NCBI GenBank assembly: GCA_963700145.1 | Contig: OY969474.1 | Span: 1,248,001 to 1,312,000, forward strand | Source: an uncultured Acidobacteriota bacterium | Lineage (GTDB): Bacteria > Acidobacteriota > Thermoanaerobaculia > Multivoradales > UBA5704 | Reading direction: 5' to 3' | Length of the DNA stretch: 64,000 nucleotides | Part shown: positions 1 to 64,000 of the stretch, in pieces | Layout of the letters: each line of letters begins with the position of its first letter | Position numbering within the stretch: the stretch's first letter is position 1 | The notes under the pieces: generated by a model | What the model was told of the DNA's origin: nothing | What the model saw: the letters and a program-made list of their open reading frames with translations, nothing else | The model's database searches: none | Made by a program: the position numbers and the translations under genes

Positions 1-1038
1 CGCCGGGGCGGCGGCGGCCGGGACGCTCGCGGCGGGCGCCGGCCAGGGCCCGGCCAGGAGCCGCTGCGCCACGCGTACCGCCGCCTCGGGGTCCCGCGCC
101 TCCGCCGGCGTCAGGACGACGTCGGCGGCCGGCGGCGGCCCGCTGGGGAAGAGCAGATCGCCGGTGCGCACCCAGGCCCGCAATCCCTCGCCGAGATCGA
201 CGACGATGCGCTCGGCGCCGCCGTGCGCCGCCGCGGCGCCCTCGCTCACCACCTTGGCGAGCCCGGCCGCCTGCAGCGCCAAGGCCATCTCGGGAAGCTC
301 CGAATGCGCGTCGGTAAGGAGCACGAGCCGCCAGGCGCCGCCGGCGCCCGACGGCCGGTAGTCGGCCGCCCCCGAGGTCACCAGCCCCGAACGGTAGCCG
401 CCGGAGGTGCTGCCCCGGTGCGGCGTGTAGCCCCAGTGCACGAGCCAGCGCCGGGCGGGTCCCGGCACTGCGCGCGGCACGAGCTGCGGCGCGGCCCACT
501 CGACGGCATACGAGCCCCAGAAGTTGGGCTCGCCGAAGCGGAGGTCGAGGATCACCCCCTTGGCCGCGGGGAGCTTCTCGTCGAGCGCCGCCTCGGCCAG
601 CGCGGCGACCATGCCGCGTGCCTGCCGCACCGACGGCAGGTCGACGAGGAGCACGCCGTTCCCCAACTCGCGCAGCAACGGCCGCTCGGGCGCTGGCACC
701 GGCGCCGGCTCTGCGCCGGCGCTCACTTCGGCCGCGGGCTCGTCCGGCCCCACGACCTCGGTTGCGGGGTCGCCGAGCGCGCCGAGCATCGCCGCGGCGA
801 CCTCGCGGTAGCGCGCGGTGGGCGCGGTGCCGTCGATCGCCGCCGCCGCCGCGGCGAAGGCCGCGTCCCAGTCCCGCTCGCTCTGCCAGAGCCCGGGGTG
901 CAGGTACTCGGCCGCCGTCCAGGCGCGGCAGAGCCCCGCGATCCGCTGCCACCGGCGGTCGGCGGGAGCGCTCTCCTCGCCGCGCAGCGGCGGCGCGGCG
1001 AGCGCGGCGAGGAGGCAGACGAGAACGGCGCGGTGCAT
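1..1038 (-). CDS. Secreted protein, probable S41-family peptidase (N-terminal part; runs off the window)
   Basis: Not in the ORF track because it has no stop in the window. Hand translation from ATG 1038: MHRAVLVCLLAALAAPPLRG (signal peptide)...RAWTAAEYLHPGL..DWDAAF...GVILDLRF, resembling the S41 peptidase N-region. Confidence 0.6.
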   Translation of the reverse strand, partial: MHRAVLVCLLAALAAPPLRGEESAPADRRWQRIAGLCRAWTAAEYLHPGLWQSERDWDAAFAAAAAAIDGTAPTARYREVAAAMLGALGDPATEVVGPDEPAAEVSAGAEPAPVPAPERPLLRELGNGVLLVDLPSVRQARGMVAALAEAALDEKLPAAKGVILDLRFGEPNFWGSYAVEWAAPQLVPRAVPGPARRWLVHWGYTPHRGSTSGGYRSGLVTSGAADYRPSGAGGAWRLVLLTDAHSELPEMALALQAAGLAKVVSEGAAAAHGGAERIVVDLGEGLRAWVRTGDLLFPSGPPPAADVVLTPAEARDPEAAVRVAQRLLAGPWPAPAASVPAAAAPA

Positions 1039-1122
1039 CAAGGCCTCCGGAAAAGAGGCCCAAGGCTAGCGTAGGAGGGGATGAGTGTGCGGCGGCGCGG
1101 AGAGAACGGCGGAAGTCCTGGC

Positions 1123-1266
1123 CTACACGGCAGCGCGGAGCCGGCGCCGCTCGTTGAGCTTGCGCACCAGGTAGACCGCGCCGACAAGCCAGAGCGGCAC
1201 GGTGAAGAAGCCCAGTCGCATCTTCTGGTTCATCAGGCCCTTGACGTTGCGCTTGACTTTGCCCAT
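1123..1266 (-). CDS. Small single-TM protein, 47 aa
   Basis: AAAGGAG SD 7 nt before ATG. MGKVKRNVKGLMNQKMRLGFFTVPLWLVGAVYLVRKLNERRRLRAAV*. GC3-rich codons. Confidence 0.7.
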   Translation of the reverse strand: MGKVKRNVKGLMNQKMRLGFFTVPLWLVGAVYLVRKLNERRRLRAAV

Positions 1267-1304
1267 GCGTCGCTCCTTTCGCGTCCGCCCCAGCGAATTT
1301 GCAA

Positions 1305-1940
1305 TCAGGGTGCCACGCGCGGCCGGCGGCGCGGCTCGTCGAGCCCGGCGTAGTCGAGCTCGATGCCGCTCGCCGCGGCGCGCAGCAGGAGCGACCCGCG
1401 GCTCATGTCGCCGAGCCCCGCGAAGCAGCGCGGGAAGCGCAGGCGCTCGCCGAAGAGCGGCAGCAGCAGGTCCACGTACTTGCCGGTCGCGACGCTGCCG
1501 AGGAGCACCGCGCGCCCGCCGCCGAGGCGCCCAGCCAGCGCCGCCGCCTGCGCCACGAGCGGCCGCGCGTAGGCGCGGTTGCGCACGTCGACCGGCGTCC
1601 GTCGCAGCCGCCGCCAGCGCTCGGGAGTCAGCGCCCAGTCCGGCGGCACCAGGCCGAAGCCCGGCGCGATGACGAAGATCCCGCCTTCGGCCGCCAGCTC
1701 GCCCGGCGGCCGCGCGAAGCGGCGGGCGTAGGCGATCTTGCCGCGGAAGTAGAGGGCGGAGAGGAAGCTGAACGCCTCGTCGAGCGGCACGCCCTCGGGG
1801 CCGCGGAAGCGCTCGGCCGCGGCGAAGCGGGCGCGCGGCGAAGCGAGCTGCCGCGCCCGCACGCCCGCGACGCTGGCCGGAGAGAGGAGGAAGACCTGCG
1901 GCGGGAGATCAGCCGCGGCGGGGGGCTCCGGGCCGCTCAT
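1305..1940 (-). CDS. Hypothetical protein
   Basis: 211-aa ORF with globular composition; start overlaps the upstream gene. Confidence 0.7.
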   Translation of the reverse strand: MSGPEPPAAADLPPQVFLLSPASVAGVRARQLASPRARFAAAERFRGPEGVPLDEAFSFLSALYFRGKIAYARRFARPPGELAAEGGIFVIAPGFGLVPPDWALTPERWRRLRRTPVDVRNRAYARPLVAQAAALAGRLGGGRAVLLGSVATGKYVDLLLPLFGERLRFPRCFAGLGDMSRGSLLLRAAASGIELDYAGLDEPRRRPRVAP

Positions 1941-2232
1941 GCTCGTCTACGAGCGACGCCTCCTCGAGCTGCTCGTCGTCGGTCGGGTGGGCCTCCTCGG
2001 CCACTCCCTTGCCGGCCGCCACGCCCGCCGCGCCGCCGATCATGCCGCCGACCACGGCGCCGGGCGGGCCGCCGACCGCCGCGCCCACCGCCGCGCCGGC
2101 GACCGCGCCGGCCAGGCCGCCGACGCCGCTCGCCACCGGGTGCTGCGGCGGTGCTTCCGGATCGCCGGGGTGGGTGGCCTCCTCGGGGCTTCCGGGCTCG
2201 GGCTCCTCGTCGTGCTCTCTCGCCTCGTCCAT
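1909..2232 (-). CDS. Glycine-zipper small membrane protein
   Basis: AGGAGG SD before MDEARE; GxxxG-rich segment GVGGLAGAVAGAAVGAAVGGPPGAVVGGMIGGAAG. Confidence 0.75.
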   Translation of the reverse strand: MDEAREHDEEPEPGSPEEATHPGDPEAPPQHPVASGVGGLAGAVAGAAVGAAVGGPPGAVVGGMIGGAAGVAAGKGVAEEAHPTDDEQLEEASLVDEHERPGAPRRG

Positions 2233-2261
2233 CGCATTCCTCCTGAGGGTCAAGGGCCGAA

Positions 2262-2290
2262 GACAAGAAGGGGCGGCCGGAGCCGCCCCT
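2262..2290 (-). terminator. Intrinsic terminator-like hairpin
   Basis: Stem AGGGGCGGC / loop / GCCGCCCCT, followed by TCTTGTCTT on the minus strand, just after the lipoprotein gene. Confidence 0.6.
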
Positions 2291-2314
2291 CATGGAATTC
2301 GACGGTCTCCGGCG

Positions 2315-2581
2315 TTACGGGCTGGGTGGCTCGTCGTCGTCGTCTTCCGGCGGCATGCTGACGTCGACGTCCGGGACGGTCACCGTGACCTCCTTGGTGC
2401 CGACATCGACGTCCGCGGCGTCCACGTCGTACTCGGGGAGGCTCCCCGGCTCGGCCGAGACATCGACGTCGACCTCGGGCAACTCCCCCTCTTCCGTCTG
2501 CCGCACGCGGCAGGCGGTCGAGGTGACGGTGGCACACAGCACCAGCAACAGCATCAACACTCGCAGCGTGGTCGACTTCAT
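2315..2581 (-). CDS. Small acidic lipoprotein
   Basis: Signal peptide with Cys (STAC) followed by acidic V/D-rich segment EEGELPEVDVDV. Confidence 0.75.
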   Translation of the reverse strand: MKSTTLRVLMLLLVLCATVTSTACRVRQTEEGELPEVDVDVSAEPGSLPEYDVDAADVDVGTKEVTVTVPDVDVSMPPEDDDDEPPSP

Positions 2582-2744
2582 CCCGACCTCCTTTCCTCTC
2601 TCGAGATGCGCCCCCGGCCCTGCCCCTGCCGCCGCCTACAGCGATTCCCGAAAAACGTTCTGGGATGGGCGGAAGGTGGGTTCGGTTCGATCTCGCGCCC
2701 GAAAGAGTGCAAGGCGCGTTCCAGCCCGGCCGGACGGCCGCCGT

Positions 2745-3680
2745 CTACAGGTACGGGTTGCCGATGTCCGCGACCACCTTCCAGCCCCCGTCGGGCTGCT
2801 GGCGCCAGACGGTCAGATAGCGGCCGCGGGCGGCGACCGCGGGCGCGGCGCCCTCGCGCCGCTCGACGAAGTCCCAGGCGCCGATCGTGTAGCCGAGGTC
2901 GCCGGCGGCGGAGGCCTCGGCGACGAGCGGCCGCCAGCGCAGGTCGGTCGCCGGATCGCCGAGCAGCGGCTCCATCTCGCCCCGGATCGCCTCACGGCCA
3001 CGCAGCAGCTTGTCGTTGCCGCCGACTTGGAGGCCGTCGGGCTCGAACCAGGCGATCCACCCCGCGGCGCCGCGCTCCGCGGTGGCCTGGTCGAAGTCGC
3101 GGTCGGCGAGCATGAGCGCCGCGGGCGCGCCCTGGATGATCGCGGTGGTGGGGAGCTGGTCGGCGGCGGGAGCGGCGGGGCGCGCGCCGGAGGGGAGCGC
3201 CGAGCGGGTGTTGATCACCTCGGCGACGACCTGCCAGGGGCCGCCGGCCCGCGGCCGGCGCCAGACCCGGACGTAGAGTCCCGGCTCTTCGATCCGCGCG
3301 GCGCCGGCGGCGCCGTCCGCGCTCAGCCGGTAGCGCCCCCAGGTCCACCCCAGGTCGCCGGAGGCCGCCGCCTGCGCACCTTCCGGCTGCCAGGTGAAGG
3401 CGAAGCCGGGCGCGGCGAAGGCCGGCGCGAGATAGGCGCGGATCGCGGCCTCGCCCGCGAGGTCGGGTGCGCCGAACCGGGAGACGGTGGCGTCCGGGGC
3501 GAAGCCGGCGAGGAAGCCATCGAGCCCGCGCTCCGCGGTGGCGCGTGCCAGCGCGCGGTCGGCTTCGAGCAGCGCGGCATCGCCGGCGGCGGGCGGCGCG
3601 GCCGCGGCGACGGGTCCGTTGGCGAGCGCGGCGGCGGCGAAGAGAGTTAGGCCGAGGAGAGCGAGGGCGAGGGCGCGCAT
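2745..3680 (-). CDS. Secreted tandem DUF4440/SnoaL (NTF2-like) protein
   Basis: Start at MRALALALLG (signal peptide); two repeats with motifs SGDLGWTWG / AGDLGYTIG...GRYLTVWRQQPDGGWKVVADIG. Confidence 0.8.
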   Translation of the reverse strand: MRALALALLGLTLFAAAALANGPVAAAAPPAAGDAALLEADRALARATAERGLDGFLAGFAPDATVSRFGAPDLAGEAAIRAYLAPAFAAPGFAFTWQPEGAQAAASGDLGWTWGRYRLSADGAAGAARIEEPGLYVRVWRRPRAGGPWQVVAEVINTRSALPSGARPAAPAADQLPTTAIIQGAPAALMLADRDFDQATAERGAAGWIAWFEPDGLQVGGNDKLLRGREAIRGEMEPLLGDPATDLRWRPLVAEASAAGDLGYTIGAWDFVERREGAAPAVAARGRYLTVWRQQPDGGWKVVADIGNPYL

Positions 3681-3688
3681 GGCGCGCG

Positions 3689-4597
3689 CTACTGTATCGG
3701 TTCCTCGGCGCCGTCCTTGCCGCGCAGGAGCTTGCCGAGCCGCGCCAGCTCGGGCGGCTCCTCGCTCTTGACGTCCGGCCATTCGACGCTGCGCGCCGAG
3801 GACGCGGCGTCGAGCCGCTCCCAGAGCGCGCGGTTGCGCACCGGCGCGCCTGCCTGCGTGCGCCAGCCGCGCCGCCGCCAGGCCGGCAGCCAGCGCGTCG
3901 CGCCGTGGCGCAGGTAGTCCGAGCCGGTGTGGAAGGCGACGGCCTCCCCGGCCGGCAGCCGCTCCAGCACTTCGGCGGCGGCCAGGAGATCGACCTGGTT
4001 GGCGGAAGCGCCGTCGGTCTCACCGCGCAGCAGCTCCTCCTCGCCGCCGGGCCGCCGCACCAGCGCCGCCCACGCCCCGCGCCCGCCGCCGGCGGTGACG
4101 CGCAGGAAGACCTCGGTGCAGGGGACGGCGGCCGCGCCGCGCGGCGTGCGCTGGGCGCGGATCGCCGCCGCCGCCAGGCGGTCGGCGCGCTCGTTGTAGC
4201 GGTCGCCGGAGTGCCCCTTGACCCAGTCCCAGGAGATCTCGTGCTGCCGCGCCAGCTCGTCGAGCCGGCGCCAGAGGTCGAGGTTCTGCACCTCGCCCGC
4301 CTTCCGCCGCCAGCCCCGCGCCACCCAGTCGGGCAGCCACTGCGTGACGCCGAGCCGCAGGTACTGCGAGTCGGTCACCAGCCGCACCCGGCTCCGCCGC
4401 CCGAGCGCCTCGAGCGCCCGGATCGCCGCCGTCAGCTCCATCCGGTTGTTCGTGCTCTGCGCCTCGCCGCCGGAAAGCTCGGTGACCTTCCCGCTCGCCG
4501 GGTGGATCAGCACGGCCCCCCAGCCCCCAGGCCCAGGGTTCGGATCGGCGCCGCCGTCGGTGTAGACGGTGACGGCGGGGAGTTCCTCGACGGGCAC
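3689..4597 (-). CDS. rnhA: Ribonuclease HI with a second, degenerate RNase H domain
   Basis: VYTDGG..PNPGPGGWG, STNNRMEL, TDSQY, WVKGHSG..NERAD motifs; the C-terminal half repeats the fold. GTG start assumed. Confidence 0.9.
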   Translation of the reverse strand: MPVEELPAVTVYTDGGADPNPGPGGWGAVLIHPASGKVTELSGGEAQSTNNRMELTAAIRALEALGRRSRVRLVTDSQYLRLGVTQWLPDWVARGWRRKAGEVQNLDLWRRLDELARQHEISWDWVKGHSGDRYNERADRLAAAAIRAQRTPRGAAAVPCTEVFLRVTAGGGRGAWAALVRRPGGEEELLRGETDGASANQVDLLAAAEVLERLPAGEAVAFHTGSDYLRHGATRWLPAWRRRGWRTQAGAPVRNRALWERLDAASSARSVEWPDVKSEEPPELARLGKLLRGKDGAEEPIQ

Positions 4598-4620
4598 GGC
4601 CGGGATCTTACCGGTGCGCC

Positions 4621-4860
4621 GGTCGTGGAAGCTCCACGACCGCCGTGGGAGTGCCACAACCGCCGTGGAAGGCCCACAACCGTCGGGGGAGGCTGACGAC
4701 CGCCGTGGAAGAGTCACAACCGTCGGGGGAGGCTGACGACCGCCGTGGAAGAGTCACAACCGTCGGGGGAGGCTGACGACCGCCGTGGAAGAGTCACAAC
4801 CGTCGTGGAAGCCCTACGACCGCCGTGGAAGCCCTACGACCGTCGCGGGAGTCTGACGAC
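4621..4860. repeat. Tandem array of 12 x 20-bp imperfectly palindromic units
   Basis: Consensus CGYCGTGGAA-NNNYN-ACRAC. The 40-bp dimer CGTCGGGGGAGGCTGACGAC-CGCCGTGGAAGAGTCACAAC is repeated exactly 3x at 4681-4800. Confidence 0.95.
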
Positions 4861-4949
4861 GTCGTGCGAGCCCGGAGCGGTTTCCTTGCGCAAGCACCGG
4901 AAAGCGCGCAGGATCATCCGTCTATAGACATGCGCATCGGAGGTGAGCC

Positions 4950-6185
4950 ATGGCCTATGGCGCGGTTTCAGAGCCCGTCCCGGTTTCCGAGGCCTTCACC
5001 CGCGAGGACGACGCGGCCCTCCAGTCGCAGGCCGCGCTCCTCCTCACCGTCGGCAACCTGCTGCGCTACCGCGATCCGCGCTTCGAGGAGCCGCCGCCGC
5101 TGCCGCCCGGGCCGGGTGTCCTCGCGGCCGAGGCGGGCGAGCCGGCCGGCGAGGCGCCGGTCCTCGCCGAGGAGGACCGCGAGGAGCTGGCCATCCCCGC
5201 CGAGCTCTTCGCCCTCTCCGCTGCCCGTGGCGCGCGCTTCGACGCCCAGTTCATCCGCGAGCGCTCGCGGCCGGACCGCGGCCTCACCGCCACGGCGGCG
5301 CCACGGAGCGACGAGGCAGAGGCGCAGACCCGCGAAGCGGCGCCGCGCCTCGCCGAGCAGCTGCAGGCCGAGCCCGCCGATCCCGTGACCGCCGCCGCGC
5401 TCGTCGAGGTCAACCTCACCAGCCCGGACGAGCTGGTGCGCGTGTCGGCGGCGGCGGCCTACGTCGAGATCGCCCTCGAGCACCAGCTCGAGCCGGCGAT
5501 CGCCATCCTGGTGCAGGGCACCGAGAGCCAGGACCCGCTGGTGCGCGAGGTGGCCGCGACCGGGCTGGCGAAGGTCGTGCCCGGCCACCCGGCGCTCCTC
5601 CGCCTCATGCAGCCGGCCGCCGCGATCGTCGAGGGCGAGCCCGCGCACACCGGCCTGATGGTGCACGGCACCTTCGCGCGGCAAGGCCGCTGGTGGCAAC
5701 CCGGCGGGGACTTCCACACCTACATCAAGACCACGCGCGCCGTCGATCCCAACCTCTACGCCGCCCCCGACCGCTTCGAGTGGTCGGGCGGCTACAGCGA
5801 CGCGGCGCGCGCCCTCGCCGCCATCGAGCTGATCGCCTGGATGAACGACCACCAGTTCGGCTGCCTCGACATCTTCGCCCACAGCCACGGCGCCAGCGTC
5901 GCGATGCTGGCGAGCAAGACCGCCAGCTTCGGGCGCATGGTGCTGCTGAGCTGTCCGGTGCACCGGCGGAAGTATTTCCCCAACTTCGCCCGCGTGCAGA
6001 AGGTCATTTCGATCCGCGTCCGCGCCGACCTGGTGATCCTCGCCGACGGCGGCGGCCAGCGCTTCCGCGACCCGCGGATCGAGGAGATCGTGCTGCCGAT
6101 CTGGTTCAACCATTCGGTCACGCACGATCCCGGCACCTGGGACGCGCAGGGGCTGCCCGGGAGGGTCGGTACGCCGATTTGCTAG
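4950..6185 (+). CDS. HEAT-repeat plus alpha/beta-hydrolase-fold protein
   Basis: GGAGG SD; HEAT-like helices (DELVRVSAAAA, DPLVREVAATGL); MVHGT and AHSHG nucleophile-elbow motifs. Confidence 0.7.
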   Translation: MAYGAVSEPVPVSEAFTREDDAALQSQAALLLTVGNLLRYRDPRFEEPPPLPPGPGVLAAEAGEPAGEAPVLAEEDREELAIPAELFALSAARGARFDAQFIRERSRPDRGLTATAAPRSDEAEAQTREAAPRLAEQLQAEPADPVTAAALVEVNLTSPDELVRVSAAAAYVEIALEHQLEPAIAILVQGTESQDPLVREVAATGLAKVVPGHPALLRLMQPAAAIVEGEPAHTGLMVHGTFARQGRWWQPGGDFHTYIKTTRAVDPNLYAAPDRFEWSGGYSDAARALAAIELIAWMNDHQFGCLDIFAHSHGASVAMLASKTASFGRMVLLSCPVHRRKYFPNFARVQKVISIRVRADLVILADGGGQRFRDPRIEEIVLPIWFNHSVTHDPGTWDAQGLPGRVGTPIC

Positions 6186-6194
6186 GTTCCCGGC

Positions 6195-6572
6195 GTGCAG
6201 GTCGGTAAGGCGGCGCAGCTCTTCGCCGCGAAGGCGCTCTGGCAGGCCACCGGGCTGCGCTCGGCGGGGCGCGCGTTGGTGCGGGCGCTGGGCTCGCCGG
6301 ACGACGCCATCCGCACCCTCGCCGGCATGTTCCTGGTGCAGGGTGGGAAGAAGGCGGCGCCCCTCCTCGACGAGGCCCTGCGCCGCCGCGAGCACCTGCC
6401 GATCGTCCTGACCCTCCTCGCCGACCTCGGCGATCCCCGCTACGAGCCGGCGCTGCGCGCCTTCGCCGCCGACCCCGATCCCGCCGTCGCCGAGAGCGCA
6501 CGCCAGGCGCTCAAGGTGCTGGAATTCGCACGCGGCGCCGCTGCGGGGCCTAGCGCTTCGCCAAGAGCGTGA
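6195..6572 (+). CDS. HEAT-repeat protein
   Basis: LGSPDDAIRTLAGMFL and DPDPAVAESARQAL; starts 9 nt after the previous gene. Confidence 0.65.
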   Translation: MQVGKAAQLFAAKALWQATGLRSAGRALVRALGSPDDAIRTLAGMFLVQGGKKAAPLLDEALRRREHLPIVLTLLADLGDPRYEPALRAFAADPDPAVAESARQALKVLEFARGAAAGPSASPRA

Positions 6573-7122
6573 AGAGCAGGCGGGCGGCGAAGTAGGCCCA
6601 GGGGATCCAGCGGGAGTCGTTCAGCGTCTCGTACCAGGGCGGCTCCGGCGGCTCGTTCGCCTGCCGCTGCCGCGCGCGGCGGCGCAGCTCCTGCCACTGG
6701 GCGTCGCGGACGTCCGCCTTCGGCCCGGCCTCGCCGCCCGCGTGCACCCAGCGCAGCAGCCGGTCCAGCTCCTCCAGATCGAACCAGGCGCCGTGCTTCT
6801 CGCAGACGTCGAGGACGACGCCGCTCTTCTGCGCGTAGTTCTGCCGCCGCATCAGAGCGCCGCAGCGGGGGCAGGAGCGGTAGGCGCGCGGCGGCTTGCG
6901 CGGGCCGTCGAGCAGGGGGGGACGCTCCAGCCGCGCCGGCAGCGGCGCCGGCGGCTCGCGGCGCGCCCGTTCGACGAGCCCCTGGAAGACCGCGCCGTCG
7001 ACCCAGAAGCCGCCGCACGCGTCGCACTCGGAGAGCTCGACCGGCGGCGTCCCCGCCTGGCGCCGGGACAGGCCCTGCTTGTCGCCGCAGGCGGGACAGG
7101 CGGGCTCCGCGAGCAGGCGCAC
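6550..7122 (-). CDS. Double zf-TFIIB-like Zn-ribbon protein
   Basis: CPAC..CDACGGFWVD and CPRC..DVCEKHGAWFD..EL. Confidence 0.75.
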   Translation of the reverse strand: MRLLAEPACPACGDKQGLSRRQAGTPPVELSECDACGGFWVDGAVFQGLVERARREPPAPLPARLERPPLLDGPRKPPRAYRSCPRCGALMRRQNYAQKSGVVLDVCEKHGAWFDLEELDRLLRWVHAGGEAGPKADVRDAQWQELRRRARQRQANEPPEPPWYETLNDSRWIPWAYFAARLLFTLLAKR

Positions 7123-7125
7123 GGC

Positions 7126-7920
7126 TCAGTCGCGGCTTTGCGACACGGGACGGCCCTCGCGGTTCTGGAGCGGGCGCGCGGTGTCCTGGTAGCGGCTTTG
7201 GAAGTCCTCAATCTGGTCGTTGGACACCGTCATCGGCTGCTTCAGGACATGCCAACGCATCCCTTCGGTGCAGGCCGGCGTGGTGAGCGATCCCTCATAG
7301 TGGTAGTAGCCGTGCGGTTCCGGCGGCAGCAGGGCGCGCGGATCGAGCGTGGCGTCGCCACCCGGTGTTGCAGCCAGGAAGGCCTTGAAGGCCGGGTTCT
7401 CCCTCCCGCCTCCGGTGAAGCGCACACCGACGACGGCCTCGATCTCGCCGCTGGCGTTGTGGTGGACGAGGTGGAGCTCCAACTCGCGCTCCGGCCGCGG
7501 CTCCGGACAGTGCTCGCAAGGGTTGTGGAAGTGGAACTGGGCCAAGGGGTATCTCTTGCCCTCGATCTCCAGGTAGGGCGGCTCCGTGGCGGCCTGCACT
7601 TGGGCCTGAAGCTCCTGGTCCCAATACACCTCGACGACCTTGAACACCGCCTCACGGTATTTGAACTCGAGCTTCGGCAGGGCAGCTGGCTCGGCAGGGG
7701 CGAGGTCGATCGGCGACTGCTTCACCCCGTTCTCGCACCGGGCGTATGGATATTGGGGCGGGCAGAGCTTCCCCCAGTTGTCGGGTCCGGTGTCGCCTTC
7801 CTTGTAGCTCCACTCGCAGTCGGCTGCCGTCTCGGGCCCGGCGGCGGGGAGGTTCGGGGCCGCGGCCGGCACGCAGGCCGTCAGCGGGAAAGCGACCAGA
7901 CACGCGAGAAGCGTTCTCAC
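7126..7920 (-). CDS. cah: Alpha-class carbonic anhydrase, lipoprotein
   Basis: WSY..GP.NW, QSPID, QFHFH..EH, ELHLVH, YEGSLTTPACTEG..W, ARPLQ; lipobox LTAC; GGAGG SD. Confidence 0.9.
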   Translation of the reverse strand: MRTLLACLVAFPLTACVPAAAPNLPAAGPETAADCEWSYKEGDTGPDNWGKLCPPQYPYARCENGVKQSPIDLAPAEPAALPKLEFKYREAVFKVVEVYWDQELQAQVQAATEPPYLEIEGKRYPLAQFHFHNPCEHCPEPRPERELELHLVHHNASGEIEAVVGVRFTGGGRENPAFKAFLAATPGGDATLDPRALLPPEPHGYYHYEGSLTTPACTEGMRWHVLKQPMTVSNDQIEDFQSRYQDTARPLQNREGRPVSQSRD

Positions 7921-7977
7921 GGCGGGCCTCCTTTCAGAAACGATGGGGTGGCGCCGCGAGACTACCGCAGTTCCGGC

Positions 7978-8607
7978 TCAGTGCTCCGCGGCGGTGCCGG
8001 CGCTCCAGGGGGGGACGACGTCGTTCATGCGCGCGTAGGCGATCGCCTGGCCGAGGTGCTCGTGCATGTGGTTGGCGAGGGTGAAGAAGAGCTCGCGGAC
8101 GGTGGCCTCGCGGCCGAAGGCCTGGACGCGCCGCTCGAGGTCGACGGGCGAGGCCTTCTCGAACTCGCTGCGGACGTGCGCGATCGAGCGGTCGAGGAGC
8201 GCCACCAGCTGGGCCTTCTCCGGCGGCGCCTGCTGCAGCGCGGCGGGGTCCACGCCTTCGAGGGCCGGCGCGCCCCAGAGGCGCGGCAGCAGGACGTTGG
8301 TCGCCACGACGTGGGCGTAGACCTCGCCGACCGAGCGCACCCCGTCGCCCGGGCGCCAGCGGTAGAGCTCGGCGGGGGTGGCCTCGGCGAGCGCGCCGAG
8401 CTTCTCGTCGAGCTCGGCCAGGTCGCGCAGGTACTCGCCTCGGAAGCCGGGGTCGGCGGGCGCGGGCGCCGGGGCGGCCGCCGGAGAAGCGACACCGGCG
8501 GGCGGCGGATCGGGAGTGAGGTCGAGGATGGTCTCGGCGGCGGCGGGCGCGGGGACGAGCGCCGCGGCGAAGACGAGCAGGGCGATCCAGCGGAGCGATG
8601 GCTTCAT
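7978..8607 (-). CDS. Secreted DinB-family protein
   Basis: Signal peptide MKPSLRWIALL; WRP..GVRSVGEVYAHV and NHMHEHLGQ..YARMN.VVPPW. Confidence 0.85.
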   Translation of the reverse strand: MKPSLRWIALLVFAAALVPAPAAAETILDLTPDPPPAGVASPAAAPAPAPADPGFRGEYLRDLAELDEKLGALAEATPAELYRWRPGDGVRSVGEVYAHVVATNVLLPRLWGAPALEGVDPAALQQAPPEKAQLVALLDRSIAHVRSEFEKASPVDLERRVQAFGREATVRELFFTLANHMHEHLGQAIAYARMNDVVPPWSAGTAAEH

Positions 8608-8696
8608 ACGGCGGTCTCCTCGGGTCCGGTGCGCGGGCCCAGGGTGCAAAAGCGCGCCGCGGCGCCGTTTCATTCCGGCTAAGATCGGGAATACCG

Positions 8697-9974
8697 ATGA
8701 ATCTCGCGCTCGCCACCCTGGCCGGCCTGTCGGTGCTGGCGGTCCTGGTCTGGCTGCTGCTCCAGCTCCAGCGCACCTCCTTCCTGGCGCGGCAGCTCGC
8801 CTTCCCGCTCTACGTCGCGGCGGCGACGGCGGGGCTGTGGACCGCCACCCTCTTCCCCGCCGGCAAGCCGGCGATGCGGGTCTTCGAGTGGGCGCTCGTC
8901 TTCCTGGTCTGCGTCACCGTGCTGCGCGTCCTCGGGCTCCTCCTCTTCGACGTCCACCTGCACGGGCGCAAGGGGATGCGCCTGCCGCCGCTGCTGCCGG
9001 CGGTGGCCTTGGGACTGGCCTACGTCGTCACGGCGCTGATCAGCCTGAAGCTCACCTTCCGCGAGCTCTCCTTCACCGCCCTCCTCGCCTCGACCGCCGT
9101 CACCTCGCTGGTGCTCGGTCTCGCCCTCCAGCCCATCCTCGCCAACTTCTTCGCCGGCCTGGTCATCAGCCTCGAGCGGCCGTTCCGCATCAACGACTGG
9201 ATCAAGGTCGGGGACACCGAAGGGCGCGTGGTGGCGATCAACTGGCGCACGACGCACCTGCGCACCCGCGACAACGACAACGTGATCTTCCCCAACAGCA
9301 AGATCTCCGACGAGCGCGTCCTCAACTACTTCTACCCCCAGCCGATGCACCTGGAGCGGATCGTCGTCGGCGTCCACTACCGCACGCCCCCCTACCGCGT
9401 GCGGCGCGCCCTGCTGGAGTGCGCGGCCGGGGTGCCCGGGGCGCTGGAGAAGCCGACGCCGGAGGTCTACCTGCTCGGCTTCGGCGAGAGCGCCGTGACC
9501 TACGAGCTGCGGGTGTGGATCGAGGACATCGCGCAGGCGCCGCGCATCGCCAGCGACCTGCGTACCAGGATCTGGGAGGAGTTCAAGCGCGAGGGGCTGG
9601 TCATCCCCTACCCCATCCAGACCCTCGAGCTGGCGCCGCGGGTGCGGGCGCGCCTGGCCGAGAGCGAGGAGGGGCCGCCGCCGGCCCGCCTCTTCGTCGC
9701 CGAGGGGCCGGACCGCGGGCGGTCGCTGGAGCTCGACGGCGCGGCGGTGACCCTCGGGCGCTCGCGCGGCTGCGCGCTCCCCCTCTCCGACCCCAACGCC
9801 AGCAAGGAGCACCTCAAGATCGAATGGACCCCGGAGGGCTATCTGATGTCCGATCTCGGCAGCAGCTTCGGCACCCTGGTCAACGGCCGGCCGGCGACCA
9901 CCGCCCTGCTCCGGCCGCTCGACCGCATCGCCGTCGGCGAGACGACCATCGTCTTCGAGAGCGATGCCCGCTGA
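8697..9974 (+). CDS. MscS mechanosensitive channel fused to a C-terminal FHA domain
   Basis: LGLALQPILANFFAGL..ERPFRINDWI..GRVVAINWRTT (MscS); LGR...SKEH...DLGSSFGTLVNG...GETTIVF (FHA). Confidence 0.88.
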   Translation: MNLALATLAGLSVLAVLVWLLLQLQRTSFLARQLAFPLYVAAATAGLWTATLFPAGKPAMRVFEWALVFLVCVTVLRVLGLLLFDVHLHGRKGMRLPPLLPAVALGLAYVVTALISLKLTFRELSFTALLASTAVTSLVLGLALQPILANFFAGLVISLERPFRINDWIKVGDTEGRVVAINWRTTHLRTRDNDNVIFPNSKISDERVLNYFYPQPMHLERIVVGVHYRTPPYRVRRALLECAAGVPGALEKPTPEVYLLGFGESAVTYELRVWIEDIAQAPRIASDLRTRIWEEFKREGLVIPYPIQTLELAPRVRARLAESEEGPPPARLFVAEGPDRGRSLELDGAAVTLGRSRGCALPLSDPNASKEHLKIEWTPEGYLMSDLGSSFGTLVNGRPATTALLRPLDRIAVGETTIVFESDAR

Positions 9975-10932
9975 GACGCCGGAGCGGCTCGGCCCCTATC
10001 AGGTACTGGCCCCGCTCGGCCGGCGCGGCTCGCTGGTCGTCTACGACGGGGTGGAGGCGGCGAGCAACCGCCCGGTGACGCTCAAGGCGCTGCAGCCTCG
10101 CCTGGCCGAGAACCCCGAGGCGGTGCGCCGCTTCGAGGCGGCGGTCGAGGCGGCGGCGCGGCTCCCCCAGCACGCGCACGTGCTGCCGGTCCTCGGCCGC
10201 GGCCAGGAGGACGGCGTCCCCTTCGCCGCCTTCGAGCGCTTCTCCGGCACGCCGCTGCACGAGGTGCTGCGGCAGCGGCGGCTGTCGCTGCAGGAGGCGA
10301 TGGAGGCCGTCAAGGCGATCTGCCGCGGCCTCCAGCACGCCCACGCCCGCGGCCTGCTGCACGGCAGCCTCGACCCCTGGACGGTGCTGGTGGCGCCCGA
10401 CCTCTCGGAGGTCCGGCTCACCGACTTCGGCCTCGGCCGGCTGCCGGCGCCGACCAGCCTGACGACGACGATCAACACCACCGAGATCACCCTCAGCGGC
10501 TTCCACTACCTCGCCCCCGAGCTGCTGGAGCTCAACGCCCGGGGCGACGCCCGCGCCGACCTCTACTCGGCCGGCGTCATGTTCCACGAGATGCTGACCG
10601 GCCGGGCGCCGGGGGGGAAGTTCAGCCTGCCGAGCCAGCTGAACGGCGAGCTGCCGTCGGAGATCGACGTCGTGGTGCTGAAGTGCCTGGCGCGCCGCCC
10701 CGAGGACCGCTACCGCAACGCCGGCGAGCTGCTGGCCGAGCTCGAGCGCCTGGAGGAGACGCTGCGCCTGCGCCTCCTCTCCGAGCTGCGCGGCATCACG
10801 CGCGGGACCTCGCGCCTCCTCGGCGGCGGCGAGGAGGCCGGCGCCGGCGGCGGCAAGCGGACGCTGCTGCTGGTCGTGGCGATCGCCGTCCTGCTGGCGC
10901 TCCTGGCAGCCGCCGGGCTGCTGCTGACGTAG
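9964..10932 (+). CDS. Hanks-type Ser/Thr kinase-like protein (probable pseudokinase) with C-terminal TM anchor
   Basis: VTLK, DFG, YLAPE and DLYSAG retained; catalytic loop reads HGSLDPWTV instead of HRDLKPxN. Confidence 0.85.
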   Translation: MPAETPERLGPYQVLAPLGRRGSLVVYDGVEAASNRPVTLKALQPRLAENPEAVRRFEAAVEAAARLPQHAHVLPVLGRGQEDGVPFAAFERFSGTPLHEVLRQRRLSLQEAMEAVKAICRGLQHAHARGLLHGSLDPWTVLVAPDLSEVRLTDFGLGRLPAPTSLTTTINTTEITLSGFHYLAPELLELNARGDARADLYSAGVMFHEMLTGRAPGGKFSLPSQLNGELPSEIDVVVLKCLARRPEDRYRNAGELLAELERLEETLRLRLLSELRGITRGTSRLLGGGEEAGAGGGKRTLLLVVAIAVLLALLAAAGLLLT

Positions 10933-10939
10933 GCGATAG

Positions 10940-11021
10940 AACGCCCGGCACGTGGGCCGGGCGCTACGTCCGCTTTTGCGGCCGTCTTGGTTCGTAGCGC
11001 CCGGCCTACGTGCCGGGCGTT
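10940..11021. repeat. Inverted pair of GTAG-type REP-like palindromes between convergent genes
   Basis: AACGCCCGGCACGTGGGCCGGGCGCTACG...CGTAGCGCCCGGCCTACGTGCCGGGCGTT; each arm is itself a hairpin. Confidence 0.75.
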
Positions 11022-11023
11022 TT

Positions 11024-13447
11024 CTATTCCGCGCGCAGCGCCACGATCGGGTCGACCTGCGTCGCCCGCCGCGCCGGCAGCCAGCTGGCCGCGAGCGCCA
11101 CCAGCGCCAGCAGCACCGGCACCGCCGCGAAGGTCAGCGGGTCCGTCGCTTCCACGCCGTAGAGGAAGCTGGCCAGGAGGCGCGTCGCGAGATACGCCGC
11201 CACCAGCCCCACCGCAGCGCCCACCAGCACCAGCCGCAGCCCCTGCCCGACGACCAGCCGCTGCACCTGCTCGCGGCGGGCGCCGAGCGCCATGCGCAGC
11301 CCCATCTCGTGGCGGCGCTGGGTGACGCCGTAGCTGATGACGCCGTAGACGCCGACCGAGGCGAGCACCAGGGCGAGGCCGGCGAAAATCGCCAGGAGCG
11401 TGGTGCGGAAGCGCTGCTCGGCGAGCGACTCGGCCACCACCTTGGTCAGCGGGCGGACGCTGAAGACCGGCAGGTCGGCGTCGGCGCGGCGCACCGCCTC
11501 GCGCACCGGCGGCGCCAGGCGCATCGGGTCGCCGTCGGTGCGCACCACCAGCACGGCGGCCGAGGACGGGGCCTGCGCCATCGGCAGGTAGGTCTCCGCC
11601 GCCGGCTCGGTGTCGAGCGTCATGTGGCGCACGTCGCCGACCACGCCGACCACCGTCCGCCATTCGACGTCATCGTCGCCGGGGTCGTCGAAGGTGAAGC
11701 GCTTGCCGACGGCCTCCTCGCCGGGCCAGGTCTTCTCGGCCATCGTGCGGTTGACGACCGCCACCGGCAGGACGCCGTCGCGGTCGCCGGCGTTCAGGCG
11801 GCGGCCGCGGACGAGGGGGATGGCGAGCGATTCGAGGTAGCCGGGCGTGACGAAGCGGATGTGGCTCGTCTCCTCCTGTCCCGGCGGCGGCTCGGGGCGC
11901 CCCTCGACGACGAAGCTCAGCACGTAGGCGCTGCCGCCGAGCGGCAGCGGGTAGCCGGCGCCGGCGCTCACCACGCCGGGGAGCCCGCGCACCTCCGCCA
12001 GCACCTCGTCGTAGAAGGCGGCGATGCGCGGGTCGTCGTCGGGGTAGCGGGCCTCGGGAAGGTTGACCTCGAGGGTCAGGATGCCGGCGGTCTCGAAGCC
12101 CGGGCTGACGGCCGAGAGGCCGACGAGGCTGCGCAAGAGGAGCCCGGCGGCGACCAGCAGCACCAGGGTGAGCGCCACCTCGACGACCACCAGGGCGCCG
12201 CGCGCCGAGCGGGCGCGCACGCCGGCGCTCGCCCCGCGGCCGCCCTCCTTGAGCGTGCCCTGGAGGTCGGGGCGCGCGGCGTGGAGCGCCGGCACCAGGC
12301 CGAAGACGAGGCCGGTGACGACCGCCAGCGCCAGCGTGAAGAGGAGGACGGGAGGCTCGAGGCCGATCTCGGCGGCGCGCGGGATGTTGTCGGCGTTCAT
12401 GGCGACCAGGGCGCGGGTGCCCCAAAGGGCGACGAGCAGCCCGAGACCGGCGCCGGCCAGGGCCAGCAGCACGCTCTCGGTCAGGAACTGGCGCACCAGG
12501 CGGCCGCGGCCGGCGCCGAGCGCGGTGCGCACCGCCACCTCGCGCTCGCGCGACGCCATCCGCGCCAGCAGCAGGTTGGCGACGTTGGCGCAGGCGATCA
12601 GCAGCACCACCGCCACCGTCGCCATCAGCACCAGGAGCGCCGGGCGGACGTCCTCGACGATCAGCTCGCGCAGCGGCACCGCGTTGACCGTCCAGCCGGT
12701 GTTGCTGTCGGGGTACTGCTTCTCGAGGCGGCTGGCGATGACCGTGAGCTCCGCCTGCGCCCGGGCGACCGGGACGCCGGGCTTGAGCCGCCCGACGACG
12801 CCGAGGAAGTGGCCGCCGCGCATCTGCGGCGTGATCTCCAGGGCGAGCGGCGTCCAGACCTCGACGCGGCTGGGGAACTGGAAGCCCTCCGGCGCGATGC
12901 CGACGACGGTGTGCGGCGTCCCCTCGAGCTCGATGGTGCGGCCGACGAGCTGGCGGTCGGCGCCGAAGCGGCGGCGCCAGAGCTCGTGCGAGAGGACGGC
13001 GACCGGCGGCGCGCCGGGGCGGTCGTCGGCGGCGCCGATGCCGCGGCCGAGCGCCGGCGGCACTTCGAGGGTCTCGAAGAAGCCGGCCGAGATCTGCGCG
13101 CCCTCCAGCCGCTCGGGCTCGGCGCCGCCGCCGGTCAGGCTGGGGTTGGCGCGCGTCATGGCGGCCATGCCGGCGAAGGAGCGGCTCTGGGCGCGCCAAT
13201 CGACGAAGTTGGGCGGCGAGGAGGTGAAGCGGTCGAAGCCGCGGGAGGGGTTGGCGTCGATGAGCATCACCAGCCGCTCGGGGCTGGGGTACGGCAGCGG
13301 CTCGAGGAGCACGCCGTAGACGACGCTGAAGATGGCGGTGTTGGCGCCGATCCCGAGCGCCAGCGCCAGCAGCGCGGCGGCGGTGTGGCCGGGGCTGCGG
13401 CGCAGGGAGCGGAGGGCGAAGCGGATGTCCTGCCAGAGTCTTTCCAA
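11024..13447 (-). CDS. ADOP-family duplicated ABC permease (MacB/FtsX-like)
   Basis: LWQDIRFALRSLRRSPG, LALGIGANTAIFSVV, LLIACANVANLLLAR, PARRATQVDPIVALRAE. Confidence 0.93.
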   Translation of the reverse strand: MERLWQDIRFALRSLRRSPGHTAAALLALALGIGANTAIFSVVYGVLLEPLPYPSPERLVMLIDANPSRGFDRFTSSPPNFVDWRAQSRSFAGMAAMTRANPSLTGGGAEPERLEGAQISAGFFETLEVPPALGRGIGAADDRPGAPPVAVLSHELWRRRFGADRQLVGRTIELEGTPHTVVGIAPEGFQFPSRVEVWTPLALEITPQMRGGHFLGVVGRLKPGVPVARAQAELTVIASRLEKQYPDSNTGWTVNAVPLRELIVEDVRPALLVLMATVAVVLLIACANVANLLLARMASREREVAVRTALGAGRGRLVRQFLTESVLLALAGAGLGLLVALWGTRALVAMNADNIPRAAEIGLEPPVLLFTLALAVVTGLVFGLVPALHAARPDLQGTLKEGGRGASAGVRARSARGALVVVEVALTLVLLVAAGLLLRSLVGLSAVSPGFETAGILTLEVNLPEARYPDDDPRIAAFYDEVLAEVRGLPGVVSAGAGYPLPLGGSAYVLSFVVEGRPEPPPGQEETSHIRFVTPGYLESLAIPLVRGRRLNAGDRDGVLPVAVVNRTMAEKTWPGEEAVGKRFTFDDPGDDDVEWRTVVGVVGDVRHMTLDTEPAAETYLPMAQAPSSAAVLVVRTDGDPMRLAPPVREAVRRADADLPVFSVRPLTKVVAESLAEQRFRTTLLAIFAGLALVLASVGVYGVISYGVTQRRHEMGLRMALGARREQVQRLVVGQGLRLVLVGAAVGLVAAYLATRLLASFLYGVEATDPLTFAAVPVLLALVALAASWLPARRATQVDPIVALRAE

Positions 13448-13522
13448 GGGGAGGCCTCCCGGGCGTTCTTACCTCTACGCAGGCGCGGGGCCAGGGTTTT
13501 TCCTCGCGTAGAATCCGCCGCG

Positions 13523-14110
13523 ATGGACCTCAGCTCCGAGCAGCAGCGCGCCCTGGACTACCTGCGCCGCAAGGGGACGGAGGCGCCGGTCGAGCGGCTG
13601 CGCGAGCACGTGGCGGGAACGTTCGCGGAGCTGGAGGCGCTGCTCGACGGCGTGCCGCCGGCGCTGCGGGCGGTCCCCCCCGGGCCGGGGCGCTGGTCGG
13701 TGCAGGAGGTCGTCGATCACCTGGTCGAGAGCCACCGGCCGGCGCTCGTGCAGCTCCGGTCGCTGGTCGCCGGCGAGCGCCCCGCGGGCGGGCCGGTGCC
13801 GGCGAGCCTCCAATCCGCGGCGCCGCACGAGCGCCCGTGGGACGACCTGGTCGCCGAGTTGCGCCAGATCCACCGCGGCTTCCGCAAGGTCCTCGCCGAC
13901 GCCGGCGACGACGTCTCGCTGGCGGTCACCGGCCCGATCGTCATGGTGGTCAAGGTGGCGGACGCCTCCGGCGCCCTCACGCCGGAGGCGTCCGAGCACG
14001 AGCTGGACTGGAAGGCCTTCGCCCAGGTCTTCCGCGTCCACACCCTCCAGCACCGCGACCAGATCCGCGCGACCCTTGCCGATCTCGTCCAGGCGCCCGC
14101 ACCCTCATAG
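13523..14110 (+). CDS. DinB-family protein
   Basis: Start at MDLSSEQ; GRWSVQEVVDHL and HTLQHRDQI. Confidence 0.75.
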   Translation: MDLSSEQQRALDYLRRKGTEAPVERLREHVAGTFAELEALLDGVPPALRAVPPGPGRWSVQEVVDHLVESHRPALVQLRSLVAGERPAGGPVPASLQSAAPHERPWDDLVAELRQIHRGFRKVLADAGDDVSLAVTGPIVMVVKVADASGALTPEASEHELDWKAFAQVFRVHTLQHRDQIRATLADLVQAPAPS

Positions 14111-14126
14111 CTTCATGGAGAAGCCC

Positions 14127-14948
<822 letters not shown>

Positions 14949-14972
14949 TCCCGGCCGGCGCGCCGGCCGCCC

Positions 14973-15155
14973 CTACCTCACGGCCGCGCCGCGGCCGACC
15001 ACGAACCCCGCGATGCCGAGCACGATCGCGATCACGCCCAGGACCCGGGTGAGCGTGAGACCGCAGGCGATGCAGACGATGCCGTCGGGCGTGAACATCA
15101 GAGCGCCGACGATGATGAGGAAAGCGAACGCCAGGACGCGGACGAGATTCGGCAT
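14973..15155 (-). CDS. Small two-TM protein with a CxxC loop
   Basis: Purine-rich SD-like sequence upstream; TM-PDGIVCIACG-TM. Confidence 0.65.
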   Translation of the reverse strand: MPNLVRVLAFAFLIIVGALMFTPDGIVCIACGLTLTRVLGVIAIVLGIAGFVVGRGAAVR

Positions 15156-15273
15156 CTCCCTGCCTCCTCGAGCAGCCGCTGATGGACGGCAACCCCGCAG
15201 TGGGCGGCGAGACCAGTGAGGGGAAACGCTGTCGGGTGAGCCGCGCGGATCCTAGGTCAGCGCGCGGAAGGCG

Positions 15274-15723
15274 TCAACCGGGTGGGAGCGATTCGAGCTG
15301 CTCGATGTCTGCGAGGTCTTGGAGCCTGCCGGTGGTCCGTTTGTTCTGGATTAGGTGGCGGCGGGACAAGACGGCGGCAGGCTGGCCGGCGAACGTGGTC
15401 TCGACACGCTCCGCCCAAGCCTCCGCGAACTCGACGCCGTCGATTGAGGTCAGGACGTCGATCCGCACGGGGGGCAGTCCAACCTGGAAGATCAGACCGG
15501 GCTGCGTCAGGTCGTGCGCGACCAAGTCCTGTAGGGGGGCGCCGAAAGAGCCGAGCGCATCCAGCACCTTCGAAGCATTGCCGGGCGATGGGTTCACCCA
15601 GACGTCAAGGTCCTTCGTGGCGCGGACGTGTCCATGAGCGGCGAGCGCATGCGCTCCCACGACCAGATACTCAACGCCCGCGGCGTTGAACTCGGCTAAC
15701 AGATCTCTGAAGTCGGGGTTCAT
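15274..15723 (-). CDS. Nucleotidyltransferase-fold protein (DUF6036-like)
   Basis: YLVVGAHA..HG..RATKDLD and NKR..GR.QDLAD. Confidence 0.85.
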   Translation of the reverse strand: MNPDFRDLLAEFNAAGVEYLVVGAHALAAHGHVRATKDLDVWVNPSPGNASKVLDALGSFGAPLQDLVAHDLTQPGLIFQVGLPPVRIDVLTSIDGVEFAEAWAERVETTFAGQPAAVLSRRHLIQNKRTTGRLQDLADIEQLESLPPG

Positions 15724-15934
15724 CGCCGCCGTCGCTGTGCCACCCCATGCACGCTTTCGTCAACGTCCAGACACCTTCGATGCGCTCTGCCGGCGCGAGC
15801 ACCAGCCAGTCGCGGTCCCGCGGGACAGGCTCTCCTGCTCGGATCACACGGGAGGTGATCAACCGCTGCCGCTGACTTCGGGTACTCACAGTCGCTATTC
15901 TATCACCGTGTACCGTGTACGAGGTGACATGCAT
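15671..15934 (-). CDS. Small partner of the nucleotidyltransferase (true start may be internal)
   Basis: DW..L.P.ERI...W.L...EPRLQR motif; overlaps the NTase gene. Confidence 0.55.
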   Translation of the reverse strand: MHVTSYTVHGDRIATVSTRSQRQRLITSRVIRAGEPVPRDRDWLVLAPAERIEGVWTLTKACMGWHSDGGDEPRLQRSVSRVQRRGR

Positions 15935-15963
15935 ACGAGGCCAATATATTTACTGTGAGTAGC

Positions 15964-17424
15964 TCAAGACTTTTCGGCGGCCAACCGACCTTCCAGCCAG
16001 ATGACTTCGCGTCGCCGACGGCCGTAGCCGCATGCCTCAATCAGATCGCGCGCGCGGGTAAGATGCCTGCTAGCCGTCCTCTTGTCCCCTTGTTGGAGGC
16101 GGGTGCGGGTCCACTCAAGTTGAGCATCGGCTTCAAAAAGGCGCATCTGGCCCCGCTCGGCGATCTCTCCGACCTCGCGGAGATCGCCGGCAGCAGCGGC
16201 CAGATCACCTTGGAGGCGGCGGAGCGCGGCACGCGCAAGGAGGCCCCGGGGAAGCTCATCTTGCTGACCAGCTTGCCGAAGTCCCTCGATCGCTCGGTTT
16301 AGGTACTCGTCGGCCAGGTAGAGCTCCGCCAAGTCGACAGTTAGACCCAGGCCCAGATAGGCACGGCCTAACGTGAGGTGGTAAAGAGCGATATCAAGGA
16401 GCCAGTTCATCGACATGATCTGGCCCAACGTTCGCTGTGCCCGATCGCGGGCCTCTTCACAGGCCTTTTGGTATCGCGCGCGCGACTGATCGTTGCTATT
16501 TATATCGTCTAGCCCTGAACCGTCCTCCGGCTCAGAGCTTCCCAAGAGCAAATCGCAATAGCGAAAGCCCTGCACTGAATGAAGAAGGAGATCCCCAGGC
16601 TGTTGTTGCGAGTGCAGAACCTCCGCCTCCCGGAAGAGAGACCCACTTTCCTTTAGCTTGCCCTCTTGGTGAGCAACATCGGCCAGAACCGTCCGGCTGA
16701 CCACCCTTGCGAACAAATCTCCTGAGCGATCAGCCAGCTCGACACTTTGCCTTCCAGCCTCAACAGCTTCTGCGATCTGGCCGAAGGTCAAGAGTAGCTC
16801 GCACAAATTGCTCGCAGCGCGTGCCGCTTCCGGCCAGCGTGCTTCCTCAATCCGGAGCGCTAGTCCCGCCCGAAGCGGCTGGCCGGCTTCCTGCAGTCTG
16901 CCAAGGGCGCGCAGGATGAATCCAGCCTCGTTTAGTAAGAAGGCCTGAGCCGACGGGGACAGTCGGGGAGAGAGTTGGTTCCAGGGCCGTTCGAAGAAAG
17001 CGGCGAGTGCTGCCAGCTCGACACCAAACGCACCGAGCGTCCTCAGACTAAAACCTTCATTGCCGCGCCGAATTCGCCGTAGGAAAATGTTCTCCAGTAC
17101 CTCTTGCTCTCGGCCAGCCTTGCATCCATGAACGACCGCCGCATAAAGTGGCAGAAGCAGCTCAAGCGTGTCTGGATACTCTTGTGAGGTCTGCCGGTAG
17201 TGCTCGTAAAGTCGCTCATGTCCCAGACGCCAAGCCTCTGGGGCCTCCTCTCGAAGCCGTTTCCCGAAGTGCTCCCGTACGAGAGGATGGGTATCGATCG
17301 GAGCGTTCACGTCACCGGACGCCTCGATCGTTACCAGATGCGCACTTCGAAGCCGCGACAAAGCTTTGCGCCAATCTTGTTCGTCGTTCAAGCCGATCCC
17401 ATCAGTGAGCCCCGAGATGGAAGG
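15964..17424 (-). pseudogene. 3' part of the STAND ATPase-TPR gene (TPR region), cut by IS256
   Basis: DTHPLVREHF winged-helix motif followed by TPR-like helices; in frame with 18884-20073 after removing the IS. Confidence 0.85.
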
Positions 17425-18883
17425 GGGGATGCCCCGTTCCCTGTTGAAAGCCGAAAGAGGGAAAGCGGCTCGGTTGATCATGCCACGGCCTTGGTGTTCG
17501 TCGGTTCCTCGATCGCCGCGAGCGCGAGCTCGAGAGCCCCGAGGTGCCGATGTCCCTTGACACGCCGGAAGCCAGCCTCCGCGTCACACAGCGCCAGGGC
17601 GACCCAGCGCAGCACCATGTCGCCGCCGCGCCAGCGCTTGACGTTGCGCGTCGTCGTACGGATCGAGCCGATCGTGTTCTCGATCGCGTTGGTCGAGGCG
17701 AGCAACCGGCGCAGAGCGTCGGGCAGCTTCAGCCGCAAGGCGGTGAGGGTCTCGTCGAGGCCCTCGCGCAGGCTGCCCGCGGCGCCCGCGTGGCCTGCGT
17801 GCTCGAGCCAGCGGGCAAGCTGCTCGAGGCGACGCTTGGCGAGGTCGAAGCGAGCGCTCTGGTAGGCCTCGACCATCAGGCGGTCGACCCGGGCTTGGAG
17901 CTGCTTGGGCAGGTGGTCGCGGACGTTGCGGCGCTTGTGGAGCTGGCAGCGCTGGACGTGGGTTGCGTCCCCGAAGACGGCGCGCACGGCCTTGCGCAGC
18001 CCCTTGCCGCCGTCGAGCACCGCCAAGAAGCGCGGCGGCATCGCGAGGCCTCGCTCCAACAGCTCCTGGAGCAGGCCGGTACAGAGCGCCGCGTTCTCCG
18101 TCGCGCCTTCACGCAGGCCGAGCACCCGCTTGGTCCCGTCGCGCGCGATGCCGAGTGCCACCACCAGGGTGTGGCCGGCCACCTCCAGCCCGTCGATCAT
18201 CAGGATCAGGGGCTGGAAGTCCGACAGGTCTCGGCGCAGCCACGCGCCCAGCAGACGACGCGTCCCCGCCACCAGCCGGCGCTGGACCGCACTCTTGCTC
18301 GTCGCGCGCTCCGGCACCGACTCTGCGAGCGGCTCCAAGCTCCGACCGTAGCGGCGCTGCGAGACGCCGACCAGCGCCTGCTCGATCACCCGCTCCGTGA
18401 AGGGATCTTCGTCCTGAAAGGCGCGCACCGAAGGCAAGCTCATCTCGCCACCGTCGCGTCGCCGGACGCGCGGTCGCGGCAGCGCCACCTGGCGGCCACC
18501 CAGCACGAACTCGCTCGCCGTCGAGCCCCAGCGGTACGCCTCGCGGGTCGGATTGCGCCGACGCTTCGGACCGACGACGGCCTCGACCTCGTCCGCGAGC
18601 TGCCGCCCCAGGGCCTCGACGCCCGCGGCGTGAAACAGCTCCAGCAGCCCCTGGCGGCTGGCCTCGATGCCCTCGACCATCGGCCGCAGCAGCGCTTGTA
18701 GCCCGTGGCTGATGCGCGCCGCACGGCCCCCTTGCCACACCACCCGCCTTTCTGCTCTCGTCTTCATCACGGCTCCTTGGCCCCCTGGCGGGGCCGGTTA
18801 TTCGACCAACCCGATTCTCGATCAGGTGGGCCGAGGAGCCGCCTTCACCTCATTGCTCTTTCAACAGCGGGAGGGACAACCCC
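17425..18883 (-). mobile_element. IS256-family insertion sequence, 1459 bp
   Basis: Imperfect 36-bp terminal IRs (GGGGATGCCCCGTTCCCTGTTGAAAG.. / GGGGTTGTCCCTCCCGCTGTTGAAAG..); 8-bp TSD ATGGAAGG at 17417-17424 and 18884-18891. Confidence 0.95.
17478..18770 (-). CDS. IS256-family transposase
   Basis: LMIDG, VLDGGKGL, VQRCQLHK.RN, STNAIE (Mutator-type DDE with CxxH). Confidence 0.95.
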   Translation of the reverse strand: MMKTRAERRVVWQGGRAARISHGLQALLRPMVEGIEASRQGLLELFHAAGVEALGRQLADEVEAVVGPKRRRNPTREAYRWGSTASEFVLGGRQVALPRPRVRRRDGGEMSLPSVRAFQDEDPFTERVIEQALVGVSQRRYGRSLEPLAESVPERATSKSAVQRRLVAGTRRLLGAWLRRDLSDFQPLILMIDGLEVAGHTLVVALGIARDGTKRVLGLREGATENAALCTGLLQELLERGLAMPPRFLAVLDGGKGLRKAVRAVFGDATHVQRCQLHKRRNVRDHLPKQLQARVDRLMVEAYQSARFDLAKRRLEQLARWLEHAGHAGAAGSLREGLDETLTALRLKLPDALRRLLASTNAIENTIGSIRTTTRNVKRWRGGDMVLRWVALALCDAEAGFRRVKGHRHLGALELALAAIEEPTNTKAVA

Positions 18884-20073
18884 ATGGAAGGTGGCATCCG
18901 CAGGGCAGTGAGCGCCGCTGCCTCAGCCGCGCGATCGAATAGTCCTAGGAGATACAGCACCTCGATCTCTGAGCCCGGCCCGAGCCACATCTCGTATGAG
19001 GTCAATACGCTGTGTGCGTGGTCTTCTCCCTCAATCTCTTCATCCAGAAGTGAAACCTCATGCCGCCGGCGCACGTCACCGCCGCAAACATCCCGCAGAT
19101 AGCTTCCTAGGAGCGTTAGTGCCAAGGCGTGACCACCAAACTCCTTCGCCGTCTGTCTCAGTTCCACCTCTGTACCTATAACCCCGAGGCGCTGTAGCAG
19201 TTCAGCCCCGGCGCTTTCCGGTAGCGCCTCCAGGGTAATTTGTACCACTCCCGCTCTTCCGAGGATATCGCTCACCGAAAGCCGACTCGTGATCAGGCAC
19301 AGGCCGGAATTGGAGGCTGCAAGGTCACGCACCAGTGCCGCGATGGCAGGGTCCTTAAGTCGCCCAGTCTGGACACCAGGCGGGTGCTGGAGGGGCTCAA
19401 GGCCATCGAGGATTAGCAGAGTTCGCCTCTCGCGCACAAGCTCTGCGAGCCTCGCGCCCTTTTCCCAGGGCGAGGGGCTCGGGGTACTCTCGTTCCCCAA
19501 CCAACCCAAGGCGTAATCGACGAACGCGTCTCCTGATGCACCGGCCGTATCCATTCCCTGGCTATAGAAGGACCACCCTAGGATACGCTCGGCATCCCGC
19601 CAGCCTTCGGCACCGAGGCGATCGAGCCAATGATTAACCAGCGCTGACTTCCCCATACCGCCGACCGCAACCAGAACCGCGACATTCACACCCGGGTCGT
19701 TCCATGCCGTATCTAAATGATTGAGCTCTTCCTCTCGGTCGACAAAGGCAACTCCCGATACTGGCAATCTGGCAATCGATACACGAGGCTCGTACCGTTG
19801 GGGTTGTCCCTCCAGGGGCAAAATAAAAGGATTGTGATACTCATCTGAGGCCCTAAAGAGCCAATCGCCGATCTCGCGGGCCGTCCATTGAAGATCTTCA
19901 CGGTCGGCCAGGTCGCTCACATAGCGACCAGCCGCTATGACTTGAGCGAACAAAGTCCTCAATTTTGCAGTTGAGTCCTCGCCAGTCGCATTATCCTCCG
20001 ACGAGAATTTGATCTGCTGCCATAAGCCCTGTAGTTCCCTTGCCGAAAGATGGGCCATTCCTATTTCATCCAT
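18884..20073 (-). pseudogene. 5' part of the STAND (NB-ARC/NACHT-like) ATPase-TPR gene
   Basis: FVDREEEL, Walker A VGGMGKS, Walker B LLILDGLE, LITSR, GGHALAL.LLG. Confidence 0.85.
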
Positions 20074-21052
20074 GCTCGTCGAAGAACTTCTCAAGCATAC
20101 CGTCAGCGATCACTAAAGCTTGGTGATACCAACTGACCATCCATTCGATCAGCAAGACAGCGCTCGCAGTGTAGGCATCGAAACGTTGAGCCGCTAGAGC
20201 ATCCCGCATTACATCCAGGCAAATCCAAGTACCTAGAAGGAAGTCAAGAAACTCCAGAGACCCAGTTGTTCTCATGACAGCTTCTAACTCGTCAACAATC
20301 CTTCGAAGATCGCTGTCCGATGTGCTAAGAATTCTTCTTGCCGAGTCTCGAGTAGCCACATTTCGGTGCCTTTTGTAGATCTGGAAGGCTTCCTCAAGGA
20401 CTCTTGCGCGCGAGAACATCTGCTCTGCGAGTTTGTGTACGGCCTTCCAACTTCGACCATCTCGTCTGGTCCGTTCAACCTCTGCCGCCGAGATCCCAGG
20501 AACCCTAGATGAAAATACGCTCTGGGCCCCCCTGGAATCGGTAATACGAACCTCGGATCCTCGAAACAAAATGGAGAAAGATCGATGGTCAGGTAGATAG
20601 TCCGCGAAATATCTATTGATAATCGTTGGGTAGTTCCAAAGCTCCTCTAGAAGGTCTTCCCAAGCCCAGACTGAGACCGGGAAGGACCCGCGCTCCACTT
20701 GGATGCCGCTAATCTCACGCACAAACTCTTGGACGGAGACGCTGCGTGGCGCTGTGGTAGCTACCGTTAGCTTTCTGAGCCCTGGTTGGAAACGCAGAGC
20801 AGCATGGACCTCGTCTTCAACCTCTTGCCTATCGAGCTGTTTTCCTTTGCTCTTGGCTTTGCATTGCACGCCTTCCCATTGAGGCCCTCGGTCAGGCTGG
20901 CCAAAAATGTCGACACCCCTCTGAGCCTCGCCCTGCCGACCGTGTTTTTGTGCACCTGGATCGCTCCACATCCGTCTAAACAGGTCGCAGCAGAGATCCT
21001 CGAAATCCTGCCAGCGATCCGGCGGAGGCAGAGCGACCTTTAGCGGGGGCAT
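20066..21052 (-). CDS. Mrr-like PD-(D/E)xK endonuclease domain plus C-terminal helical domain
   Basis: PPPDRWQDFEDLCCDL..GRQGEAQRGVDI...GVQCK; stop overlaps the start of the STAND gene (ATGGATGA). Confidence 0.8.
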   Translation of the reverse strand: MPPLKVALPPPDRWQDFEDLCCDLFRRMWSDPGAQKHGRQGEAQRGVDIFGQPDRGPQWEGVQCKAKSKGKQLDRQEVEDEVHAALRFQPGLRKLTVATTAPRSVSVQEFVREISGIQVERGSFPVSVWAWEDLLEELWNYPTIINRYFADYLPDHRSFSILFRGSEVRITDSRGAQSVFSSRVPGISAAEVERTRRDGRSWKAVHKLAEQMFSRARVLEEAFQIYKRHRNVATRDSARRILSTSDSDLRRIVDELEAVMRTTGSLEFLDFLLGTWICLDVMRDALAAQRFDAYTASAVLLIEWMVSWYHQALVIADGMLEKFFDEHG

Positions 21053-21158
21053 AGGCTCGTAGTTCGCAGATCTCGGTATCGCTACTGAGAACCTGATTCT
21101 CCGTCGGGGAAAGGCTCTGATGCAACTTAGGACTTGAGCGCGCCTCTTCGACGCTTCG

Positions 21159-22472
21159 CTAGGTGGGCTCAACTGGGAAAGAGGCACCATCCGCCAGAAT
21201 CATTTTCAGCATCGCGATGTTGTCGCGGTGGCCGGTCAGCTTGGCGGTGACCTTGCCGCGGATCGGATAGCCCAGGAGATAGAAGTCGCCGAGGATGTCG
21301 AGGATCTTGTGGCGGGCGAACTCGTCGGGGAAGCGGAGCTCGGTGTTGACGATCTCGTCCTCGCCGACCAGGATGAAGTTGTCGAGCCGCCCGCCGGAGC
21401 CCAGCCCCAGCTCGTTCATCATCTTGAGGTCCTTCAGAAAGCCGAAGGTGCGGGCCGGCGCGATCTCCTCCTGGTAGCGGGCGAAGTCGGTGAGCGTGAA
21501 GTCGTAGCGCTGCTCCCCGACCGGCGGCGGGTAGCGCAGCTCGTAGGAGACCGCGAAGCCGTCGTAGGGCTCGAGCACCAAGCTCTTGCCGCCCGCGCCG
21601 CCGACCTCGTAGCGCCGGTCGATCACGATCTCCTGCCGCGGCGCGTCCTGGTCGACCACGCCGACCTCGTCGAGCACGCGGCAGAACTCCAGCGCCGAGC
21701 CGTCGAGGACCGGCAGCTCGCCGTGCACCTTGACCAGCAGGTTTCCCACCCCGGCGGCGTGGAGGGCGGAGAGGAAGTGCTCCACCGTGCGCACGCTCTC
21801 GCCGTCGGTCGAGAGCGTCGTGGCGTAGTCGGTGTCGGCGACGGCGCGGACGTGCGCCGGGATCTCCGCCCCGGCCGGCAGGGTCACGAAGTGGACGCCG
21901 GTGTCGGGCGGCAGCGGCTGGATGACCATGCCGGTGCGCCCGCCGGAGTGGAGGCCCAGGCCGTAGATCACCGTGCTGTGGCGAATGGTGCGCTGCGGCC
22001 GGTCGCTGGTGCGCAGCAGCGCCAGCGGCGGCGGCGGCTCGAGCTGCCGCTCCTCGGCGCGCGACGGCCCGGCCGGCGCCGGCAGCGCCGCCTCGCCGCC
22101 CAGGCTGCGCTTCATCGCCAGCGCGCCGGCCACGGCGTCCACGGCGCGCCGGTACGAGAGCGGCTTCTCGAGATAGTCGAAGGCGCCCATCTTGATCGCC
22201 TTGACCGCGGTCGCCGTGGTGCCGTGTCCCGACATCATGACGACCGCCGCCGCCGGGTCGGACTCGCGCAGCGCCTGCAGGGTCTCGAGCCCGTCGCGGT
22301 CGGCCAGCCAGACGTCGAGGAAGACCACGTCCGGCCGCGCCTCGGCGTAGAGCCGGAGCGCGTCGGCGCCGCTGCGCGTGGCGAGGGTGCGGTACCCCTC
22401 GTCGGCGAGGATCCCCGACAGGGTGGTCAGGATCCCCGGCTCGTCGTCGACGATCAGCACCAGGTCGCTCAT
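21159..22472 (-). CDS. lpxC: Response-regulator receiver domain fused to UDP-3-O-acyl-GlcNAc deacetylase
   Basis: REC: VDDE, FLDVWL, MSGHG, EKP. LpxC: QRTI..G.GLHSG, TVEH..SAL, ELPVLDGSA, ARTFGF, RFPDEFARHKILD. Confidence 0.92.
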   Translation of the reverse strand: MSDLVLIVDDEPGILTTLSGILADEGYRTLATRSGADALRLYAEARPDVVFLDVWLADRDGLETLQALRESDPAAAVVMMSGHGTTATAVKAIKMGAFDYLEKPLSYRRAVDAVAGALAMKRSLGGEAALPAPAGPSRAEERQLEPPPPLALLRTSDRPQRTIRHSTVIYGLGLHSGGRTGMVIQPLPPDTGVHFVTLPAGAEIPAHVRAVADTDYATTLSTDGESVRTVEHFLSALHAAGVGNLLVKVHGELPVLDGSALEFCRVLDEVGVVDQDAPRQEIVIDRRYEVGGAGGKSLVLEPYDGFAVSYELRYPPPVGEQRYDFTLTDFARYQEEIAPARTFGFLKDLKMMNELGLGSGGRLDNFILVGEDEIVNTELRFPDEFARHKILDILGDFYLLGYPIRGKVTAKLTGHRDNIAMLKMILADGASFPVEPT

Positions 22473-22496
22473 GACGGGTGTACGGTGCCGGGGAGT

Positions 22497-23948
22497 CTAC
22501 CGCCCGGCGGGTGGCGGGTCCGCCGGCGGCTGGCCGAGACGCGCCTCCATCTCGGCCGCGGCGTAGGCCACGACCGCCCAGGCGGCGACGTTCTGGTCGA
22601 GGTCGCGCGCCGAGACGTGCGCCAGCGTGTCGTTCGGCGAGTGGTGGACGTCGAAGTAGAAGGTGCCGTCCTGGGCGAGCGAGACGATCGGCACCCGCGC
22701 CGGACGGATGGGGATCAAGTCGGCGCCGCCGCTCGCCGTGTTGTTGCCGCGGCCGACGCCGAGCGGCTCGAGGAGGGCGGCGATCTCGTCCATCGCCGGC
22801 AGCGACTCGGCGGCGATGCGCGAGGAGAGCTCGTAGACGCGCCCCGAGCCGAAGTCGGACTCGCCGGCCAGGACGTGCTGCGGCAGCGCCGCCGCGTGCG
22901 CCGCGGCGTAGGCGTTGGCGCCCGAGAGCCCGAACTCCTCGTTGGCGTAGAGGACGACGCGCACCGTGCGCCGCGGCGGGCGCGGCAGCTGGGCGATGCG
23001 GCGCGCCGCCTCGACGACGATGCCGCAGCCGGCGGCGTCGTCCTCGGCGCCGGTGCCGAGGTCCCAGGAGTCGAGGTGGCAGGCGAGGAGGACGATCTCC
23101 TCCGGCCGCTCCCGCCCGACGACCTCGCCGATGACGTTGGCTGACGGCTCGGGCGGCAGCTCGCGGCTGCGCAGGACCAGGTGGAAGCGCACCGGCCTAC
23201 CACTCGCCAGCGCCGCCTGGAGGAGGTCGGCGTCGGGGTTGGAGAGCGCCGCGGCGGCGATGCGCGGCACGCCCTCCTCGTAGCGGGTGGCGCCGGTGTG
23301 CGGCAGGCGGTCGTCGGAGGTGCCGACCGAGCGGATCAGGAGCGCGACGGCGCCGAGCTTGGCGGCGCGCGACGGCCCGGCGCCGCGCATCCCGACGGTG
23401 CGGCCGTAGCCGGCGCCGTCGCGCCGGCGCGCCATGCGCGGCGAAAGGAAAACAATCTTGCCGCGCGCCCGCTCGCCCAGGGCGTCGAGCGCTTCGAGCG
23501 AGACGGCCTCGACGACCTCGGCCTCGATCCCCGTCTCCGGCGTCGCGACGCTGCCGCCGAGGGCGGCGAGCACTACCGGCTGGACGAAGGGAGCGAGGAT
23601 GCTGCCTTCGATCGTGCCGCGCTCCCAGTGTGGCACCGTGACCGGCTCGGCGCGGACGTTTTCGAAGCCCAGGCCGCGCAGAGTGCGCAGCCCCCACTGG
23701 ACGGCGGCCTTGTCCCCCGGCGAGCCGGCGAGGCGCGGCCCGACCTCGGTGGTCAGCGAGCGGACGATCTCGTAGGCGCCGGTCCCCTGCAGCGCGCCGT
23801 CGCGCAGGGCGGCGGCGGTGGCATGGACCTCGGGCGAGAGGGAAACGGGAGCGGCCGGGGCGGTGTCCGCGGCGGTTGGGGCCTGGGCGGCCAGCAGGCC
23901 GGCGACCGCCAGGGCGAGCCCCGCGAGGAGGCCGGCGACGAGCCTCAC
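22497..23948 (-). CDS. M28-family peptidase (carboxypeptidase Q-like), secreted
   Basis: VGPRLAGS, HLDSWDLGTGAEDDAAG, NEEFGL, ESDFG, YFDVHH..DT; GTG start with signal peptide. Confidence 0.9.
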   Translation of the reverse strand: MRLVAGLLAGLALAVAGLLAAQAPTAADTAPAAPVSLSPEVHATAAALRDGALQGTGAYEIVRSLTTEVGPRLAGSPGDKAAVQWGLRTLRGLGFENVRAEPVTVPHWERGTIEGSILAPFVQPVVLAALGGSVATPETGIEAEVVEAVSLEALDALGERARGKIVFLSPRMARRRDGAGYGRTVGMRGAGPSRAAKLGAVALLIRSVGTSDDRLPHTGATRYEEGVPRIAAAALSNPDADLLQAALASGRPVRFHLVLRSRELPPEPSANVIGEVVGRERPEEIVLLACHLDSWDLGTGAEDDAAGCGIVVEAARRIAQLPRPPRRTVRVVLYANEEFGLSGANAYAAAHAAALPQHVLAGESDFGSGRVYELSSRIAAESLPAMDEIAALLEPLGVGRGNNTASGGADLIPIRPARVPIVSLAQDGTFYFDVHHSPNDTLAHVSARDLDQNVAAWAVVAYAAAEMEARLGQPPADPPPAGR

Positions 23949-23956
23949 GGGCCGAA

Positions 23957-25084
23957 TTACGCGGGGAGCGCCTCGGCGGAGCGGAGCTGCTCGAGGACCA
24001 GCCGCCACTCCTGGAGGGCCTGCTCGACCGCGCGATGGCAGGCGAGGACGCCTTCGTCCACCTCCGCCGCGAGCGCGCCGCGGGCGCGGCGCTGCAGCGT
24101 CAGCAGCTCCTGGAGGCGCGCCTGGACGGCGGCGTGGGCGTCGTGCAGCCGCCGCTCCTGCGCCTGCCGCAGCTCGCCGACGCGCTGCGCCAGCCGTTCG
24201 CGCGCGTGATCGAACTGCACGCTGACGCGGGCCCGCAGCAGCAGGGCGTCCGGGGCGCGGCGCAGCTCGCGCGCCAGCCCCAGCTTCGAGAGCGCGAAGA
24301 TCACCCACTTCGCCGGGTCGAAGTGCCAGGGCTTGACGCCGTTGCGGTAGTCGAAGGGGAAGCTGTGATGGAAGTTGTGATAGCCCTCGCCGAGCGCCAG
24401 GACCGCCATCACCGCGCTGTCGCGGGCGCTGTGCTCGCGGCTGTAGGGCTGGCGGCCGATCATGTGGCAGAGGCTGTTGATGAAGAAGGTGGCGTGATGG
24501 CTGGCCACGATGCGCGCCACGCCGCCGATCAGCAGGCAGCCCAGGACCCGTCCCGTCGCCAGCCCCACCACCAGGGGGATGCCGAAGGACAGGCCGAAGC
24601 CGATCACGCGGTTCCAGCGGTCTTGCCAGAGGACCAGGGGGTCGTCCTGGAGGTCGCGCACGACGTTGAGGCTCGGCGGCTCGTGGTGGAAGAAGACCCA
24701 CCCCATGTGCGCCCACCAGAACCCCTTCTGGATGTTGTAGGGGTCGCGGTCGTGGTCGGTGTGCGAATGGTGGACGCGGTGGTCGGCCGACCAGCGGAGG
24801 GCCGAGTTCTCGAGCGCCGCGGCGCCGAAGACCAGGAAGAAGAGGCGCACCGGCCAGGCGGCGCGGTAGGTGCGGTGGCTGAAGAGGCGGTGGTAGCCGG
24901 CGGTCACCGAGACGCCGATGACCAGCCAGAGGACGGCGAAGGTGATGGTCTCCGGCCAGCCGAGCCCGACCTTGACGATGTACCAGGGCACACCGACCAG
25001 GGTGACGGCGAGCGTGCCGAGGAGGAAGAGCGTGTTGACGAGGTCGAGGCGGTTTTCGATGCTTTGGTCCACTGTTTGGTCCAC
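23957..25084 (-). CDS. Delta-9 acyl-CoA fatty acid desaturase with coiled-coil tail
   Basis: His boxes GYHRLFSH, HRVHH, GEGYHNFHH; start uncertain (GTG 25084 or 25072). Confidence 0.9.
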   Translation of the reverse strand: MDQTVDQSIENRLDLVNTLFLLGTLAVTLVGVPWYIVKVGLGWPETITFAVLWLVIGVSVTAGYHRLFSHRTYRAAWPVRLFFLVFGAAALENSALRWSADHRVHHSHTDHDRDPYNIQKGFWWAHMGWVFFHHEPPSLNVVRDLQDDPLVLWQDRWNRVIGFGLSFGIPLVVGLATGRVLGCLLIGGVARIVASHHATFFINSLCHMIGRQPYSREHSARDSAVMAVLALGEGYHNFHHSFPFDYRNGVKPWHFDPAKWVIFALSKLGLARELRRAPDALLLRARVSVQFDHARERLAQRVGELRQAQERRLHDAHAAVQARLQELLTLQRRARGALAAEVDEGVLACHRAVEQALQEWRLVLEQLRSAEALPA

Positions 25085-25222
25085 TAGGAGGGGCCCCCGG
25101 ATTGTTCTTGCTTGCAAGGCGGACGCCGCGATTGTAGCGGAAATGCTTCCCCGCCGCCCCGCGTTGAGAGAGACTGAGCTTTCCGTAGACCTGAACCGGG
25201 ACCCTAGAGGAGAGATTCCCCC

Positions 25223-25636
25223 ATGAGCACCCCGCACCGCTTCCGCCCCCTCGCCGCCGCCTTCTGCCTGGCAGCGCTCGCCGCCGCCGGCGCCGCCATG
25301 GCCGGCGAGGCCAAGCCCGGCAAGGCCGAGAAGGAGGCCGCGCCGGCCCTCCACCGCGTCGAGACCAAGAAGGTCTGCATGGTCAACGACCAGGTCTTCG
25401 AGCGCGACCAGATCCCGGTCGCGGTCGACGGTAAGACCTATTACGGCTGCTGCGCCATGTGCAAGGAGCGGCTGTCCAAGGACGCCGAGGCGCGCACCGG
25501 CGTCGATCCGTTGACCCAGAAGAAGGTGGACAAGGCCACGGCCGTCATCGCGGCGCGCGAAGACGGCAGCGTCCTCTACTTCGAGAGCGAGAAGACCTAC
25601 ACCGAGTACCTGAAAAAGCTCGAGAAGGGGGGCTGA
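25223..25636 (+). CDS. Secreted TRASH/YHS-like metal-binding protein
   Basis: AGGAG SD; signal peptide; VCMVND..GKTYYGCCAMC, DPLT..VDKATA. Confidence 0.8.
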   Translation: MSTPHRFRPLAAAFCLAALAAAGAAMAGEAKPGKAEKEAAPALHRVETKKVCMVNDQVFERDQIPVAVDGKTYYGCCAMCKERLSKDAEARTGVDPLTQKKVDKATAVIAAREDGSVLYFESEKTYTEYLKKLEKGG

Positions 25637-25736
25637 GCCGGGCCTTCTGGCCCCCGTCTTGCAACCTGCATCTCCTGGCGCGAGGGGGAAGTCTCCACCT
25701 CGTCGACAAAGCACTGACAGCCAAGGAGATGCAGCC

Positions 25737-26678
25737 ATGAAGAGCACCCATCGCATCGCCGCCGCGGCCCTCGCGCTCGCCCTGCTCGGGGCGGGCGGGG
25801 CCGCCGCGGATCACAAGAAGGACACCGTAGCCGCCAAGCAGCTCGCCGGCACCGTCGGCGCCAAGGTCATCGCTCTGCAGACCTGGGTCGAGAACCTGAC
25901 CGCCGGCGCGGAGTCCCGTTACGGCATCCACCCGACCAACGAGCCGATCCCGGTCAACGTCGGCGACCGCGTGCGGGTGCGCCTGGTGGGGACGGCGATC
26001 GAAGGCGACGGCGACGGCGTCGAGATCCCGATCCACGCCCGCTTCTCCGAGGCCTCGGGCACCAGCCGCCTCGACATCCTCGAGCGCGGTCCGAACTGGG
26101 TCGTGGTGCGGATCGGCGACCGCGACCGCCTGCGCAACGACGACCGCGCCCAGCTGGCCTTCGAGGTCACCGGCCGCTACGACCTGCGCAACAACCTCGA
26201 GAGCGGCCGCATCACCTTCGACCTCGGCGGCCGCGGCGGCTCCTCGCTCGGCTTGAGCCAGGGGGCGACCGACCGCGAGCGCCTGCGGGAGTCCGAGCGG
26301 CTGACGGCGTTGCTCTACGACGCCCTCCTGCTGGAGGACACCTCCAGCCTGCGGCGCGACACCGACTTCAACGCCGGCGTCGACCGGATCTACCGCGACG
26401 GTTACGAGGCGGTCATCGAGGTGGCACTCGACCTCGCCCGCCAGGCGCAGGAGCGCAGCGTCTTCCGCGGCCACTCGGCGCAAGAGGTCGTGGCGCACCT
26501 CTACCGGGTGCTCCTCGGCCGCAGCGGCAGCGTCAGCCAGCTCGCCTCGGACCCCGGCTTCGTCGCCAACGTGCGCCAGCTGGAGCGGGGCCGGCTCTAC
26601 GACCTGGTCGAGACGGTCGTCCGCTCCGAGGAGTTCCACCGGAACCACAACCTGACCGGCTTCACGCGCCTCCGCTAA
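25737..26678 (+). CDS. Secreted hypothetical protein (C-terminus DUF4214-like)
   Basis: AAGGAG SD; signal peptide; LYRVLLGR...SEEF motif. Confidence 0.7.
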   Translation: MKSTHRIAAAALALALLGAGGAAADHKKDTVAAKQLAGTVGAKVIALQTWVENLTAGAESRYGIHPTNEPIPVNVGDRVRVRLVGTAIEGDGDGVEIPIHARFSEASGTSRLDILERGPNWVVVRIGDRDRLRNDDRAQLAFEVTGRYDLRNNLESGRITFDLGGRGGSSLGLSQGATDRERLRESERLTALLYDALLLEDTSSLRRDTDFNAGVDRIYRDGYEAVIEVALDLARQAQERSVFRGHSAQEVVAHLYRVLLGRSGSVSQLASDPGFVANVRQLERGRLYDLVETVVRSEEFHRNHNLTGFTRLR

Positions 26679-26703
26679 CGCGGAGCGCGGGCGGGGAGGG
26701 GCG

Positions 26704-27633
26704 CTACCAGCCGCTGGACGCCCCTCCCCCGCCGAACCCCCCGCCACCGCCCGAAAAGCCCCCGCCGCCGCTCCAGCCGCCGCCGCGCCCTCCCCCACCG
26801 CCCATCGGGAAGTTGAACCAGCCGCCGGCGCCCCCGCCGGGGCCCATCGTGTCGGTCCAGAAGCGCTTGCCGCGCGGCGTCTTGCGCAGGCGCCGCAGCA
26901 GCGGGTAGCCGATCGTCCAGGCGAGCCAGGCGACGAGGCCGGCGATCGGCGTGTCGAAGATCCCGGTCGGGAAGGCGAAGTAGAAGGGCATCAGGAAGAC
27001 GTAGAGGCCCCAGGCGCCGCAGCCGTCGGGGGCGGCGAGCGCGCTCAACGAGAAGATGCCGATGACGATGCAGAAGACGAAGCCGATGAAGACGCGGGCG
27101 TACCAGGGCGACCCTTCCATCCCCTCCGCCATGTCGACCTCCGGCGCCGGCAGCGGCTCGCCGCGCACCGAGGCGGCGATCGCGTCGACCCCGGCCTCGA
27201 TCCCGCCGGCGTAGTCGCCGCGCCGGAAGGCCGGGCGGATCACCTGGTCGAGGATCTGCCGGCTCTCGAGGTCGGTGAGCGCCCCCTCCAGACCGTAGCC
27301 CACCTCGATCCGCATCTGCCGGTCCTGCTCGGCGACCAGCAGGAGCACGCCGTCGTCCACCTTCTCGCGGCCGAGCTTCCAGGTCTCGACGACGCGCATC
27401 GAGTAGTCCTCGATCGGCTCGCCTTCGAGGCTCTCGACGGTGAGCACCGCCACCTGCGAGCCCTTCTCCTTCTCCAGCGCCGCGAGCTTGGCGTCGAGGC
27501 GCGCCTCGACCTCGGGAGGGAGGAGCTCGGCCTCGTCCACGACGCGGCCGGAGAGGAACGGCACCTCCTGGGCGGCGGCCGGCGCGGCGCAGAGGGCGAG
27601 CGCGAGGAGAGCGAGGAGCCAGAGGCGTCTCAC
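26704..27633 (-). CDS. TPM-domain protein (YgcG-like) with Gly-rich tail
   Basis: GRVVDEAELL, DDGVLLLVA..DR.MRIEVGYGLEG, GGGGFGGGGASSGW. Confidence 0.9.
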   Translation of the reverse strand: MRRLWLLALLALALCAAPAAAQEVPFLSGRVVDEAELLPPEVEARLDAKLAALEKEKGSQVAVLTVESLEGEPIEDYSMRVVETWKLGREKVDDGVLLLVAEQDRQMRIEVGYGLEGALTDLESRQILDQVIRPAFRRGDYAGGIEAGVDAIAASVRGEPLPAPEVDMAEGMEGSPWYARVFIGFVFCIVIGIFSLSALAAPDGCGAWGLYVFLMPFYFAFPTGIFDTPIAGLVAWLAWTIGYPLLRRLRKTPRGKRFWTDTMGPGGGAGGWFNFPMGGGGGRGGGWSGGGGFSGGGGGFGGGGASSGW

Positions 27634-28283
27634 GGCTCGCCCTGCCGCAGCACGTTCCCCAGCTCGTCGGTGTCGTCCACCCGGCAGACGACGCCGTGCC
27701 GGGCGAGGAGGCCGCCGCACTCGCGCACCGCCGCCGCCACCGCCGGACCGGGGCGGCCGGCGCGGATGCCGGCGACGACCGTCTCGACGATCCCCTCCCA
27801 CTCGGCTTGATCGACGCGCGCGTTGATCCCCGAGTCGCCGAGCACCACGACCCGGTGCTCGAAGAGCGAGAGGAAGAGGAGGATGCCGGTGCGGTCGCGG
27901 GTGGCGAAGACCTCCTCCTCGAGAAAGGCCACTCCCGCCCGCCGCCGCACCCGCAGCTCCATCACCGCCTGCCCGGCCAGCGCCCGGCGCACCGCCGGGA
28001 CCTGGGCGACGAGCCACCCGAGGGCGGCGCCCGCGGCGGCCGGCAGCACCATCCAGACGAAGAGCTGGCCGCCCCAGAGGCCCAGGAGCCCGTGCACGCC
28101 CCAGGCGAGGAGCGGCAGCGTCATCGCCCCGAGGGCGGCGCCGCGCCAGGGCGCGTTGGGGTACTCGTCGCTGGCGTCGACGACGTAGGGGACGATCTCG
28201 CCGGAGGTCGCGCACTCGGCCTCTTCGACGGCAGCGCGGATCGCCTCGCGGTCGGCGTCGCTGAAGAGGGTGTCGGCGGTCAT
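27630..28283 (-). CDS. TPM-domain membrane protein
   Basis: AE..TSGEIV, TRDRTGILLFLSLFEH.V.VLGD.GI, DELGN. Confidence 0.88.
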   Translation of the reverse strand: MTADTLFSDADREAIRAAVEEAECATSGEIVPYVVDASDEYPNAPWRGAALGAMTLPLLAWGVHGLLGLWGGQLFVWMVLPAAAGAALGWLVAQVPAVRRALAGQAVMELRVRRRAGVAFLEEEVFATRDRTGILLFLSLFEHRVVVLGDSGINARVDQAEWEGIVETVVAGIRAGRPGPAVAAAVRECGGLLARHGVVCRVDDTDELGNVLRQGEP

Positions 28284-28387
28284 GGGCGGGCGCGGTGCGC
28301 GGGCGATGCTACGCCAGCGGCGGGCGCCGCGGACAGCCTTGCGGATATGCGCCCTCTGCTATCGTTCGCCGCGCAGTGAGACGTTCG

Positions 28388-30412
28388 ATGCCGTTCCGCC
28401 GTCCTCCCGGTTCCTGCCGCGCCGCCCTCGCCTGGCCGCTCCTGGCCCTCGCGCTCCTCCTCGCCGGCGGTCCCCCCGACGCCCCGGCGGCGCCGGGCCT
28501 CCGCGCGACGACCGCCCCGCTCGACATCTCGCGCGTCCGCCTCGAGCGCCTGGGGACCGGCCTCGGGGCGATCACCGGCATTACCCATGCCGGCGACGAC
28601 CGCCTCTTCCTCACCCTGCGCGACGGGCGGATCGCGATCTTCTCCGGCGGCCGTGTGCTCACCCGTCTCTTCCTCGACATCCGGTCTCTCACCACCACCG
28701 ACGGCGAGCGCGGGCTCCTCTCGACCGCCTTTCACCCGCGCTACGCCGAGAACGGCTTCTTCTTCGTCAACTACACGGACAACCGCGGCGACACGGTCGT
28801 CGCCCGCTACCGGGTGACGGCCGGCGACCCCGGCCTCGCCGATCCCGCCAGCGCGCGCGTGCTGCTCACCATCGGGCAGCCCTTCGCCAACCACAACGGC
28901 GGCCAGCTCCAGTTCGGCCCGGACGGCTATCTCTACATCGGCATGGGGGACGGCGGCTCCGGCGGCGACCCCGCCTGCCGGGCGCAGCGCGGCAACGACC
29001 TGCTCGGCAAGATGCTGCGCATCGACGTCGATCAGAACGCCGGCGCGGCGCCCTTCCACGGCATCCCGCCGAGCAACCCGTTCGTCGGCGTCGCCGGCGT
29101 GCGGCCCGAGATCTGGGCCGTCGGTTTCCGCAACCCCTGGCGCTTCACGTTCGACCGCGCGACCGGCGACATGTACATCGGCGACGTCGGGCAGAACGCG
29201 CGCGAGGAGATCGACTTCCAGCCGGCGGCCAGCCGCGGCGGCGAGAACTACGGCTGGAAGGTCATGGAGGGCAACGCCTGCTTCAGCCGCGACGCCTGCC
29301 CGTCGAGCGTGCCGCCGTGCGGCGCCTCGGTCCTGGTGCGGCCGATCCTGGAGTACGACCACGGCGGCGACGACTGCTCGGTCTCCGGCGGCTACGTCTA
29401 CCGCGGCACCCAGGTGCCCGAGCTCGCCGGCGCCTACCTCTTCGGCGACCTGTGCAGCGGGCGGGTGCGGATCGCCGAGCGCAGCGGCGGCGTCTGGAGC
29501 GCGCAGATCCTGGGCGACCGCGCGCCGCTCCTCACCACCTTCGGCGAGGACCGCCTGGGCGAGCTCTACGTCGGCACCCTCGGCGGCGACCTCTTCCGCC
29601 TGGCGACCGACGCGCCGCCGCCACCACCACCTCCGCCACCTCCGCCGCCTCCTCCCCCACCGCCGCCCCCGCCCCCCGGCGAGGGCGACGGGGTCGGCCT
29701 CTTCGACCCGGCGCTCTCCCGCTTCCACTTGAAGGACGCGCTGCGCACCGGCCCGGCCGACCGCTCCGTCCGCTTCGGCCCGGTCAACAACCCCTGGCGG
29801 CCGCTCGCCGGCGACTGGAACGGCGACGGCGCCGCCACGATCGGCTTCTTCGATCCGGGGACCCGGCGCTTCCGGCTCAAGGACTCGCTCTCGGGCGGCG
29901 CTTCCGACCGCCTCTTCACGCTCGCCGCCGTGCCGCCCGCGGCCGCCGGCGCGGTGACCGGCGACTGGAATGGCGACGGCGCCGACGGCGTCGGCCTCTA
30001 CGACGACGCGTCGCGCACCTTCCACCTGCGCGACGACGCCACCGGCGGCCCGGCCGACCACACCGTCCGCTTCACCGGCGCGGCGGCCGGCTGGCTGCCG
30101 ATTGCCGGCGATTGGGACGGCGACGGACGGGACGGCGTCGGCCTCTACGATCCGGCCGCCTCGGTCTTCCACCTGCGCAACCCGCTGACCAACGGGCCGG
30201 CGACGACGGTCTACCCGTTCGGCCCGGGAGGACGCGGCTGGCTGCCGGTTGCCGGCGATTGGGACGGCGACGGCGACGACACGATCGGGCTCTACAACCC
30301 GCTGCAGCGGAGCTTCCGGCTCGAGAACCGGCACGCCACCGGCACCGCCGACATTCGCTTCGTCTTCTCCGGAGCGGCCGCCTCCTGGCGGCCTCTCGCC
30401 GGGCGATGGTGA
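28388..30412 (+). CDS. PQQ-dependent sugar dehydrogenase (GSDH) with poly-Pro linker and GDWxGDG repeat domain
   Basis: GERGLL, NHNGGQLQFGPDGYLYIGMGDGG, GFRNPWRF, GDVGQ; four GDW(N/D)GDG repeats. Confidence 0.9.
   Translation: MPFRRPPGSCRAALAWPLLALALLLAGGPPDAPAAPGLRATTAPLDISRVRLERLGTGLGAITGITHAGDDRLFLTLRDGRIAIFSGGRVLTRLFLDIRSLTTTDGERGLLSTAFHPRYAENGFFFVNYTDNRGDTVVARYRVTAGDPGLADPASARVLLTIGQPFANHNGGQLQFGPDGYLYIGMGDGGSGGDPACRAQRGNDLLGKMLRIDVDQNAGAAPFHGIPPSNPFVGVAGVRPEIWAVGFRNPWRFTFDRATGDMYIGDVGQNAREEIDFQPAASRGGENYGWKVMEGNACFSRDACPSSVPPCGASVLVRPILEYDHGGDDCSVSGGYVYRGTQVPELAGAYLFGDLCSGRVRIAERSGGVWSAQILGDRAPLLTTFGEDRLGELYVGTLGGDLFRLATDAPPPPPPPPPPPPPPPPPPPPPGEGDGVGLFDPALSRFHLKDALRTGPADRSVRFGPVNNPWRPLAGDWNGDGAATIGFFDPGTRRFRLKDSLSGGASDRLFTLAAVPPAAAGAVTGDWNGDGADGVGLYDDASRTFHLRDDATGGPADHTVRFTGAAAGWLPIAGDWDGDGRDGVGLYDPAASVFHLRNPLTNGPATTVYPFGPGGRGWLPVAGDWDGDGDDTIGLYNPLQRSFRLENRHATGTADIRFVFSGAAASWRPLAGRW
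29615..29677 (+). repeat. 21-codon polyproline linker
   Basis: CCN x21 between the GSDH and repeat domains. Confidence 0.9.
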
Positions 30413-30413
30413 T

Positions 30414-30863
30414 CTAAATCTTGAACAGCGCGTCGAAGGCGGCGCGCGGGTCGGTGGGTCCGGGCTTGGCGCTCTCGGCGCCGAACTCCTGCACCGTCTT
30501 GGGCTGGAAGCAGGGGCACTCGTTGCGCTCGCGCTTCTTGACCACCCGGGCGGGGATCTCGGCGTGCCGGCGGCACTCCCAGCGGGCGGCGGTGTCGAAG
30601 TGGAGGCAGTTGGAGCAGGTGTGGAGGGCGGCGCCGCAGCGGCCGCAGGCGGCGTCGAACGGCACCTCGTCGGCGGCGCCGGTCAGCAGGCGCTTCTCGC
30701 CGCAGGCGGCGCAGCGGAAGACGGTCTCGGTGGGGCGGCCGAGGCCGCGCCCCCGCGGCCCCTCGGGCTTCTCGCGCGGGCCCTGCGGCGGCCGATCCTT
30801 CCTCTCCTCGGAGCGGCCGGTGTCCTGGTAGCCGCGCTGGCGGTATTTCCGGTCGTCGGCCAT
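30414..30863 (-). CDS. Cys-rich Zn-ribbon protein
   Basis: MADDRKYRQRGY; CAAC, CGRC, CSNCLHFD, ARWEC, NECPCF; ends RAAFDALFK. Confidence 0.8.
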   Translation of the reverse strand: MADDRKYRQRGYQDTGRSEERKDRPPQGPREKPEGPRGRGLGRPTETVFRCAACGEKRLLTGAADEVPFDAACGRCGAALHTCSNCLHFDTAARWECRRHAEIPARVVKKRERNECPCFQPKTVQEFGAESAKPGPTDPRAAFDALFKI

Positions 30864-30874
30864 CGCGGGGGAGT

Positions 30875-31873
30875 CTAGCTCCCCCAGCGCGCCGGGTAGC
30901 CGCGGGTGTCGACGTGCAGGTACGGTCCGTGGCTGGCGCCGCCGCGGTAGAACCCCAGCCCGCCGACGTACTCCGCCAAGGTCGGCAGCCCGTCGATCCC
31001 CTCGACGATGCGGCGCAGCGCCTCGGCGTCGCCGTTGCCCAGGCGGCCGTTGCCGTCGAGGTCGTCCATCCGGCCGTTGCCGTCCTGGTCGACGAAGAGG
31101 TCGGCGGCGTCGCCGTAGATGTGCCGGCTGTAGCGGCCGCGGCCGCGGGTGTGGTTGTGGTGCGGCGTGCGGTAGCCGCTCTGGATGCTCAGCGTGTCGG
31201 CGGGATGCCCCGAGGCGTTGACCGCCTCGACGATCATCTCGAGCTTGAGCAGCAGCCGCTCGCGCAGCGCCACGTACTTGGGGAAGCCGCCCTGCTGGCG
31301 GCAGAGGAACTGCGCCAGCGTGAAGTGCGGGGCGACGCGGGCGTCGCGCAGCTCCTCGGTGACCTCGATGAAGCCGCGCGGCGGCAGGTAGGAGGGGAGG
31401 TCGCGGAAGGGCTCGTCCGGGTAGTCGCCGAGGCGGTAGCCGTTGAGCTCGCCGCCGTTGGCCTGCGAGGCCGGCACCATGACGAAGACGTTGAGGGTCA
31501 GGGTGCGCCCGCTCGGCGCCTGGTGCACGATGAGCGGGTAGAGGCCGGTCGCCGCCGGCGCCGTCCAGCGCCAGGCCGCGGGCCCCGCCGGCTCGACCGC
31601 CGTCTCCCCCGGCGCCTCCAGCTCGTAGCTCCCGGCCGCCCGGTCGGCTTCGGCGACCGCCAGCGGCAGCACCTCGCCCGGCAGGACGAACACCCCGAGC
31701 AGCGTGTGGTGGGTCTCCTCGCCGTGGAAGCGGACCGAGAAGCCGGCCCGGTCGGGCTGCCAGCCGGCGAAGTAGGGACCGCGGGCGGTGGCGGCGCCGC
31801 CCCCGGCGAGGACGGCGAGCAGCAGGCAGGCGGCGAGCTGCGGGATCGGGGACGAGGGGCGTGCTTGGCGCAG
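30875..31873 (-). CDS. Secreted peptidase M15A-like (D-Ala-D-Ala metallopeptidase) protein; probable CTG start
   Basis: HFTLAQFLC, SGYRTP.HN, SRHIYGDAAD, HVDTRG; AGGAGG followed by an in-frame CTG and a signal peptide. Confidence 0.8.
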   Translation of the reverse strand: MRQARPSSPIPQLAACLLLAVLAGGGAATARGPYFAGWQPDRAGFSVRFHGEETHHTLLGVFVLPGEVLPLAVAEADRAAGSYELEAPGETAVEPAGPAAWRWTAPAATGLYPLIVHQAPSGRTLTLNVFVMVPASQANGGELNGYRLGDYPDEPFRDLPSYLPPRGFIEVTEELRDARVAPHFTLAQFLCRQQGGFPKYVALRERLLLKLEMIVEAVNASGHPADTLSIQSGYRTPHHNHTRGRGRYSRHIYGDAADLFVDQDGNGRMDDLDGNGRLGNGDAEALRRIVEGIDGLPTLAEYVGGLGFYRGGASHGPYLHVDTRGYPARWGS

Positions 31874-32057
31874 GCGATCCTCCTGGCACTCCGAGCCGGT
31901 GCCGCCAAGCGCGCGGCGGGCGCGGCACCCAAGGCTCCTGCGAAGGGGGGCCCCGGAGAGACCGGACCTCGCCGTGCTGACGGCTGTTCAGTTGTTCGAC
32001 CGCGGGAGGATAGCAGGAGGAGGGGGCGCGCCGGAAGTCAAGCCCGGGCCAAGGCCG

Positions 32058-32858
32058 CTACCCGAGCATGGCCGGGCGCTCGGCCGCGGGCGCCGCGGCG
32101 TCCGCCGCCAGCTCGAAGTCGACGACCACCGGCAGGTGGTCGCTGGCGACGCGCGAGACGTAGAGGCGGCAGCGGTGGGCGGCGGCGAGCTGGAGGCCGC
32201 CCCGGTAGTAGACCCGGTCGAGCCCGCCGCGCGGCGAGAAGGCCGGGTAGGTCGCGATCGGCGATTGCTGGCCGCTGCGCAGGTCGGTGGCGCAGCGGAA
32301 GCCGAGCCCGTCGGTGAAGACCGCGCGCAGCTGCGAGCGCCAGTCGTTGAAGTCGCCGCCCACGAGACACGGCCCGTCGAGCGCCATGTCGGCGAACTCC
32401 GAGGAGCGCACCAGCAGCTCCACCTGCGCCGCCCGCTCCCAGGCCGAGAGACCGAGGTGGAGGTTGAAGACCTCGAGCGGCGGCCCGTCGGGGAGCGGCA
32501 GCAGCGTCGTGTGCTGGCTGCCGCGCCGCTTGCGGTTGCCGATCGTCAGGTCGATGTTGCGCTCGCGCAGGATCGGGAAGCGGGAGAGGGTGGCGTTGCC
32601 GTAGCGCCCCCCTTTGCGCAGGGTGACGTTGTGGCCGACCGCCACGTGCGGGTAGTCGAGCGCGCGGGCGAGGCCGCGCCCGAGGTCGAGCTCGCGCGAG
32701 CGCGGCGCCCCCTCGTCCACCTCCTGGAGGAGGACGACGTCGCCGGCGTGGTGGCGGAGGATCTCGACGATCCGATCGGGGCGGAAGCGGCGGTCGACGC
32801 CGATCGCGCGATGGATGTTGTAGGTGACGACGCGGAGGCGCACGGCGAGGGCTCTCAC
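32058..32858 (-). CDS. Endonuclease/exonuclease/phosphatase family protein
   Basis: TYNIH, LQEVD, GDFN, LDR, ASDHLP. Confidence 0.9.
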   Translation of the reverse strand: MRALAVRLRVVTYNIHRAIGVDRRFRPDRIVEILRHHAGDVVLLQEVDEGAPRSRELDLGRGLARALDYPHVAVGHNVTLRKGGRYGNATLSRFPILRERNIDLTIGNRKRRGSQHTTLLPLPDGPPLEVFNLHLGLSAWERAAQVELLVRSSEFADMALDGPCLVGGDFNDWRSQLRAVFTDGLGFRCATDLRSGQQSPIATYPAFSPRGGLDRVYYRGGLQLAAAHRCRLYVSRVASDHLPVVVDFELAADAAAPAAERPAMLG

Positions 32859-32908
32859 CCCGCGCTGCCGGCCAGGCCGGGCCGCCGGGGGGCATCTATA
32901 GTAGCCGG

Positions 32909-33457
32909 ATGGCGCGCGTCTTTACTGCCGGCCACTCCACGCGGACGGCCGCCGAGCTGCTCGAGATCCTCACCGAGGCCGGGGTCGAGCTCCTGGTCGA
33001 CGTCCGCCGCTTCCCCGGCTCGCGCCGGCACCCGCAGTTCGGGCAGGAGGCGTTGGCCGCGAGCTTGGCGGAGGCCGGCATCGACTATCGCCACGAGCCC
33101 GACCTCGGCGGCCGCCGGGCGCCCCGCCCAGGCTCCCCCCACACCGCCTGGCGCGTCGCCGCCTTCCGCGGCTACGCCGACCACATGGAGACGCCGGAGT
33201 TCGCCGCCGCCCTGGCGCGCCTGGAGGGAGCCGCCGCGGAGCGGCCGACCGTCATCCTCTGCGCCGAGGCGCTCCCCCAACGCTGCCACCGGCGGCTGAT
33301 CGCCGACGCCCTCGTCGCCCGCGGCCACGAGGTCGTCCACCTCCTCGCCCCCGGCCGCGCCGAGCCGCACGCCCTCCATCCCGACGCGCGCGTGCTGGCG
33401 GACGGGCGGCTCCTCTACGCCGCCGGCGAGCCGGCCGGGCTCTTCGCAGCCCTGTAG
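32909..33457 (+). CDS. DUF488 family protein
   Basis: TAGHSTR, LVDVRRFPGSRR.PQF, LGGRR, CAE...CHR.LI. Confidence 0.9.
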   Translation: MARVFTAGHSTRTAAELLEILTEAGVELLVDVRRFPGSRRHPQFGQEALAASLAEAGIDYRHEPDLGGRRAPRPGSPHTAWRVAAFRGYADHMETPEFAAALARLEGAAAERPTVILCAEALPQRCHRRLIADALVARGHEVVHLLAPGRAEPHALHPDARVLADGRLLYAAGEPAGLFAAL

Positions 33458-33486
33458 CGCCCCTCGCCTGTGGTAGAAGAGACGGC

Positions 33487-35085
33487 GTGCCCCCCGCGCT
33501 GAAGCTGGTGCCCCGCGGCGCCGCCGTGCTGACGGGCGAGGTGTGCCCGGCCGAGACGCCGATCCACCTCGGCCGCGACACCGCTTGCGAGGTGGTCATC
33601 CCCGACCCCGCAGTGTCGCGCCGCCACGCCCGGCTGCGCTGGCAGGGCGCAGAGCTGCTGCTCGAGGACCTCGGCTCGACCGGCGGCACCTTCTGCAACG
33701 GCGCGCGGATCGAGCGCTCGGCCCTGCGGGCGGGGGACGTGGTGCGCTTCGGCCGCCACGTCGAGTACGTCGTCGAGCCGGTCGTCGGCACCTCGACGCT
33801 GCTGGACGCAACGCGGCAGGCGGGCGGCGGCGGCGAGGGGGTGCGCCACCTCCAGCTCCTGCTGGAGGTCGCCCGCACGCTCAACACCGCGACCGTCCTC
33901 GACGAGGTGCTCGACCTCGTGCTCGGGGCGGCGGCGCGGCTGATGCGCGCCGAGCGCGTCTTCCTGAGCCTGCGGGAGGGCAGCGAGACGAGCCTCCTCC
34001 GCTACCCGCGCAGCGCCGAGGCGCCGTCGCCCCCCGAGGTCGCGCTGCTCGAGCGGGCCCTGGCAAAGCGCATCACGGCGGTCGAGGAGCTGACCGCCCT
34101 CTCCTCGGCCGACACCACGCTCGGCCCGGCGGCCGAGGCCGCCGCCACCCCGCTCCTCGTCGCCCACCGCACCGTGGGGCCGCCGCAGGACGCCTCCTTC
34201 GTCGGCCGCGTCGAGGCGATCGGCGTGCTCCTCGTCGCGCGCTCGCTCTCGCGCGGTGGCTTCACGGCCGACGAGCTCGCCGTCTTGGAGTCGCTCGCCG
34301 CCGACGCCGCGATGGCGATCGACGGCGCCCGCCTCTACCGCGAGGCGCGGGAGAAAGCCAAGATCGACCATGAGATGACGCTGGCGCGGTCGATCCAGAC
34401 CGCCCTGCTGCGGCAACCCCCCGCGGTCCCCTTCGCCGAGGTCTTCGCCATCAGCCAGCCGGCGCGCAGCGTCGGCGGCGACCTCTACCACGGCGCGCTG
34501 CTTCCCGGCGGCGGTCTCGCCCTGGCGGTGGGCGACATCTCGGGCAAGGGGGTCTCGGCGGCGCTGCTGATGGCCCTCCTCCAGGGGCTCCTCGAGCTCC
34601 TCCACGACCTCGGCCGGCCGCTCGCCGAGGTGCTGCCGGCGCTCGACCGCACGCTCCACCGCTACAACCCGGGGAACCGCTTCTGCACGCTGGCCGCCGC
34701 CCACCTCGCGCCGGATGGCGCGGTCGAGCTGGCCAACGCCGGCCACTGCCCGATGGCGCTGCTGCGGCGCGACGGCGGCCTCGAGCGGGTCGCCGCGCAC
34801 GGGCCGATCCTCGGCCTCCTCCCCGCCGCGAGCTGGGTCACCGAGCGCCTGGCGCTGGCGCCCGGCGACACGCTCGTCCTCTACAGCGACGGCATCCCGG
34901 AGTCGGCGGCGCCGGACGGCCGGGAGCTGGGCGACGCGGGGGTGGACGCCTGCCTCGGCCGGCTCGCCGGCGCGGCGCCGCAGGCCATCGCCGACGCCCT
35001 CCTCCAGACCGCCGCCGACCACCGCCGCGGCCGCGAGGCCGAGGACGACGTGACCCTGCTGGTCGCCCGCTACACCGGCGCCTGA
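33487..35085 (+). CDS. FHA-GAF-PP2C (SpoIIE) Ser/Thr phosphatase
   Basis: LGR..VSRRHA..DLGSTGGTF (FHA); VGGDLY, GDISGKG, YSDGI, DDVT. Confidence 0.9.
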   Translation: MPPALKLVPRGAAVLTGEVCPAETPIHLGRDTACEVVIPDPAVSRRHARLRWQGAELLLEDLGSTGGTFCNGARIERSALRAGDVVRFGRHVEYVVEPVVGTSTLLDATRQAGGGGEGVRHLQLLLEVARTLNTATVLDEVLDLVLGAAARLMRAERVFLSLREGSETSLLRYPRSAEAPSPPEVALLERALAKRITAVEELTALSSADTTLGPAAEAAATPLLVAHRTVGPPQDASFVGRVEAIGVLLVARSLSRGGFTADELAVLESLAADAAMAIDGARLYREAREKAKIDHEMTLARSIQTALLRQPPAVPFAEVFAISQPARSVGGDLYHGALLPGGGLALAVGDISGKGVSAALLMALLQGLLELLHDLGRPLAEVLPALDRTLHRYNPGNRFCTLAAAHLAPDGAVELANAGHCPMALLRRDGGLERVAAHGPILGLLPAASWVTERLALAPGDTLVLYSDGIPESAAPDGRELGDAGVDACLGRLAGAAPQAIADALLQTAADHRRGREAEDDVTLLVARYTGA

Positions 35086-35091
35086 GCGGGT

Positions 35092-35118
35092 TGTCGATTT
35101 CCCCGACCCTCGTTCGAC
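35092..35118 (+). promoter_or_regulatory. ECF42-type promoter upstream of the YciI/DGPF gene
   Basis: TGTCGA-N17-CGAC, matching the ECF42 -35/-10 consensus as recalled; an ECF42-like sigma factor lies at 38515. Confidence 0.65.
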
Positions 35119-35186
35119 GTCAGAGTAGAGCCGGGGATCACGAGCCCCGGCTCCCAACCCGAAAACCGGAAGGGAGAGAGACGACG

Positions 35187-35609
35187 ATGCGAGTCATGGT
35201 ACTGGTCAAAGCGGACAAGAGCTCCGAGGCGGGCGTCATGCCGGACGAGAAGCTCCTCACCGACATGACGAAGTTCAACGAGGACCTGGCGAAGGCGGGC
35301 GTGATGCTCGCCGGCGAAGGGCTCCATCCCAGCTCGAAGGGCGCGCGCGTGCGCTTTTCGGGCGGCAAGAAGACCGTCATCGACGGCCCCTTCGCCGAGG
35401 CCAAGGAGCTGGTCGCCGGCTTCTGGCTCTGGCAGGTGAAGTCGCTGGACGAGGCGATCGAGTGGCTCAAGCGCGCTCCGTTCGAGGGCACCGAGGTCGA
35501 GATCCGGCCGGTCTTCGAGGCGGCGGAATTCGGCGAGGCCCTCTCGCCGGAGCTGCGGGAGAGGGAGGAACGGATCGCCGCGCAAGCGGCCGAGAACGCC
35601 AAGCGGTAA
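35187..35609 (+). CDS. YciI/DGPF-family protein
   Basis: AGEGLHPSSKGARV and DGPFAEAKELVAGFW. Confidence 0.92.
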   Translation: MRVMVLVKADKSSEAGVMPDEKLLTDMTKFNEDLAKAGVMLAGEGLHPSSKGARVRFSGGKKTVIDGPFAEAKELVAGFWLWQVKSLDEAIEWLKRAPFEGTEVEIRPVFEAAEFGEALSPELREREERIAAQAAENAKR

Positions 35610-35619
35610 CGGCCGGAAC

Positions 35620-35661
35620 CCGGCGCACGATCGGCGCGGTGTCGCGTCGATCGTGCGCCGG
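35620..35661. terminator. Long hairpin between convergent genes (bidirectional terminator-like)
   Basis: CCGGCGCACGATCGGCGCG-GTGT-CGCGTCGATCGTGCGCCGG. Confidence 0.65.
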
Positions 35662-35674
35662 TCGGTTGTTCCAG

Positions 35675-36823
35675 CTACGGCACCGGAGTCGCTGAGAACG
35701 CCGGCCGCGCGCCGGTGTCCGGATCGAAGGCCCTCCCCGTGATCACCCCGCGGTCGTTGATGTCCTGGGCGGTGGTCAGGACGTCGCCGTAGCCGGGCGC
35801 GACGAGCGTGTTGAGGTCCGTCATGACGCCGTCCTCCCAGAGGAAGGCGCGGCAGGCGCCGGCGGCGTCGCACGACACGCCGACCACCTGGCCCCGGGCG
35901 TTGATGCCGTGGGCTTCGCTGTAGACGTCGCCCGGCAGCGTGCCGACTTTGCGGATGCCGCCGCGCCGCGTCCAGAGGAACGCGCGCAGCTGCGGGTCGT
36001 CCGGATCGTCGTCGGGCTGGCTGGCGAAGCCGACGACGTCGCCGCGCTGGTTGATGGCCATCGGCGTGTTCCAGGTCGCGCCGCCGAGGTTGCCGATGTC
36101 GGTCACCCTGCCTTTTTCCCAGAGCACGGCGTGCGCGGCGGTGTGGCGCCCGACCGCCTGGTCGCAGGCGCCCGAGATGCCGACGACCTGGCCGCGGTCG
36201 TTGATCGCGGTGGCGGCGGTGGAGGTGTCGCCGGGGAGCGGCGGCAACTCGCGGATTTGGTCGCCGGGCCCCCAGACGACGGCGCGGAACTGGAGGACCT
36301 GCGGCGGCACGCAGGTCGGGTCGTGCACGGTGTTCTCCGCCCACCCGACCACCTGCCCTCGGTTGTTGGCGCCGGTGGCGAAGCCGTTGTTGCCCCCGAG
36401 CGTCGGCAGCGCCCGCATCACGCCGTCTTCCCAGACGAACCCGAGACAGGTGAAGCCAGTCGCGGTCGCCGGCGGGAAGAAGGCCGCGCAGCTCCAGTTC
36501 TCCCCGAGCGGCTCGGGCGTGGAGGCCTGCGCGATGCCGACGAGCACGCCGTTGTTGTTCTTGACCGGCCAGGCGACGCTGCTGTTGGGGCCGCCGAGGG
36601 TGCCAAGGTCGAAGGCGGTGCCGTCCAGCCAGAGCGTGGCGTGCCGGGTCTGGTCCCCCGCCAGGTTCGAATAGCCGGCGATCCAGCCCCGGTTGTTGAC
36701 GCTGTTCCCGCGGCTCACCGTGCCGCCGAGCGAGGGGAGATTGGTGACGCGGTACTCCGCGCCCAGGGCGGCGGCGGGCAGCAACGCCGCGAGGACCAGG
36801 GATCGTGCGATGAGCGTCTTCAT
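35675..36823 (-). CDS. Secreted HAF-repeat protein
   Basis: AAGGAGG SD; signal peptide; repeats of LGTLGG..S.A.AIN.RGQVVG..AFLW. Confidence 0.88.
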   Translation of the reverse strand: MKTLIARSLVLAALLPAAALGAEYRVTNLPSLGGTVSRGNSVNNRGWIAGYSNLAGDQTRHATLWLDGTAFDLGTLGGPNSSVAWPVKNNNGVLVGIAQASTPEPLGENWSCAAFFPPATATGFTCLGFVWEDGVMRALPTLGGNNGFATGANNRGQVVGWAENTVHDPTCVPPQVLQFRAVVWGPGDQIRELPPLPGDTSTAATAINDRGQVVGISGACDQAVGRHTAAHAVLWEKGRVTDIGNLGGATWNTPMAINQRGDVVGFASQPDDDPDDPQLRAFLWTRRGGIRKVGTLPGDVYSEAHGINARGQVVGVSCDAAGACRAFLWEDGVMTDLNTLVAPGYGDVLTTAQDINDRGVITGRAFDPDTGARPAFSATPVP

Positions 36824-36990
36824 GATTGCCTCCTTCGGGCCGACCGGGCACTCTGCGACAGCGCGAGCGCCCGCCGGAGACGGTAGGGCCGCGCCCGCCC
36901 GCTTGCTCGCCGCTTTCGGACGCTGAATCGGCGGAATTCGGCGTCCGAATCCGGCGCGTCGAGGTCGCCGGGCTGGTGTAGGTTCGTGAG

Positions 36991-38505
36991 GTGATCGAGC
37001 CGGCCGGCCCTCCCCCATCGCTCCCCGCCGACGTCTGCCAGCGCGCGCTCGACGCGCGCGACGCGCGCTTCGACGGCCTCTTCTTCGTCGGCATCGTCAC
37101 CACCCGGATCTACTGCCGGCCGACCTGCCCGTCGCGGCGCGCCGACCCCGACCACCGGCGCTTCTTCGACTCCGCCGCCGCCGCCGAGGGCGCGGGGTTT
37201 CGCCCCTGCCTGCGCTGCCGCCCGGAGCTGGCGCCGGGGCGGGCGCTGATCGACGCGGTGTCGCGCCTCGCCGACACGGCCGCGCACCGCATCGCCGCCG
37301 GCGCGCTGAACGGCCGCCGGGTGGCGGACCTGGCCGCCGAGCTGGGAGTGAGCGAGCGCCACCTGCGGCGGGCCTTGCAGCGCGAGATCGGCGTCTCGCC
37401 GGTCGAGCTGGCGCAGACCCACCGCCTGCTGCTCGCCAAGCGCCTCCTCGCCGACACCGCCCTCTCGGTGACCGACGTCGCCTTCGCCAGCGGCTTCGAG
37501 AGCCTGCGCCGCTTCAACGTCACCTTCCGCGAGCGTTACGGGATGAGCCCCAGCGCCCTGCGGCGGCCGGCGCCGGCGCGCCCGGCGGCGACGTCAAGGC
37601 CGGCGGGCGATCTCCTGCGCCTGACGCTCGCCTACCGGCCGCCGCTGGCCTGGGACGCGCTCGCCGCCTTCCTGGGGCGCGAGGCGACGCCGGGGGTCGA
37701 GGTCGTGGAGGGCCGGCGCTACGGCCGCACGGTGCGGCTCGGCGGGCGGAGCGGTGTCGTCTTCGCCGAGGACTCGCCGGCGGAAGCCCAGGTGAAGATC
37801 GACATCTCGCCGTCGCTCCTGCCCGTGCTGATGCCCCTGCTGGCGCGGCTGCGGCAGCTCTTCGACCTCGACGCCCAGCCCGCGGTGGTGGACGCGCACC
37901 TCGAGCGCGGCGGGCTCGCCGCACTCGTCCGCCGGCGGCGCGGCGTGCGCCTCCCCGGCGCGCTCGACGGCTTCGAGGTCGGCCTGCGCGCGCTGCTCCG
38001 CGGCGCGGCGTCGTCGGGCGCTGCGACGCGCGCGCTCGCCGGCCGTGTCGCGGCGGCCCTGGGGGAGCCGCTCGACACCGGGGTCCCGGCCCTCAACCTG
38101 CTGGCGCCGAGCGCGGAGCGCGTGGCCGAGGCGGGAGCGTCGGGGCTGATGGCGATCGGCGTGTCGCGGCGGCGCGCCGACGGCATCCTGGCTTTCGCGC
38201 GGGCGGTCGCCGAGGGCGGGCTGCGGCTGGATCCCGGGAGCGACGTCGCCGAGACGCACCGCGCGCTGATGGCGATCGCCGGCATCGACGACCGGCTGGC
38301 GACGACGATCGTGATGCGCGCGCTGTACTGGCCGGACGCGTTCCCCGCCTCGGACCGCGCCCTCCAACACGCGGCGGGGGCCGCGAGCCCCGGGGTCCTG
38401 CGCGCCCGGGCGCGAAAGTGGCGCCCCTGGCGGGCGTACGCGGCCCAGCACCTCTGGCTGGGCCGCGCACCGCGGCCTTGCCGCGACGGATCGCCGATGA
38501 TGTGA
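36991..38505 (+). CDS. alkA: Ada-Zn/AraC-HTH/AlkA fusion (AdaA-AlkA DNA-3-methyladenine glycosylase)
   Basis: RDARFDG.FF, IYCRPTC, GFRPCLRCRP, SGF.S.RRFN, PDAFPASD, WRPWRAYA. Confidence 0.88.
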   Translation: MIEPAGPPPSLPADVCQRALDARDARFDGLFFVGIVTTRIYCRPTCPSRRADPDHRRFFDSAAAAEGAGFRPCLRCRPELAPGRALIDAVSRLADTAAHRIAAGALNGRRVADLAAELGVSERHLRRALQREIGVSPVELAQTHRLLLAKRLLADTALSVTDVAFASGFESLRRFNVTFRERYGMSPSALRRPAPARPAATSRPAGDLLRLTLAYRPPLAWDALAAFLGREATPGVEVVEGRRYGRTVRLGGRSGVVFAEDSPAEAQVKIDISPSLLPVLMPLLARLRQLFDLDAQPAVVDAHLERGGLAALVRRRRGVRLPGALDGFEVGLRALLRGAASSGAATRALAGRVAAALGEPLDTGVPALNLLAPSAERVAEAGASGLMAIGVSRRRADGILAFARAVAEGGLRLDPGSDVAETHRALMAIAGIDDRLATTIVMRALYWPDAFPASDRALQHAAGAASPGVLRARARKWRPWRAYAAQHLWLGRAPRPCRDGSPMM

Positions 38506-38514
38506 TCGGCCGCC

Positions 38515-39792
38515 GTGACGGCGACCGACATCCGGCGCACCATCGACGCAGTCTGGAGGATCGAGTCGGCCCGGCTGATCGCCGGGCTGGCGCGGATCGT
38601 CCGCGACGTCGGCCTCGCCGAGGACCTGGCGCAGGACGCGCTCGTCGCGGCGCTCGAGCGGTGGCCCGAGGCGGGCGTCCCGGACAAGCCGGGCGCCTGG
38701 CTCATGGCCGCCGCCAAGCACCGGGCGATCGACCAGCTGCGCCGGCGGGCGCTGCTCGAGCGCAAGCACGACGAGCTGGGGCGCGAGCTGGAGGCCCAGC
38801 GGGAGGAGGAGGCGCCGGACCTCGACGCCGCGCTCGACGACCCGGTCGGCGACGACCTCCTGCGCCTAGTCTTCATCTGCTGCCACCCGGTCCTGGCGAC
38901 CGAGGCGCGCGTGGCCCTCACCCTGCGCCTCCTCGGCGGCCTGACCACCGAGGAGATCGCGCGCGCCTTCCTCACGCCGGTGCCGACCGTCGCCCAGCGC
39001 ATCGTGCGCGCCAAGCGCACCCTCGCCGAAGCGGGCGTGCCGTTCGAGGTGCCGCGCGGCGGCGAGCTGGCTGCCCGTCTCGCGTCGGTCCTGGAGGTCG
39101 TCTACCTGATCTTCAACGAGGGCTACGCGGCGACCGCCGGCGACGACTGGATGCGCCCGGCGCTGTGCGAGGACGCGCTCCGCTTGGGCCGCATCCTGGC
39201 CGAGCTGGCGCCGCGGGAGCCGGAGGTCCACGGCCTGGTCGCGCTGATGGAGATCCAGGCGTCGCGCGCGCCCGCCCGGGTGGGCCCCGCGGGCGAGCCG
39301 ATCCTGCTCCTCGACCAGGACCGCGGGCGTTGGGACTACGTCCTCATCGGGCGCGGCCTGGCGGCCCTCGAGCGCGCCGAGCGGCTCGGCGGCGCCGGCG
39401 GCCCATACGCGCTGCAGGCCGCGATCGCCGCCTGCCACGCGCGGGCGCGGACGCCGGAGGAGACCGACTGGCGGCGCATCGCGGCGCTCTACGAGGCCCT
39501 CGCCAGGCTCGCGCCCTCCCCCGTCGTCGAGCTGAACCGGGCGGTGGCGGTGGGGATGGCGTCCGGTCCGGCGGCGGGCCTGGCGCTGGTCGATGCGCTG
39601 ACCGCGGAGCCGGCGCTCGCCGGCTACCCGTTCCTGCCCAGCGTGCGCGGCGACCTCCTCGCCAAGATCGGCCGCCACGCCGAGGCGCAGGTGGACTTCG
39701 AGCGCGCGGCGTCGCTCACCGCCAACGCCCGCGTGCGGGCGCTGCTTCTCAAGCGCGCCGCCGCCTGCGCGGGGGAGGCCCAGTCGCCTTAG
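38515..39792 (+). CDS. ECF sigma factor with C-terminal TPR-like extension (ECF42 type)
   Basis: RDVGLAEDLAQDAL, DDLLRLVFICCHP, YLIFNEGY, PYALQAAIAACH, SPVVELNRAVA. Confidence 0.92.
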   Translation: MTATDIRRTIDAVWRIESARLIAGLARIVRDVGLAEDLAQDALVAALERWPEAGVPDKPGAWLMAAAKHRAIDQLRRRALLERKHDELGRELEAQREEEAPDLDAALDDPVGDDLLRLVFICCHPVLATEARVALTLRLLGGLTTEEIARAFLTPVPTVAQRIVRAKRTLAEAGVPFEVPRGGELAARLASVLEVVYLIFNEGYAATAGDDWMRPALCEDALRLGRILAELAPREPEVHGLVALMEIQASRAPARVGPAGEPILLLDQDRGRWDYVLIGRGLAALERAERLGGAGGPYALQAAIAACHARARTPEETDWRRIAALYEALARLAPSPVVELNRAVAVGMASGPAAGLALVDALTAEPALAGYPFLPSVRGDLLAKIGRHAEAQVDFERAASLTANARVRALLLKRAAACAGEAQSP

Positions 39793-39925
39793 TTTCGGAC
39801 CGCCATGGCGGACGACCTCGATCACCGTCTCCATGAGGCCATTGCGAAAGGCGCAAGGAGACCAGCAGGGCTCGCCGGCCTCCCGAGCCCTCCCCTACCT
39901 CAGGCCAGCTGCTAGCGCCAGAGCG

Positions 39926-40186
39926 TTAGCACCGGCTGATGCCGCAGGTCACCGGCGGAATGCCCCAGCGGGTCTTGCAACAGGCCTTCCACCGGCCGAA
40001 ATTCGGTATGTTGAAGCACTTGTTACCGAAGAACGGCAGCGTGAAACACTTCCGCCCGCCGCCGACCTGCACGCATGGGGTGCACAGACTTAGCTGGGGC
40101 GCCACACCGGGCTCGCTCCAGGCGGCCGCCCCCGCGAAGGAGCTCATCGACCGGTCCGCGGGCTGAGATTGCGTTGGCATGCGCAT
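39926..40186 (-). CDS. Putative RiPP precursor 1: leader + GVAPQ + cationic 8-Cys core
   Basis: GAAGGAG SD; 86 aa; leader homologous to the neighbouring peptide. Confidence 0.8.
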   Translation of the reverse strand: MRMPTQSQPADRSMSSFAGAAAWSEPGVAPQLSLCTPCVQVGGGRKCFTLPFFGNKCFNIPNFGRWKACCKTRWGIPPVTCGISRC

Positions 40187-40273
40187 GACTGTGTTCTCCT
40201 TCCTCGTGTGAGGTAGTCCTTTTGGCGCTCGGATTACCGCAGCCGCGATGGGCCTGCGGCCGGTCGCGCCGCG

Positions 40274-40477
40274 TCACTCTCCCGACTCGTCGTACTCTCC
40301 CGACTCGTCGTACTCTCCCGACTCGTCGTACTCTCCCGACTGGCCCCCTTCTTCGCCGTCGTCGTGCTCGTCCTCCGCGCCGTGCGGGAGGACGCCGACC
40401 TGATCGGGGTTCAGGCCGCGCCATGGGCGACGACGGGCGTCGCGGGCCGCTGGCTCCGACTGGGTTGGCGGACGCAT
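40274..40477 (-). CDS. Putative RiPP precursor 2: leader + GVLPH + acidic SGEYDE-repeat core
   Basis: AAAGGAG SD before MRPPTQSEPAAR; 67 aa. Confidence 0.75.
   Translation of the reverse strand: MRPPTQSEPAARDARRRPWRGLNPDQVGVLPHGAEDEHDDGEEGGQSGEYDESGEYDESGEYDESGE
40277..40341. repeat. Exact 18-bp tandem repeat (about 3.6 copies) encoding SGEYDE
   Basis: CTCTCCCGACTCGTCGTA x3 plus a partial copy. Confidence 0.95.
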
Positions 40478-40543
40478 CGTGCCTTCTCCTTTCGGGGTTA
40501 ACCCCGTCCGCACGCCGGGCGGGGCGGAATCAACAACATCGGC

Positions 40544-42634
40544 TCAACGCAAGGCCCACGAGCGGACCGGGCCGACGAGCACGGGAACGACGTCGCTCAC
40601 ATCCACGGTGAAGCGGTACGCCGTCCGGGCGTGGCCGAGCGCGTCCTCGGGATCGAAGAAGATCAAGCGCACGTCCCAGCAGTCGCTGTCAGGACGGCAG
40701 ATGGGGCTGGGCTCAACCCCGATTTCGTCGAGCTGCAGCTTTCTCCTTGCCGCGTTCTCGAAGACTTGCGCAAGATTGAACGCGTTGGTCGCGGCGAAGT
40801 TCAGCGCCCGTTCTTGGGGCGTCTGACCCGTGTTGCGCACCTCGAAGTAGATGCGCTCGAGGAAATCGCGAATCCCTTGGGACTTCGCATCGAATTCCTT
40901 CCTTTGGGCTTCGGTCGCGGGCTTCTTGCCGGCGACTAACGCCACCAGCACGGCGGTCGCCCAGTTGAACATCCCGCGCAACTCGGGGACCAGGACCGGA
41001 ACCGGCTGGCCGGTCAGCAGGGTCACGTTCCCGTCCAGCACCCCCGGGACGCTGACGCGCTCGGCCTTCCCGTCGATCTGATCGGCAAAGAACTCCAGCA
41101 ACCGACCGTACGTCTCGCGCGCGAACGCGCCCTGAGGGCGCAGAGCGTAGATGGGCGTGGCGTCGTGGTTGAGCGTCCACAGGATCGCCGCGGCGAAGTG
41201 GTGATTGCCCTCCCTGCTCACGAACTCGAGCAGGTCGCGCGGGTTGGTGGGGAACTTGCCCTCGTCCATCTCGGCATTGATCGCGTCGAGCCGCGCCTGC
41301 GAGCCGAAGTCGTAGCCGAGTTCGGCAAGAGCGTAGACGAGCCCGCCGCCCTGCTGGCATGCGCAGTCCGACGGGGACAATCCGCGGGACGCGCGCAACG
41401 CGGGTCGCCGACCGGGCATCGCCTGCGCCTGGAGCGCGGAGGGCTCGGTGTTCTCGTCTTCGCTCTCGTCTTCTTCCGGGGCCGAGGCCGTGCCCGGCGC
41501 CGGCGTTGGAGTGGCGCAACCACACGAACAAGACGGGCTCACTCCCTCCGCCGGCCCGGCGTCTACGAGCGCGCCTCTCGGCAGCGGAGATGCAGCGGTG
41601 TTGACCACTTCGCTCATGTCCATCGCTCCTTTCACGTAGAGGTCGAATGCTCGAACTGCATCGACACGCCCGGCGAGGAGCCGCTGGCAGTCGCGCCGAT
41701 CCTCCAGGTCACATGGCGAGACCGAGCGCAGCAGCGCATCGCGCAGATCGCGCGTGTCGCGCGGCGTGAGGCGGTTTCTCCGCGCCAGCCGGGCGCTGAG
41801 TAGGAGCCCTGCCAGCCCGGCGACCAGAGGCGCAGCGCACGAAGTCCCGGTCCGACGCTCGTACCCGCCCCCGGGGACGGCGCCGAGCAGCGACTCGCCC
41901 GGCGCGACCACGCCCTGGCGCAGGTACACCCTGCCGAAGTTGCTGGACTCGCTCGGCGCACCGTGAAGCCCGTGCGCGCCCACCGTCAGGACCGTCGGCA
42001 ACGCGGCCGGGAGATGGAGGCAGTCGCACCCGTCGTTGCCGGCGGCGGCAACGACCAAGACCCCTCGTCGCGCGCATAGCTCGACGGCGCGCACGAGGCG
42101 CCGATCGGCCGTGCCTGCGTGCCCGGGCTGCCCGCTGCTGATGTTGATCACGTGCGCCCCGTAGCCGACGGCGGCTTCGACCGCGCGGGCCAGGTCGCTC
42201 TGCGCGCAGGGGCGGATCGCTCCCGGCAAGGCCGGGTGATCGGAGAAGATCGGGATCACGATCCCGCGGCAACGCGGCGCGACACCCTTCAGCGGCCCAG
42301 CTCCGTGCTGCGCGAAGATTAGGCTGGCGACGTGTGTCCCGTGCCCGCAGGAGCCAGTGCCGGCGCAACGGGACCCGCCGCTCGCCCAGGGCATCGTCAG
42401 TCGGGCACCACCCAGCGACGGGTGCGACACATCGACTGGCCCGTCGAGAACTGCGATGCACACGCGTGCATCGCCCAGGGTCTGACGCCACACGTTCTCG
42501 AGGCCCGGGAGCGGGCAGCCTTCCAGCTCGCCTGCGTGAATGCCCTCCCGCGTTCCAGCGCAAGGCCGGGTGTGCAGAGCCGACTCCCATGAACTCGTCG
42601 CTTCCAAAAGGACCACGCCTCGCCAGTTCGACAA
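40544..42634 (-). CDS. PatA/PatG-family cyanobactin-type S8 protease with C-terminal PatG domains
   Basis: LPGL..W..TLGD, IAVLDGPVD, HGTHVAS, AAAGNDG, GTSCAAP; C-terminal VYAL.ELGYDFG, ERALNFAATN, SPICRPDSDCWDV, YRFTVDVSDVVPV..W. Start uncertain. Confidence 0.92.
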   Translation of the reverse strand: MSNWRGVVLLEATSSWESALHTRPCAGTREGIHAGELEGCPLPGLENVWRQTLGDARVCIAVLDGPVDVSHPSLGGARLTMPWASGGSRCAGTGSCGHGTHVASLIFAQHGAGPLKGVAPRCRGIVIPIFSDHPALPGAIRPCAQSDLARAVEAAVGYGAHVINISSGQPGHAGTADRRLVRAVELCARRGVLVVAAAGNDGCDCLHLPAALPTVLTVGAHGLHGAPSESSNFGRVYLRQGVVAPGESLLGAVPGGGYERRTGTSCAAPLVAGLAGLLLSARLARRNRLTPRDTRDLRDALLRSVSPCDLEDRRDCQRLLAGRVDAVRAFDLYVKGAMDMSEVVNTAASPLPRGALVDAGPAEGVSPSCSCGCATPTPAPGTASAPEEDESEDENTEPSALQAQAMPGRRPALRASRGLSPSDCACQQGGGLVYALAELGYDFGSQARLDAINAEMDEGKFPTNPRDLLEFVSREGNHHFAAAILWTLNHDATPIYALRPQGAFARETYGRLLEFFADQIDGKAERVSVPGVLDGNVTLLTGQPVPVLVPELRGMFNWATAVLVALVAGKKPATEAQRKEFDAKSQGIRDFLERIYFEVRNTGQTPQERALNFAATNAFNLAQVFENAARRKLQLDEIGVEPSPICRPDSDCWDVRLIFFDPEDALGHARTAYRFTVDVSDVVPVLVGPVRSWALR

Positions 42635-42740
42635 CCCAAGCTAGGGAACAATGTAGACTCTTCCATAATAGCGTTACACATGATAAGACTGTAGTCAATA
42701 GCTGCTAGATAGATTATTCGACATGACGCTAGGTTTGAAG
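42635..42740 (-). promoter_or_regulatory. AT-rich probable promoter region of the protease/peptide operon
   Basis: Sharp AT enrichment in a GC-rich genome; TTGACT -35-like hexamer on the minus strand; no confident -10. Confidence 0.4.
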
Positions 42741-43138
42741 AGGCAGACGTTGGGCACAGCGCGGGCGATCTCCCCGCCAAGCTCGGCGCCTCGACGAGGC
42801 CGTGCGGAGTTCGAATCCGCGGCGTTGCCGACGCACTCCCGCGAGCGCGCGTTGCTCCTCGAGCGCGCCGCCGTGTGCGCGCGGAGCAGCGCGGCCCGAG
42901 CCGCGGTGACGAACGAGGCCTGGAGCCGTTGCTCGTCCGTCCACGCTCGTCGTGCTGCAGTTAGAGGTGCAGGGACCTAACGCCCACCAGGGGCGCCACT
43001 GTCGCGCCCGGTTATACCGACATCCTCACCACCACCCACGACATCAATGATCGCGGGTTGATCACGGGTAGGGCTTCCGATCCGGATACTGGCGAGCGCC
43101 CTGCGCTCTCGGCAACCCCGAACCCGTAGGCGCGGCGG

Positions 43139-43504
43139 CTACCGCGTGGTGCGGGTGCGCCAGACCCAGGCGTAGACGGCGAGGTTGACAGCGAGGACGA
43201 AGAGCCCGAGCGCGAGCTGCAGACCGCGGGTGAGGCCCTGCGGGTAGAGCAGCGCGACGACGTAGTGCTCGACGAAGCCGCCGCGGTAGCCGGCCTCGCC
43301 GCCGAGGCGGCGCAGCGCCTGCTCGAGCGGCGTCAACGGGCAGATCCAGCCCCAGAACTCGATCGCCGCCCCCCAGGCCGCCGCCGGTAGGTGGACCCAG
43401 GCGGCGCGCGGCCAGCGCAGCGCCAGCAAGCCGCCGAGCACCACGAAGACGACGAAGGCGGCGTGAAGGACGAGGACGCCGTCGGCGGCGAGGCGGTAGA
43501 GCAT
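43139..43504 (-). CDS. DUF2784 membrane protein
   Basis: H..F..FVVLGG, HLPA..W, CPLTPLE..LR..G..Y.GGF..HY. Confidence 0.88.
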   Translation of the reverse strand: MLYRLAADGVLVLHAAFVVFVVLGGLLALRWPRAAWVHLPAAAWGAAIEFWGWICPLTPLEQALRRLGGEAGYRGGFVEHYVVALLYPQGLTRGLQLALGLFVLAVNLAVYAWVWRTRTTR

Positions 43505-43522
43505 GGCGCTCGTTCCTGGAGG

Positions 43523-44650
43523 CTATCCCCCCGTCAGGGTCTCGGCGCGCACCGTGAGGTCGTCCACGCGGTCCATGTCCACCTCGACGCCCATGCCCGG
43601 GCGGTCGAGCGGCACGCGGATGCGGCCGTCGCCGTCCATCGTCCACTCCGGGCGCACGATGTCGCGCTCCCAGTAGCGCTCGGACGGCGAGACGTCGCCG
43701 GGAAGGGTGAAGTTGGGCAGCGAAGCGATCGCCACGTTGTGGGCGCGGCCGACGCCGCTCTCCAGCATGCCGCCGCACCAGACCGGCACGCCGTGAGCGG
43801 CGCAGAGGTCGTGGATCGCCAGCGCCTGCGCGTGGCCGCCGACGCGGCCGATCTTGATGTTCACGATGCGGCCGGCGCCGAGCGCGATCATGTCCTCGGC
43901 GCGGTCGGCGCCGGTGATCGACTCGTCGAGGCAGATCGGCGTCGCCAGGTGCTTCTGGAGCGCCGCGTGGCGCAGCAGGTCGTCCCAGGCGAGCGGCTGC
44001 TCGATCATCAGCAGGTGCAGCGGGTCCCAGGCGGCGAGGTGGTCGGCGTCGTCGAGGGTGTAGGCATTGTTGGCGTCGGCCATGAGCGGCGCCTCCGGGC
44101 CGAGCGCCTCGCGCGCCGCGCGCAGGTACGGCAGGTCGAGCCCCGGCGCCACCTTGATCTTGACCTTCCGGTAGCCGCGCGCCAGCGCCGCGCGTGCCTT
44201 CTCGACGAGCGCTTCTGGGCTCTCCTGGATACCGAGCGAGATCCCCACCTCGATCGTCTCGCGCGTGCCGCCGAGGAGGCGCGCCAGCGGCACCCCCTGC
44301 CGCCGCGCCGCCAGCTCCCAGAGCGCCGTCTCGACTGCCGCCTTCGCCATGTGGTGGCCGCGGAAGTCGCGCTGCAGGACCGGATGGACCTCCCGCGGGT
44401 CGGCGAAGTCGCGCCCGAGGACGCGCGGCGCCACCCACTCGCGCAGCGCGTGCCAGGCGGTGTCGGCGGTCTCCGGGCCGTAGTTGGGCCGCTCGCCGGC
44501 CGTGCACTCCCCCCACCCCGCGCCGCCGTCGCCGTCCACCACCCGCACCAGCAGGATCCGCCGCTCGTGCTCCACCCCCGACGAGATGCGAAACGGCTCC
44601 TTGAGCGGCAGGCGGATCTCCCGCAGCTCGATCGCGGCGACCGGCGGCAT
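43523..44650 (-). CDS. menC: o-Succinylbenzoate synthase / N-acylamino acid racemase (NAAAR-type)
   Basis: KVKIK, MADAN, MIEQP, ICLDES, NIK.GRVGG, WCGGMLE, LPGD.S.S.RYW. Confidence 0.9.
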   Translation of the reverse strand: MPPVAAIELREIRLPLKEPFRISSGVEHERRILLVRVVDGDGGAGWGECTAGERPNYGPETADTAWHALREWVAPRVLGRDFADPREVHPVLQRDFRGHHMAKAAVETALWELAARRQGVPLARLLGGTRETIEVGISLGIQESPEALVEKARAALARGYRKVKIKVAPGLDLPYLRAAREALGPEAPLMADANNAYTLDDADHLAAWDPLHLLMIEQPLAWDDLLRHAALQKHLATPICLDESITGADRAEDMIALGAGRIVNIKIGRVGGHAQALAIHDLCAAHGVPVWCGGMLESGVGRAHNVAIASLPNFTLPGDVSPSERYWERDIVRPEWTMDGDGRIRVPLDRPGMGVEVDMDRVDDLTVRAETLTGG

Positions 44651-44661
44651 GGCGGCGCAGG

Positions 44662-46224
44662 CTAGCAGAGCGGCAGGCGCACCTCGACCGCGGCGCCGCC
44701 TTCGGGCCGGTTGCGGATCGCCACCGTGCCGCCGTAGCCCTCGACGATCGCCTTGACGATGGCGAGGCCGAGGCCGCTGTGGCCGTTGCGGGCGCCGGCT
44801 TCGTTCGGGCGCCAGGTGAAGAAGCGGTCGAAGACGCGCGGCAGGTGCTCGGGGGGGACGCCGGGGCCCTCGTCCGCCACCGTGGCGACGCCGGCGCCGT
44901 CGGCGACCGCCAGCTCGACCGCGACGCGGCCGCCGGGGGGCGACAGCTCGACCGCGTTGTCGAGCAGGTTCTCGAAGACCTGCGTCACCCGCTCCGGCGC
45001 GCCGCGCACCTCGACCGGCCCCGGCGGCAGCGCCAGGTCGATGGCGACGCCGCGCGGCGCCCGCTCCCGCCAGCTTTCGACCAGGCCGGGCAGGAGCTCG
45101 TGGAGCGGCACCGCGCCCGCCGGCTCGGAGTCGAGGCGGGCGTCGATCCAGCCGATCTCGCGCACGCCGGAGAGGAGCCGCTCCATCCGCGCCACCTCGC
45201 GCTGCACGACGGCGGCGAAGCGCGCCCGCTCCTCGGGCGTCTCCACCTCGGCGAGCAGCTCGGCGGCGCTGCGCACCGCGGCGAGCGGGTTCTTGAGCTC
45301 GTGCGAGAGGTCGGCGGCGAAAGCCTCGACGGACCCCAGGTGCCCTTCGATCTGCCGCGTCAGCTGCTCGAGGGCGCGCGCCAGGTCGCCGATCTCGTCG
45401 CGCCGCCGCGAGCCGCGGAAGCGGCCGCGCAGCCGGCCGCGGCGGTCGACCAGGGCGTCGGCCTCGTCGCGCAGGCGCTCCAGCGGGCGGGCGATCGTGG
45501 TGGCAAAGAGCAGGGTGAGGACGGCCGCGGCGACGACGGAGGCCAGGAACACGCGCAGGATGCCGAGGCGCACTTGGTCGAGGGCGCCGAGGATCCGCCA
45601 GGTGGACTGCGAGACCAGGACTGCACCGACCACCTGCCCGCCGCTGCGCACGGGGATGGCGCTGTGCAGCGTCTGCGAGCGGCCGTCGCCGGTGGCGCGC
45701 GTCAGGGCGCCGTAGCGGCCGGCGAGGGCGGCGCGCACCGCCGGCTCCGGCCAGGCCGGCGGCGGGGTCCAGGTGTAGTCGGCGTAGTCCGGCGGGCGCA
45801 CTCCCGCGAGCCGCTGGCGCAGGCGGTAGAGGGCGGCGCCCACGCGGTAGAGCGGGTCCGAGCGCGCCGGCGAGGGCGGCGAGAACACCAACTTCGCGAC
45901 AGGGTCCGGGTCGGCGGCGGAGGTGTCGCCGATGACGTCGCCGCGCCGGTCGACGACCCGCAGCCGCGCGTCGACGCGGCGGCGGAGCCGCGCCAGCGCC
46001 GCCTGCGCCTCCTCGGGGGCCAGCTCGCCGCGCTCCCCGAGCGCCGCCGCCAGGACCCGCCCCTGCTGCACCATCGCCCGCTCCTGCCCCACCAGGAGCT
46101 GGCGCTCGTAGGTCTGGAGGTAGAGCGACCCCGCGACCGGCAGGAAGACGAGCAGGAGGTTGAGCAGCAGCAGGCGGACGGAGATCCGCGCCAGCGGCGG
46201 GCGGTAGCGCCGTGGTGCGCGCAC
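44662..46224 (-). CDS. Sensor histidine kinase (HAMP-HisKA-HATPase; ChvG/CreC-like)
   Basis: RDEIGDL, SHELKNPL, NLLDNA, DEGPG, GLGLAIV; GTG start. Confidence 0.9.
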   Translation of the reverse strand: MRAPRRYRPPLARISVRLLLLNLLLVFLPVAGSLYLQTYERQLLVGQERAMVQQGRVLAAALGERGELAPEEAQAALARLRRRVDARLRVVDRRGDVIGDTSAADPDPVAKLVFSPPSPARSDPLYRVGAALYRLRQRLAGVRPPDYADYTWTPPPAWPEPAVRAALAGRYGALTRATGDGRSQTLHSAIPVRSGGQVVGAVLVSQSTWRILGALDQVRLGILRVFLASVVAAAVLTLLFATTIARPLERLRDEADALVDRRGRLRGRFRGSRRRDEIGDLARALEQLTRQIEGHLGSVEAFAADLSHELKNPLAAVRSAAELLAEVETPEERARFAAVVQREVARMERLLSGVREIGWIDARLDSEPAGAVPLHELLPGLVESWRERAPRGVAIDLALPPGPVEVRGAPERVTQVFENLLDNAVELSPPGGRVAVELAVADGAGVATVADEGPGVPPEHLPRVFDRFFTWRPNEAGARNGHSGLGLAIVKAIVEGYGGTVAIRNRPEGGAAVEVRLPLC

Positions 46225-46232
46225 GCGCGGCC

Positions 46233-46946
46233 TCAGTCCTGCCGCCAGCGGTAGCCGAGCCCGTACACGGTCTCGATCCCGCCATCGCCGGCGGCGTCCG
46301 CCTCGGCGAGCTTCCGCCGCAGCCGCTTGACGTGGCTGTCGATCGTGCGGTCGCTGGCGTAGGCGTCGTGCGGGTAGGCCTCGGCAAGGAGCTGGGCGCG
46401 GGTCTTGACGTGCCCGGGGTGGCGGGCGAGCGCGTGCAGCAGGTGGAACTCGGTGACCGTGAGCTGCAGCGGGCGCTCCGCCCAGCGCGCCTGGTAGCGG
46501 CGGAGGTCGAGCTCCAGGCTGCCCAGCCGCAGCACCCGCTCCTCCGCCCCGCCCGCCGGCTCGTCGCGCAGCGCCGCCCGCCGCAGCAGGACGCGGATGC
46601 GCGCCACCAGCTCGCGCATCGAGAACGGCTTGCACAGGTAGTCGTCGGCCCCCAGCTCGAGGCCGAGCACGCGGTCGAACTCCTCGTCGCGCGAGGTCAG
46701 GAAGAGGATCGGCAGCCGCTCGGAGAGGGCGCGCAGGCGGCGGCAGAGCTCGCGCCCGTCCAGGCGCGGCAGCAGGATGTCGAGCACCGCGACGTCCGGC
46801 AGGCCGCGCGCGAAGACCTCCCAGGCGGCGAGGCCGTCGGCGTGGAGCTCGACGCGGAAGCCCTCGCGGCGGAGGGCGTAGCCGACCGTCTCGCGCAGGT
46901 CGGGCTCGTCGTCGACGACGGCGATGAGCGGGGCGGGCGCGGTCAC
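46233..46946 (-). CDS. OmpR-family response regulator (ChvI/CreB-like)
   Basis: VDDE, LDILLP, GADDYL.KPFS, RTIDSHVKRLR, IETVYGLGY. Confidence 0.92.
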   Translation of the reverse strand: MTAPAPLIAVVDDEPDLRETVGYALRREGFRVELHADGLAAWEVFARGLPDVAVLDILLPRLDGRELCRRLRALSERLPILFLTSRDEEFDRVLGLELGADDYLCKPFSMRELVARIRVLLRRAALRDEPAGGAEERVLRLGSLELDLRRYQARWAERPLQLTVTEFHLLHALARHPGHVKTRAQLLAEAYPHDAYASDRTIDSHVKRLRRKLAEADAAGDGGIETVYGLGYRWRQD

Positions 46947-47091
46947 GCCGGCAATCTAGCGCAAGGCGCCGGCCGCCCCGCCCGCCGCCACACCGCCGCC
47001 ACAATCTTGCGCCCTCCCGCCGCGCCGCCTCCGTCTTCGGACCCTGCGGGTGCGCTCTCCTTTCGTCGGACGACGAAAAGGAGACGACGCC

Positions 47092-48471
47092 ATGTTCGAG
47101 GCCAGGCTCGACGAAGCTCCCGTGAAGCGCCGGTTCGGCGATTCGCTGGCGGTCAAGCTGCTGACGATCGGGTTCCTGATCCTGCTGCTGCTCATCCCGC
47201 TGGCGATGGTGCGCTCGCTGGTCGCCGAGCGGCAGGGGCGCAGCGCCACGGCCGCCGGCGAGGTGGCGGCCTCGTGGGGGGGCGAGCAGACCCTCGGCGG
47301 CCCGGTGCTGACGGTCCCTTACCGGATGCGGTGGCAGGACTCCGAAGGGAAGACGGTCGAGACGATACAGCTCGCCCACTTCCTGCCCGAGCGGCTGCGC
47401 GTCGAGGGGGAGCTGCGCCCCGAGCGGCGGCGGCGCGGCATCTTCGAGACCGTGGTCTACCGCGCCGAGCTGCGGATCGCCGGCGCCTTCCGGCGCCCGG
47501 ACCTCGCGGGCTGGGAGGTGGCGGCGCCGGACGTGCTCTGGGAGAAGGCGGCGGTGTCGGTCGGCGTGCCCGACCCGCGCGGCATCCGCCAGGGGCTGGT
47601 CCTGCGCTGGGGCGAGCGCGAGCTGCCGCTCGAGCCGGGGAGCGGCGCCGCCGATCTCTGGAAGTCCGGCGTGCGCACCGTGGTGCCGGGGCTCAGGGAG
47701 AGCGCCGCGAACGCCGCGATCCCCTTCTCCTTGGCCCTCGGGCTCAACGGCAGCGGCCGGCTCTCGGTGCTGCCCTTCGGCAAGGAGACGGTCGTGCGGC
47801 TGCGCTCGAGCTGGCCGCACCCGAGCTTCGCCGGCGCCTTCCTGCCGGAGACACGCACGGTGAGCGACCGCGGCTTCGACGCCCTCTGGCGCGTCTCCTG
47901 GTTCGGCCGCAGCTACCCGCAGCAGTGGCGCGCGGGCGACGCCGAGAGCCTGGCGCACGCCAGCGCCGCCGAGGTCTCGGCATTCGGCGTCGAGCTGTTC
48001 CTCCCCGCCGACGGCTACCAGCAGACCGAGCGCTCGCTCAAGTACGGGATCCTCTTCGTCGCCCTCACCTTCCTCGCCTTCTTCCTCTGCGAGACCTTCA
48101 ACCCGTTCGCGATCCACGCCGTGCAGTACCTGTTGGTCGGCTTCGCGCTCTGTATCTTCTATTTGCTGCTGCTGTCGCTGTCGGAGGTGCTGCCCTTCGG
48201 CGCCGCCTACGCGGCGGCGGCCGCCGCCACGGTCCTGCTGATCGCCGCCTACGGCGCGGCGGCCCTGCACGGCTGGCGGCGCGGAGCGCTCGTCGGCGGC
48301 GTGCTGGCGGTGCTCTACGGCTATCTCTGGTGCCTGCTGCGGGCGGAGGACCGGAGCCTGCTGCTGGGCTCAGTCGGGCTCTTCCTGATCCTGGCCCTCG
48401 TCATGTACCTGACCCGGCGGATCGACTGGCACGCGCCACGGCGGGCGCGCGGGGCTGTGGAGGGAGGTTGA
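47092..48471 (+). CDS. creD: Inner-membrane protein CreD
   Basis: AAAGGAG SD; LLIPL..V..LV.ER, WPHPSF.GAFLP, RSLKYGILF, QYLLVG...LLLSLSE, MYLTRRIDW. Confidence 0.92.
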   Translation: MFEARLDEAPVKRRFGDSLAVKLLTIGFLILLLLIPLAMVRSLVAERQGRSATAAGEVAASWGGEQTLGGPVLTVPYRMRWQDSEGKTVETIQLAHFLPERLRVEGELRPERRRRGIFETVVYRAELRIAGAFRRPDLAGWEVAAPDVLWEKAAVSVGVPDPRGIRQGLVLRWGERELPLEPGSGAADLWKSGVRTVVPGLRESAANAAIPFSLALGLNGSGRLSVLPFGKETVVRLRSSWPHPSFAGAFLPETRTVSDRGFDALWRVSWFGRSYPQQWRAGDAESLAHASAAEVSAFGVELFLPADGYQQTERSLKYGILFVALTFLAFFLCETFNPFAIHAVQYLLVGFALCIFYLLLLSLSEVLPFGAAYAAAAAATVLLIAAYGAAALHGWRRGALVGGVLAVLYGYLWCLLRAEDRSLLLGSVGLFLILALVMYLTRRIDWHAPRRARGAVEGG

Positions 48472-48937
48472 CCCGATCCAACGGACGGCGCCTTTACGGC
48501 TTCTGCCGCGAAATCTCGTCCGCCGACCGCTGCGGTGCGCTTTTCAGCCGCGGGACCAGTCACCACGGGCTCCATGGATGGCCCTTGAGCCGCGACACTG
48601 ATCCGGTACACCGCGAAGGAAGGATCGCTTGCGGTTGTTGAGGCTTCCCTGGCCACTAGTTCGGACGAATTAGCGTCGAATGCTAGCACTTTCGCGGTTT
48701 TATGGCGCGCCACGGTGGACAACACCGCTTGTTCGCGGCCGAAATGAGCCGACCGCGGCCCTGTATGGAGCCGCTCGCGACCTGCATCCAGACGCCGGCT
48801 CCTGCACTGCCAGTCCTAGCCTCGAATTGTCTGGACGTAAGCGTCGCGGAAAGGTCCCTCGCGGCAGGCTCTTCTTATTCCGCGGCCGAAACGGGAGAAT
48901 TCGCGGCGTCCCGCCTCCGCCGGGTTTTTTCTCCCGC

Positions 48938-49726
48938 TCAGCTCTCCAGCCCGTAAAAGCAGCGCCCGGTCGCGAGATCGGGGAGGAAGGCCGTGACCCG
49001 GTAGCCAGCCGCGAGGTAGTGCTGGAGGGCGCGCCGGGTGGACTGGCGCCAGCGCGGGGCGGCTTCCGGGTCGGCGTTCTTCAGGTCCTGGATCGAGCGC
49101 GGGATCTCGACGCGCACGCGCGGGGCGCCTGGAAGCTCGACGGCGTCATTCACCACCGGCGCGTCCGCGAAGCGCTCAGGTTCTTCCGGGAGCCGCCCGG
49201 CGAGAGCGGCGGCGGTGCGCTCGCCGGCGAGGCGCCAGGAGACGATGAAGCGGTCGGTGCCGATGCCTCGCGCCAGCTCGCTGCCGATGTCGCCGCCGTA
49301 CATCTCCTCGACGTACTCGATCGGCTCGGCGCCCAGGCGGTTCAAGTTGAGGTGCGCGTTGCGGGCCTCGAGCGGGTCGTAGGTCCACTCCGCTTCCTCG
49401 ACGCCGAGCTCCAGCAACAGCTCGCGCTGGTAGAGCTTGAGCCGGCGCCCGAGCCCGAGGTCGCGCGCCTCGGGGCGGACGGCGAGCATCTTCGACCAAT
49501 GCACCGGCCTGCCGCCGCGCAGGCCGGTGAAGCCGAGCACGAACCCGAGCATGCGCCCCGCCGGATCGAACGCGCCGGCCGCGACGCCGCCGATCCGCTG
49601 CGTCACCTTGATGACGCTCGCCGGCACCCGCTCCTCGAAGTCCGCGCCCCAGGTCTCCTTCTGGAGGTCCACGCACGCCTTGCGATCCGCCTCGCTGGCG
49701 AACGGACGGAGAATCACCTCGCTCAC
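48938..49726 (-). CDS. GNAT acyltransferase (NAAAR-associated type)
   Basis: HWSKMLAVRP..R..GLG..LK..QR, WTYDPL..RNA.LN..RLG, TDRF.V.W. Confidence 0.85.
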   Translation of the reverse strand: MSEVILRPFASEADRKACVDLQKETWGADFEERVPASVIKVTQRIGGVAAGAFDPAGRMLGFVLGFTGLRGGRPVHWSKMLAVRPEARDLGLGRRLKLYQRELLLELGVEEAEWTYDPLEARNAHLNLNRLGAEPIEYVEEMYGGDIGSELARGIGTDRFIVSWRLAGERTAAALAGRLPEEPERFADAPVVNDAVELPGAPRVRVEIPRSIQDLKNADPEAAPRWRQSTRRALQHYLAAGYRVTAFLPDLATGRCFYGLES

Positions 49727-50085
49727 GGCCGGCGATCCTGGGACGGCACCCCGAAGGTGATCTCGAGCTCGACCGTGGTGCCGAGGGCTCGCGCCCACTC
49801 GCGCAGGAAGCGCACGGTGGGATTGCTGTTGGCCTGCTCGGCCTGCGAAATGGCCTGCTGGCGGCAGCCGAGCTTTTCCGCCAGCGCGGCTTGGGAGAGC
49901 CCGGCCCGCTCACGCGCCTCCCGCAAAAGGTAGCCGACCGGCGACTCCTCCCACGCCGGCAGCTTCCCCCAACGGCGGAGAGCGGCCCACTCGGGGTACA
50001 CCCGTGGTCGCCGGCGCTTGAGCCCAGGAGGAAGCGGCGGCAGGGAACGCCGTGGGGGCATCGTGAACGTTCTCATTCTCGCCAT
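49723..50085 (-). CDS. XRE-family HTH protein
   Basis: LREARERAGLSQAALAEKLG..QQAISQAE..NPT; start uncertain. Confidence 0.8.
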   Translation of the reverse strand: MARMRTFTMPPRRSLPPLPPGLKRRRPRVYPEWAALRRWGKLPAWEESPVGYLLREARERAGLSQAALAEKLGCRQQAISQAEQANSNPTVRFLREWARALGTTVELEITFGVPSQDRRP

Positions 50086-50192
50086 CCTCGGGCCTCGCTG
50101 AGATCTTCAGGTGGATCGGAGCACAACGTATAGATTGTACGCGCGAGCAGGCGCGCCAGTCCTCGAGCTTGCTCCGTCGTAAGCTCCGCCCC

Positions 50193-51905
50193 ATGACCGA
50201 CCCCCGCCCGGCGTTGCCGCCGTCGCCGCCGGCGCGGATCGACTTTCGGCGGTATCGCAAGCTGCGGCGCTTCGTCGCCTCCGTCTTTCTCCACGCCCTC
50301 TGGTGGGACCTGCTGCTCAACCGGCCGGGGCTTTCCGTCTTCCGGCCGCCGGCGATCGTGCGCTGGCGGCGGATCGCGCGGCGCTACCGGGCGCTGGCGG
50401 TCGAGATGGGGGGCGTGCTGATCAAGCTCGGGCAGTTCCTCTCGGTGCGCGTGGATCTGCTGCCGGCCGAGGTGATCGGCGAGCTCTCCGGCCTGCAGGA
50501 CGAGGTCCCTCCGGCCCCCTACCCCGCCGTCCTGGCGCAGGTCGAGGCGGAGCTGGGGCGGCCGGTCGGCGCCGTCTTCGCCCGCTTCGAGCCGGTCCCG
50601 GTCGGCGCCGCCTCGCTGGCGCAGGTGCACGCCGCGGCCCTGCCCTCGGGAGAAGCGGTCGTCGTCAAGGTGCTGCGGCCGGGGATCGAGGTGCTGGTCG
50701 AGACCGACCTCGCGGCGGTCGGGCTCGCGCTGCGCCTGCTCGCCTGGTCGCGCACCGTGCGCCGGCGCGTCGACCTCCGCCGCCTCGGGCAGGAGATCAA
50801 CGCCACCACCCGGCGGGAGCTGGACCTCACGGCCGAGGGCAAGCACGCCGAGCGCTTCGCCGCCGACTTCGCCGGCGACCCGCGGGTGATCGTGCCGCGC
50901 ATCCACTGGCCGCAGACGACGCGCCGGACGCTGACCATGGAGGACGTGGCGGCGATCAAGATCAGCGACCTGCCCGCCCTCGAAGCGGCCGGCATCGACC
51001 GCGGCGCCGTCGCCCGCACGCTCTACGACCTCTACATGCGGCAGATCTTCGAGCACCACTTCGTGCACGCCGACCCGCACCCGGGGAACCTCTTCGTTCA
51101 CCCCCTGCCCCCGGGCGGCGAGGCCGCGGCTCCCAGCGACGGCGGCACGCCCTTCCGCATCGCCTTCGTCGACTTCGGCATGGTGGCGACCGTCCCCGAG
51201 CGCCTGCGCGAGCCGCTGCGCGAGTACGCCATCGCCCTCGCCACCCGCGACGCGGCGCGCATGGTGCGCTCCTACGAGACCGCGGGCGTGCTCCTCCCCG
51301 GCGCCGACCTCAACCGCCTGATCGAGATCCACGAGGACCTCTTCGAGCGCTTCTGGGGCGTGCGCATCGGCGACCTCCGCGAGGTGGCCATCGCCGAGGC
51401 GCGCTACTTCCTGCGGCAGTACCGCGACCTGCTCTACGAGATCCCGTTCCAGGTGCAGGTGGACATGCTCTTCGTCTCGCGCGCGGTGGGCCTCCTCTCG
51501 GGCCTGTCGACGACGCTCGACCCGACCTTCGATCCCTGGGCCGCCACCATGCCCTTCGCCGAGCGGCTGGCGCGCGAGGAGCTGCGGCGCGGCTGGCGCG
51601 ACTGGGTGGAGGAAGGGACCGAGCAGGGACGGGCACTCTTCTCCATGCCGCGGCGGCTGGAGCGGCTGATCGGCCAGCTCGAGCGCGGCGATCTGCAGGT
51701 CGAGGCGGCGCTCGCCGCCGACACCCGCCGCGCCGTGCACCGGCTGGAGCGCGCCGTCCTCCGCCTGGCCTGGATGGCGACCGGCGCGGCGTTCCTCATC
51801 GCCGCCACCGTCGTCCACGTCGTCCGCCCGGAGCAGGCGCTCGACGCCTGGCTCTTCGCCGCGGCGGGGGTGGCGCTGCTCTGGGGAGTGCTCTTCCGGC
51901 GGTGA
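50193..51905 (+). CDS. ABC1/AarF/UbiB-family atypical kinase
   Basis: IKLGQFLS.R.DL, LQD.VPP, AASLAQVH, VKV.RP, HADPHPGN, DFGM. Confidence 0.92.
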   Translation: MTDPRPALPPSPPARIDFRRYRKLRRFVASVFLHALWWDLLLNRPGLSVFRPPAIVRWRRIARRYRALAVEMGGVLIKLGQFLSVRVDLLPAEVIGELSGLQDEVPPAPYPAVLAQVEAELGRPVGAVFARFEPVPVGAASLAQVHAAALPSGEAVVVKVLRPGIEVLVETDLAAVGLALRLLAWSRTVRRRVDLRRLGQEINATTRRELDLTAEGKHAERFAADFAGDPRVIVPRIHWPQTTRRTLTMEDVAAIKISDLPALEAAGIDRGAVARTLYDLYMRQIFEHHFVHADPHPGNLFVHPLPPGGEAAAPSDGGTPFRIAFVDFGMVATVPERLREPLREYAIALATRDAARMVRSYETAGVLLPGADLNRLIEIHEDLFERFWGVRIGDLREVAIAEARYFLRQYRDLLYEIPFQVQVDMLFVSRAVGLLSGLSTTLDPTFDPWAATMPFAERLAREELRRGWRDWVEEGTEQGRALFSMPRRLERLIGQLERGDLQVEAALAADTRRAVHRLERAVLRLAWMATGAAFLIAATVVHVVRPEQALDAWLFAAAGVALLWGVLFRR

Positions 51906-52504
51906 GCGGCGAGGGGCCGTGGGACCCGGAGCAGGTCTACGCGGCGCGGCGGCGGCAGCCGCGGCTCTGGCCCTGGCTGCTCCTGGTCGCCGGCATCGCG
52001 GCGGCGGGCGTGGCGCTCTTCACGCTCCTGCCGCGCTGGAGCGGGCGCCTTCCCTGGTTGCAGGGCGGGCGCGGCGGCGGCAATGCGAGCGCCGGTGAGG
52101 CGGTGGCGCCGCGCCCGCGGCCGCCGCGGCCCGGCGCCGCCGAGCTGCGGACCGAGGGGCGGCGCGAGTTCACGGGCTACGCCCGCGCCGCCTGCACGCC
52201 GCACGACGGGGCCGGCTTGCAGGTGGCGCTGCGCACCGGCACGGCCGAGCTGCCGGTCGTGGCGCTGGTGGTGTCGGGGTTCGACGGTGCCGGCAGCTAC
52301 ACCGGGCGCGTCTTCTTGACCGCGCGCGGCCCGCGCGGCGCGCTGGTGCGCTCGACCGGCGCGGCCGAGCTGGAGGTCGAGCGCCGGAGCGCCCGCGGCC
52401 GGCGCAGCGCGCTCGCCGGCCGCTTCGAGGGACGCTACGCCGGCGCGGCCGGCGCCGGCACGCTCCGCGGCCGCTTCGAGCGCTGCCTCTTCACCGCTCC
52501 CTGA
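51902..52504 (+). CDS. Membrane-anchored hypothetical protein
   Basis: GTGA overlap with the previous stop; TM LWPWLLLVAGIAAAGVALF; beta-rich domain. Confidence 0.65.
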   Translation: MSGEGPWDPEQVYAARRRQPRLWPWLLLVAGIAAAGVALFTLLPRWSGRLPWLQGGRGGGNASAGEAVAPRPRPPRPGAAELRTEGRREFTGYARAACTPHDGAGLQVALRTGTAELPVVALVVSGFDGAGSYTGRVFLTARGPRGALVRSTGAAELEVERRSARGRRSALAGRFEGRYAGAAGAGTLRGRFERCLFTAP

Positions 52505-52569
52505 GCGGCGCTGCAACGTTTCACCCGCCCTTTTCCGTCTACTCCGGGGCCACCACACGGAGGAGACCC

Positions 52570-52941
52570 ATGATCCAGGAACGCGCCTACCCCGCCCTCG
52601 ACGCTGTCCACGCCCTCTTGATCGCCGCCCACGAGGCGACCCGCTTCCTGAGCGGGCCCGACCTGGGCGGCCTGGTCGCGCGCCTGCGGCGCACCGCCGC
52701 CGGCGCCCACGAGGCCGTCCTCTACGCCTCCCGCCGGCTCGACGACCCCGCCGGCCGCGACGAGCTGCTGCGCGCCCGCGAGCTGCTCGTGGAGCTGGCC
52801 GACGACGTCGCGGTCGCGCGCCTCCAGGGCCTCGACTACGCCGCGGCCGCGGACCTGCTGGAGTACCAGAGCCAGGCCAGCTTGGCGCTCGCCGCGCTCG
52901 ACGGCGAGCTGCGCTTGCAGATGGAAGCGTGCGCGGCGTGA
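52570..52941 (+). CDS. Four-helix-bundle protein (IVP/S23-like, divergent)
   Basis: GGAGGAG SD; pattern AHEATRF...GL..RLRRTA resembling four-helix-bundle proteins. Confidence 0.6.
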   Translation: MIQERAYPALDAVHALLIAAHEATRFLSGPDLGGLVARLRRTAAGAHEAVLYASRRLDDPAGRDELLRARELLVELADDVAVARLQGLDYAAAADLLEYQSQASLALAALDGELRLQMEACAA

Positions 52942-53020
52942 GGCCGCGCCGAGGACGCCGCGGCGGATCTGTTATAAAGACTGCATAGCAGCCGCGAGGT
53001 AATCGCTTCCGAAGCCGGCG

Positions 53021-53689
53021 ATGGCGATCGAGCTGAAGAGTGTGTTCGTGAGCAGCACCTCCGACCTGCTCGAAGAGCGGGAGACGGTGCGCAGCGTGAT
53101 CCGCGACTATCAGATCGAACGCCAGCTCCTGCCCTACATCTCCGACTCCGACATGCGGCCGGGCGCCACGCCCGAGGAGCGGCTCCGCGAGGAGATCCGC
53201 AACGCCGATCTCTTCATGATGATCCTCGGCGGCAGGTTCGGCTCGCTCCACCCCAAGGCCGCGACGCAGCCGCCGCCGTCGATCTGCGAGTGGGAGTTCG
53301 AGGAGGCCCGGAGACGGGGACTGACCATGCTGTCCCTGGAGAAGGTGCTGCCCGCCGAGACCATCGAGGAGCCGCAGCGCCGCTTCCGCGACCAGGTCCG
53401 CCAGTTCTCCTCCGGCGTCTGGCGCAAGACCTTCTCCAACCGCGACGAGCTCGCCAGGATCCTGGTCGGCGTGCTCATCGCCTGGGCCCTCTCCGAGAAG
53501 CGGTCTGTGCAGCGCATGGAGGTCCTCGCCTGGGCGATCCTCGCGCTCGGGGTAGCCCTCGTCGTCTCCCTGCAGTGGCTGGACAACAACAGCGTCTCGC
53601 GCGCCTTCCCCGCCGGCGGCGTCGCCATGATCGCCGTCGCGCTCCTCGGCTTCGCGGGACAGAACCTGATTCGGATGATCCGCCGATGA
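53021..53689 (+). CDS. DUF4062-domain protein with two C-terminal TM helices
   Basis: VFVSST.DL.EER, EEIR.ADLF..ILGGRFGS, SICEWEFEEA; hydrophobic C-terminus. Confidence 0.82.
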   Translation: MAIELKSVFVSSTSDLLEERETVRSVIRDYQIERQLLPYISDSDMRPGATPEERLREEIRNADLFMMILGGRFGSLHPKAATQPPPSICEWEFEEARRRGLTMLSLEKVLPAETIEEPQRRFRDQVRQFSSGVWRKTFSNRDELARILVGVLIAWALSEKRSVQRMEVLAWAILALGVALVVSLQWLDNNSVSRAFPAGGVAMIAVALLGFAGQNLIRMIRR

Positions 53690-54432
53690 GCGAAGCTCTC
53701 CCGCCGCCGCAGCAGCAGCAGGATGCCGACATCGCCACCATGGCCGCCGACCTGGCCAAGCGGCGCCGGCGCCTCCAGCTCCTCAATCTCGCGATCCTGC
53801 TCGTGCCGCTGGCGGCCGGCGTGATCTTCCTCGCCTTCGGGAGGAACCACAACGAGAGGGTCGTCGAGTCCGTCACCGAGAAGGCCTCTTCGAGAGTCGC
53901 GGCGACGGTCGAGAATGCCGTGCCGCGGGCCGTCGATGCGGTGGCCAAGGTGAGCGTCCCGCGGGAGGTCAAGGCGTCGCTCAAGGAGACCGTGCTCCCG
54001 GCGGTCCGGACAACGGTCGCACAGACGGTCCCGCTAAGGGTGGAGGAAGCGCTGACCAAGGCTCAGGTCACAGAACGGCTCGATACGCTCGAGACCCAGG
54101 CGCTCGAGACTGCCCCGTCGGCGTCTGCCGAGCGCATCAGGGAAGTTGAGAAAGACCTCGCCGATCTGAAAGAGCGGCTCACCACCCAGGAGAAGACGCT
54201 CAAGACGCACACGCGGCAGATCGAAGGCCTGGGGCGGGTCCGAGGCCTCTCCGCAGAGGACCTGATCCGACGTCTCAAAGAGGCCGAAGCGCGCTTGCAG
54301 GCAATCCCCTCCGGCCTGGACGAGTTGCCAAACCTGCCCAGACCCATGCGGGAAGGCCTGAGGAACGTCGGCCAGGTGCGCGAGGACCTGCAGGAGCTGC
54401 GGGAGCTGCTCGAGCGGGCGAACCAGGAGTGA
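53686..54432 (+). CDS. Single-TM coiled-coil protein
   Basis: ATGA overlap; TM LLNLAILLVPLAAGVIFLAF; about 12-residue VP repeats, then heptad coiled coil. Confidence 0.75.
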   Translation: MSEALPPPQQQQDADIATMAADLAKRRRRLQLLNLAILLVPLAAGVIFLAFGRNHNERVVESVTEKASSRVAATVENAVPRAVDAVAKVSVPREVKASLKETVLPAVRTTVAQTVPLRVEEALTKAQVTERLDTLETQALETAPSASAERIREVEKDLADLKERLTTQEKTLKTHTRQIEGLGRVRGLSAEDLIRRLKEAEARLQAIPSGLDELPNLPRPMREGLRNVGQVREDLQELRELLERANQE

Positions 54433-54442
54433 GGAGGGCCGC

Positions 54443-55201
54443 TCAGCCCCCGAGCACGCTGCCGCCGTTGACGCTCAGCACCTCGCCGGTGATGTGGCGG
54501 GCGAGCGGCGAGGCCAGGAAGAGGACCGGGCCGGCGATGTCGTCGGGGTCGGCGACCCGGCCGAGCGGGATCGAGGCGGCGACCTCGCGCCCGGCCTCGC
54601 CGGCCAGGGCCGCGGCCGTCATGTCGGTCGCCACCCAGCCGGGGGCGACGGCGTTGACGCGCACCCGCGGCGCCAGCTCGCTCGCCCAGGCCCTGGTGGC
54701 GGCGATGACGGCGCCCTTGCTCGCCGCGTAAGGGCTGTAGAAGGCCTCGCCGCGCTGCCCGGCGGTCGAGCTGACGTTGACGATGTTGCCGTCCGGCGAG
54801 CGCTCGAGGAGCGGCAGGGCGCCGCGGGCGCAGAGGAAGGGGCCGACGACGTTGACCTCGAGGGTGGCGCGCAGCTCGCCGCTGTCGAGCTCGCGCAGCG
54901 GGTTGTGCACCCAGACGCCGGCGTTGTTGACCAGGCAGTCGAGCGCCCCCCACTCGCGGGCGACGTGCTCGAAGAGCGCCGCCACCTGGTCCTCCTGCGT
55001 GACGTTGCAGCGGAACATCCGGTGCGGGCGGTGCGGCGCGAGGGCGGTCAGCTCGGCGAGGAGGCGCTTGGCCTTCGCCTCGCTCGCCACGTAGTGGACA
55101 AGCACGGCGGCGCCCGCCCGCGCGAACGCCCGGCAGCAGGCGGCGCCGATGCCGCGGCTCGCCCCGGTGACCAGGACGTGCCGGCCGGAAAGGTCGATCA
55201 C
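54443..55201 (-). CDS. SDR oxidoreductase (FabG-like)
   Basis: VTGASRGIG, NNAG, YAASK, VNAVAPG, ITGEVLSVNGG. Confidence 0.9.
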   Translation of the reverse strand: MIDLSGRHVLVTGASRGIGAACCRAFARAGAAVLVHYVASEAKAKRLLAELTALAPHRPHRMFRCNVTQEDQVAALFEHVAREWGALDCLVNNAGVWVHNPLRELDSGELRATLEVNVVGPFLCARGALPLLERSPDGNIVNVSSTAGQRGEAFYSPYAASKGAVIAATRAWASELAPRVRVNAVAPGWVATDMTAAALAGEAGREVAASIPLGRVADPDDIAGPVLFLASPLARHITGEVLSVNGGSVLGG

Positions 55202-56391
55202 GAGGTTGATTCGACGACCAGCGCGATCCCCTGCCCGCCGCCGATGCAGGCCGACGCCACGCCGACGCCGCCGCCGCGCCGCCGCAGCTCCTTGAGCACG
55301 GTCAGCACCAGGCGCGTGCCGGTCGCCCCGAGCGGATGGCCGAGCGCCACGGCGCCGCCGTTGACGTTGAGCTTGGCCGGGTCGAGCTCCAGCTCCTTCA
55401 GCACCGCCAGGATCTGGCCGGCGAAGGCCTCGTTGATCTCGAAGAGGGTGACGTCGTCGAGCGTCATGCCGGCCTTGGCCAGGGCGGCGCGGATCGCCGG
55501 CGCCGGGCCGATCCCCATGCGCGAGGGCTCGACGCCGACGACCGCCCAGGAGACCAGCCGCCCGAGCGGCGACCAGCCGCGCTCGCGCGCCCGCTCGGCG
55601 GTCGAGAGCAGCATCATGGCCGCGCCGTCGACGATCCCGGAGGCGTTGCCGGCGGTGACGAAGCCGTCCTTGTCGAAGGCGGGCGGCAGGCCTTCGAGGT
55701 CCTCCATCGTCGTCCCGGGGCGCATGTGGTCGTCGCGGTCGATGGTCTTCGCCCGCTTGCCGCTGCCCACCTCGACCGGCACGACCTCCTCGGCCAGCCG
55801 GCCGCTCTCCCAGGCCGCAGCGGCCCGCTTCTGCGAGCAGAGCGCGAATTCGTCCTGCTCGCGGCGGGAGATGCCGTAGTCGCGCGCCAGGTTGTTGCTG
55901 GTCTGCGCCATGTAGCAGCCGCACCAGCTGTCCATGAGCGAGACCATGAGGAGGTCCTGGAGCTGCCCCTGGCCGAGCTTGAAGCCCTTGCGCGCGCCCC
56001 AGATGACGTGCGGCGCCTGGCTCATGTTCTCCATGCCGCCGACCAGGACGGTGGTGCCGTCGCCGGTGAGGATCGACTGCGCGCCCGAGAGGATGGACTG
56101 CACGCCGGAGCCGCAGAGGCGATTGACGGTGAGCGCCGGCACCTCCTTCGGCACCCCGGCCTGGAGCGCCACGTGGCGGGCGCCGTAGATGGCGTCGGCG
56201 GAGGTCTGCAGGGCGTTGCCGACGACGACGTGGTCGAGCTCCGCCGGGTCGGCGCCGGTGCGCTCGAAGAGGGCGCGCGCGGCGCGGGCGCCGAGCTCGA
56301 TCGCCGAGAGGTCTGCGAAGGACCCGTTGTACTCGGCCATCGGGGTGCGCACCCCGTCGACGAGCACCAGGTCGCGAATTGCGAGGGACAT
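55198..56391 (-). CDS. Acetyl-CoA C-acyltransferase (thiolase)
   Basis: NRLCGSG, NEAFA, GHPLGATG, CIGGGQG. Confidence 0.95.
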   Translation of the reverse strand: MSLAIRDLVLVDGVRTPMAEYNGSFADLSAIELGARAARALFERTGADPAELDHVVVGNALQTSADAIYGARHVALQAGVPKEVPALTVNRLCGSGVQSILSGAQSILTGDGTTVLVGGMENMSQAPHVIWGARKGFKLGQGQLQDLLMVSLMDSWCGCYMAQTSNNLARDYGISRREQDEFALCSQKRAAAAWESGRLAEEVVPVEVGSGKRAKTIDRDDHMRPGTTMEDLEGLPPAFDKDGFVTAGNASGIVDGAAMMLLSTAERARERGWSPLGRLVSWAVVGVEPSRMGIGPAPAIRAALAKAGMTLDDVTLFEINEAFAGQILAVLKELELDPAKLNVNGGAVALGHPLGATGTRLVLTVLKELRRRGGGVGVASACIGGGQGIALVVESTS

Positions 56392-56415
56392 GCGGTCTCC
56401 TTGGGTTGGTCCGAG

Positions 56416-57462
56416 CTAACGCGGGTCGCGATGATACGCCAGCGCGTGGAAGCGGCGGCGGCGGCGGTTGATCGGCACGGCGGCGCTGGTGCGGTGGGCG
56501 AGGAAGACGAGCACGCGCCCCGCCTCGGGATCGATCCAGAGGTTGCCGCCCGGAAAGCCGGTATGCCCGAAGGCGCTCGGCGGCAGGCAGGGCCCGCCCC
56601 CTTGGAGCGTCCGCCGCCGCCACCAGCCGAGCGCGAAGCGCGTCCCGCCGCCGCGCGCCCGCGCCACCGCCTCAGGCGTCAACAACGCGCCCGGCCGCAG
56701 CCATTCCGCGCCCAGCCGGAAGAGCGCTTCGGCCGGGCCGAAGAGCCCGGAGTGGCCGGGGAAGCCGCCGAGGAAGCGGGCGTTGCCGTCGTTGGGGATG
56801 CCGGGGGGCGGCGGCGGCAGGAGGTCGATCGCGAGGCCTTGCTCGGCGGCGAGGCGGACCTCCTTGGCCGTGTCGCAGCGGCAGACCGCGACGTCGGGCC
56901 GGTCGCCGGGCACGTCCTCGACGCCTTCGATCCCGAGCGGGCGGAGGACGCGCTCGGCGAGCAACGGCAGGAGCGGCCGCCCGAGGAGGCGCTCGGCGGC
57001 GAGCCACCAGACGATGAAGTCGAGGTCGCTGTAGGTGCCCCGCCGCTCGCCGAGCAGCGTCCCGCCGAGGAGCAGCGGCTCGACCTCCGCCGGCTCGCGG
57101 CAGAGGTGGTAGAGCGGCGCCCAGTGGCGCACGCCGGCCTCGTGGCGGAGGAGGTCCTCGAGCGTGCGGCGGGCGAGCGCGGGGTGGGATGCGGGGAGGG
57201 CGTCGCCGACAGCGGTGTCGAGCGGCAGCTCGTTGCTCGCGTCGAGGATGAGGGCGAGAGTGGCGATGAACGGCTTGACGAGCGAGCCGTAGTCGAAGCG
57301 AGTGGCGAGCGTCGCCGGCCGGCCGGGCCGCGCCTCGCCGGCGAGGCCGGTCCAGGCGATACCGCCGGCGCCGCCGACCATCCCGGCCGCCGCGCTCAGC
57401 TCGCCGGCGGCGACGAGGTCGTCGAGGTAAGCCTGCAGACGCTCGCCCGCCGCCTTTGTCAT
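56416..57462 (-). CDS. Serine hydrolase, beta-lactamase family
   Basis: SLVK (SxxK), LLRHEAG, YSD, FGHTGF; start MTKAAG lies within the REP arm. Confidence 0.85.
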   Translation of the reverse strand: MTKAAGERLQAYLDDLVAAGELSAAAGMVGGAGGIAWTGLAGEARPGRPATLATRFDYGSLVKPFIATLALILDASNELPLDTAVGDALPASHPALARRTLEDLLRHEAGVRHWAPLYHLCREPAEVEPLLLGGTLLGERRGTYSDLDFIVWWLAAERLLGRPLLPLLAERVLRPLGIEGVEDVPGDRPDVAVCRCDTAKEVRLAAEQGLAIDLLPPPPPGIPNDGNARFLGGFPGHSGLFGPAEALFRLGAEWLRPGALLTPEAVARARGGGTRFALGWWRRRTLQGGGPCLPPSAFGHTGFPGGNLWIDPEAGRVLVFLAHRTSAAVPINRRRRRFHALAYHRDPR

Positions 57463-57573
57463 CCCGAGCGAGAGCGAGGGATCTGGGCGGGGGGCGGCAC
57501 GACGAGCGCCCCGTGTTCGAGAGGTCTTCACGCCACCCTTCCCCCAGATCCCTCGCTCACGCTCGGGATGACA
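57457..57573. repeat. Palindromic REP/REPIN-like element (GTCATCC...GGATGAC family), copy 1
   Basis: TGTCATCCCGAGCGAGAGCGAGGGATCTGGG...CCCAGATCCCTCGCTCACGCTCGGGATGACA. Confidence 0.85.
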
Positions 57574-57592
57574 GGCGTTGCGCTTCGGGCCT

Positions 57593-58759
57593 TCACTGGT
57601 AATTCCCCGGGTGGCCGGTCTGGAAGACGACCACCCGCTCCCCTTCAGCAAGCTCTCCCGCCGCCGCCAGGTCGTCGAGGGCGGCGAGCGCCGCCGCCCC
57701 TTCCGGACCGATCAGCAGCCCGGCCCGCGCCGCCCGCACCGTCACCTCCGGCAGCCGCGCCTCGTCGACCGCCAGCGCCCGCCCATCCGTCTCGCGCAGC
57801 GCGCGCAGCACCAGGAAATCGCCGAGCGCTCGCGGCACGCGCAGGCCCCAGACGCGCGTTTGCGGATCCTGCCAGGGCGCCGCCTTCTCCGCGCCGGCGG
57901 CGAAGGCGCGCACCAGCGGCGCGCAGCCGGCGGCCTGCACGACGACGAAGCGCGGCCGGCGGCCGGCGACCAGCCCCAGCCGCTCCAACTCGGCGAAGGC
58001 CTTGTGCATGCCGACGATGCCGGTGCCGCCGCCGGTCGGGTAGACGATCCACTCCGGCAGCTCCCAGCCGAATTGCTCGGCGACCTCGAAGCCCATCGTC
58101 TTCTTTCCCTCGACGCGGTAGGGCTCGCGCAACGTCGAGAGCGTCCAGTAGCCATCGTCGCCGGCGAGGAGCTTCGCCGCCTCGACCAGCGTGCCGGGCG
58201 CGGTCAGCACCTCCGCGCCGTGGGCGCGGCAGCGGGCGGCGACGGTCTGCGGCGTGTCCTCGGGGAGGGCCACTCGCGCCGGCAGGCCGGCGGCGGCGGC
58301 GTAGGCGGCGAGCGCGAGGGCGGCGTTGCCGGCGCTGGCGAGCTGCACGCCCGGCGCGCCGAGCTCGCGGGCGCGGTTGACGGCGAGCGAGAGGCCGCGC
58401 GCCTTGAAGGAGCCGGTCGGGTTCCCCGCCTCCTCCTTGAGCCAGACGCGCACGCCGTCCGGCGCCCAGCCGCGCAGCGGGACGAGCGGCGTCCCCCCTT
58501 CGCCGAGGTCGACGCGGCGGGCGGCGTCGCGCAGCGGCAGCAGCTCGCGGTAGCGCCAGAGGGTCCAGGGGCGGGACGGCAGGGCGCGGCGGAGCGCGGC
58601 GCCGCGCGCGGCGTCGAGGTCGTAGTCGACCAGCCACGGGGCGCCGGCCGGCGAAAGGAACGCGGGCTCGTCGAGCGGGGCGGCGGCGCCGGTGCGGGAG
58701 CAGACGAGGCGTCGCGCCCAGCGCTCGCCGGGGTCGGTCTCCGGCGGCGCGGCGGTCAC
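57593..58759 (-). CDS. thrC: Threonine synthase (PLP)
   Basis: LWRYRELLP, LGEGGTPL, NPTGSFKARG, SAGNA, EGKKTMG, YPTGGG. Confidence 0.88.
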   Translation of the reverse strand: MTAAPPETDPGERWARRLVCSRTGAAAPLDEPAFLSPAGAPWLVDYDLDAARGAALRRALPSRPWTLWRYRELLPLRDAARRVDLGEGGTPLVPLRGWAPDGVRVWLKEEAGNPTGSFKARGLSLAVNRARELGAPGVQLASAGNAALALAAYAAAAGLPARVALPEDTPQTVAARCRAHGAEVLTAPGTLVEAAKLLAGDDGYWTLSTLREPYRVEGKKTMGFEVAEQFGWELPEWIVYPTGGGTGIVGMHKAFAELERLGLVAGRRPRFVVVQAAGCAPLVRAFAAGAEKAAPWQDPQTRVWGLRVPRALGDFLVLRALRETDGRALAVDEARLPEVTVRAARAGLLIGPEGAAALAALDDLAAAGELAEGERVVVFQTGHPGNYQ

Positions 58760-59508
58760 GGCTCCCGCGGCGCGGCGGTCGTGGGCGGCTCGCCCGGCAG
58801 CTCTTCGCCGTGGCCGGTGGAGAAGCGCTCCTCGGGCGTCTGCACGGCGCGGATGCGGTCGCGGTATTTCGCCACCAGCGCGACGTTGTGGCGGAGCGCC
58901 TCGCCGGCCGACTCGGCCGGCGTCTCCGCCCGGCCGCGCATCTCCGCGAGCTTGCGCTCCAGCTCGGCCCGCCGCGCCGGGTCGGCGACCGCCTGCTTCT
59001 GCGCCTCGAGGAACTGCACGTACTCGTCGCGCCCCTCGGCGAGCTGGGCGTTGACCCGCTGGGTCAGCTCGGCGAGGAGCGCCGCGGTCACCCGCTCCTC
59101 CACCCACTGGTACTCCTTCGGGTTGTGCTTCAGCTCCTGGGCCGCGCGCAGGTTGGCGGTGGCGATGTCGGCCGCGTCCCCCACCGCCTGCACCGCCTCG
59201 AAGAGGCCCATCTCCTCGCCTTCCTTCTTGGCCTCGGCGGACTTCTTCTCCAGCTCCTTGCCCGCCACCTCGCGGATGCGCTTGCCGCGCTGGCGCACCG
59301 CCAGGTACATCTCGATCTGCGCGTCGGTGAGCTTGCCGTCCGCGGGCGGGTCGTACTGCGCCGCCGCGACCTCGTCGAGGACCTCCAGCGTCCCCTTCTC
59401 CTTGAGCGCCTGCTGGACCGCGGCCTCGTCCTCCGCCGGATCCTTGCGGCAGGCGGCGGTCGCGAGGAGGAGGGCGGCGGAAGCGGCGGCGAGACGGCGG
59501 CGAGTCAT
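58756..59508 (-). CDS. Helical lipoprotein
   Basis: Signal peptide with lipobox-like TAAC; helical A/E/K-rich body. Confidence 0.75.
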   Translation of the reverse strand: MTRRRLAAASAALLLATAACRKDPAEDEAAVQQALKEKGTLEVLDEVAAAQYDPPADGKLTDAQIEMYLAVRQRGKRIREVAGKELEKKSAEAKKEGEEMGLFEAVQAVGDAADIATANLRAAQELKHNPKEYQWVEERVTAALLAELTQRVNAQLAEGRDEYVQFLEAQKQAVADPARRAELERKLAEMRGRAETPAESAGEALRHNVALVAKYRDRIRAVQTPEERFSTGHGEELPGEPPTTAAPREP

Positions 59509-59580
59509 GGGGCGAGGATGTTAGCGCACGCCCGGCGCCGATCGGTTAGGATCGACGCAACTTAACAAGGGGAGGGTGCC

Positions 59581-59985
59581 ATGGCACCTCAGGTGACCGA
59601 ACCGAATCGCTTCGAGCTGCGTCTCGGCGGCACGACCATCGTCTACACCACCAGCAGCATCGCCGGCCAGCCGACGCTGAGCCTCGACGAGGACGGCAAT
59701 TCGCGGAGCTGGAGCGGCAGCGAGATCGAGCGCGAGGAGACGTCGCTCGGCGCGCTGGTGACGGTGACGCTGGACTTCATCGCCGACTTCAAGCGGGACA
59801 CGCTCAGCCTCCTGCTGCCGGAGATCCACCTGCCGCAGGACGGCGGGAGCTCCGACTTCACGGCGATCGTCATCTGGACGACTCACCGCACCAGCATCGG
59901 CGGCCCGCAGCTCGTGGAGGGCCCGATCCAGGTCTACACCTGCGTCAAGACCTTCCACGGCACGGCGCAGCAGGTCGCTTTCTAG
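59581..59985 (+). CDS. Hypothetical beta-rich protein
   Basis: GGGGAGG SD; GC3-biased 134-aa ORF. Confidence 0.7.
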   Translation: MAPQVTEPNRFELRLGGTTIVYTTSSIAGQPTLSLDEDGNSRSWSGSEIEREETSLGALVTVTLDFIADFKRDTLSLLLPEIHLPQDGGSSDFTAIVIWTTHRTSIGGPQLVEGPIQVYTCVKTFHGTAQQVAF

Positions 59986-61232
59986 CGGTCGGGCGAGTCG
60001 GTGCGGCCGGCGAGGGCCTCGAGGTAGGCGGCGCGGTAGCGGGCGGCGATCGCGTCCCAGGTGAGCTCGCGCTCGGCCTTCCGCCGCCCCGCCTCCCCCA
60101 TCGCCCGCCGTTCTTCGGGATTGGCGAGCAGGCGCAGGAGGGCGGCCGCCAGGGCGGCGGCGTCCCCTTCCGGCACGAGGAGGCCGGTGCGACCGTCCTC
60201 GACGGCGAGCGGGATGCCGGAGATCCCCGAGGCGACGACGGGGAGGCCGCTCGCCATCGCTTCGAGGATGACGTTGGGGAGGCCGTCGACGTTGCCCTTC
60301 GAGTCGTGCACGGCAGGCAGCGTGAACACGTCGGCGGCGCGGAAAAGATCGGGTAGGGCATCGTGCGCCACCGTCCCCGGGAAGTGGATGCGCTCGGCGA
60401 ACGGTGCCGCCGCCGCGCGCAGCTCGGTGAGCCGGTCGCCGCTGCCGGCCAGGACGATGTGAGTCTCCGGGTGCGCCGCGAGGATCGCCGGGGCTGCCCG
60501 TAGAAGCACGTGGAAACCCTTCTTCGTCGCCAGCCGGCCGACGCCGAGCAGCAGCGGCGCGCTCTCCGGGACGCCGAGCCGAGCGCGCCACGCTCCCCTA
60601 CCCGAGCCTTGCGGCGAAAACGCCGCGACGTCCACGCCGTAAGGGATGACCCGCGCCCGCTCGGCGGGAAACCCCAGCGCGCAGACCCGCTCGACCAGCT
60701 CCGGCGAGCAGCCGGTCAGGAGCCGCGCCCGCGCCAGCACCCGCCGCGCCGGGGCGCGGTAGGGCGGCCGCTCGGCCAGGAAGACATCGCTGCCGTGCAG
60801 CCCGACGGCGAGGGGCGTGCGCCGCGGCCGCCCGGGCGCGGCGACGGCGTTCGGCACCAGCCAGTGGGCCTGGTAGAGGTCGAAGCGCCCCCGCGCCAGC
60901 AGGTGCCGCACCGCCCGCCGCGCCGCCAGGGCGTAGAGCGGCGCCACCGCCAGCGCCGCGCCGCGCACCCGCTCGTCGGCCTCGAGGCTCCGGCCGTACC
61001 CCAGCCGCTCGGCCCGCGCCGGCGCGTAGCGGAAGGTGCGGACCTCGACGCCGGCGTCCTCCCAGCGCGCCGGCAGCCCCGCGGCGTGCGGCGCCACGAC
61101 CGTCACCGCGTCGCCGCCGCGCACCAGCGCCGCGGCGAGGTCGCGGATGAACGGCCCGCTGGGGTCGCCGGGGTGGCGCGGGAAGGTCTGGGTGAGGAAG
61201 AGGAGGGCGAGGCGCGACGGCGGCGCGGTCAG
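59982..61232 (-). CDS. Glycosyltransferase family 4; probable CTG start
   Basis: LFLTQTFPR..D.SGPFI N-terminus lies upstream of the ORF-track start; GRL..KKG, DGLPNVILEAMASGLPVV. Confidence 0.88.
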   Translation of the reverse strand: MTAPPSRLALLFLTQTFPRHPGDPSGPFIRDLAAALVRGGDAVTVVAPHAAGLPARWEDAGVEVRTFRYAPARAERLGYGRSLEADERVRGAALAVAPLYALAARRAVRHLLARGRFDLYQAHWLVPNAVAAPGRPRRTPLAVGLHGSDVFLAERPPYRAPARRVLARARLLTGCSPELVERVCALGFPAERARVIPYGVDVAAFSPQGSGRGAWRARLGVPESAPLLLGVGRLATKKGFHVLLRAAPAILAAHPETHIVLAGSGDRLTELRAAAAPFAERIHFPGTVAHDALPDLFRAADVFTLPAVHDSKGNVDGLPNVILEAMASGLPVVASGISGIPLAVEDGRTGLLVPEGDAAALAAALLRLLANPEERRAMGEAGRRKAERELTWDAIAARYRAAYLEALAGRTDSPDR

Positions 61233-62215
61233 TCCAGGTGCTCCTTGACCGAGTAGCTGTCGGGGCGGCGGAAGTTCTTGAAGGTGAACATCTCGCCGAG
61301 GAGGCCGGTGGTGAGCACCTGGATGCCGAGCAGCATGAGCAGCACGCCGAAGAGCAGCAGCGGCCGGTTCGACAGGTCCTCGCCGCCGAACCAGAGGACC
61401 GCGAGGTAGAGGTTGATGGCGAAGCCGGCGGTCAGGAAGAGAAGGCCGAAGGCGCCGAAGAGGTGGAGCGGCCGGCGCGTGTAGCGGGTGATGAAGAGCA
61501 CGGTGATGAGGTCGAGGAGGCCCTTGTAGAAACGGTCCCAGCCGTACTTGCTCGTCCCCGCGCGGCGCGGGTGGTGCGCGACCTCGATCTCCCCCACCGA
61601 GAAGCCGCGCCGGCTGGCCAGCACCGGGATGTAGCGGTGGAGCTCGCCGTAGACCGCGATCTGCTCGAGCACCTCGCGGCGGTAGACCTTGAAGCCGCTG
61701 TTGAAGTCGTGCAGCGGCACCTGCGCGAGCTGCCGCGTCACCCAGTTGAAGAGGCGCGACGGCAGCCGCTTCGAGACCGGGTCGCGCCGCCGCCGCTTCC
61801 AGCCGGAGACCAGGTCCAGGTCCTTCTCTTCCAGCGTCGCGAGGAGGCGCGGGATCTCCTCCGGCGCGTCCTGGAGGTCGCCGTCCATGGTGATCACCAG
61901 CTCGCCGCGGGAGTGGTCGAGCCCGGCCGAGAGCGCCGCCGCCTTGCCGAAGTTGCGGCGCAGGCGGAGGAGCTTGACCCGCGGGTCGGCGGCGTGGGCC
62001 TCGCGCACCCGCTCAGGGGTGCCGTCGCGCGAGCCGTCGTCGATGAAGAGGAGCTCGAAGCTGCGGCCCAGGCCGTCGAGCACGGCCGCCGTGCGCCGCG
62101 CCAGCTCCCCGACCGTCCCCGCCTCGTCGAGCACCGGCACCAGCACGCTCACCTCCAGCGGCACCGGCCGCGGCAGGCTCGCCGGGTCGCGCAGCGGGAC
62201 CGGCTGGGAGCTCAT
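61229..62215 (-). CDS. Glycosyltransferase family 2 (ArnC/DPM1-like)
   Basis: DDGSRDGT, RRNFGKAAAL, MDGDLQD, DFNSGFK, GELHRYIP; two C-terminal TMs. Confidence 0.92.
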   Translation of the reverse strand: MSSQPVPLRDPASLPRPVPLEVSVLVPVLDEAGTVGELARRTAAVLDGLGRSFELLFIDDGSRDGTPERVREAHAADPRVKLLRLRRNFGKAAALSAGLDHSRGELVITMDGDLQDAPEEIPRLLATLEEKDLDLVSGWKRRRRDPVSKRLPSRLFNWVTRQLAQVPLHDFNSGFKVYRREVLEQIAVYGELHRYIPVLASRRGFSVGEIEVAHHPRRAGTSKYGWDRFYKGLLDLITVLFITRYTRRPLHLFGAFGLLFLTAGFAINLYLAVLWFGGEDLSNRPLLLFGVLLMLLGIQVLTTGLLGEMFTFKNFRRPDSYSVKEHLD

Positions 62216-63525
62216 AGCGGTGATTGTACGCCCGGCGCCTCGCGCCGCCGGAAGAGGAAGATCACGAGGCCTGCAACGATCGCGACGGCGCCGGCGATCA
62301 GGTTCCGCGGCTCGGCGCTGCCGACCAGGACCAAGCAGACCAGGACGGCGGCGATCGGGATCAGCGGCCCGCCGGGCAGGCGGACCGTCCCCGGGAGCGA
62401 TGCCAGCTTCCGGCGCAGGATCGGCACGGCAGCGGCGGTGCCGATGTAGGTCGCCAGGCGCGCCACGACCGAGAGCGCCGCGAGCTGGACGAACGTGCCG
62501 GTCAGGGCGAGCGGCAGCGCCACCAGCGCCTGCAGGACCACGGCGTTGGCCGGCGTGCGGAAGCGCGGATGGACGCGGGCGAGGAAGCGCGGGCCGAAGC
62601 CGTCCTCGGCCAGGGCGAACAGGTAGCGCGGGCCGGAGAGCATGGTGTTGCCGTTGGTGCCGAGGATCGAGAGCACGGCACCGAGGGTGAGCAGCCACCC
62701 GCCCCAGCCGCCGAGGAAGAGCCGGGCGGCGTCGGCGAGCGGCGTCTCCGAGTCCGCGACTCCGGGCAGGGTGCCGAGCGCCACGAGCTGCACCGAGGAG
62801 TAGATGAGCGTCACCAGGACGATCTGCGTGATGAGGGCGAAGGGCACGTCGCGGCGCGGGTTCTTGAACTCGCCGGCCGGCGCGGCGGTGTTCTCGAAGC
62901 CGGCGTAGGCAAAGAGGAGGAGGAGCGCCGCCTCGCCGAGCGACCCGGCGCCGGTGGGCTCGGCGCCGGCGAGCGTGGCGCGCGAGAAGTAAAAGGCGCC
63001 GGCGACGACGAAGATCAGCAGCGGGACGATCTTGCCGATCGCCAGTACGACCGCGGTGCGCGCTCCCGCCTTGACGCCGACGACGTTGATGACGGTGAGG
63101 GCGAGGACGGGCAGGGCGATCGCCAGCCCGCGTCCCACCCCTTCGCGCGCCGCTGGCAGCAGGTAGCCGAGCGCCTGCGCGAAGCCGGCCGAGAGCGACG
63201 CCACCGAGGCGACGCGCGCCAGCCAGGTCATCCAGCCGACCTCGAAGCCGACCAGGTCGCCGAAGGCGGTGCGGGCGTAGAGGTAGGCGCCGCCGGGGCG
63301 GTCGAAGTAGCTCCCCGCCTCGGCGAAGCAGAGGACGATCAGGAGCACCGCGAAGCCGGCGGCCACCACCGCCCAGACGCTCGCCGCGCCGAGGATCGCC
63401 GCCGCCGCCGCCGGCAGCAAGTAGACGCCGCTGCCGATGACGTCGTTGAGCGACAGCGCCACGATCTCCCAGCGCGAGACCACGCGCCGCAAGGCGGCCG
63501 TGCCTTCGACCCTCGGTTCGGCCAA
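62212..63525 (-). CDS. APC-family amino acid permease
   Basis: IGSGVY.LP, GGAY.Y, FAYAGFE, GEFKNPRRDVP; multiple TMs. Confidence 0.92.
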   Translation of the reverse strand: MAEPRVEGTAALRRVVSRWEIVALSLNDVIGSGVYLLPAAAAAILGAASVWAVVAAGFAVLLIVLCFAEAGSYFDRPGGAYLYARTAFGDLVGFEVGWMTWLARVASVASLSAGFAQALGYLLPAAREGVGRGLAIALPVLALTVINVVGVKAGARTAVVLAIGKIVPLLIFVVAGAFYFSRATLAGAEPTGAGSLGEAALLLLFAYAGFENTAAPAGEFKNPRRDVPFALITQIVLVTLIYSSVQLVALGTLPGVADSETPLADAARLFLGGWGGWLLTLGAVLSILGTNGNTMLSGPRYLFALAEDGFGPRFLARVHPRFRTPANAVVLQALVALPLALTGTFVQLAALSVVARLATYIGTAAAVPILRRKLASLPGTVRLPGGPLIPIAAVLVCLVLVGSAEPRNLIAGAVAIVAGLVIFLFRRREAPGVQSPL

Positions 63526-63609
63526 TCGAATCCTCCTCGGAAGAGTCGCGGCATCATAGCGGCTCCGGCGTGTCTACTAGCGGGTTGTAACACGCGAACG
63601 ATTAGTCCT

Positions 63610-63711
63610 GTCATCCTGAGCGAAGCGAAGGATCTGGGCGGGGGAAAGCGCGGGGCCCAAGGACTTCGCGCCCACCCTGCCCCCAGATCCTTCGCTCTCG
63701 CTCAGGATGAC
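63610..63711. repeat. Palindromic REP/REPIN-like element, copy 2
   Basis: GTCATCCTGAGCGAAGCGAAGGATCTGGG...CCCAGATCCTTCGCTCTCGCTCAGGATGAC. Confidence 0.85.
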
Positions 63712-63753
63712 CTTGCTAAGCATTCTCCCGTTACAGGCCGCTAGAATCGGGTC

Positions 63754-64000
63754 GTGGACCGGGACCGCCTCCTCGCCGACTTCCGTGCCGTCCGCTCGAC
63801 GACGATCGAGCTCTGCCGGCCGCTGCGGCCGGAGGACTACCGCGTCCAGTCGATGCCCGACGTCAGCCCCCCGTGGTGGAACCTCGGCCACACCACCTGG
63901 TTCTACGCCAAGAACGTGCTCGAGCCGTTCGGCCGCGGCGCCGCGGAGGACGCGCGCTACGAGTACGTCCTGAACTCCTACTACGAGTCGCTCGGGCCGC
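63754..64000 (+). CDS. egtB: Ergothioneine sulfoxide synthase (5' part; runs off the window)
   Basis: Hand translation: VDRDRLLADFRAVRSTTIELCRPL.PEDY.VQSMPDVSP.WW.LGHTTWF...NSYYESLG. Confidence 0.8.
   Translation, partial: MDRDRLLADFRAVRSTTIELCRPLRPEDYRVQSMPDVSPPWWNLGHTTWFYAKNVLEPFGRGAAEDARYEYVLNSYYESLGP

Follow-up and report, generated by a model that had tools for sequence, protein, structure and literature searches.

Three genes lie one behind the other on the reverse strand of a soil acidobacterial genome, within the 64,000 nt stretch of DNA analysed here (in the following called the window). In the direction of transcription these are a PatA-type leader protease gene (40544–42634), a gene for a small acidic precursor (40274–40477) and a gene for a small Cys-rich cationic precursor (39926–40186). 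They occupy an island of 3.35 kb (39793–43138) whose two neighbours, an ECF sigma-factor gene and a DUF2784 gene, converge on it with their stop codons. The non-coding region upstream of the protease gene (42635–43138, reverse strand, GC 0.64), which includes an AT-rich segment (42640–42740, GC 0.40), presumably carries the promoter; this placement stays presumptive because a scan for promoter and terminator consensus sequences returned no site, hence no sigma-70 match upstream of the protease gene. Searching Rfam yielded no match at E ≤ 0.1.

The protease is a member of the PatA/PatG family TIGR03895 (NCBIfam, 599.2 bits at a cut-off of 421.05), covering positions 1–605 of the 606 in the model. 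It is 687–696 amino acids long, the longer form reading from TTG at 42634. TTG at 42607 is an alternative start because the closest homologue (P0052, 78% identical) begins at residue 10; the 616-amino-acid database copy (P0051) would lack Asp64. A subtilase (S8) catalytic domain (residues 57–304, 41723–42466; PF00082, E 2.8e-29) is joined by a linker to a C-terminal PatG-type domain of unknown function (DUF), consisting of a PatG_D part (residues 433–533, 41036–41338; PF18047, E 2.5e-13) and a PatG_C part (residues 584–693, 40556–40885; PF18065, E 1.3e-39), all on the reverse strand. The catalytic triad D64/H98/S265 and the oxyanion residue N200 are invariant across a family alignment of 52 sequences. 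Among solved structures, 4h6w (276 bits) and 4h6v (262 bits), N-terminal cyanobactin proteases of the PagA/PatA type, come closest; residues 430–695 match the PatG DUF structure 4uvq with 185 bits, and the PatG macrocyclase 4aks scores 133 bits. A kinase domain, described as an insertion in PatG-type macrocyclases (PMC12639078), was not found in the protease by Pfam. Identity to cyanobacterial members is about 46%. A quick tree places the protease in a group of 21 rows (SH-aLRT 99) with all named cyanobacterial rows outside; this tree was midpoint-rooted for drawing only, and the group is not a test of monophyly.

The Cys-rich precursor of 86 amino acids is preceded by an AAGGAG Shine-Dalgarno sequence (SD). 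It has 13 homologues of 51–71% identity, all but one exactly 86 amino acids long, and its profile matched 37 clusters among 1.84 billion representatives. Four of these 37 matches are long, repetitive proteins lacking coherent domains (P0019, P0039, P0046 and P0048), and we regard them as spurious. Conservation and the AlphaFold model delimit a leader of residues 1–31 (40094–40186, reverse strand) with a net charge of 0 and the ending G-V-A-P-Q, in which V28, P30 and Q31 are kept in at least 90% of the 37 sequences. The predicted mature core (39929–40093, reverse strand) comprises 55 amino acids with eight Cys, no Asp or Glu and a net charge of +8. In all nine loci that were measured, the core has 55 residues, eight Cys and a charge of +6 to +8, and the family terminates on an invariant last Cys. 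The maximum Kyte-Doolittle mean over 15 residues is 1.13 within the first 60 residues, that is, the protein has no hydrophobic N-terminus or signal peptide.

AlphaFold predicts residues 1–29 to be disordered (pLDDT < 50) and the core to fold into six beta strands (33–35, 39–41, 44–50, 54–60, 64–72 and 79–85; pLDDT 71–81, mean of the model 63.9), a model of moderate confidence only. Foldseek gave no match of the core in the PDB at E ≤ 0.001. Comparison with 48,161 chains by VIA-align reached a best Z of 5.5, below the noise level of the tool, and no fold was assigned; aerolysin-type proteins with their elongated sheets ranked highest, while laterosporulin reached Z 3.2, likewise below noise. 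Eight invariant Cys, including a CxxC motif and a CC pair, in a peptide synthesised in the cytoplasm would also suit an intracellular metal-binding protein of metallothionein- or chalkophore-like type instead of a disulfide-bonded effector. We consider this very improbable: in a second clade CxxC is replaced by CxxxxC and the CC pair is moved by one residue while the count remains eight, which fits paired disulfides better, and the core is strongly positive with conserved Trp, Pro and Gly residues and a predicted beta-sheet.

The acidic reading frame was called by the program from GTG (40274–40513), but its start is the ATG at 40477 because ten syntenic homologues align from there. The resulting precursor has 67 amino acids, with GGAG 8 nt upstream of the start and a GC3 of 0.79. 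Among the ten homologues P4, R12 and G28 are invariant, and M1, Q6, P9 and P31 almost so. By homologue alignment and charge count, the leader (residues 1–32, 40382–40477, reverse strand) carries a net charge of +3 and ends in G-V-L-P-H. It is followed by a polyanionic tail of 35 amino acids with a net charge of −17 (40277–40381, reverse strand), built from three repeats of a Ser/Gly/Glu/Tyr/Asp unit. The tails in eight other measured loci range from 25 to 74 amino acids and from −11 to −24, their sequence varying while the charge is kept. The leaders are strongly basic (+2 to +6) in eight of the nine measured loci and +1 in the remaining one (L029).

Both small proteins begin with the tag M-x-x-P-x-Q-x-x-P-x-x-R, nine of their first 13 residues being identical (BLASTP E 5e-4 in a single comparison). 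This is more than a chance likeness: a six-frame search of the whole 5.46-Mb genome for the strict tag pattern gave four matches, and two of them are these two genes. The leader/core boundary is marked by G-V-x-P-(Q/H), ending at residue 31 in the Cys-rich and 32 in the acidic protein, or G-[VIL]-x-P-[QHS] in the wider set; it is pinned because one clade has its first Cys two residues after the Q, and it coincides with the switch from disordered to folded in the AlphaFold model of the Cys-rich precursor. From these sequence patterns, cleavage would occur after this motif. The published PatA site is G(L/V)E(A/P)S (PMC10885120). The likeness between the two is one of pattern only, and where PatA sites have Ser at P1, the sites of the locus and its relatives would have Gln, His or Leu, which counts against PatA-like cleavage. 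Neither small peptide matches any Pfam or NCBIfam family at E ≤ 1, nor do eight peptides from relatives, and a language-model search for look-alikes scored 0.76–0.78, below its own threshold. The initial annotation had described a PatA/PatG-family S8 protease with an intact D/H/S triad, followed by two small same-strand genes with SDs, homologous N-termini and oppositely charged cores of 55 and 35 amino acids behind a GVxP(Q/H) motif; all of this is borne out, and both small genes have syntenic homologues elsewhere.

Several lines of evidence identify the trio of genes as a horizontally acquired, mobile cassette. In a genome of the same genus (G004), whose sequences flanking the island are 91–95% identical, the ends of the sigma-factor and DUF2784 genes are 15 nt apart and a counterpart of 39793–43138 is absent; the cassette is thus a clean insertion or deletion of 3.35 kb between the two genomes. 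The GC content is 0.68 in the island versus 0.74–0.75 in the flanks, and GC3 is 0.79–0.84 in the island genes versus 0.97 in the flanking genes. The sequence TTCGGACC at the left edge of the island was considered as a repeat core, but its four occurrences in the window compare with 2.2 expected and are attributed to chance. TIGR03895 is patchily distributed, being found in none of four same-genus genomes, in six of 41 relatives (the host genome counted), in 9 of 401 genomes of the class and in 2 of 401 of the phylum. The genes neighbouring the cassette differ in every long related locus.

The locus shares with cyanobactin maturation the PatA architecture of the protease (S8 domain plus PatG_D/PatG_C DUF), the position of the precursor gene next to the protease gene and a presumed site whose pattern resembles that of PatA. 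By gene membership, however, it is not a cyanobactin cluster. It lacks a PatG macrocyclase, heterocyclase and prenyltransferase, the leader tag is unrelated to the PatE models, and the host is an acidobacterium. The cores of 55 and 35 amino acids exceed the 3–20 amino acids given for known cyanobactins (PMC4663559). The tailoring enzymes of a canonical RiPP or cyanobactin pathway (a macrocyclase, heterocyclase, prenyltransferase or others) could be encoded elsewhere in the genome, as unclustered RiPP enzymes are known (PMC8960859) and a B12-radical-SAM gene lies near one related locus (L034), on the opposite strand. Such a split pathway appears highly unlikely. The genome, a single contig estimated as 95% complete, contains one TIGR03895 match above the cut-off, the remaining 11 reaching at most 48.5 bits, and no YcaO. 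The three genes travel together into neighbourhoods that are unrelated to one another, and both precursors stop directly at the last core residue without an AYDG-type C-terminal recognition sequence. Pfam scans detected no transporter or tailoring enzyme among the neighbours in the window (26.7–55.9 kb), nor a tailoring domain, shared tailoring enzyme or exporter among the neighbours in ten related loci.

To follow the association of these genes in other genomes, we compared 29 fetched loci, each encoding a homologue of the Cys-rich peptide. A protease, as S8 and/or PatG-DUF gene, adjoins the Cys-rich gene in 24 of them; in four loci fewer than 500 nt are available upstream of the Cys-rich gene, too short to tell, and one (L025) contains the peptide pair and no protease within 704 nt upstream. 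Of the 29 loci, 26 also encode the acidic partner; none was visible in L024, L026 and L037. Wherever measured (nine of nine loci), a core of +6 to +8 is paired with a tail of −11 to −24, making the pairing of opposite charges near-obligate in the Cys-rich family. In three loci (L010, L022 and L030) the cassette has thioredoxin-fold genes as neighbours. Many relatives have a fourth small gene, which is absent from the host genome. For a small CxGC protein of the relatives, a word-based search found four proteins only, and the host genome gave no convincing homologue (best E 0.011).

The tag extends beyond this peptide family. Eight other acidobacterial PatA-type loci have a same-tag peptide gene beside the protease (five with the strict pattern, two with looser forms and one weak), and their cores are unrelated. 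The strict tag matched six times in the 97,007 nt of these loci, always on the protease strand, compared with about 0.04 matches expected, a figure derived from two background matches in 5.46 Mb. Across 15 peptides with the tag, drawn from nine loci, M1, P4, Q6 and R12 never vary, and the protease type (fused or split) varies together with the tag type. One of the loci (L072) encodes three same-tag proteins with short, Cys-free cores that we read as amphipathic and similar to antimicrobial peptides (AMPs). Co-occurrence of the leader with PatA-like proteases elsewhere, on which the initial annotation had made its proposal depend, is thus found, both in the Cys-rich family and in these further loci.

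None of these eight loci, whose cores are weakly charged, has an acidic gene up to 3 kb away from the protease. This distribution bears on the role of the acidic protein, which might not be a partner of the cationic peptide at all: since its tag and site are of the same kind, it should compete for the protease and could regulate it as a decoy or competitive substrate, or it could be an independent product, for instance a metal- or mineral-binding polyanion. Its basic leader, by which the uncleaved form is internally neutralised, and its variable, low-complexity tails would agree with this. However, the strongly cationic family has it in 26 of its 29 loci and the PatA-type loci with other cores in none of eight, a distribution not expected of a general regulator of the protease, and we regard this explanation as quite unlikely. 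The acidic protein appears to belong obligatorily to the cationic peptide and not to be a second product in its own right.

Taken together, the locus probably represents a self-contained, horizontally moving peptide-maturation cassette, in which the protease frees a cationic effector and a charge-neutralising polyanion. Lacking a signal sequence, the protease presumably resides in the cytoplasm, as PatA does. There it would recognise the short N-terminal tag common to both small proteins and cut about 30 residues in, after G-[VIL]-x-P-[QHS] or within one or two residues of it. The products would be a four-disulfide, all-beta peptide of 55 amino acids and +8, and a polyanion of 35 amino acids and about −17. 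The charges and the co-occurrence suggest that the polyanion serves as a trans-encoded counter-ion or pro-piece, by which the cationic peptide stays harmless or soluble in the producing cell up to its release. As effector, the cationic peptide would most likely be antimicrobial (bacteriocin-like, defensin-like), a reading in line with the AMP-like cores of L072 and with the thioredoxin-fold genes beside the cassette in three loci. We also infer that the two products bind each other, that the disulfides form, that the peptide is exported by some route and that it is biologically active. The suspected tag reader is the PatG-type DUF of the protease, an assignment weakened by the failure of the PatG DUF to bind PatE in vitro (PMC4259220).

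The cassette contains no exporter or membrane immunity gene, and neither a C39-peptidase ABC exporter nor a Sec signal was found among the window neighbours or in the ten related loci. The missing exporter and signal peptide count against the proposed scheme, in which a disulfide-rich peptide would have to reach an oxidising compartment, and they would fit an intracellular module of toxin-antidote or abortive-infection type. There, the cationic peptide would be a toxin with targets in the producing cell itself, such as nucleic acids or membranes, the polyanion would be its antidote, and the protease would arm or disarm the pair by removing the tag; the small mobile island, the patchy distribution of TIGR03895 and the strict basic/acidic pairing would suit such a module as well. 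We judge it unlikely, since a small all-beta core with eight conserved Cys is typically found in extracellular peptides that are stabilised by disulfides, and the same tag precedes diverse Cys-rich and AMP-like cores in related loci without an acidic partner. Furthermore, PADLOC yielded only a generic 'subtilase' match for the protease (E 5e-20) and none for either peptide.

The proposed maturation cassette resembles several known systems in part. Class II bacteriocins are freed from a double-glycine leader by a C39-peptidase ABC exporter and otherwise remain unmodified, some of them, such as laterosporulin, being disulfide-rich. The cassette would likewise combine a dedicated leader protease and disulfides as the only other change with a cationic core, and in both cases the genes are small and mobile, with a patchy distribution; the leader here, however, is not of the double-glycine type and the protease is a soluble S8/PatA-type enzyme instead of a C39-ABC fusion. 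In mammalian alpha-defensin precursors, an anionic pro-piece balances the cationic, disulfide-rich peptide until proteolytic maturation. The polyanion would be functionally analogous in balancing the charge of a cationic Cys-rich peptide, but in the cassette a gene of its own encodes the anion, complete with another copy of the leader and cut site, and there is no relationship in sequence or fold. Nif11/NHLP-type precursors and conotoxin superfamilies combine conserved leaders with hypervariable cores, comparable to the one conserved tag found here on many unrelated cores beside the same type of enzyme, while the tag sequence and the enzyme differ and no modification enzyme is present.

To our knowledge, cyanobactin pathways are the only setting from which PatA-type proteases have been described. 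Those pathways were still held exclusive to cyanobacteria in a 2015 review (PMC4663559). Our literature search found no description of a peptide-maturation module of this type. The data fit the proteolysis-only system, lacking PatE-like leaders and canonical tailoring genes, that the initial annotation had proposed as a possibly undescribed RiPP class; a match to an already characterised family, which it had named as refuting the novelty, was not found in Pfam, NCBIfam or the literature search. 'RiPP' is a generous term if leader removal and disulfides are the sole modifications.

In the soil Acidobacteriota, the PatA-type protease would thus serve a different purpose, freeing long disulfide-rich or linear peptides with no other enzyme. 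If this is true, the tag and site beside a PatA-type gene provide a genome-minable rule for many new peptides with hypervariable cores, and the cassette shows how a cationic peptide is naturally co-produced in charge-neutralised form, which is of interest where toxic peptides are to be made in cells; it is also a tractable system for the role of the conserved cyanobactin DUF. More tentatively, the cassette may be the founding example of a class of host-defence-like peptides not yet described from bacteria, a possible though doubtful reading in which a defensin-sized, four-disulfide cationic peptide is accompanied by a separate polyanionic pro-piece and the PatG-type DUF reads their common leader. 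The long-unexplained cyanobactin DUF would then gain a function, and the PatA family would primarily serve a large and phylum-spanning range of leader-tagged, unmodified peptides, with the cyanobactins as a specialised offshoot.

The protease gene of the cassette is an ORF of 696 aa on the minus strand (window 40544–42634 in the ORF listing), to which Pfam assigns a Peptidase_S8 domain (residues 57–304), a PatG_D domain (433–533) and a PatG_C domain (584–693), the latter two being called the DUF in the following. It scored 599.2 bits against the NCBIfam model TIGR03895 (PatA/PatG cyanobactin maturation protease; cut-off 421). The nearest solved structures are the N-terminal cyanobactin proteases 4h6w (276 bits) and 4h6v (262 bits), the PatG macrocyclase 4aks is far more distant (133 bits), and the last 266 residues of the protease correspond to the PatG DUF 4uvq (185 bits). 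D64, H98, N200 and S265 are invariant in an alignment of 52 sequences. The protein belongs to the PatA/PatG family, and its PatA-type homologs number roughly 900. A quick tree, midpoint-rooted for drawing only, placed it in a 21-row group (SH-aLRT 99) together with the related locus L010 and Bryobacterales rows, with no named cyanobacterial row inside this group. The public call, P0051 (616 aa), begins ~80 codons inside the ORF (window 42394–42634) and would omit the catalytic Asp64; homologs of 691–696 aa favor the long form. Because the alignment with the closest homolog (78% identity) begins at residue 10, the true start is either the TTG at 42634 or the TTG at 42607.

Two small ORFs lie next to the protease gene on the same strand, each behind a GGAG-type ribosome-binding site. 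The acidic ORF is listed with 79 aa (window 40274–40513, minus), but its homologs align from an ATG at 40477, yielding 67 aa; the Cys-rich ORF encodes 86 aa (39926–40186, minus). Their N-termini are identical in 9 of 13 residues, and both contain the motif G-V-x-P-(Q/H), whose last residue is number 31 in the Cys-rich and 32 in the acidic ORF. The Cys-rich core following this motif is 55 aa long, with a net charge of +8, eight Cys and zero acidic residues, while the acidic core comprises 35 aa with a net charge of −17. The initial annotation had described these features, namely a PatA/PatG-family S8 protease with an intact D/H/S triad, two small ORFs preceded by ribosome-binding sites, homologous N-termini, the shared motif and cores of 55 and 35 aa with opposite charge, correctly in every detail. 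It had also named a match to a characterized family as a check on novelty; no Pfam or NCBIfam model covers either peptide.

A word-based search identified 13 homologs of the Cys-rich protein (51–71% identity), 12 of them exactly 86 aa long; the eight Cys and a large part of the core do not vary among the homologs. When searched against 1.84 billion cluster representatives, a 37-sequence profile matched 37 clusters (E ≤ 0.001), of which 22 had E ≤ 1e-10. Four of the 37 matches, long repetitive proteins, were regarded as spurious; the others measure 47–189 aa, mostly 85–104 aa. From these searches, the Cys-rich family is real, small and almost confined to metagenomes and MAGs. AlphaFold2, using the 37-sequence alignment, modeled leader residues 1–29 as disordered (pLDDT below 50) and the core as all-beta, with six strands within residues 33–85 at moderate confidence (pLDDT 71–81). 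The predicted boundary between disorder and order coincides with the G-V-x-P-Q motif. No solved structure resembles the modeled core above noise. As an unlikely rival reading, the Cys-rich product could be a metal-binding protein.

To describe the gene neighborhood, genome and metagenome collections were scanned for Cys-rich homologs, yielding 33 loci, of which 29 were kept after excluding L011, L012, L040 and L041 (matches of 21–29 residues only). With S8 and DUF sequences as queries, tblastn located a protease piece beside the peptide gene in 24 of the 29. Four further loci (L021, L024, L029, L032) have only 51–492 nt upstream, too short to judge, and L025 has an acidic gene but no protease in the 704 nt upstream of the peptide gene. 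An acidic ORF with the same type of leader and site adjoins the Cys-rich gene in 26 of the 29 loci, identified with acidity thresholds that varied slightly and in part by visual inspection; the exceptions, where none was seen, are L024 (51 nt upstream), L026 and L037. The Cys-rich core has 55 aa, eight Cys and a net charge of +6 to +8 in all nine loci measured. In nine loci the acidic tail ranges from 25 to 74 aa and from −11 to −24, keeping its character while its sequence varies. A less probable alternative is that the acidic ORF encodes a decoy or an independent product.

The loci fall into two clades, one with the tag of the window, M-x-x-P-x-Q-x-x-P-x-x-R, and a fused protease, the other with a tag of the type L-P-x-F-x-A-E and a split protease (L030, L034). 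In the latter, a 312-aa S8 gene and a separate 301–304-aa PatG_D+PatG_C gene are found (L030 2399–4570; L034 1–1990). Both clades have eight Cys, but the spacing differs: CxxC in the first corresponds to CxxxxC in the second, and the CC pair is shifted by one residue. Of the 29 loci, 12 carry a fourth small gene with the cassette, as does L051; in L030 and L034 this gene lies between the S8 and DUF genes. Its product of 60–90 aa shares this kind of tag at the N-terminus, then shows a conserved segment G-L-G-D ... C-x-G-C ... R-x-x-x-L-N-R-W, and belongs to no Pfam or NCBIfam family. Examples are L009 6272–6520, L013 3369–3632, L015 1491–1700, L018 921–1118, L019 about 1480–1689, L030 3353–3595, L034 813–1037, L037 2296–2535 and L051 2332–2532; the own genome, window included, lacks the gene. 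Next to the cassette, L010 (6703–7293), L022 (4998–5585) and L030 (5322–6701, minus) carry thioredoxin-fold genes, one of which is fused to a trypsin-like peptidase domain. On the metagenome contig L033, the acidic and Cys-rich genes recur as a partial copy in inverted orientation, and the DUF gene too lies on the opposite strand (104–3, 268–555 and 590–1477, minus, versus 1969–2603, plus), which suggests that the cassette was rearranged or duplicated.

TIGR03895 proteins are sparsely distributed: counting the genome of the window, they occur in 6 of 41 genomes of relatives (0 of 4 within the genus; E ≤ 1e-30), 9 of 401 of the class and 2 of 401 of the phylum (both E ≤ 1e-40). Eight other PatA-type loci had usable flanks (G037, G030, G128, G524, G772, G688, G774, G496); G008 was left out, both its contigs being too short. 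Each of the eight has at least one small tagged ORF adjoining the protease, in G688 one weak candidate only. The strict tag pattern, derived solely from the two ORFs of the window, gave 6 matches in 5 of these loci (97,007 nt; about 0.04 expected), all on the strand of the protease. It missed G037 (the ORF starts with GTG), G774 (no Pro at position 9) and G688. Six-frame translation of the own 5.46-Mb genome gave four matches, two of them the locus itself and two background; no other ORF of that genome bears the tag. M1, P4, Q6 and R12 are invariant among 15 tagged peptides from nine loci. In Acidobacteriota, the tag generally accompanies PatA-type proteases, and the co-occurrence that the initial annotation had proposed as a check is found both beside the Cys-rich gene and in these additional loci. 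The cores are mutually unrelated, with several Cys-rich types and one relative of the family of the window. In G774 (L072 5169–5801, minus), three tandem tagged ORFs downstream of the protease have short, Cys-free cores, which from their sequence are read as amphipathic and resembling linear antimicrobial peptides. No acidic ORF lies within 3 kb of the protease in any of the eight loci, which points to the polyanion being specific to the strongly cationic family.

The cassette is mobile. It lies within a 3.35-kb island (window 39793–43138) that has no counterpart in the same-genus genome G004, where the flanks are 91–95% identical to those of the window and the ends of the sigma-factor and DUF2784 genes are 15 nt apart. 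GC is 0.68 in the island versus 0.74–0.75 in the flanks, and GC3 of the three island genes is 0.79–0.84 versus 0.97 in neighboring genes. Named relatives come from Bryobacterales and other Acidobacteriota MAGs, and flanking genes differ in each of ten related loci annotated by Pfam. We consider it nearly certain that this is a real, conserved and mobile cassette. Elsewhere in the window, positions 14000–22000 (GC 0.60–0.68 versus about 0.75) are probably another acquired island, with a Mutator-family (IS256-type) transposase gene (17478–18770), an Mrr-type restriction endonuclease-domain protein (20066–21190), a TPR protein and ORFs without family. A 437-aa protein (21159–22472, minus) joins a response-regulator receiver domain (5–114) to a full LpxC deacetylase domain (160–426); for an enzyme catalyzing the committed step in lipid A synthesis, such a fusion is unusual.

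The cassette's neighbors in the window are an ECF sigma factor, an Ada/AlkA protein, a DUF2784 protein, an enolase-superfamily enzyme and a two-component pair, with no transporter or peptide-modifying enzyme among them, as the initial annotation had noted for tailoring genes; the ten related loci likewise share none. A canonical RiPP with unlinked enzymes, an unlikely rival, would place these elsewhere, and the own genome has no second TIGR03895 protein and no YcaO. None of the three cassette proteins has a hydrophobic N-terminus, which would fit a further, less probable rival, a toxin-antidote module acting intracellularly.

We somewhat favor a reading in which the protease would recognize the common tag and cut at a PatA-like site, releasing a cationic disulfide-rich peptide and a polyanion that would neutralize the cation until release. 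Leader removal by the protease at or next to the motif is likely, considering the published consensus site of PatA, G(L/V)E(A/P)S (PMC10885120), the conservation of the motif, and the first Cys of the second clade two residues after its Q. The acidic product may be the charge partner of the cationic one, at slightly under even chances, and an antimicrobial effector is a little more tentative still. The DUF is the obvious candidate for reading the tag, since the system retains it also where a separate gene encodes it; in vitro, no binding of PatE by the PatG DUF was observed (PMC4259220), which counts against this role. The split protease of L030 and L034 offers a natural experiment on the role of the DUF.

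Lacking a macrocyclase, a C-terminal signal and a curated precursor family, the locus does not qualify as a cyanobactin cluster; its cores far exceed the 3–20 residues of cyanobactins, and its producer is not a cyanobacterium (PMC4663559). In its proposed mode of working it resembles leader-cleaved unmodified bacteriocins, from which it differs in leader, in protease and in having no exporter. A full-text search of openly available papers found no published description of the module. Leader-peptide maturation by a dedicated protease is a known kind of system, to which this locus adds a specific 55-aa cationic family, a near-obligate polyanionic partner with the specificity of that pairing, and a clean insertion boundary.
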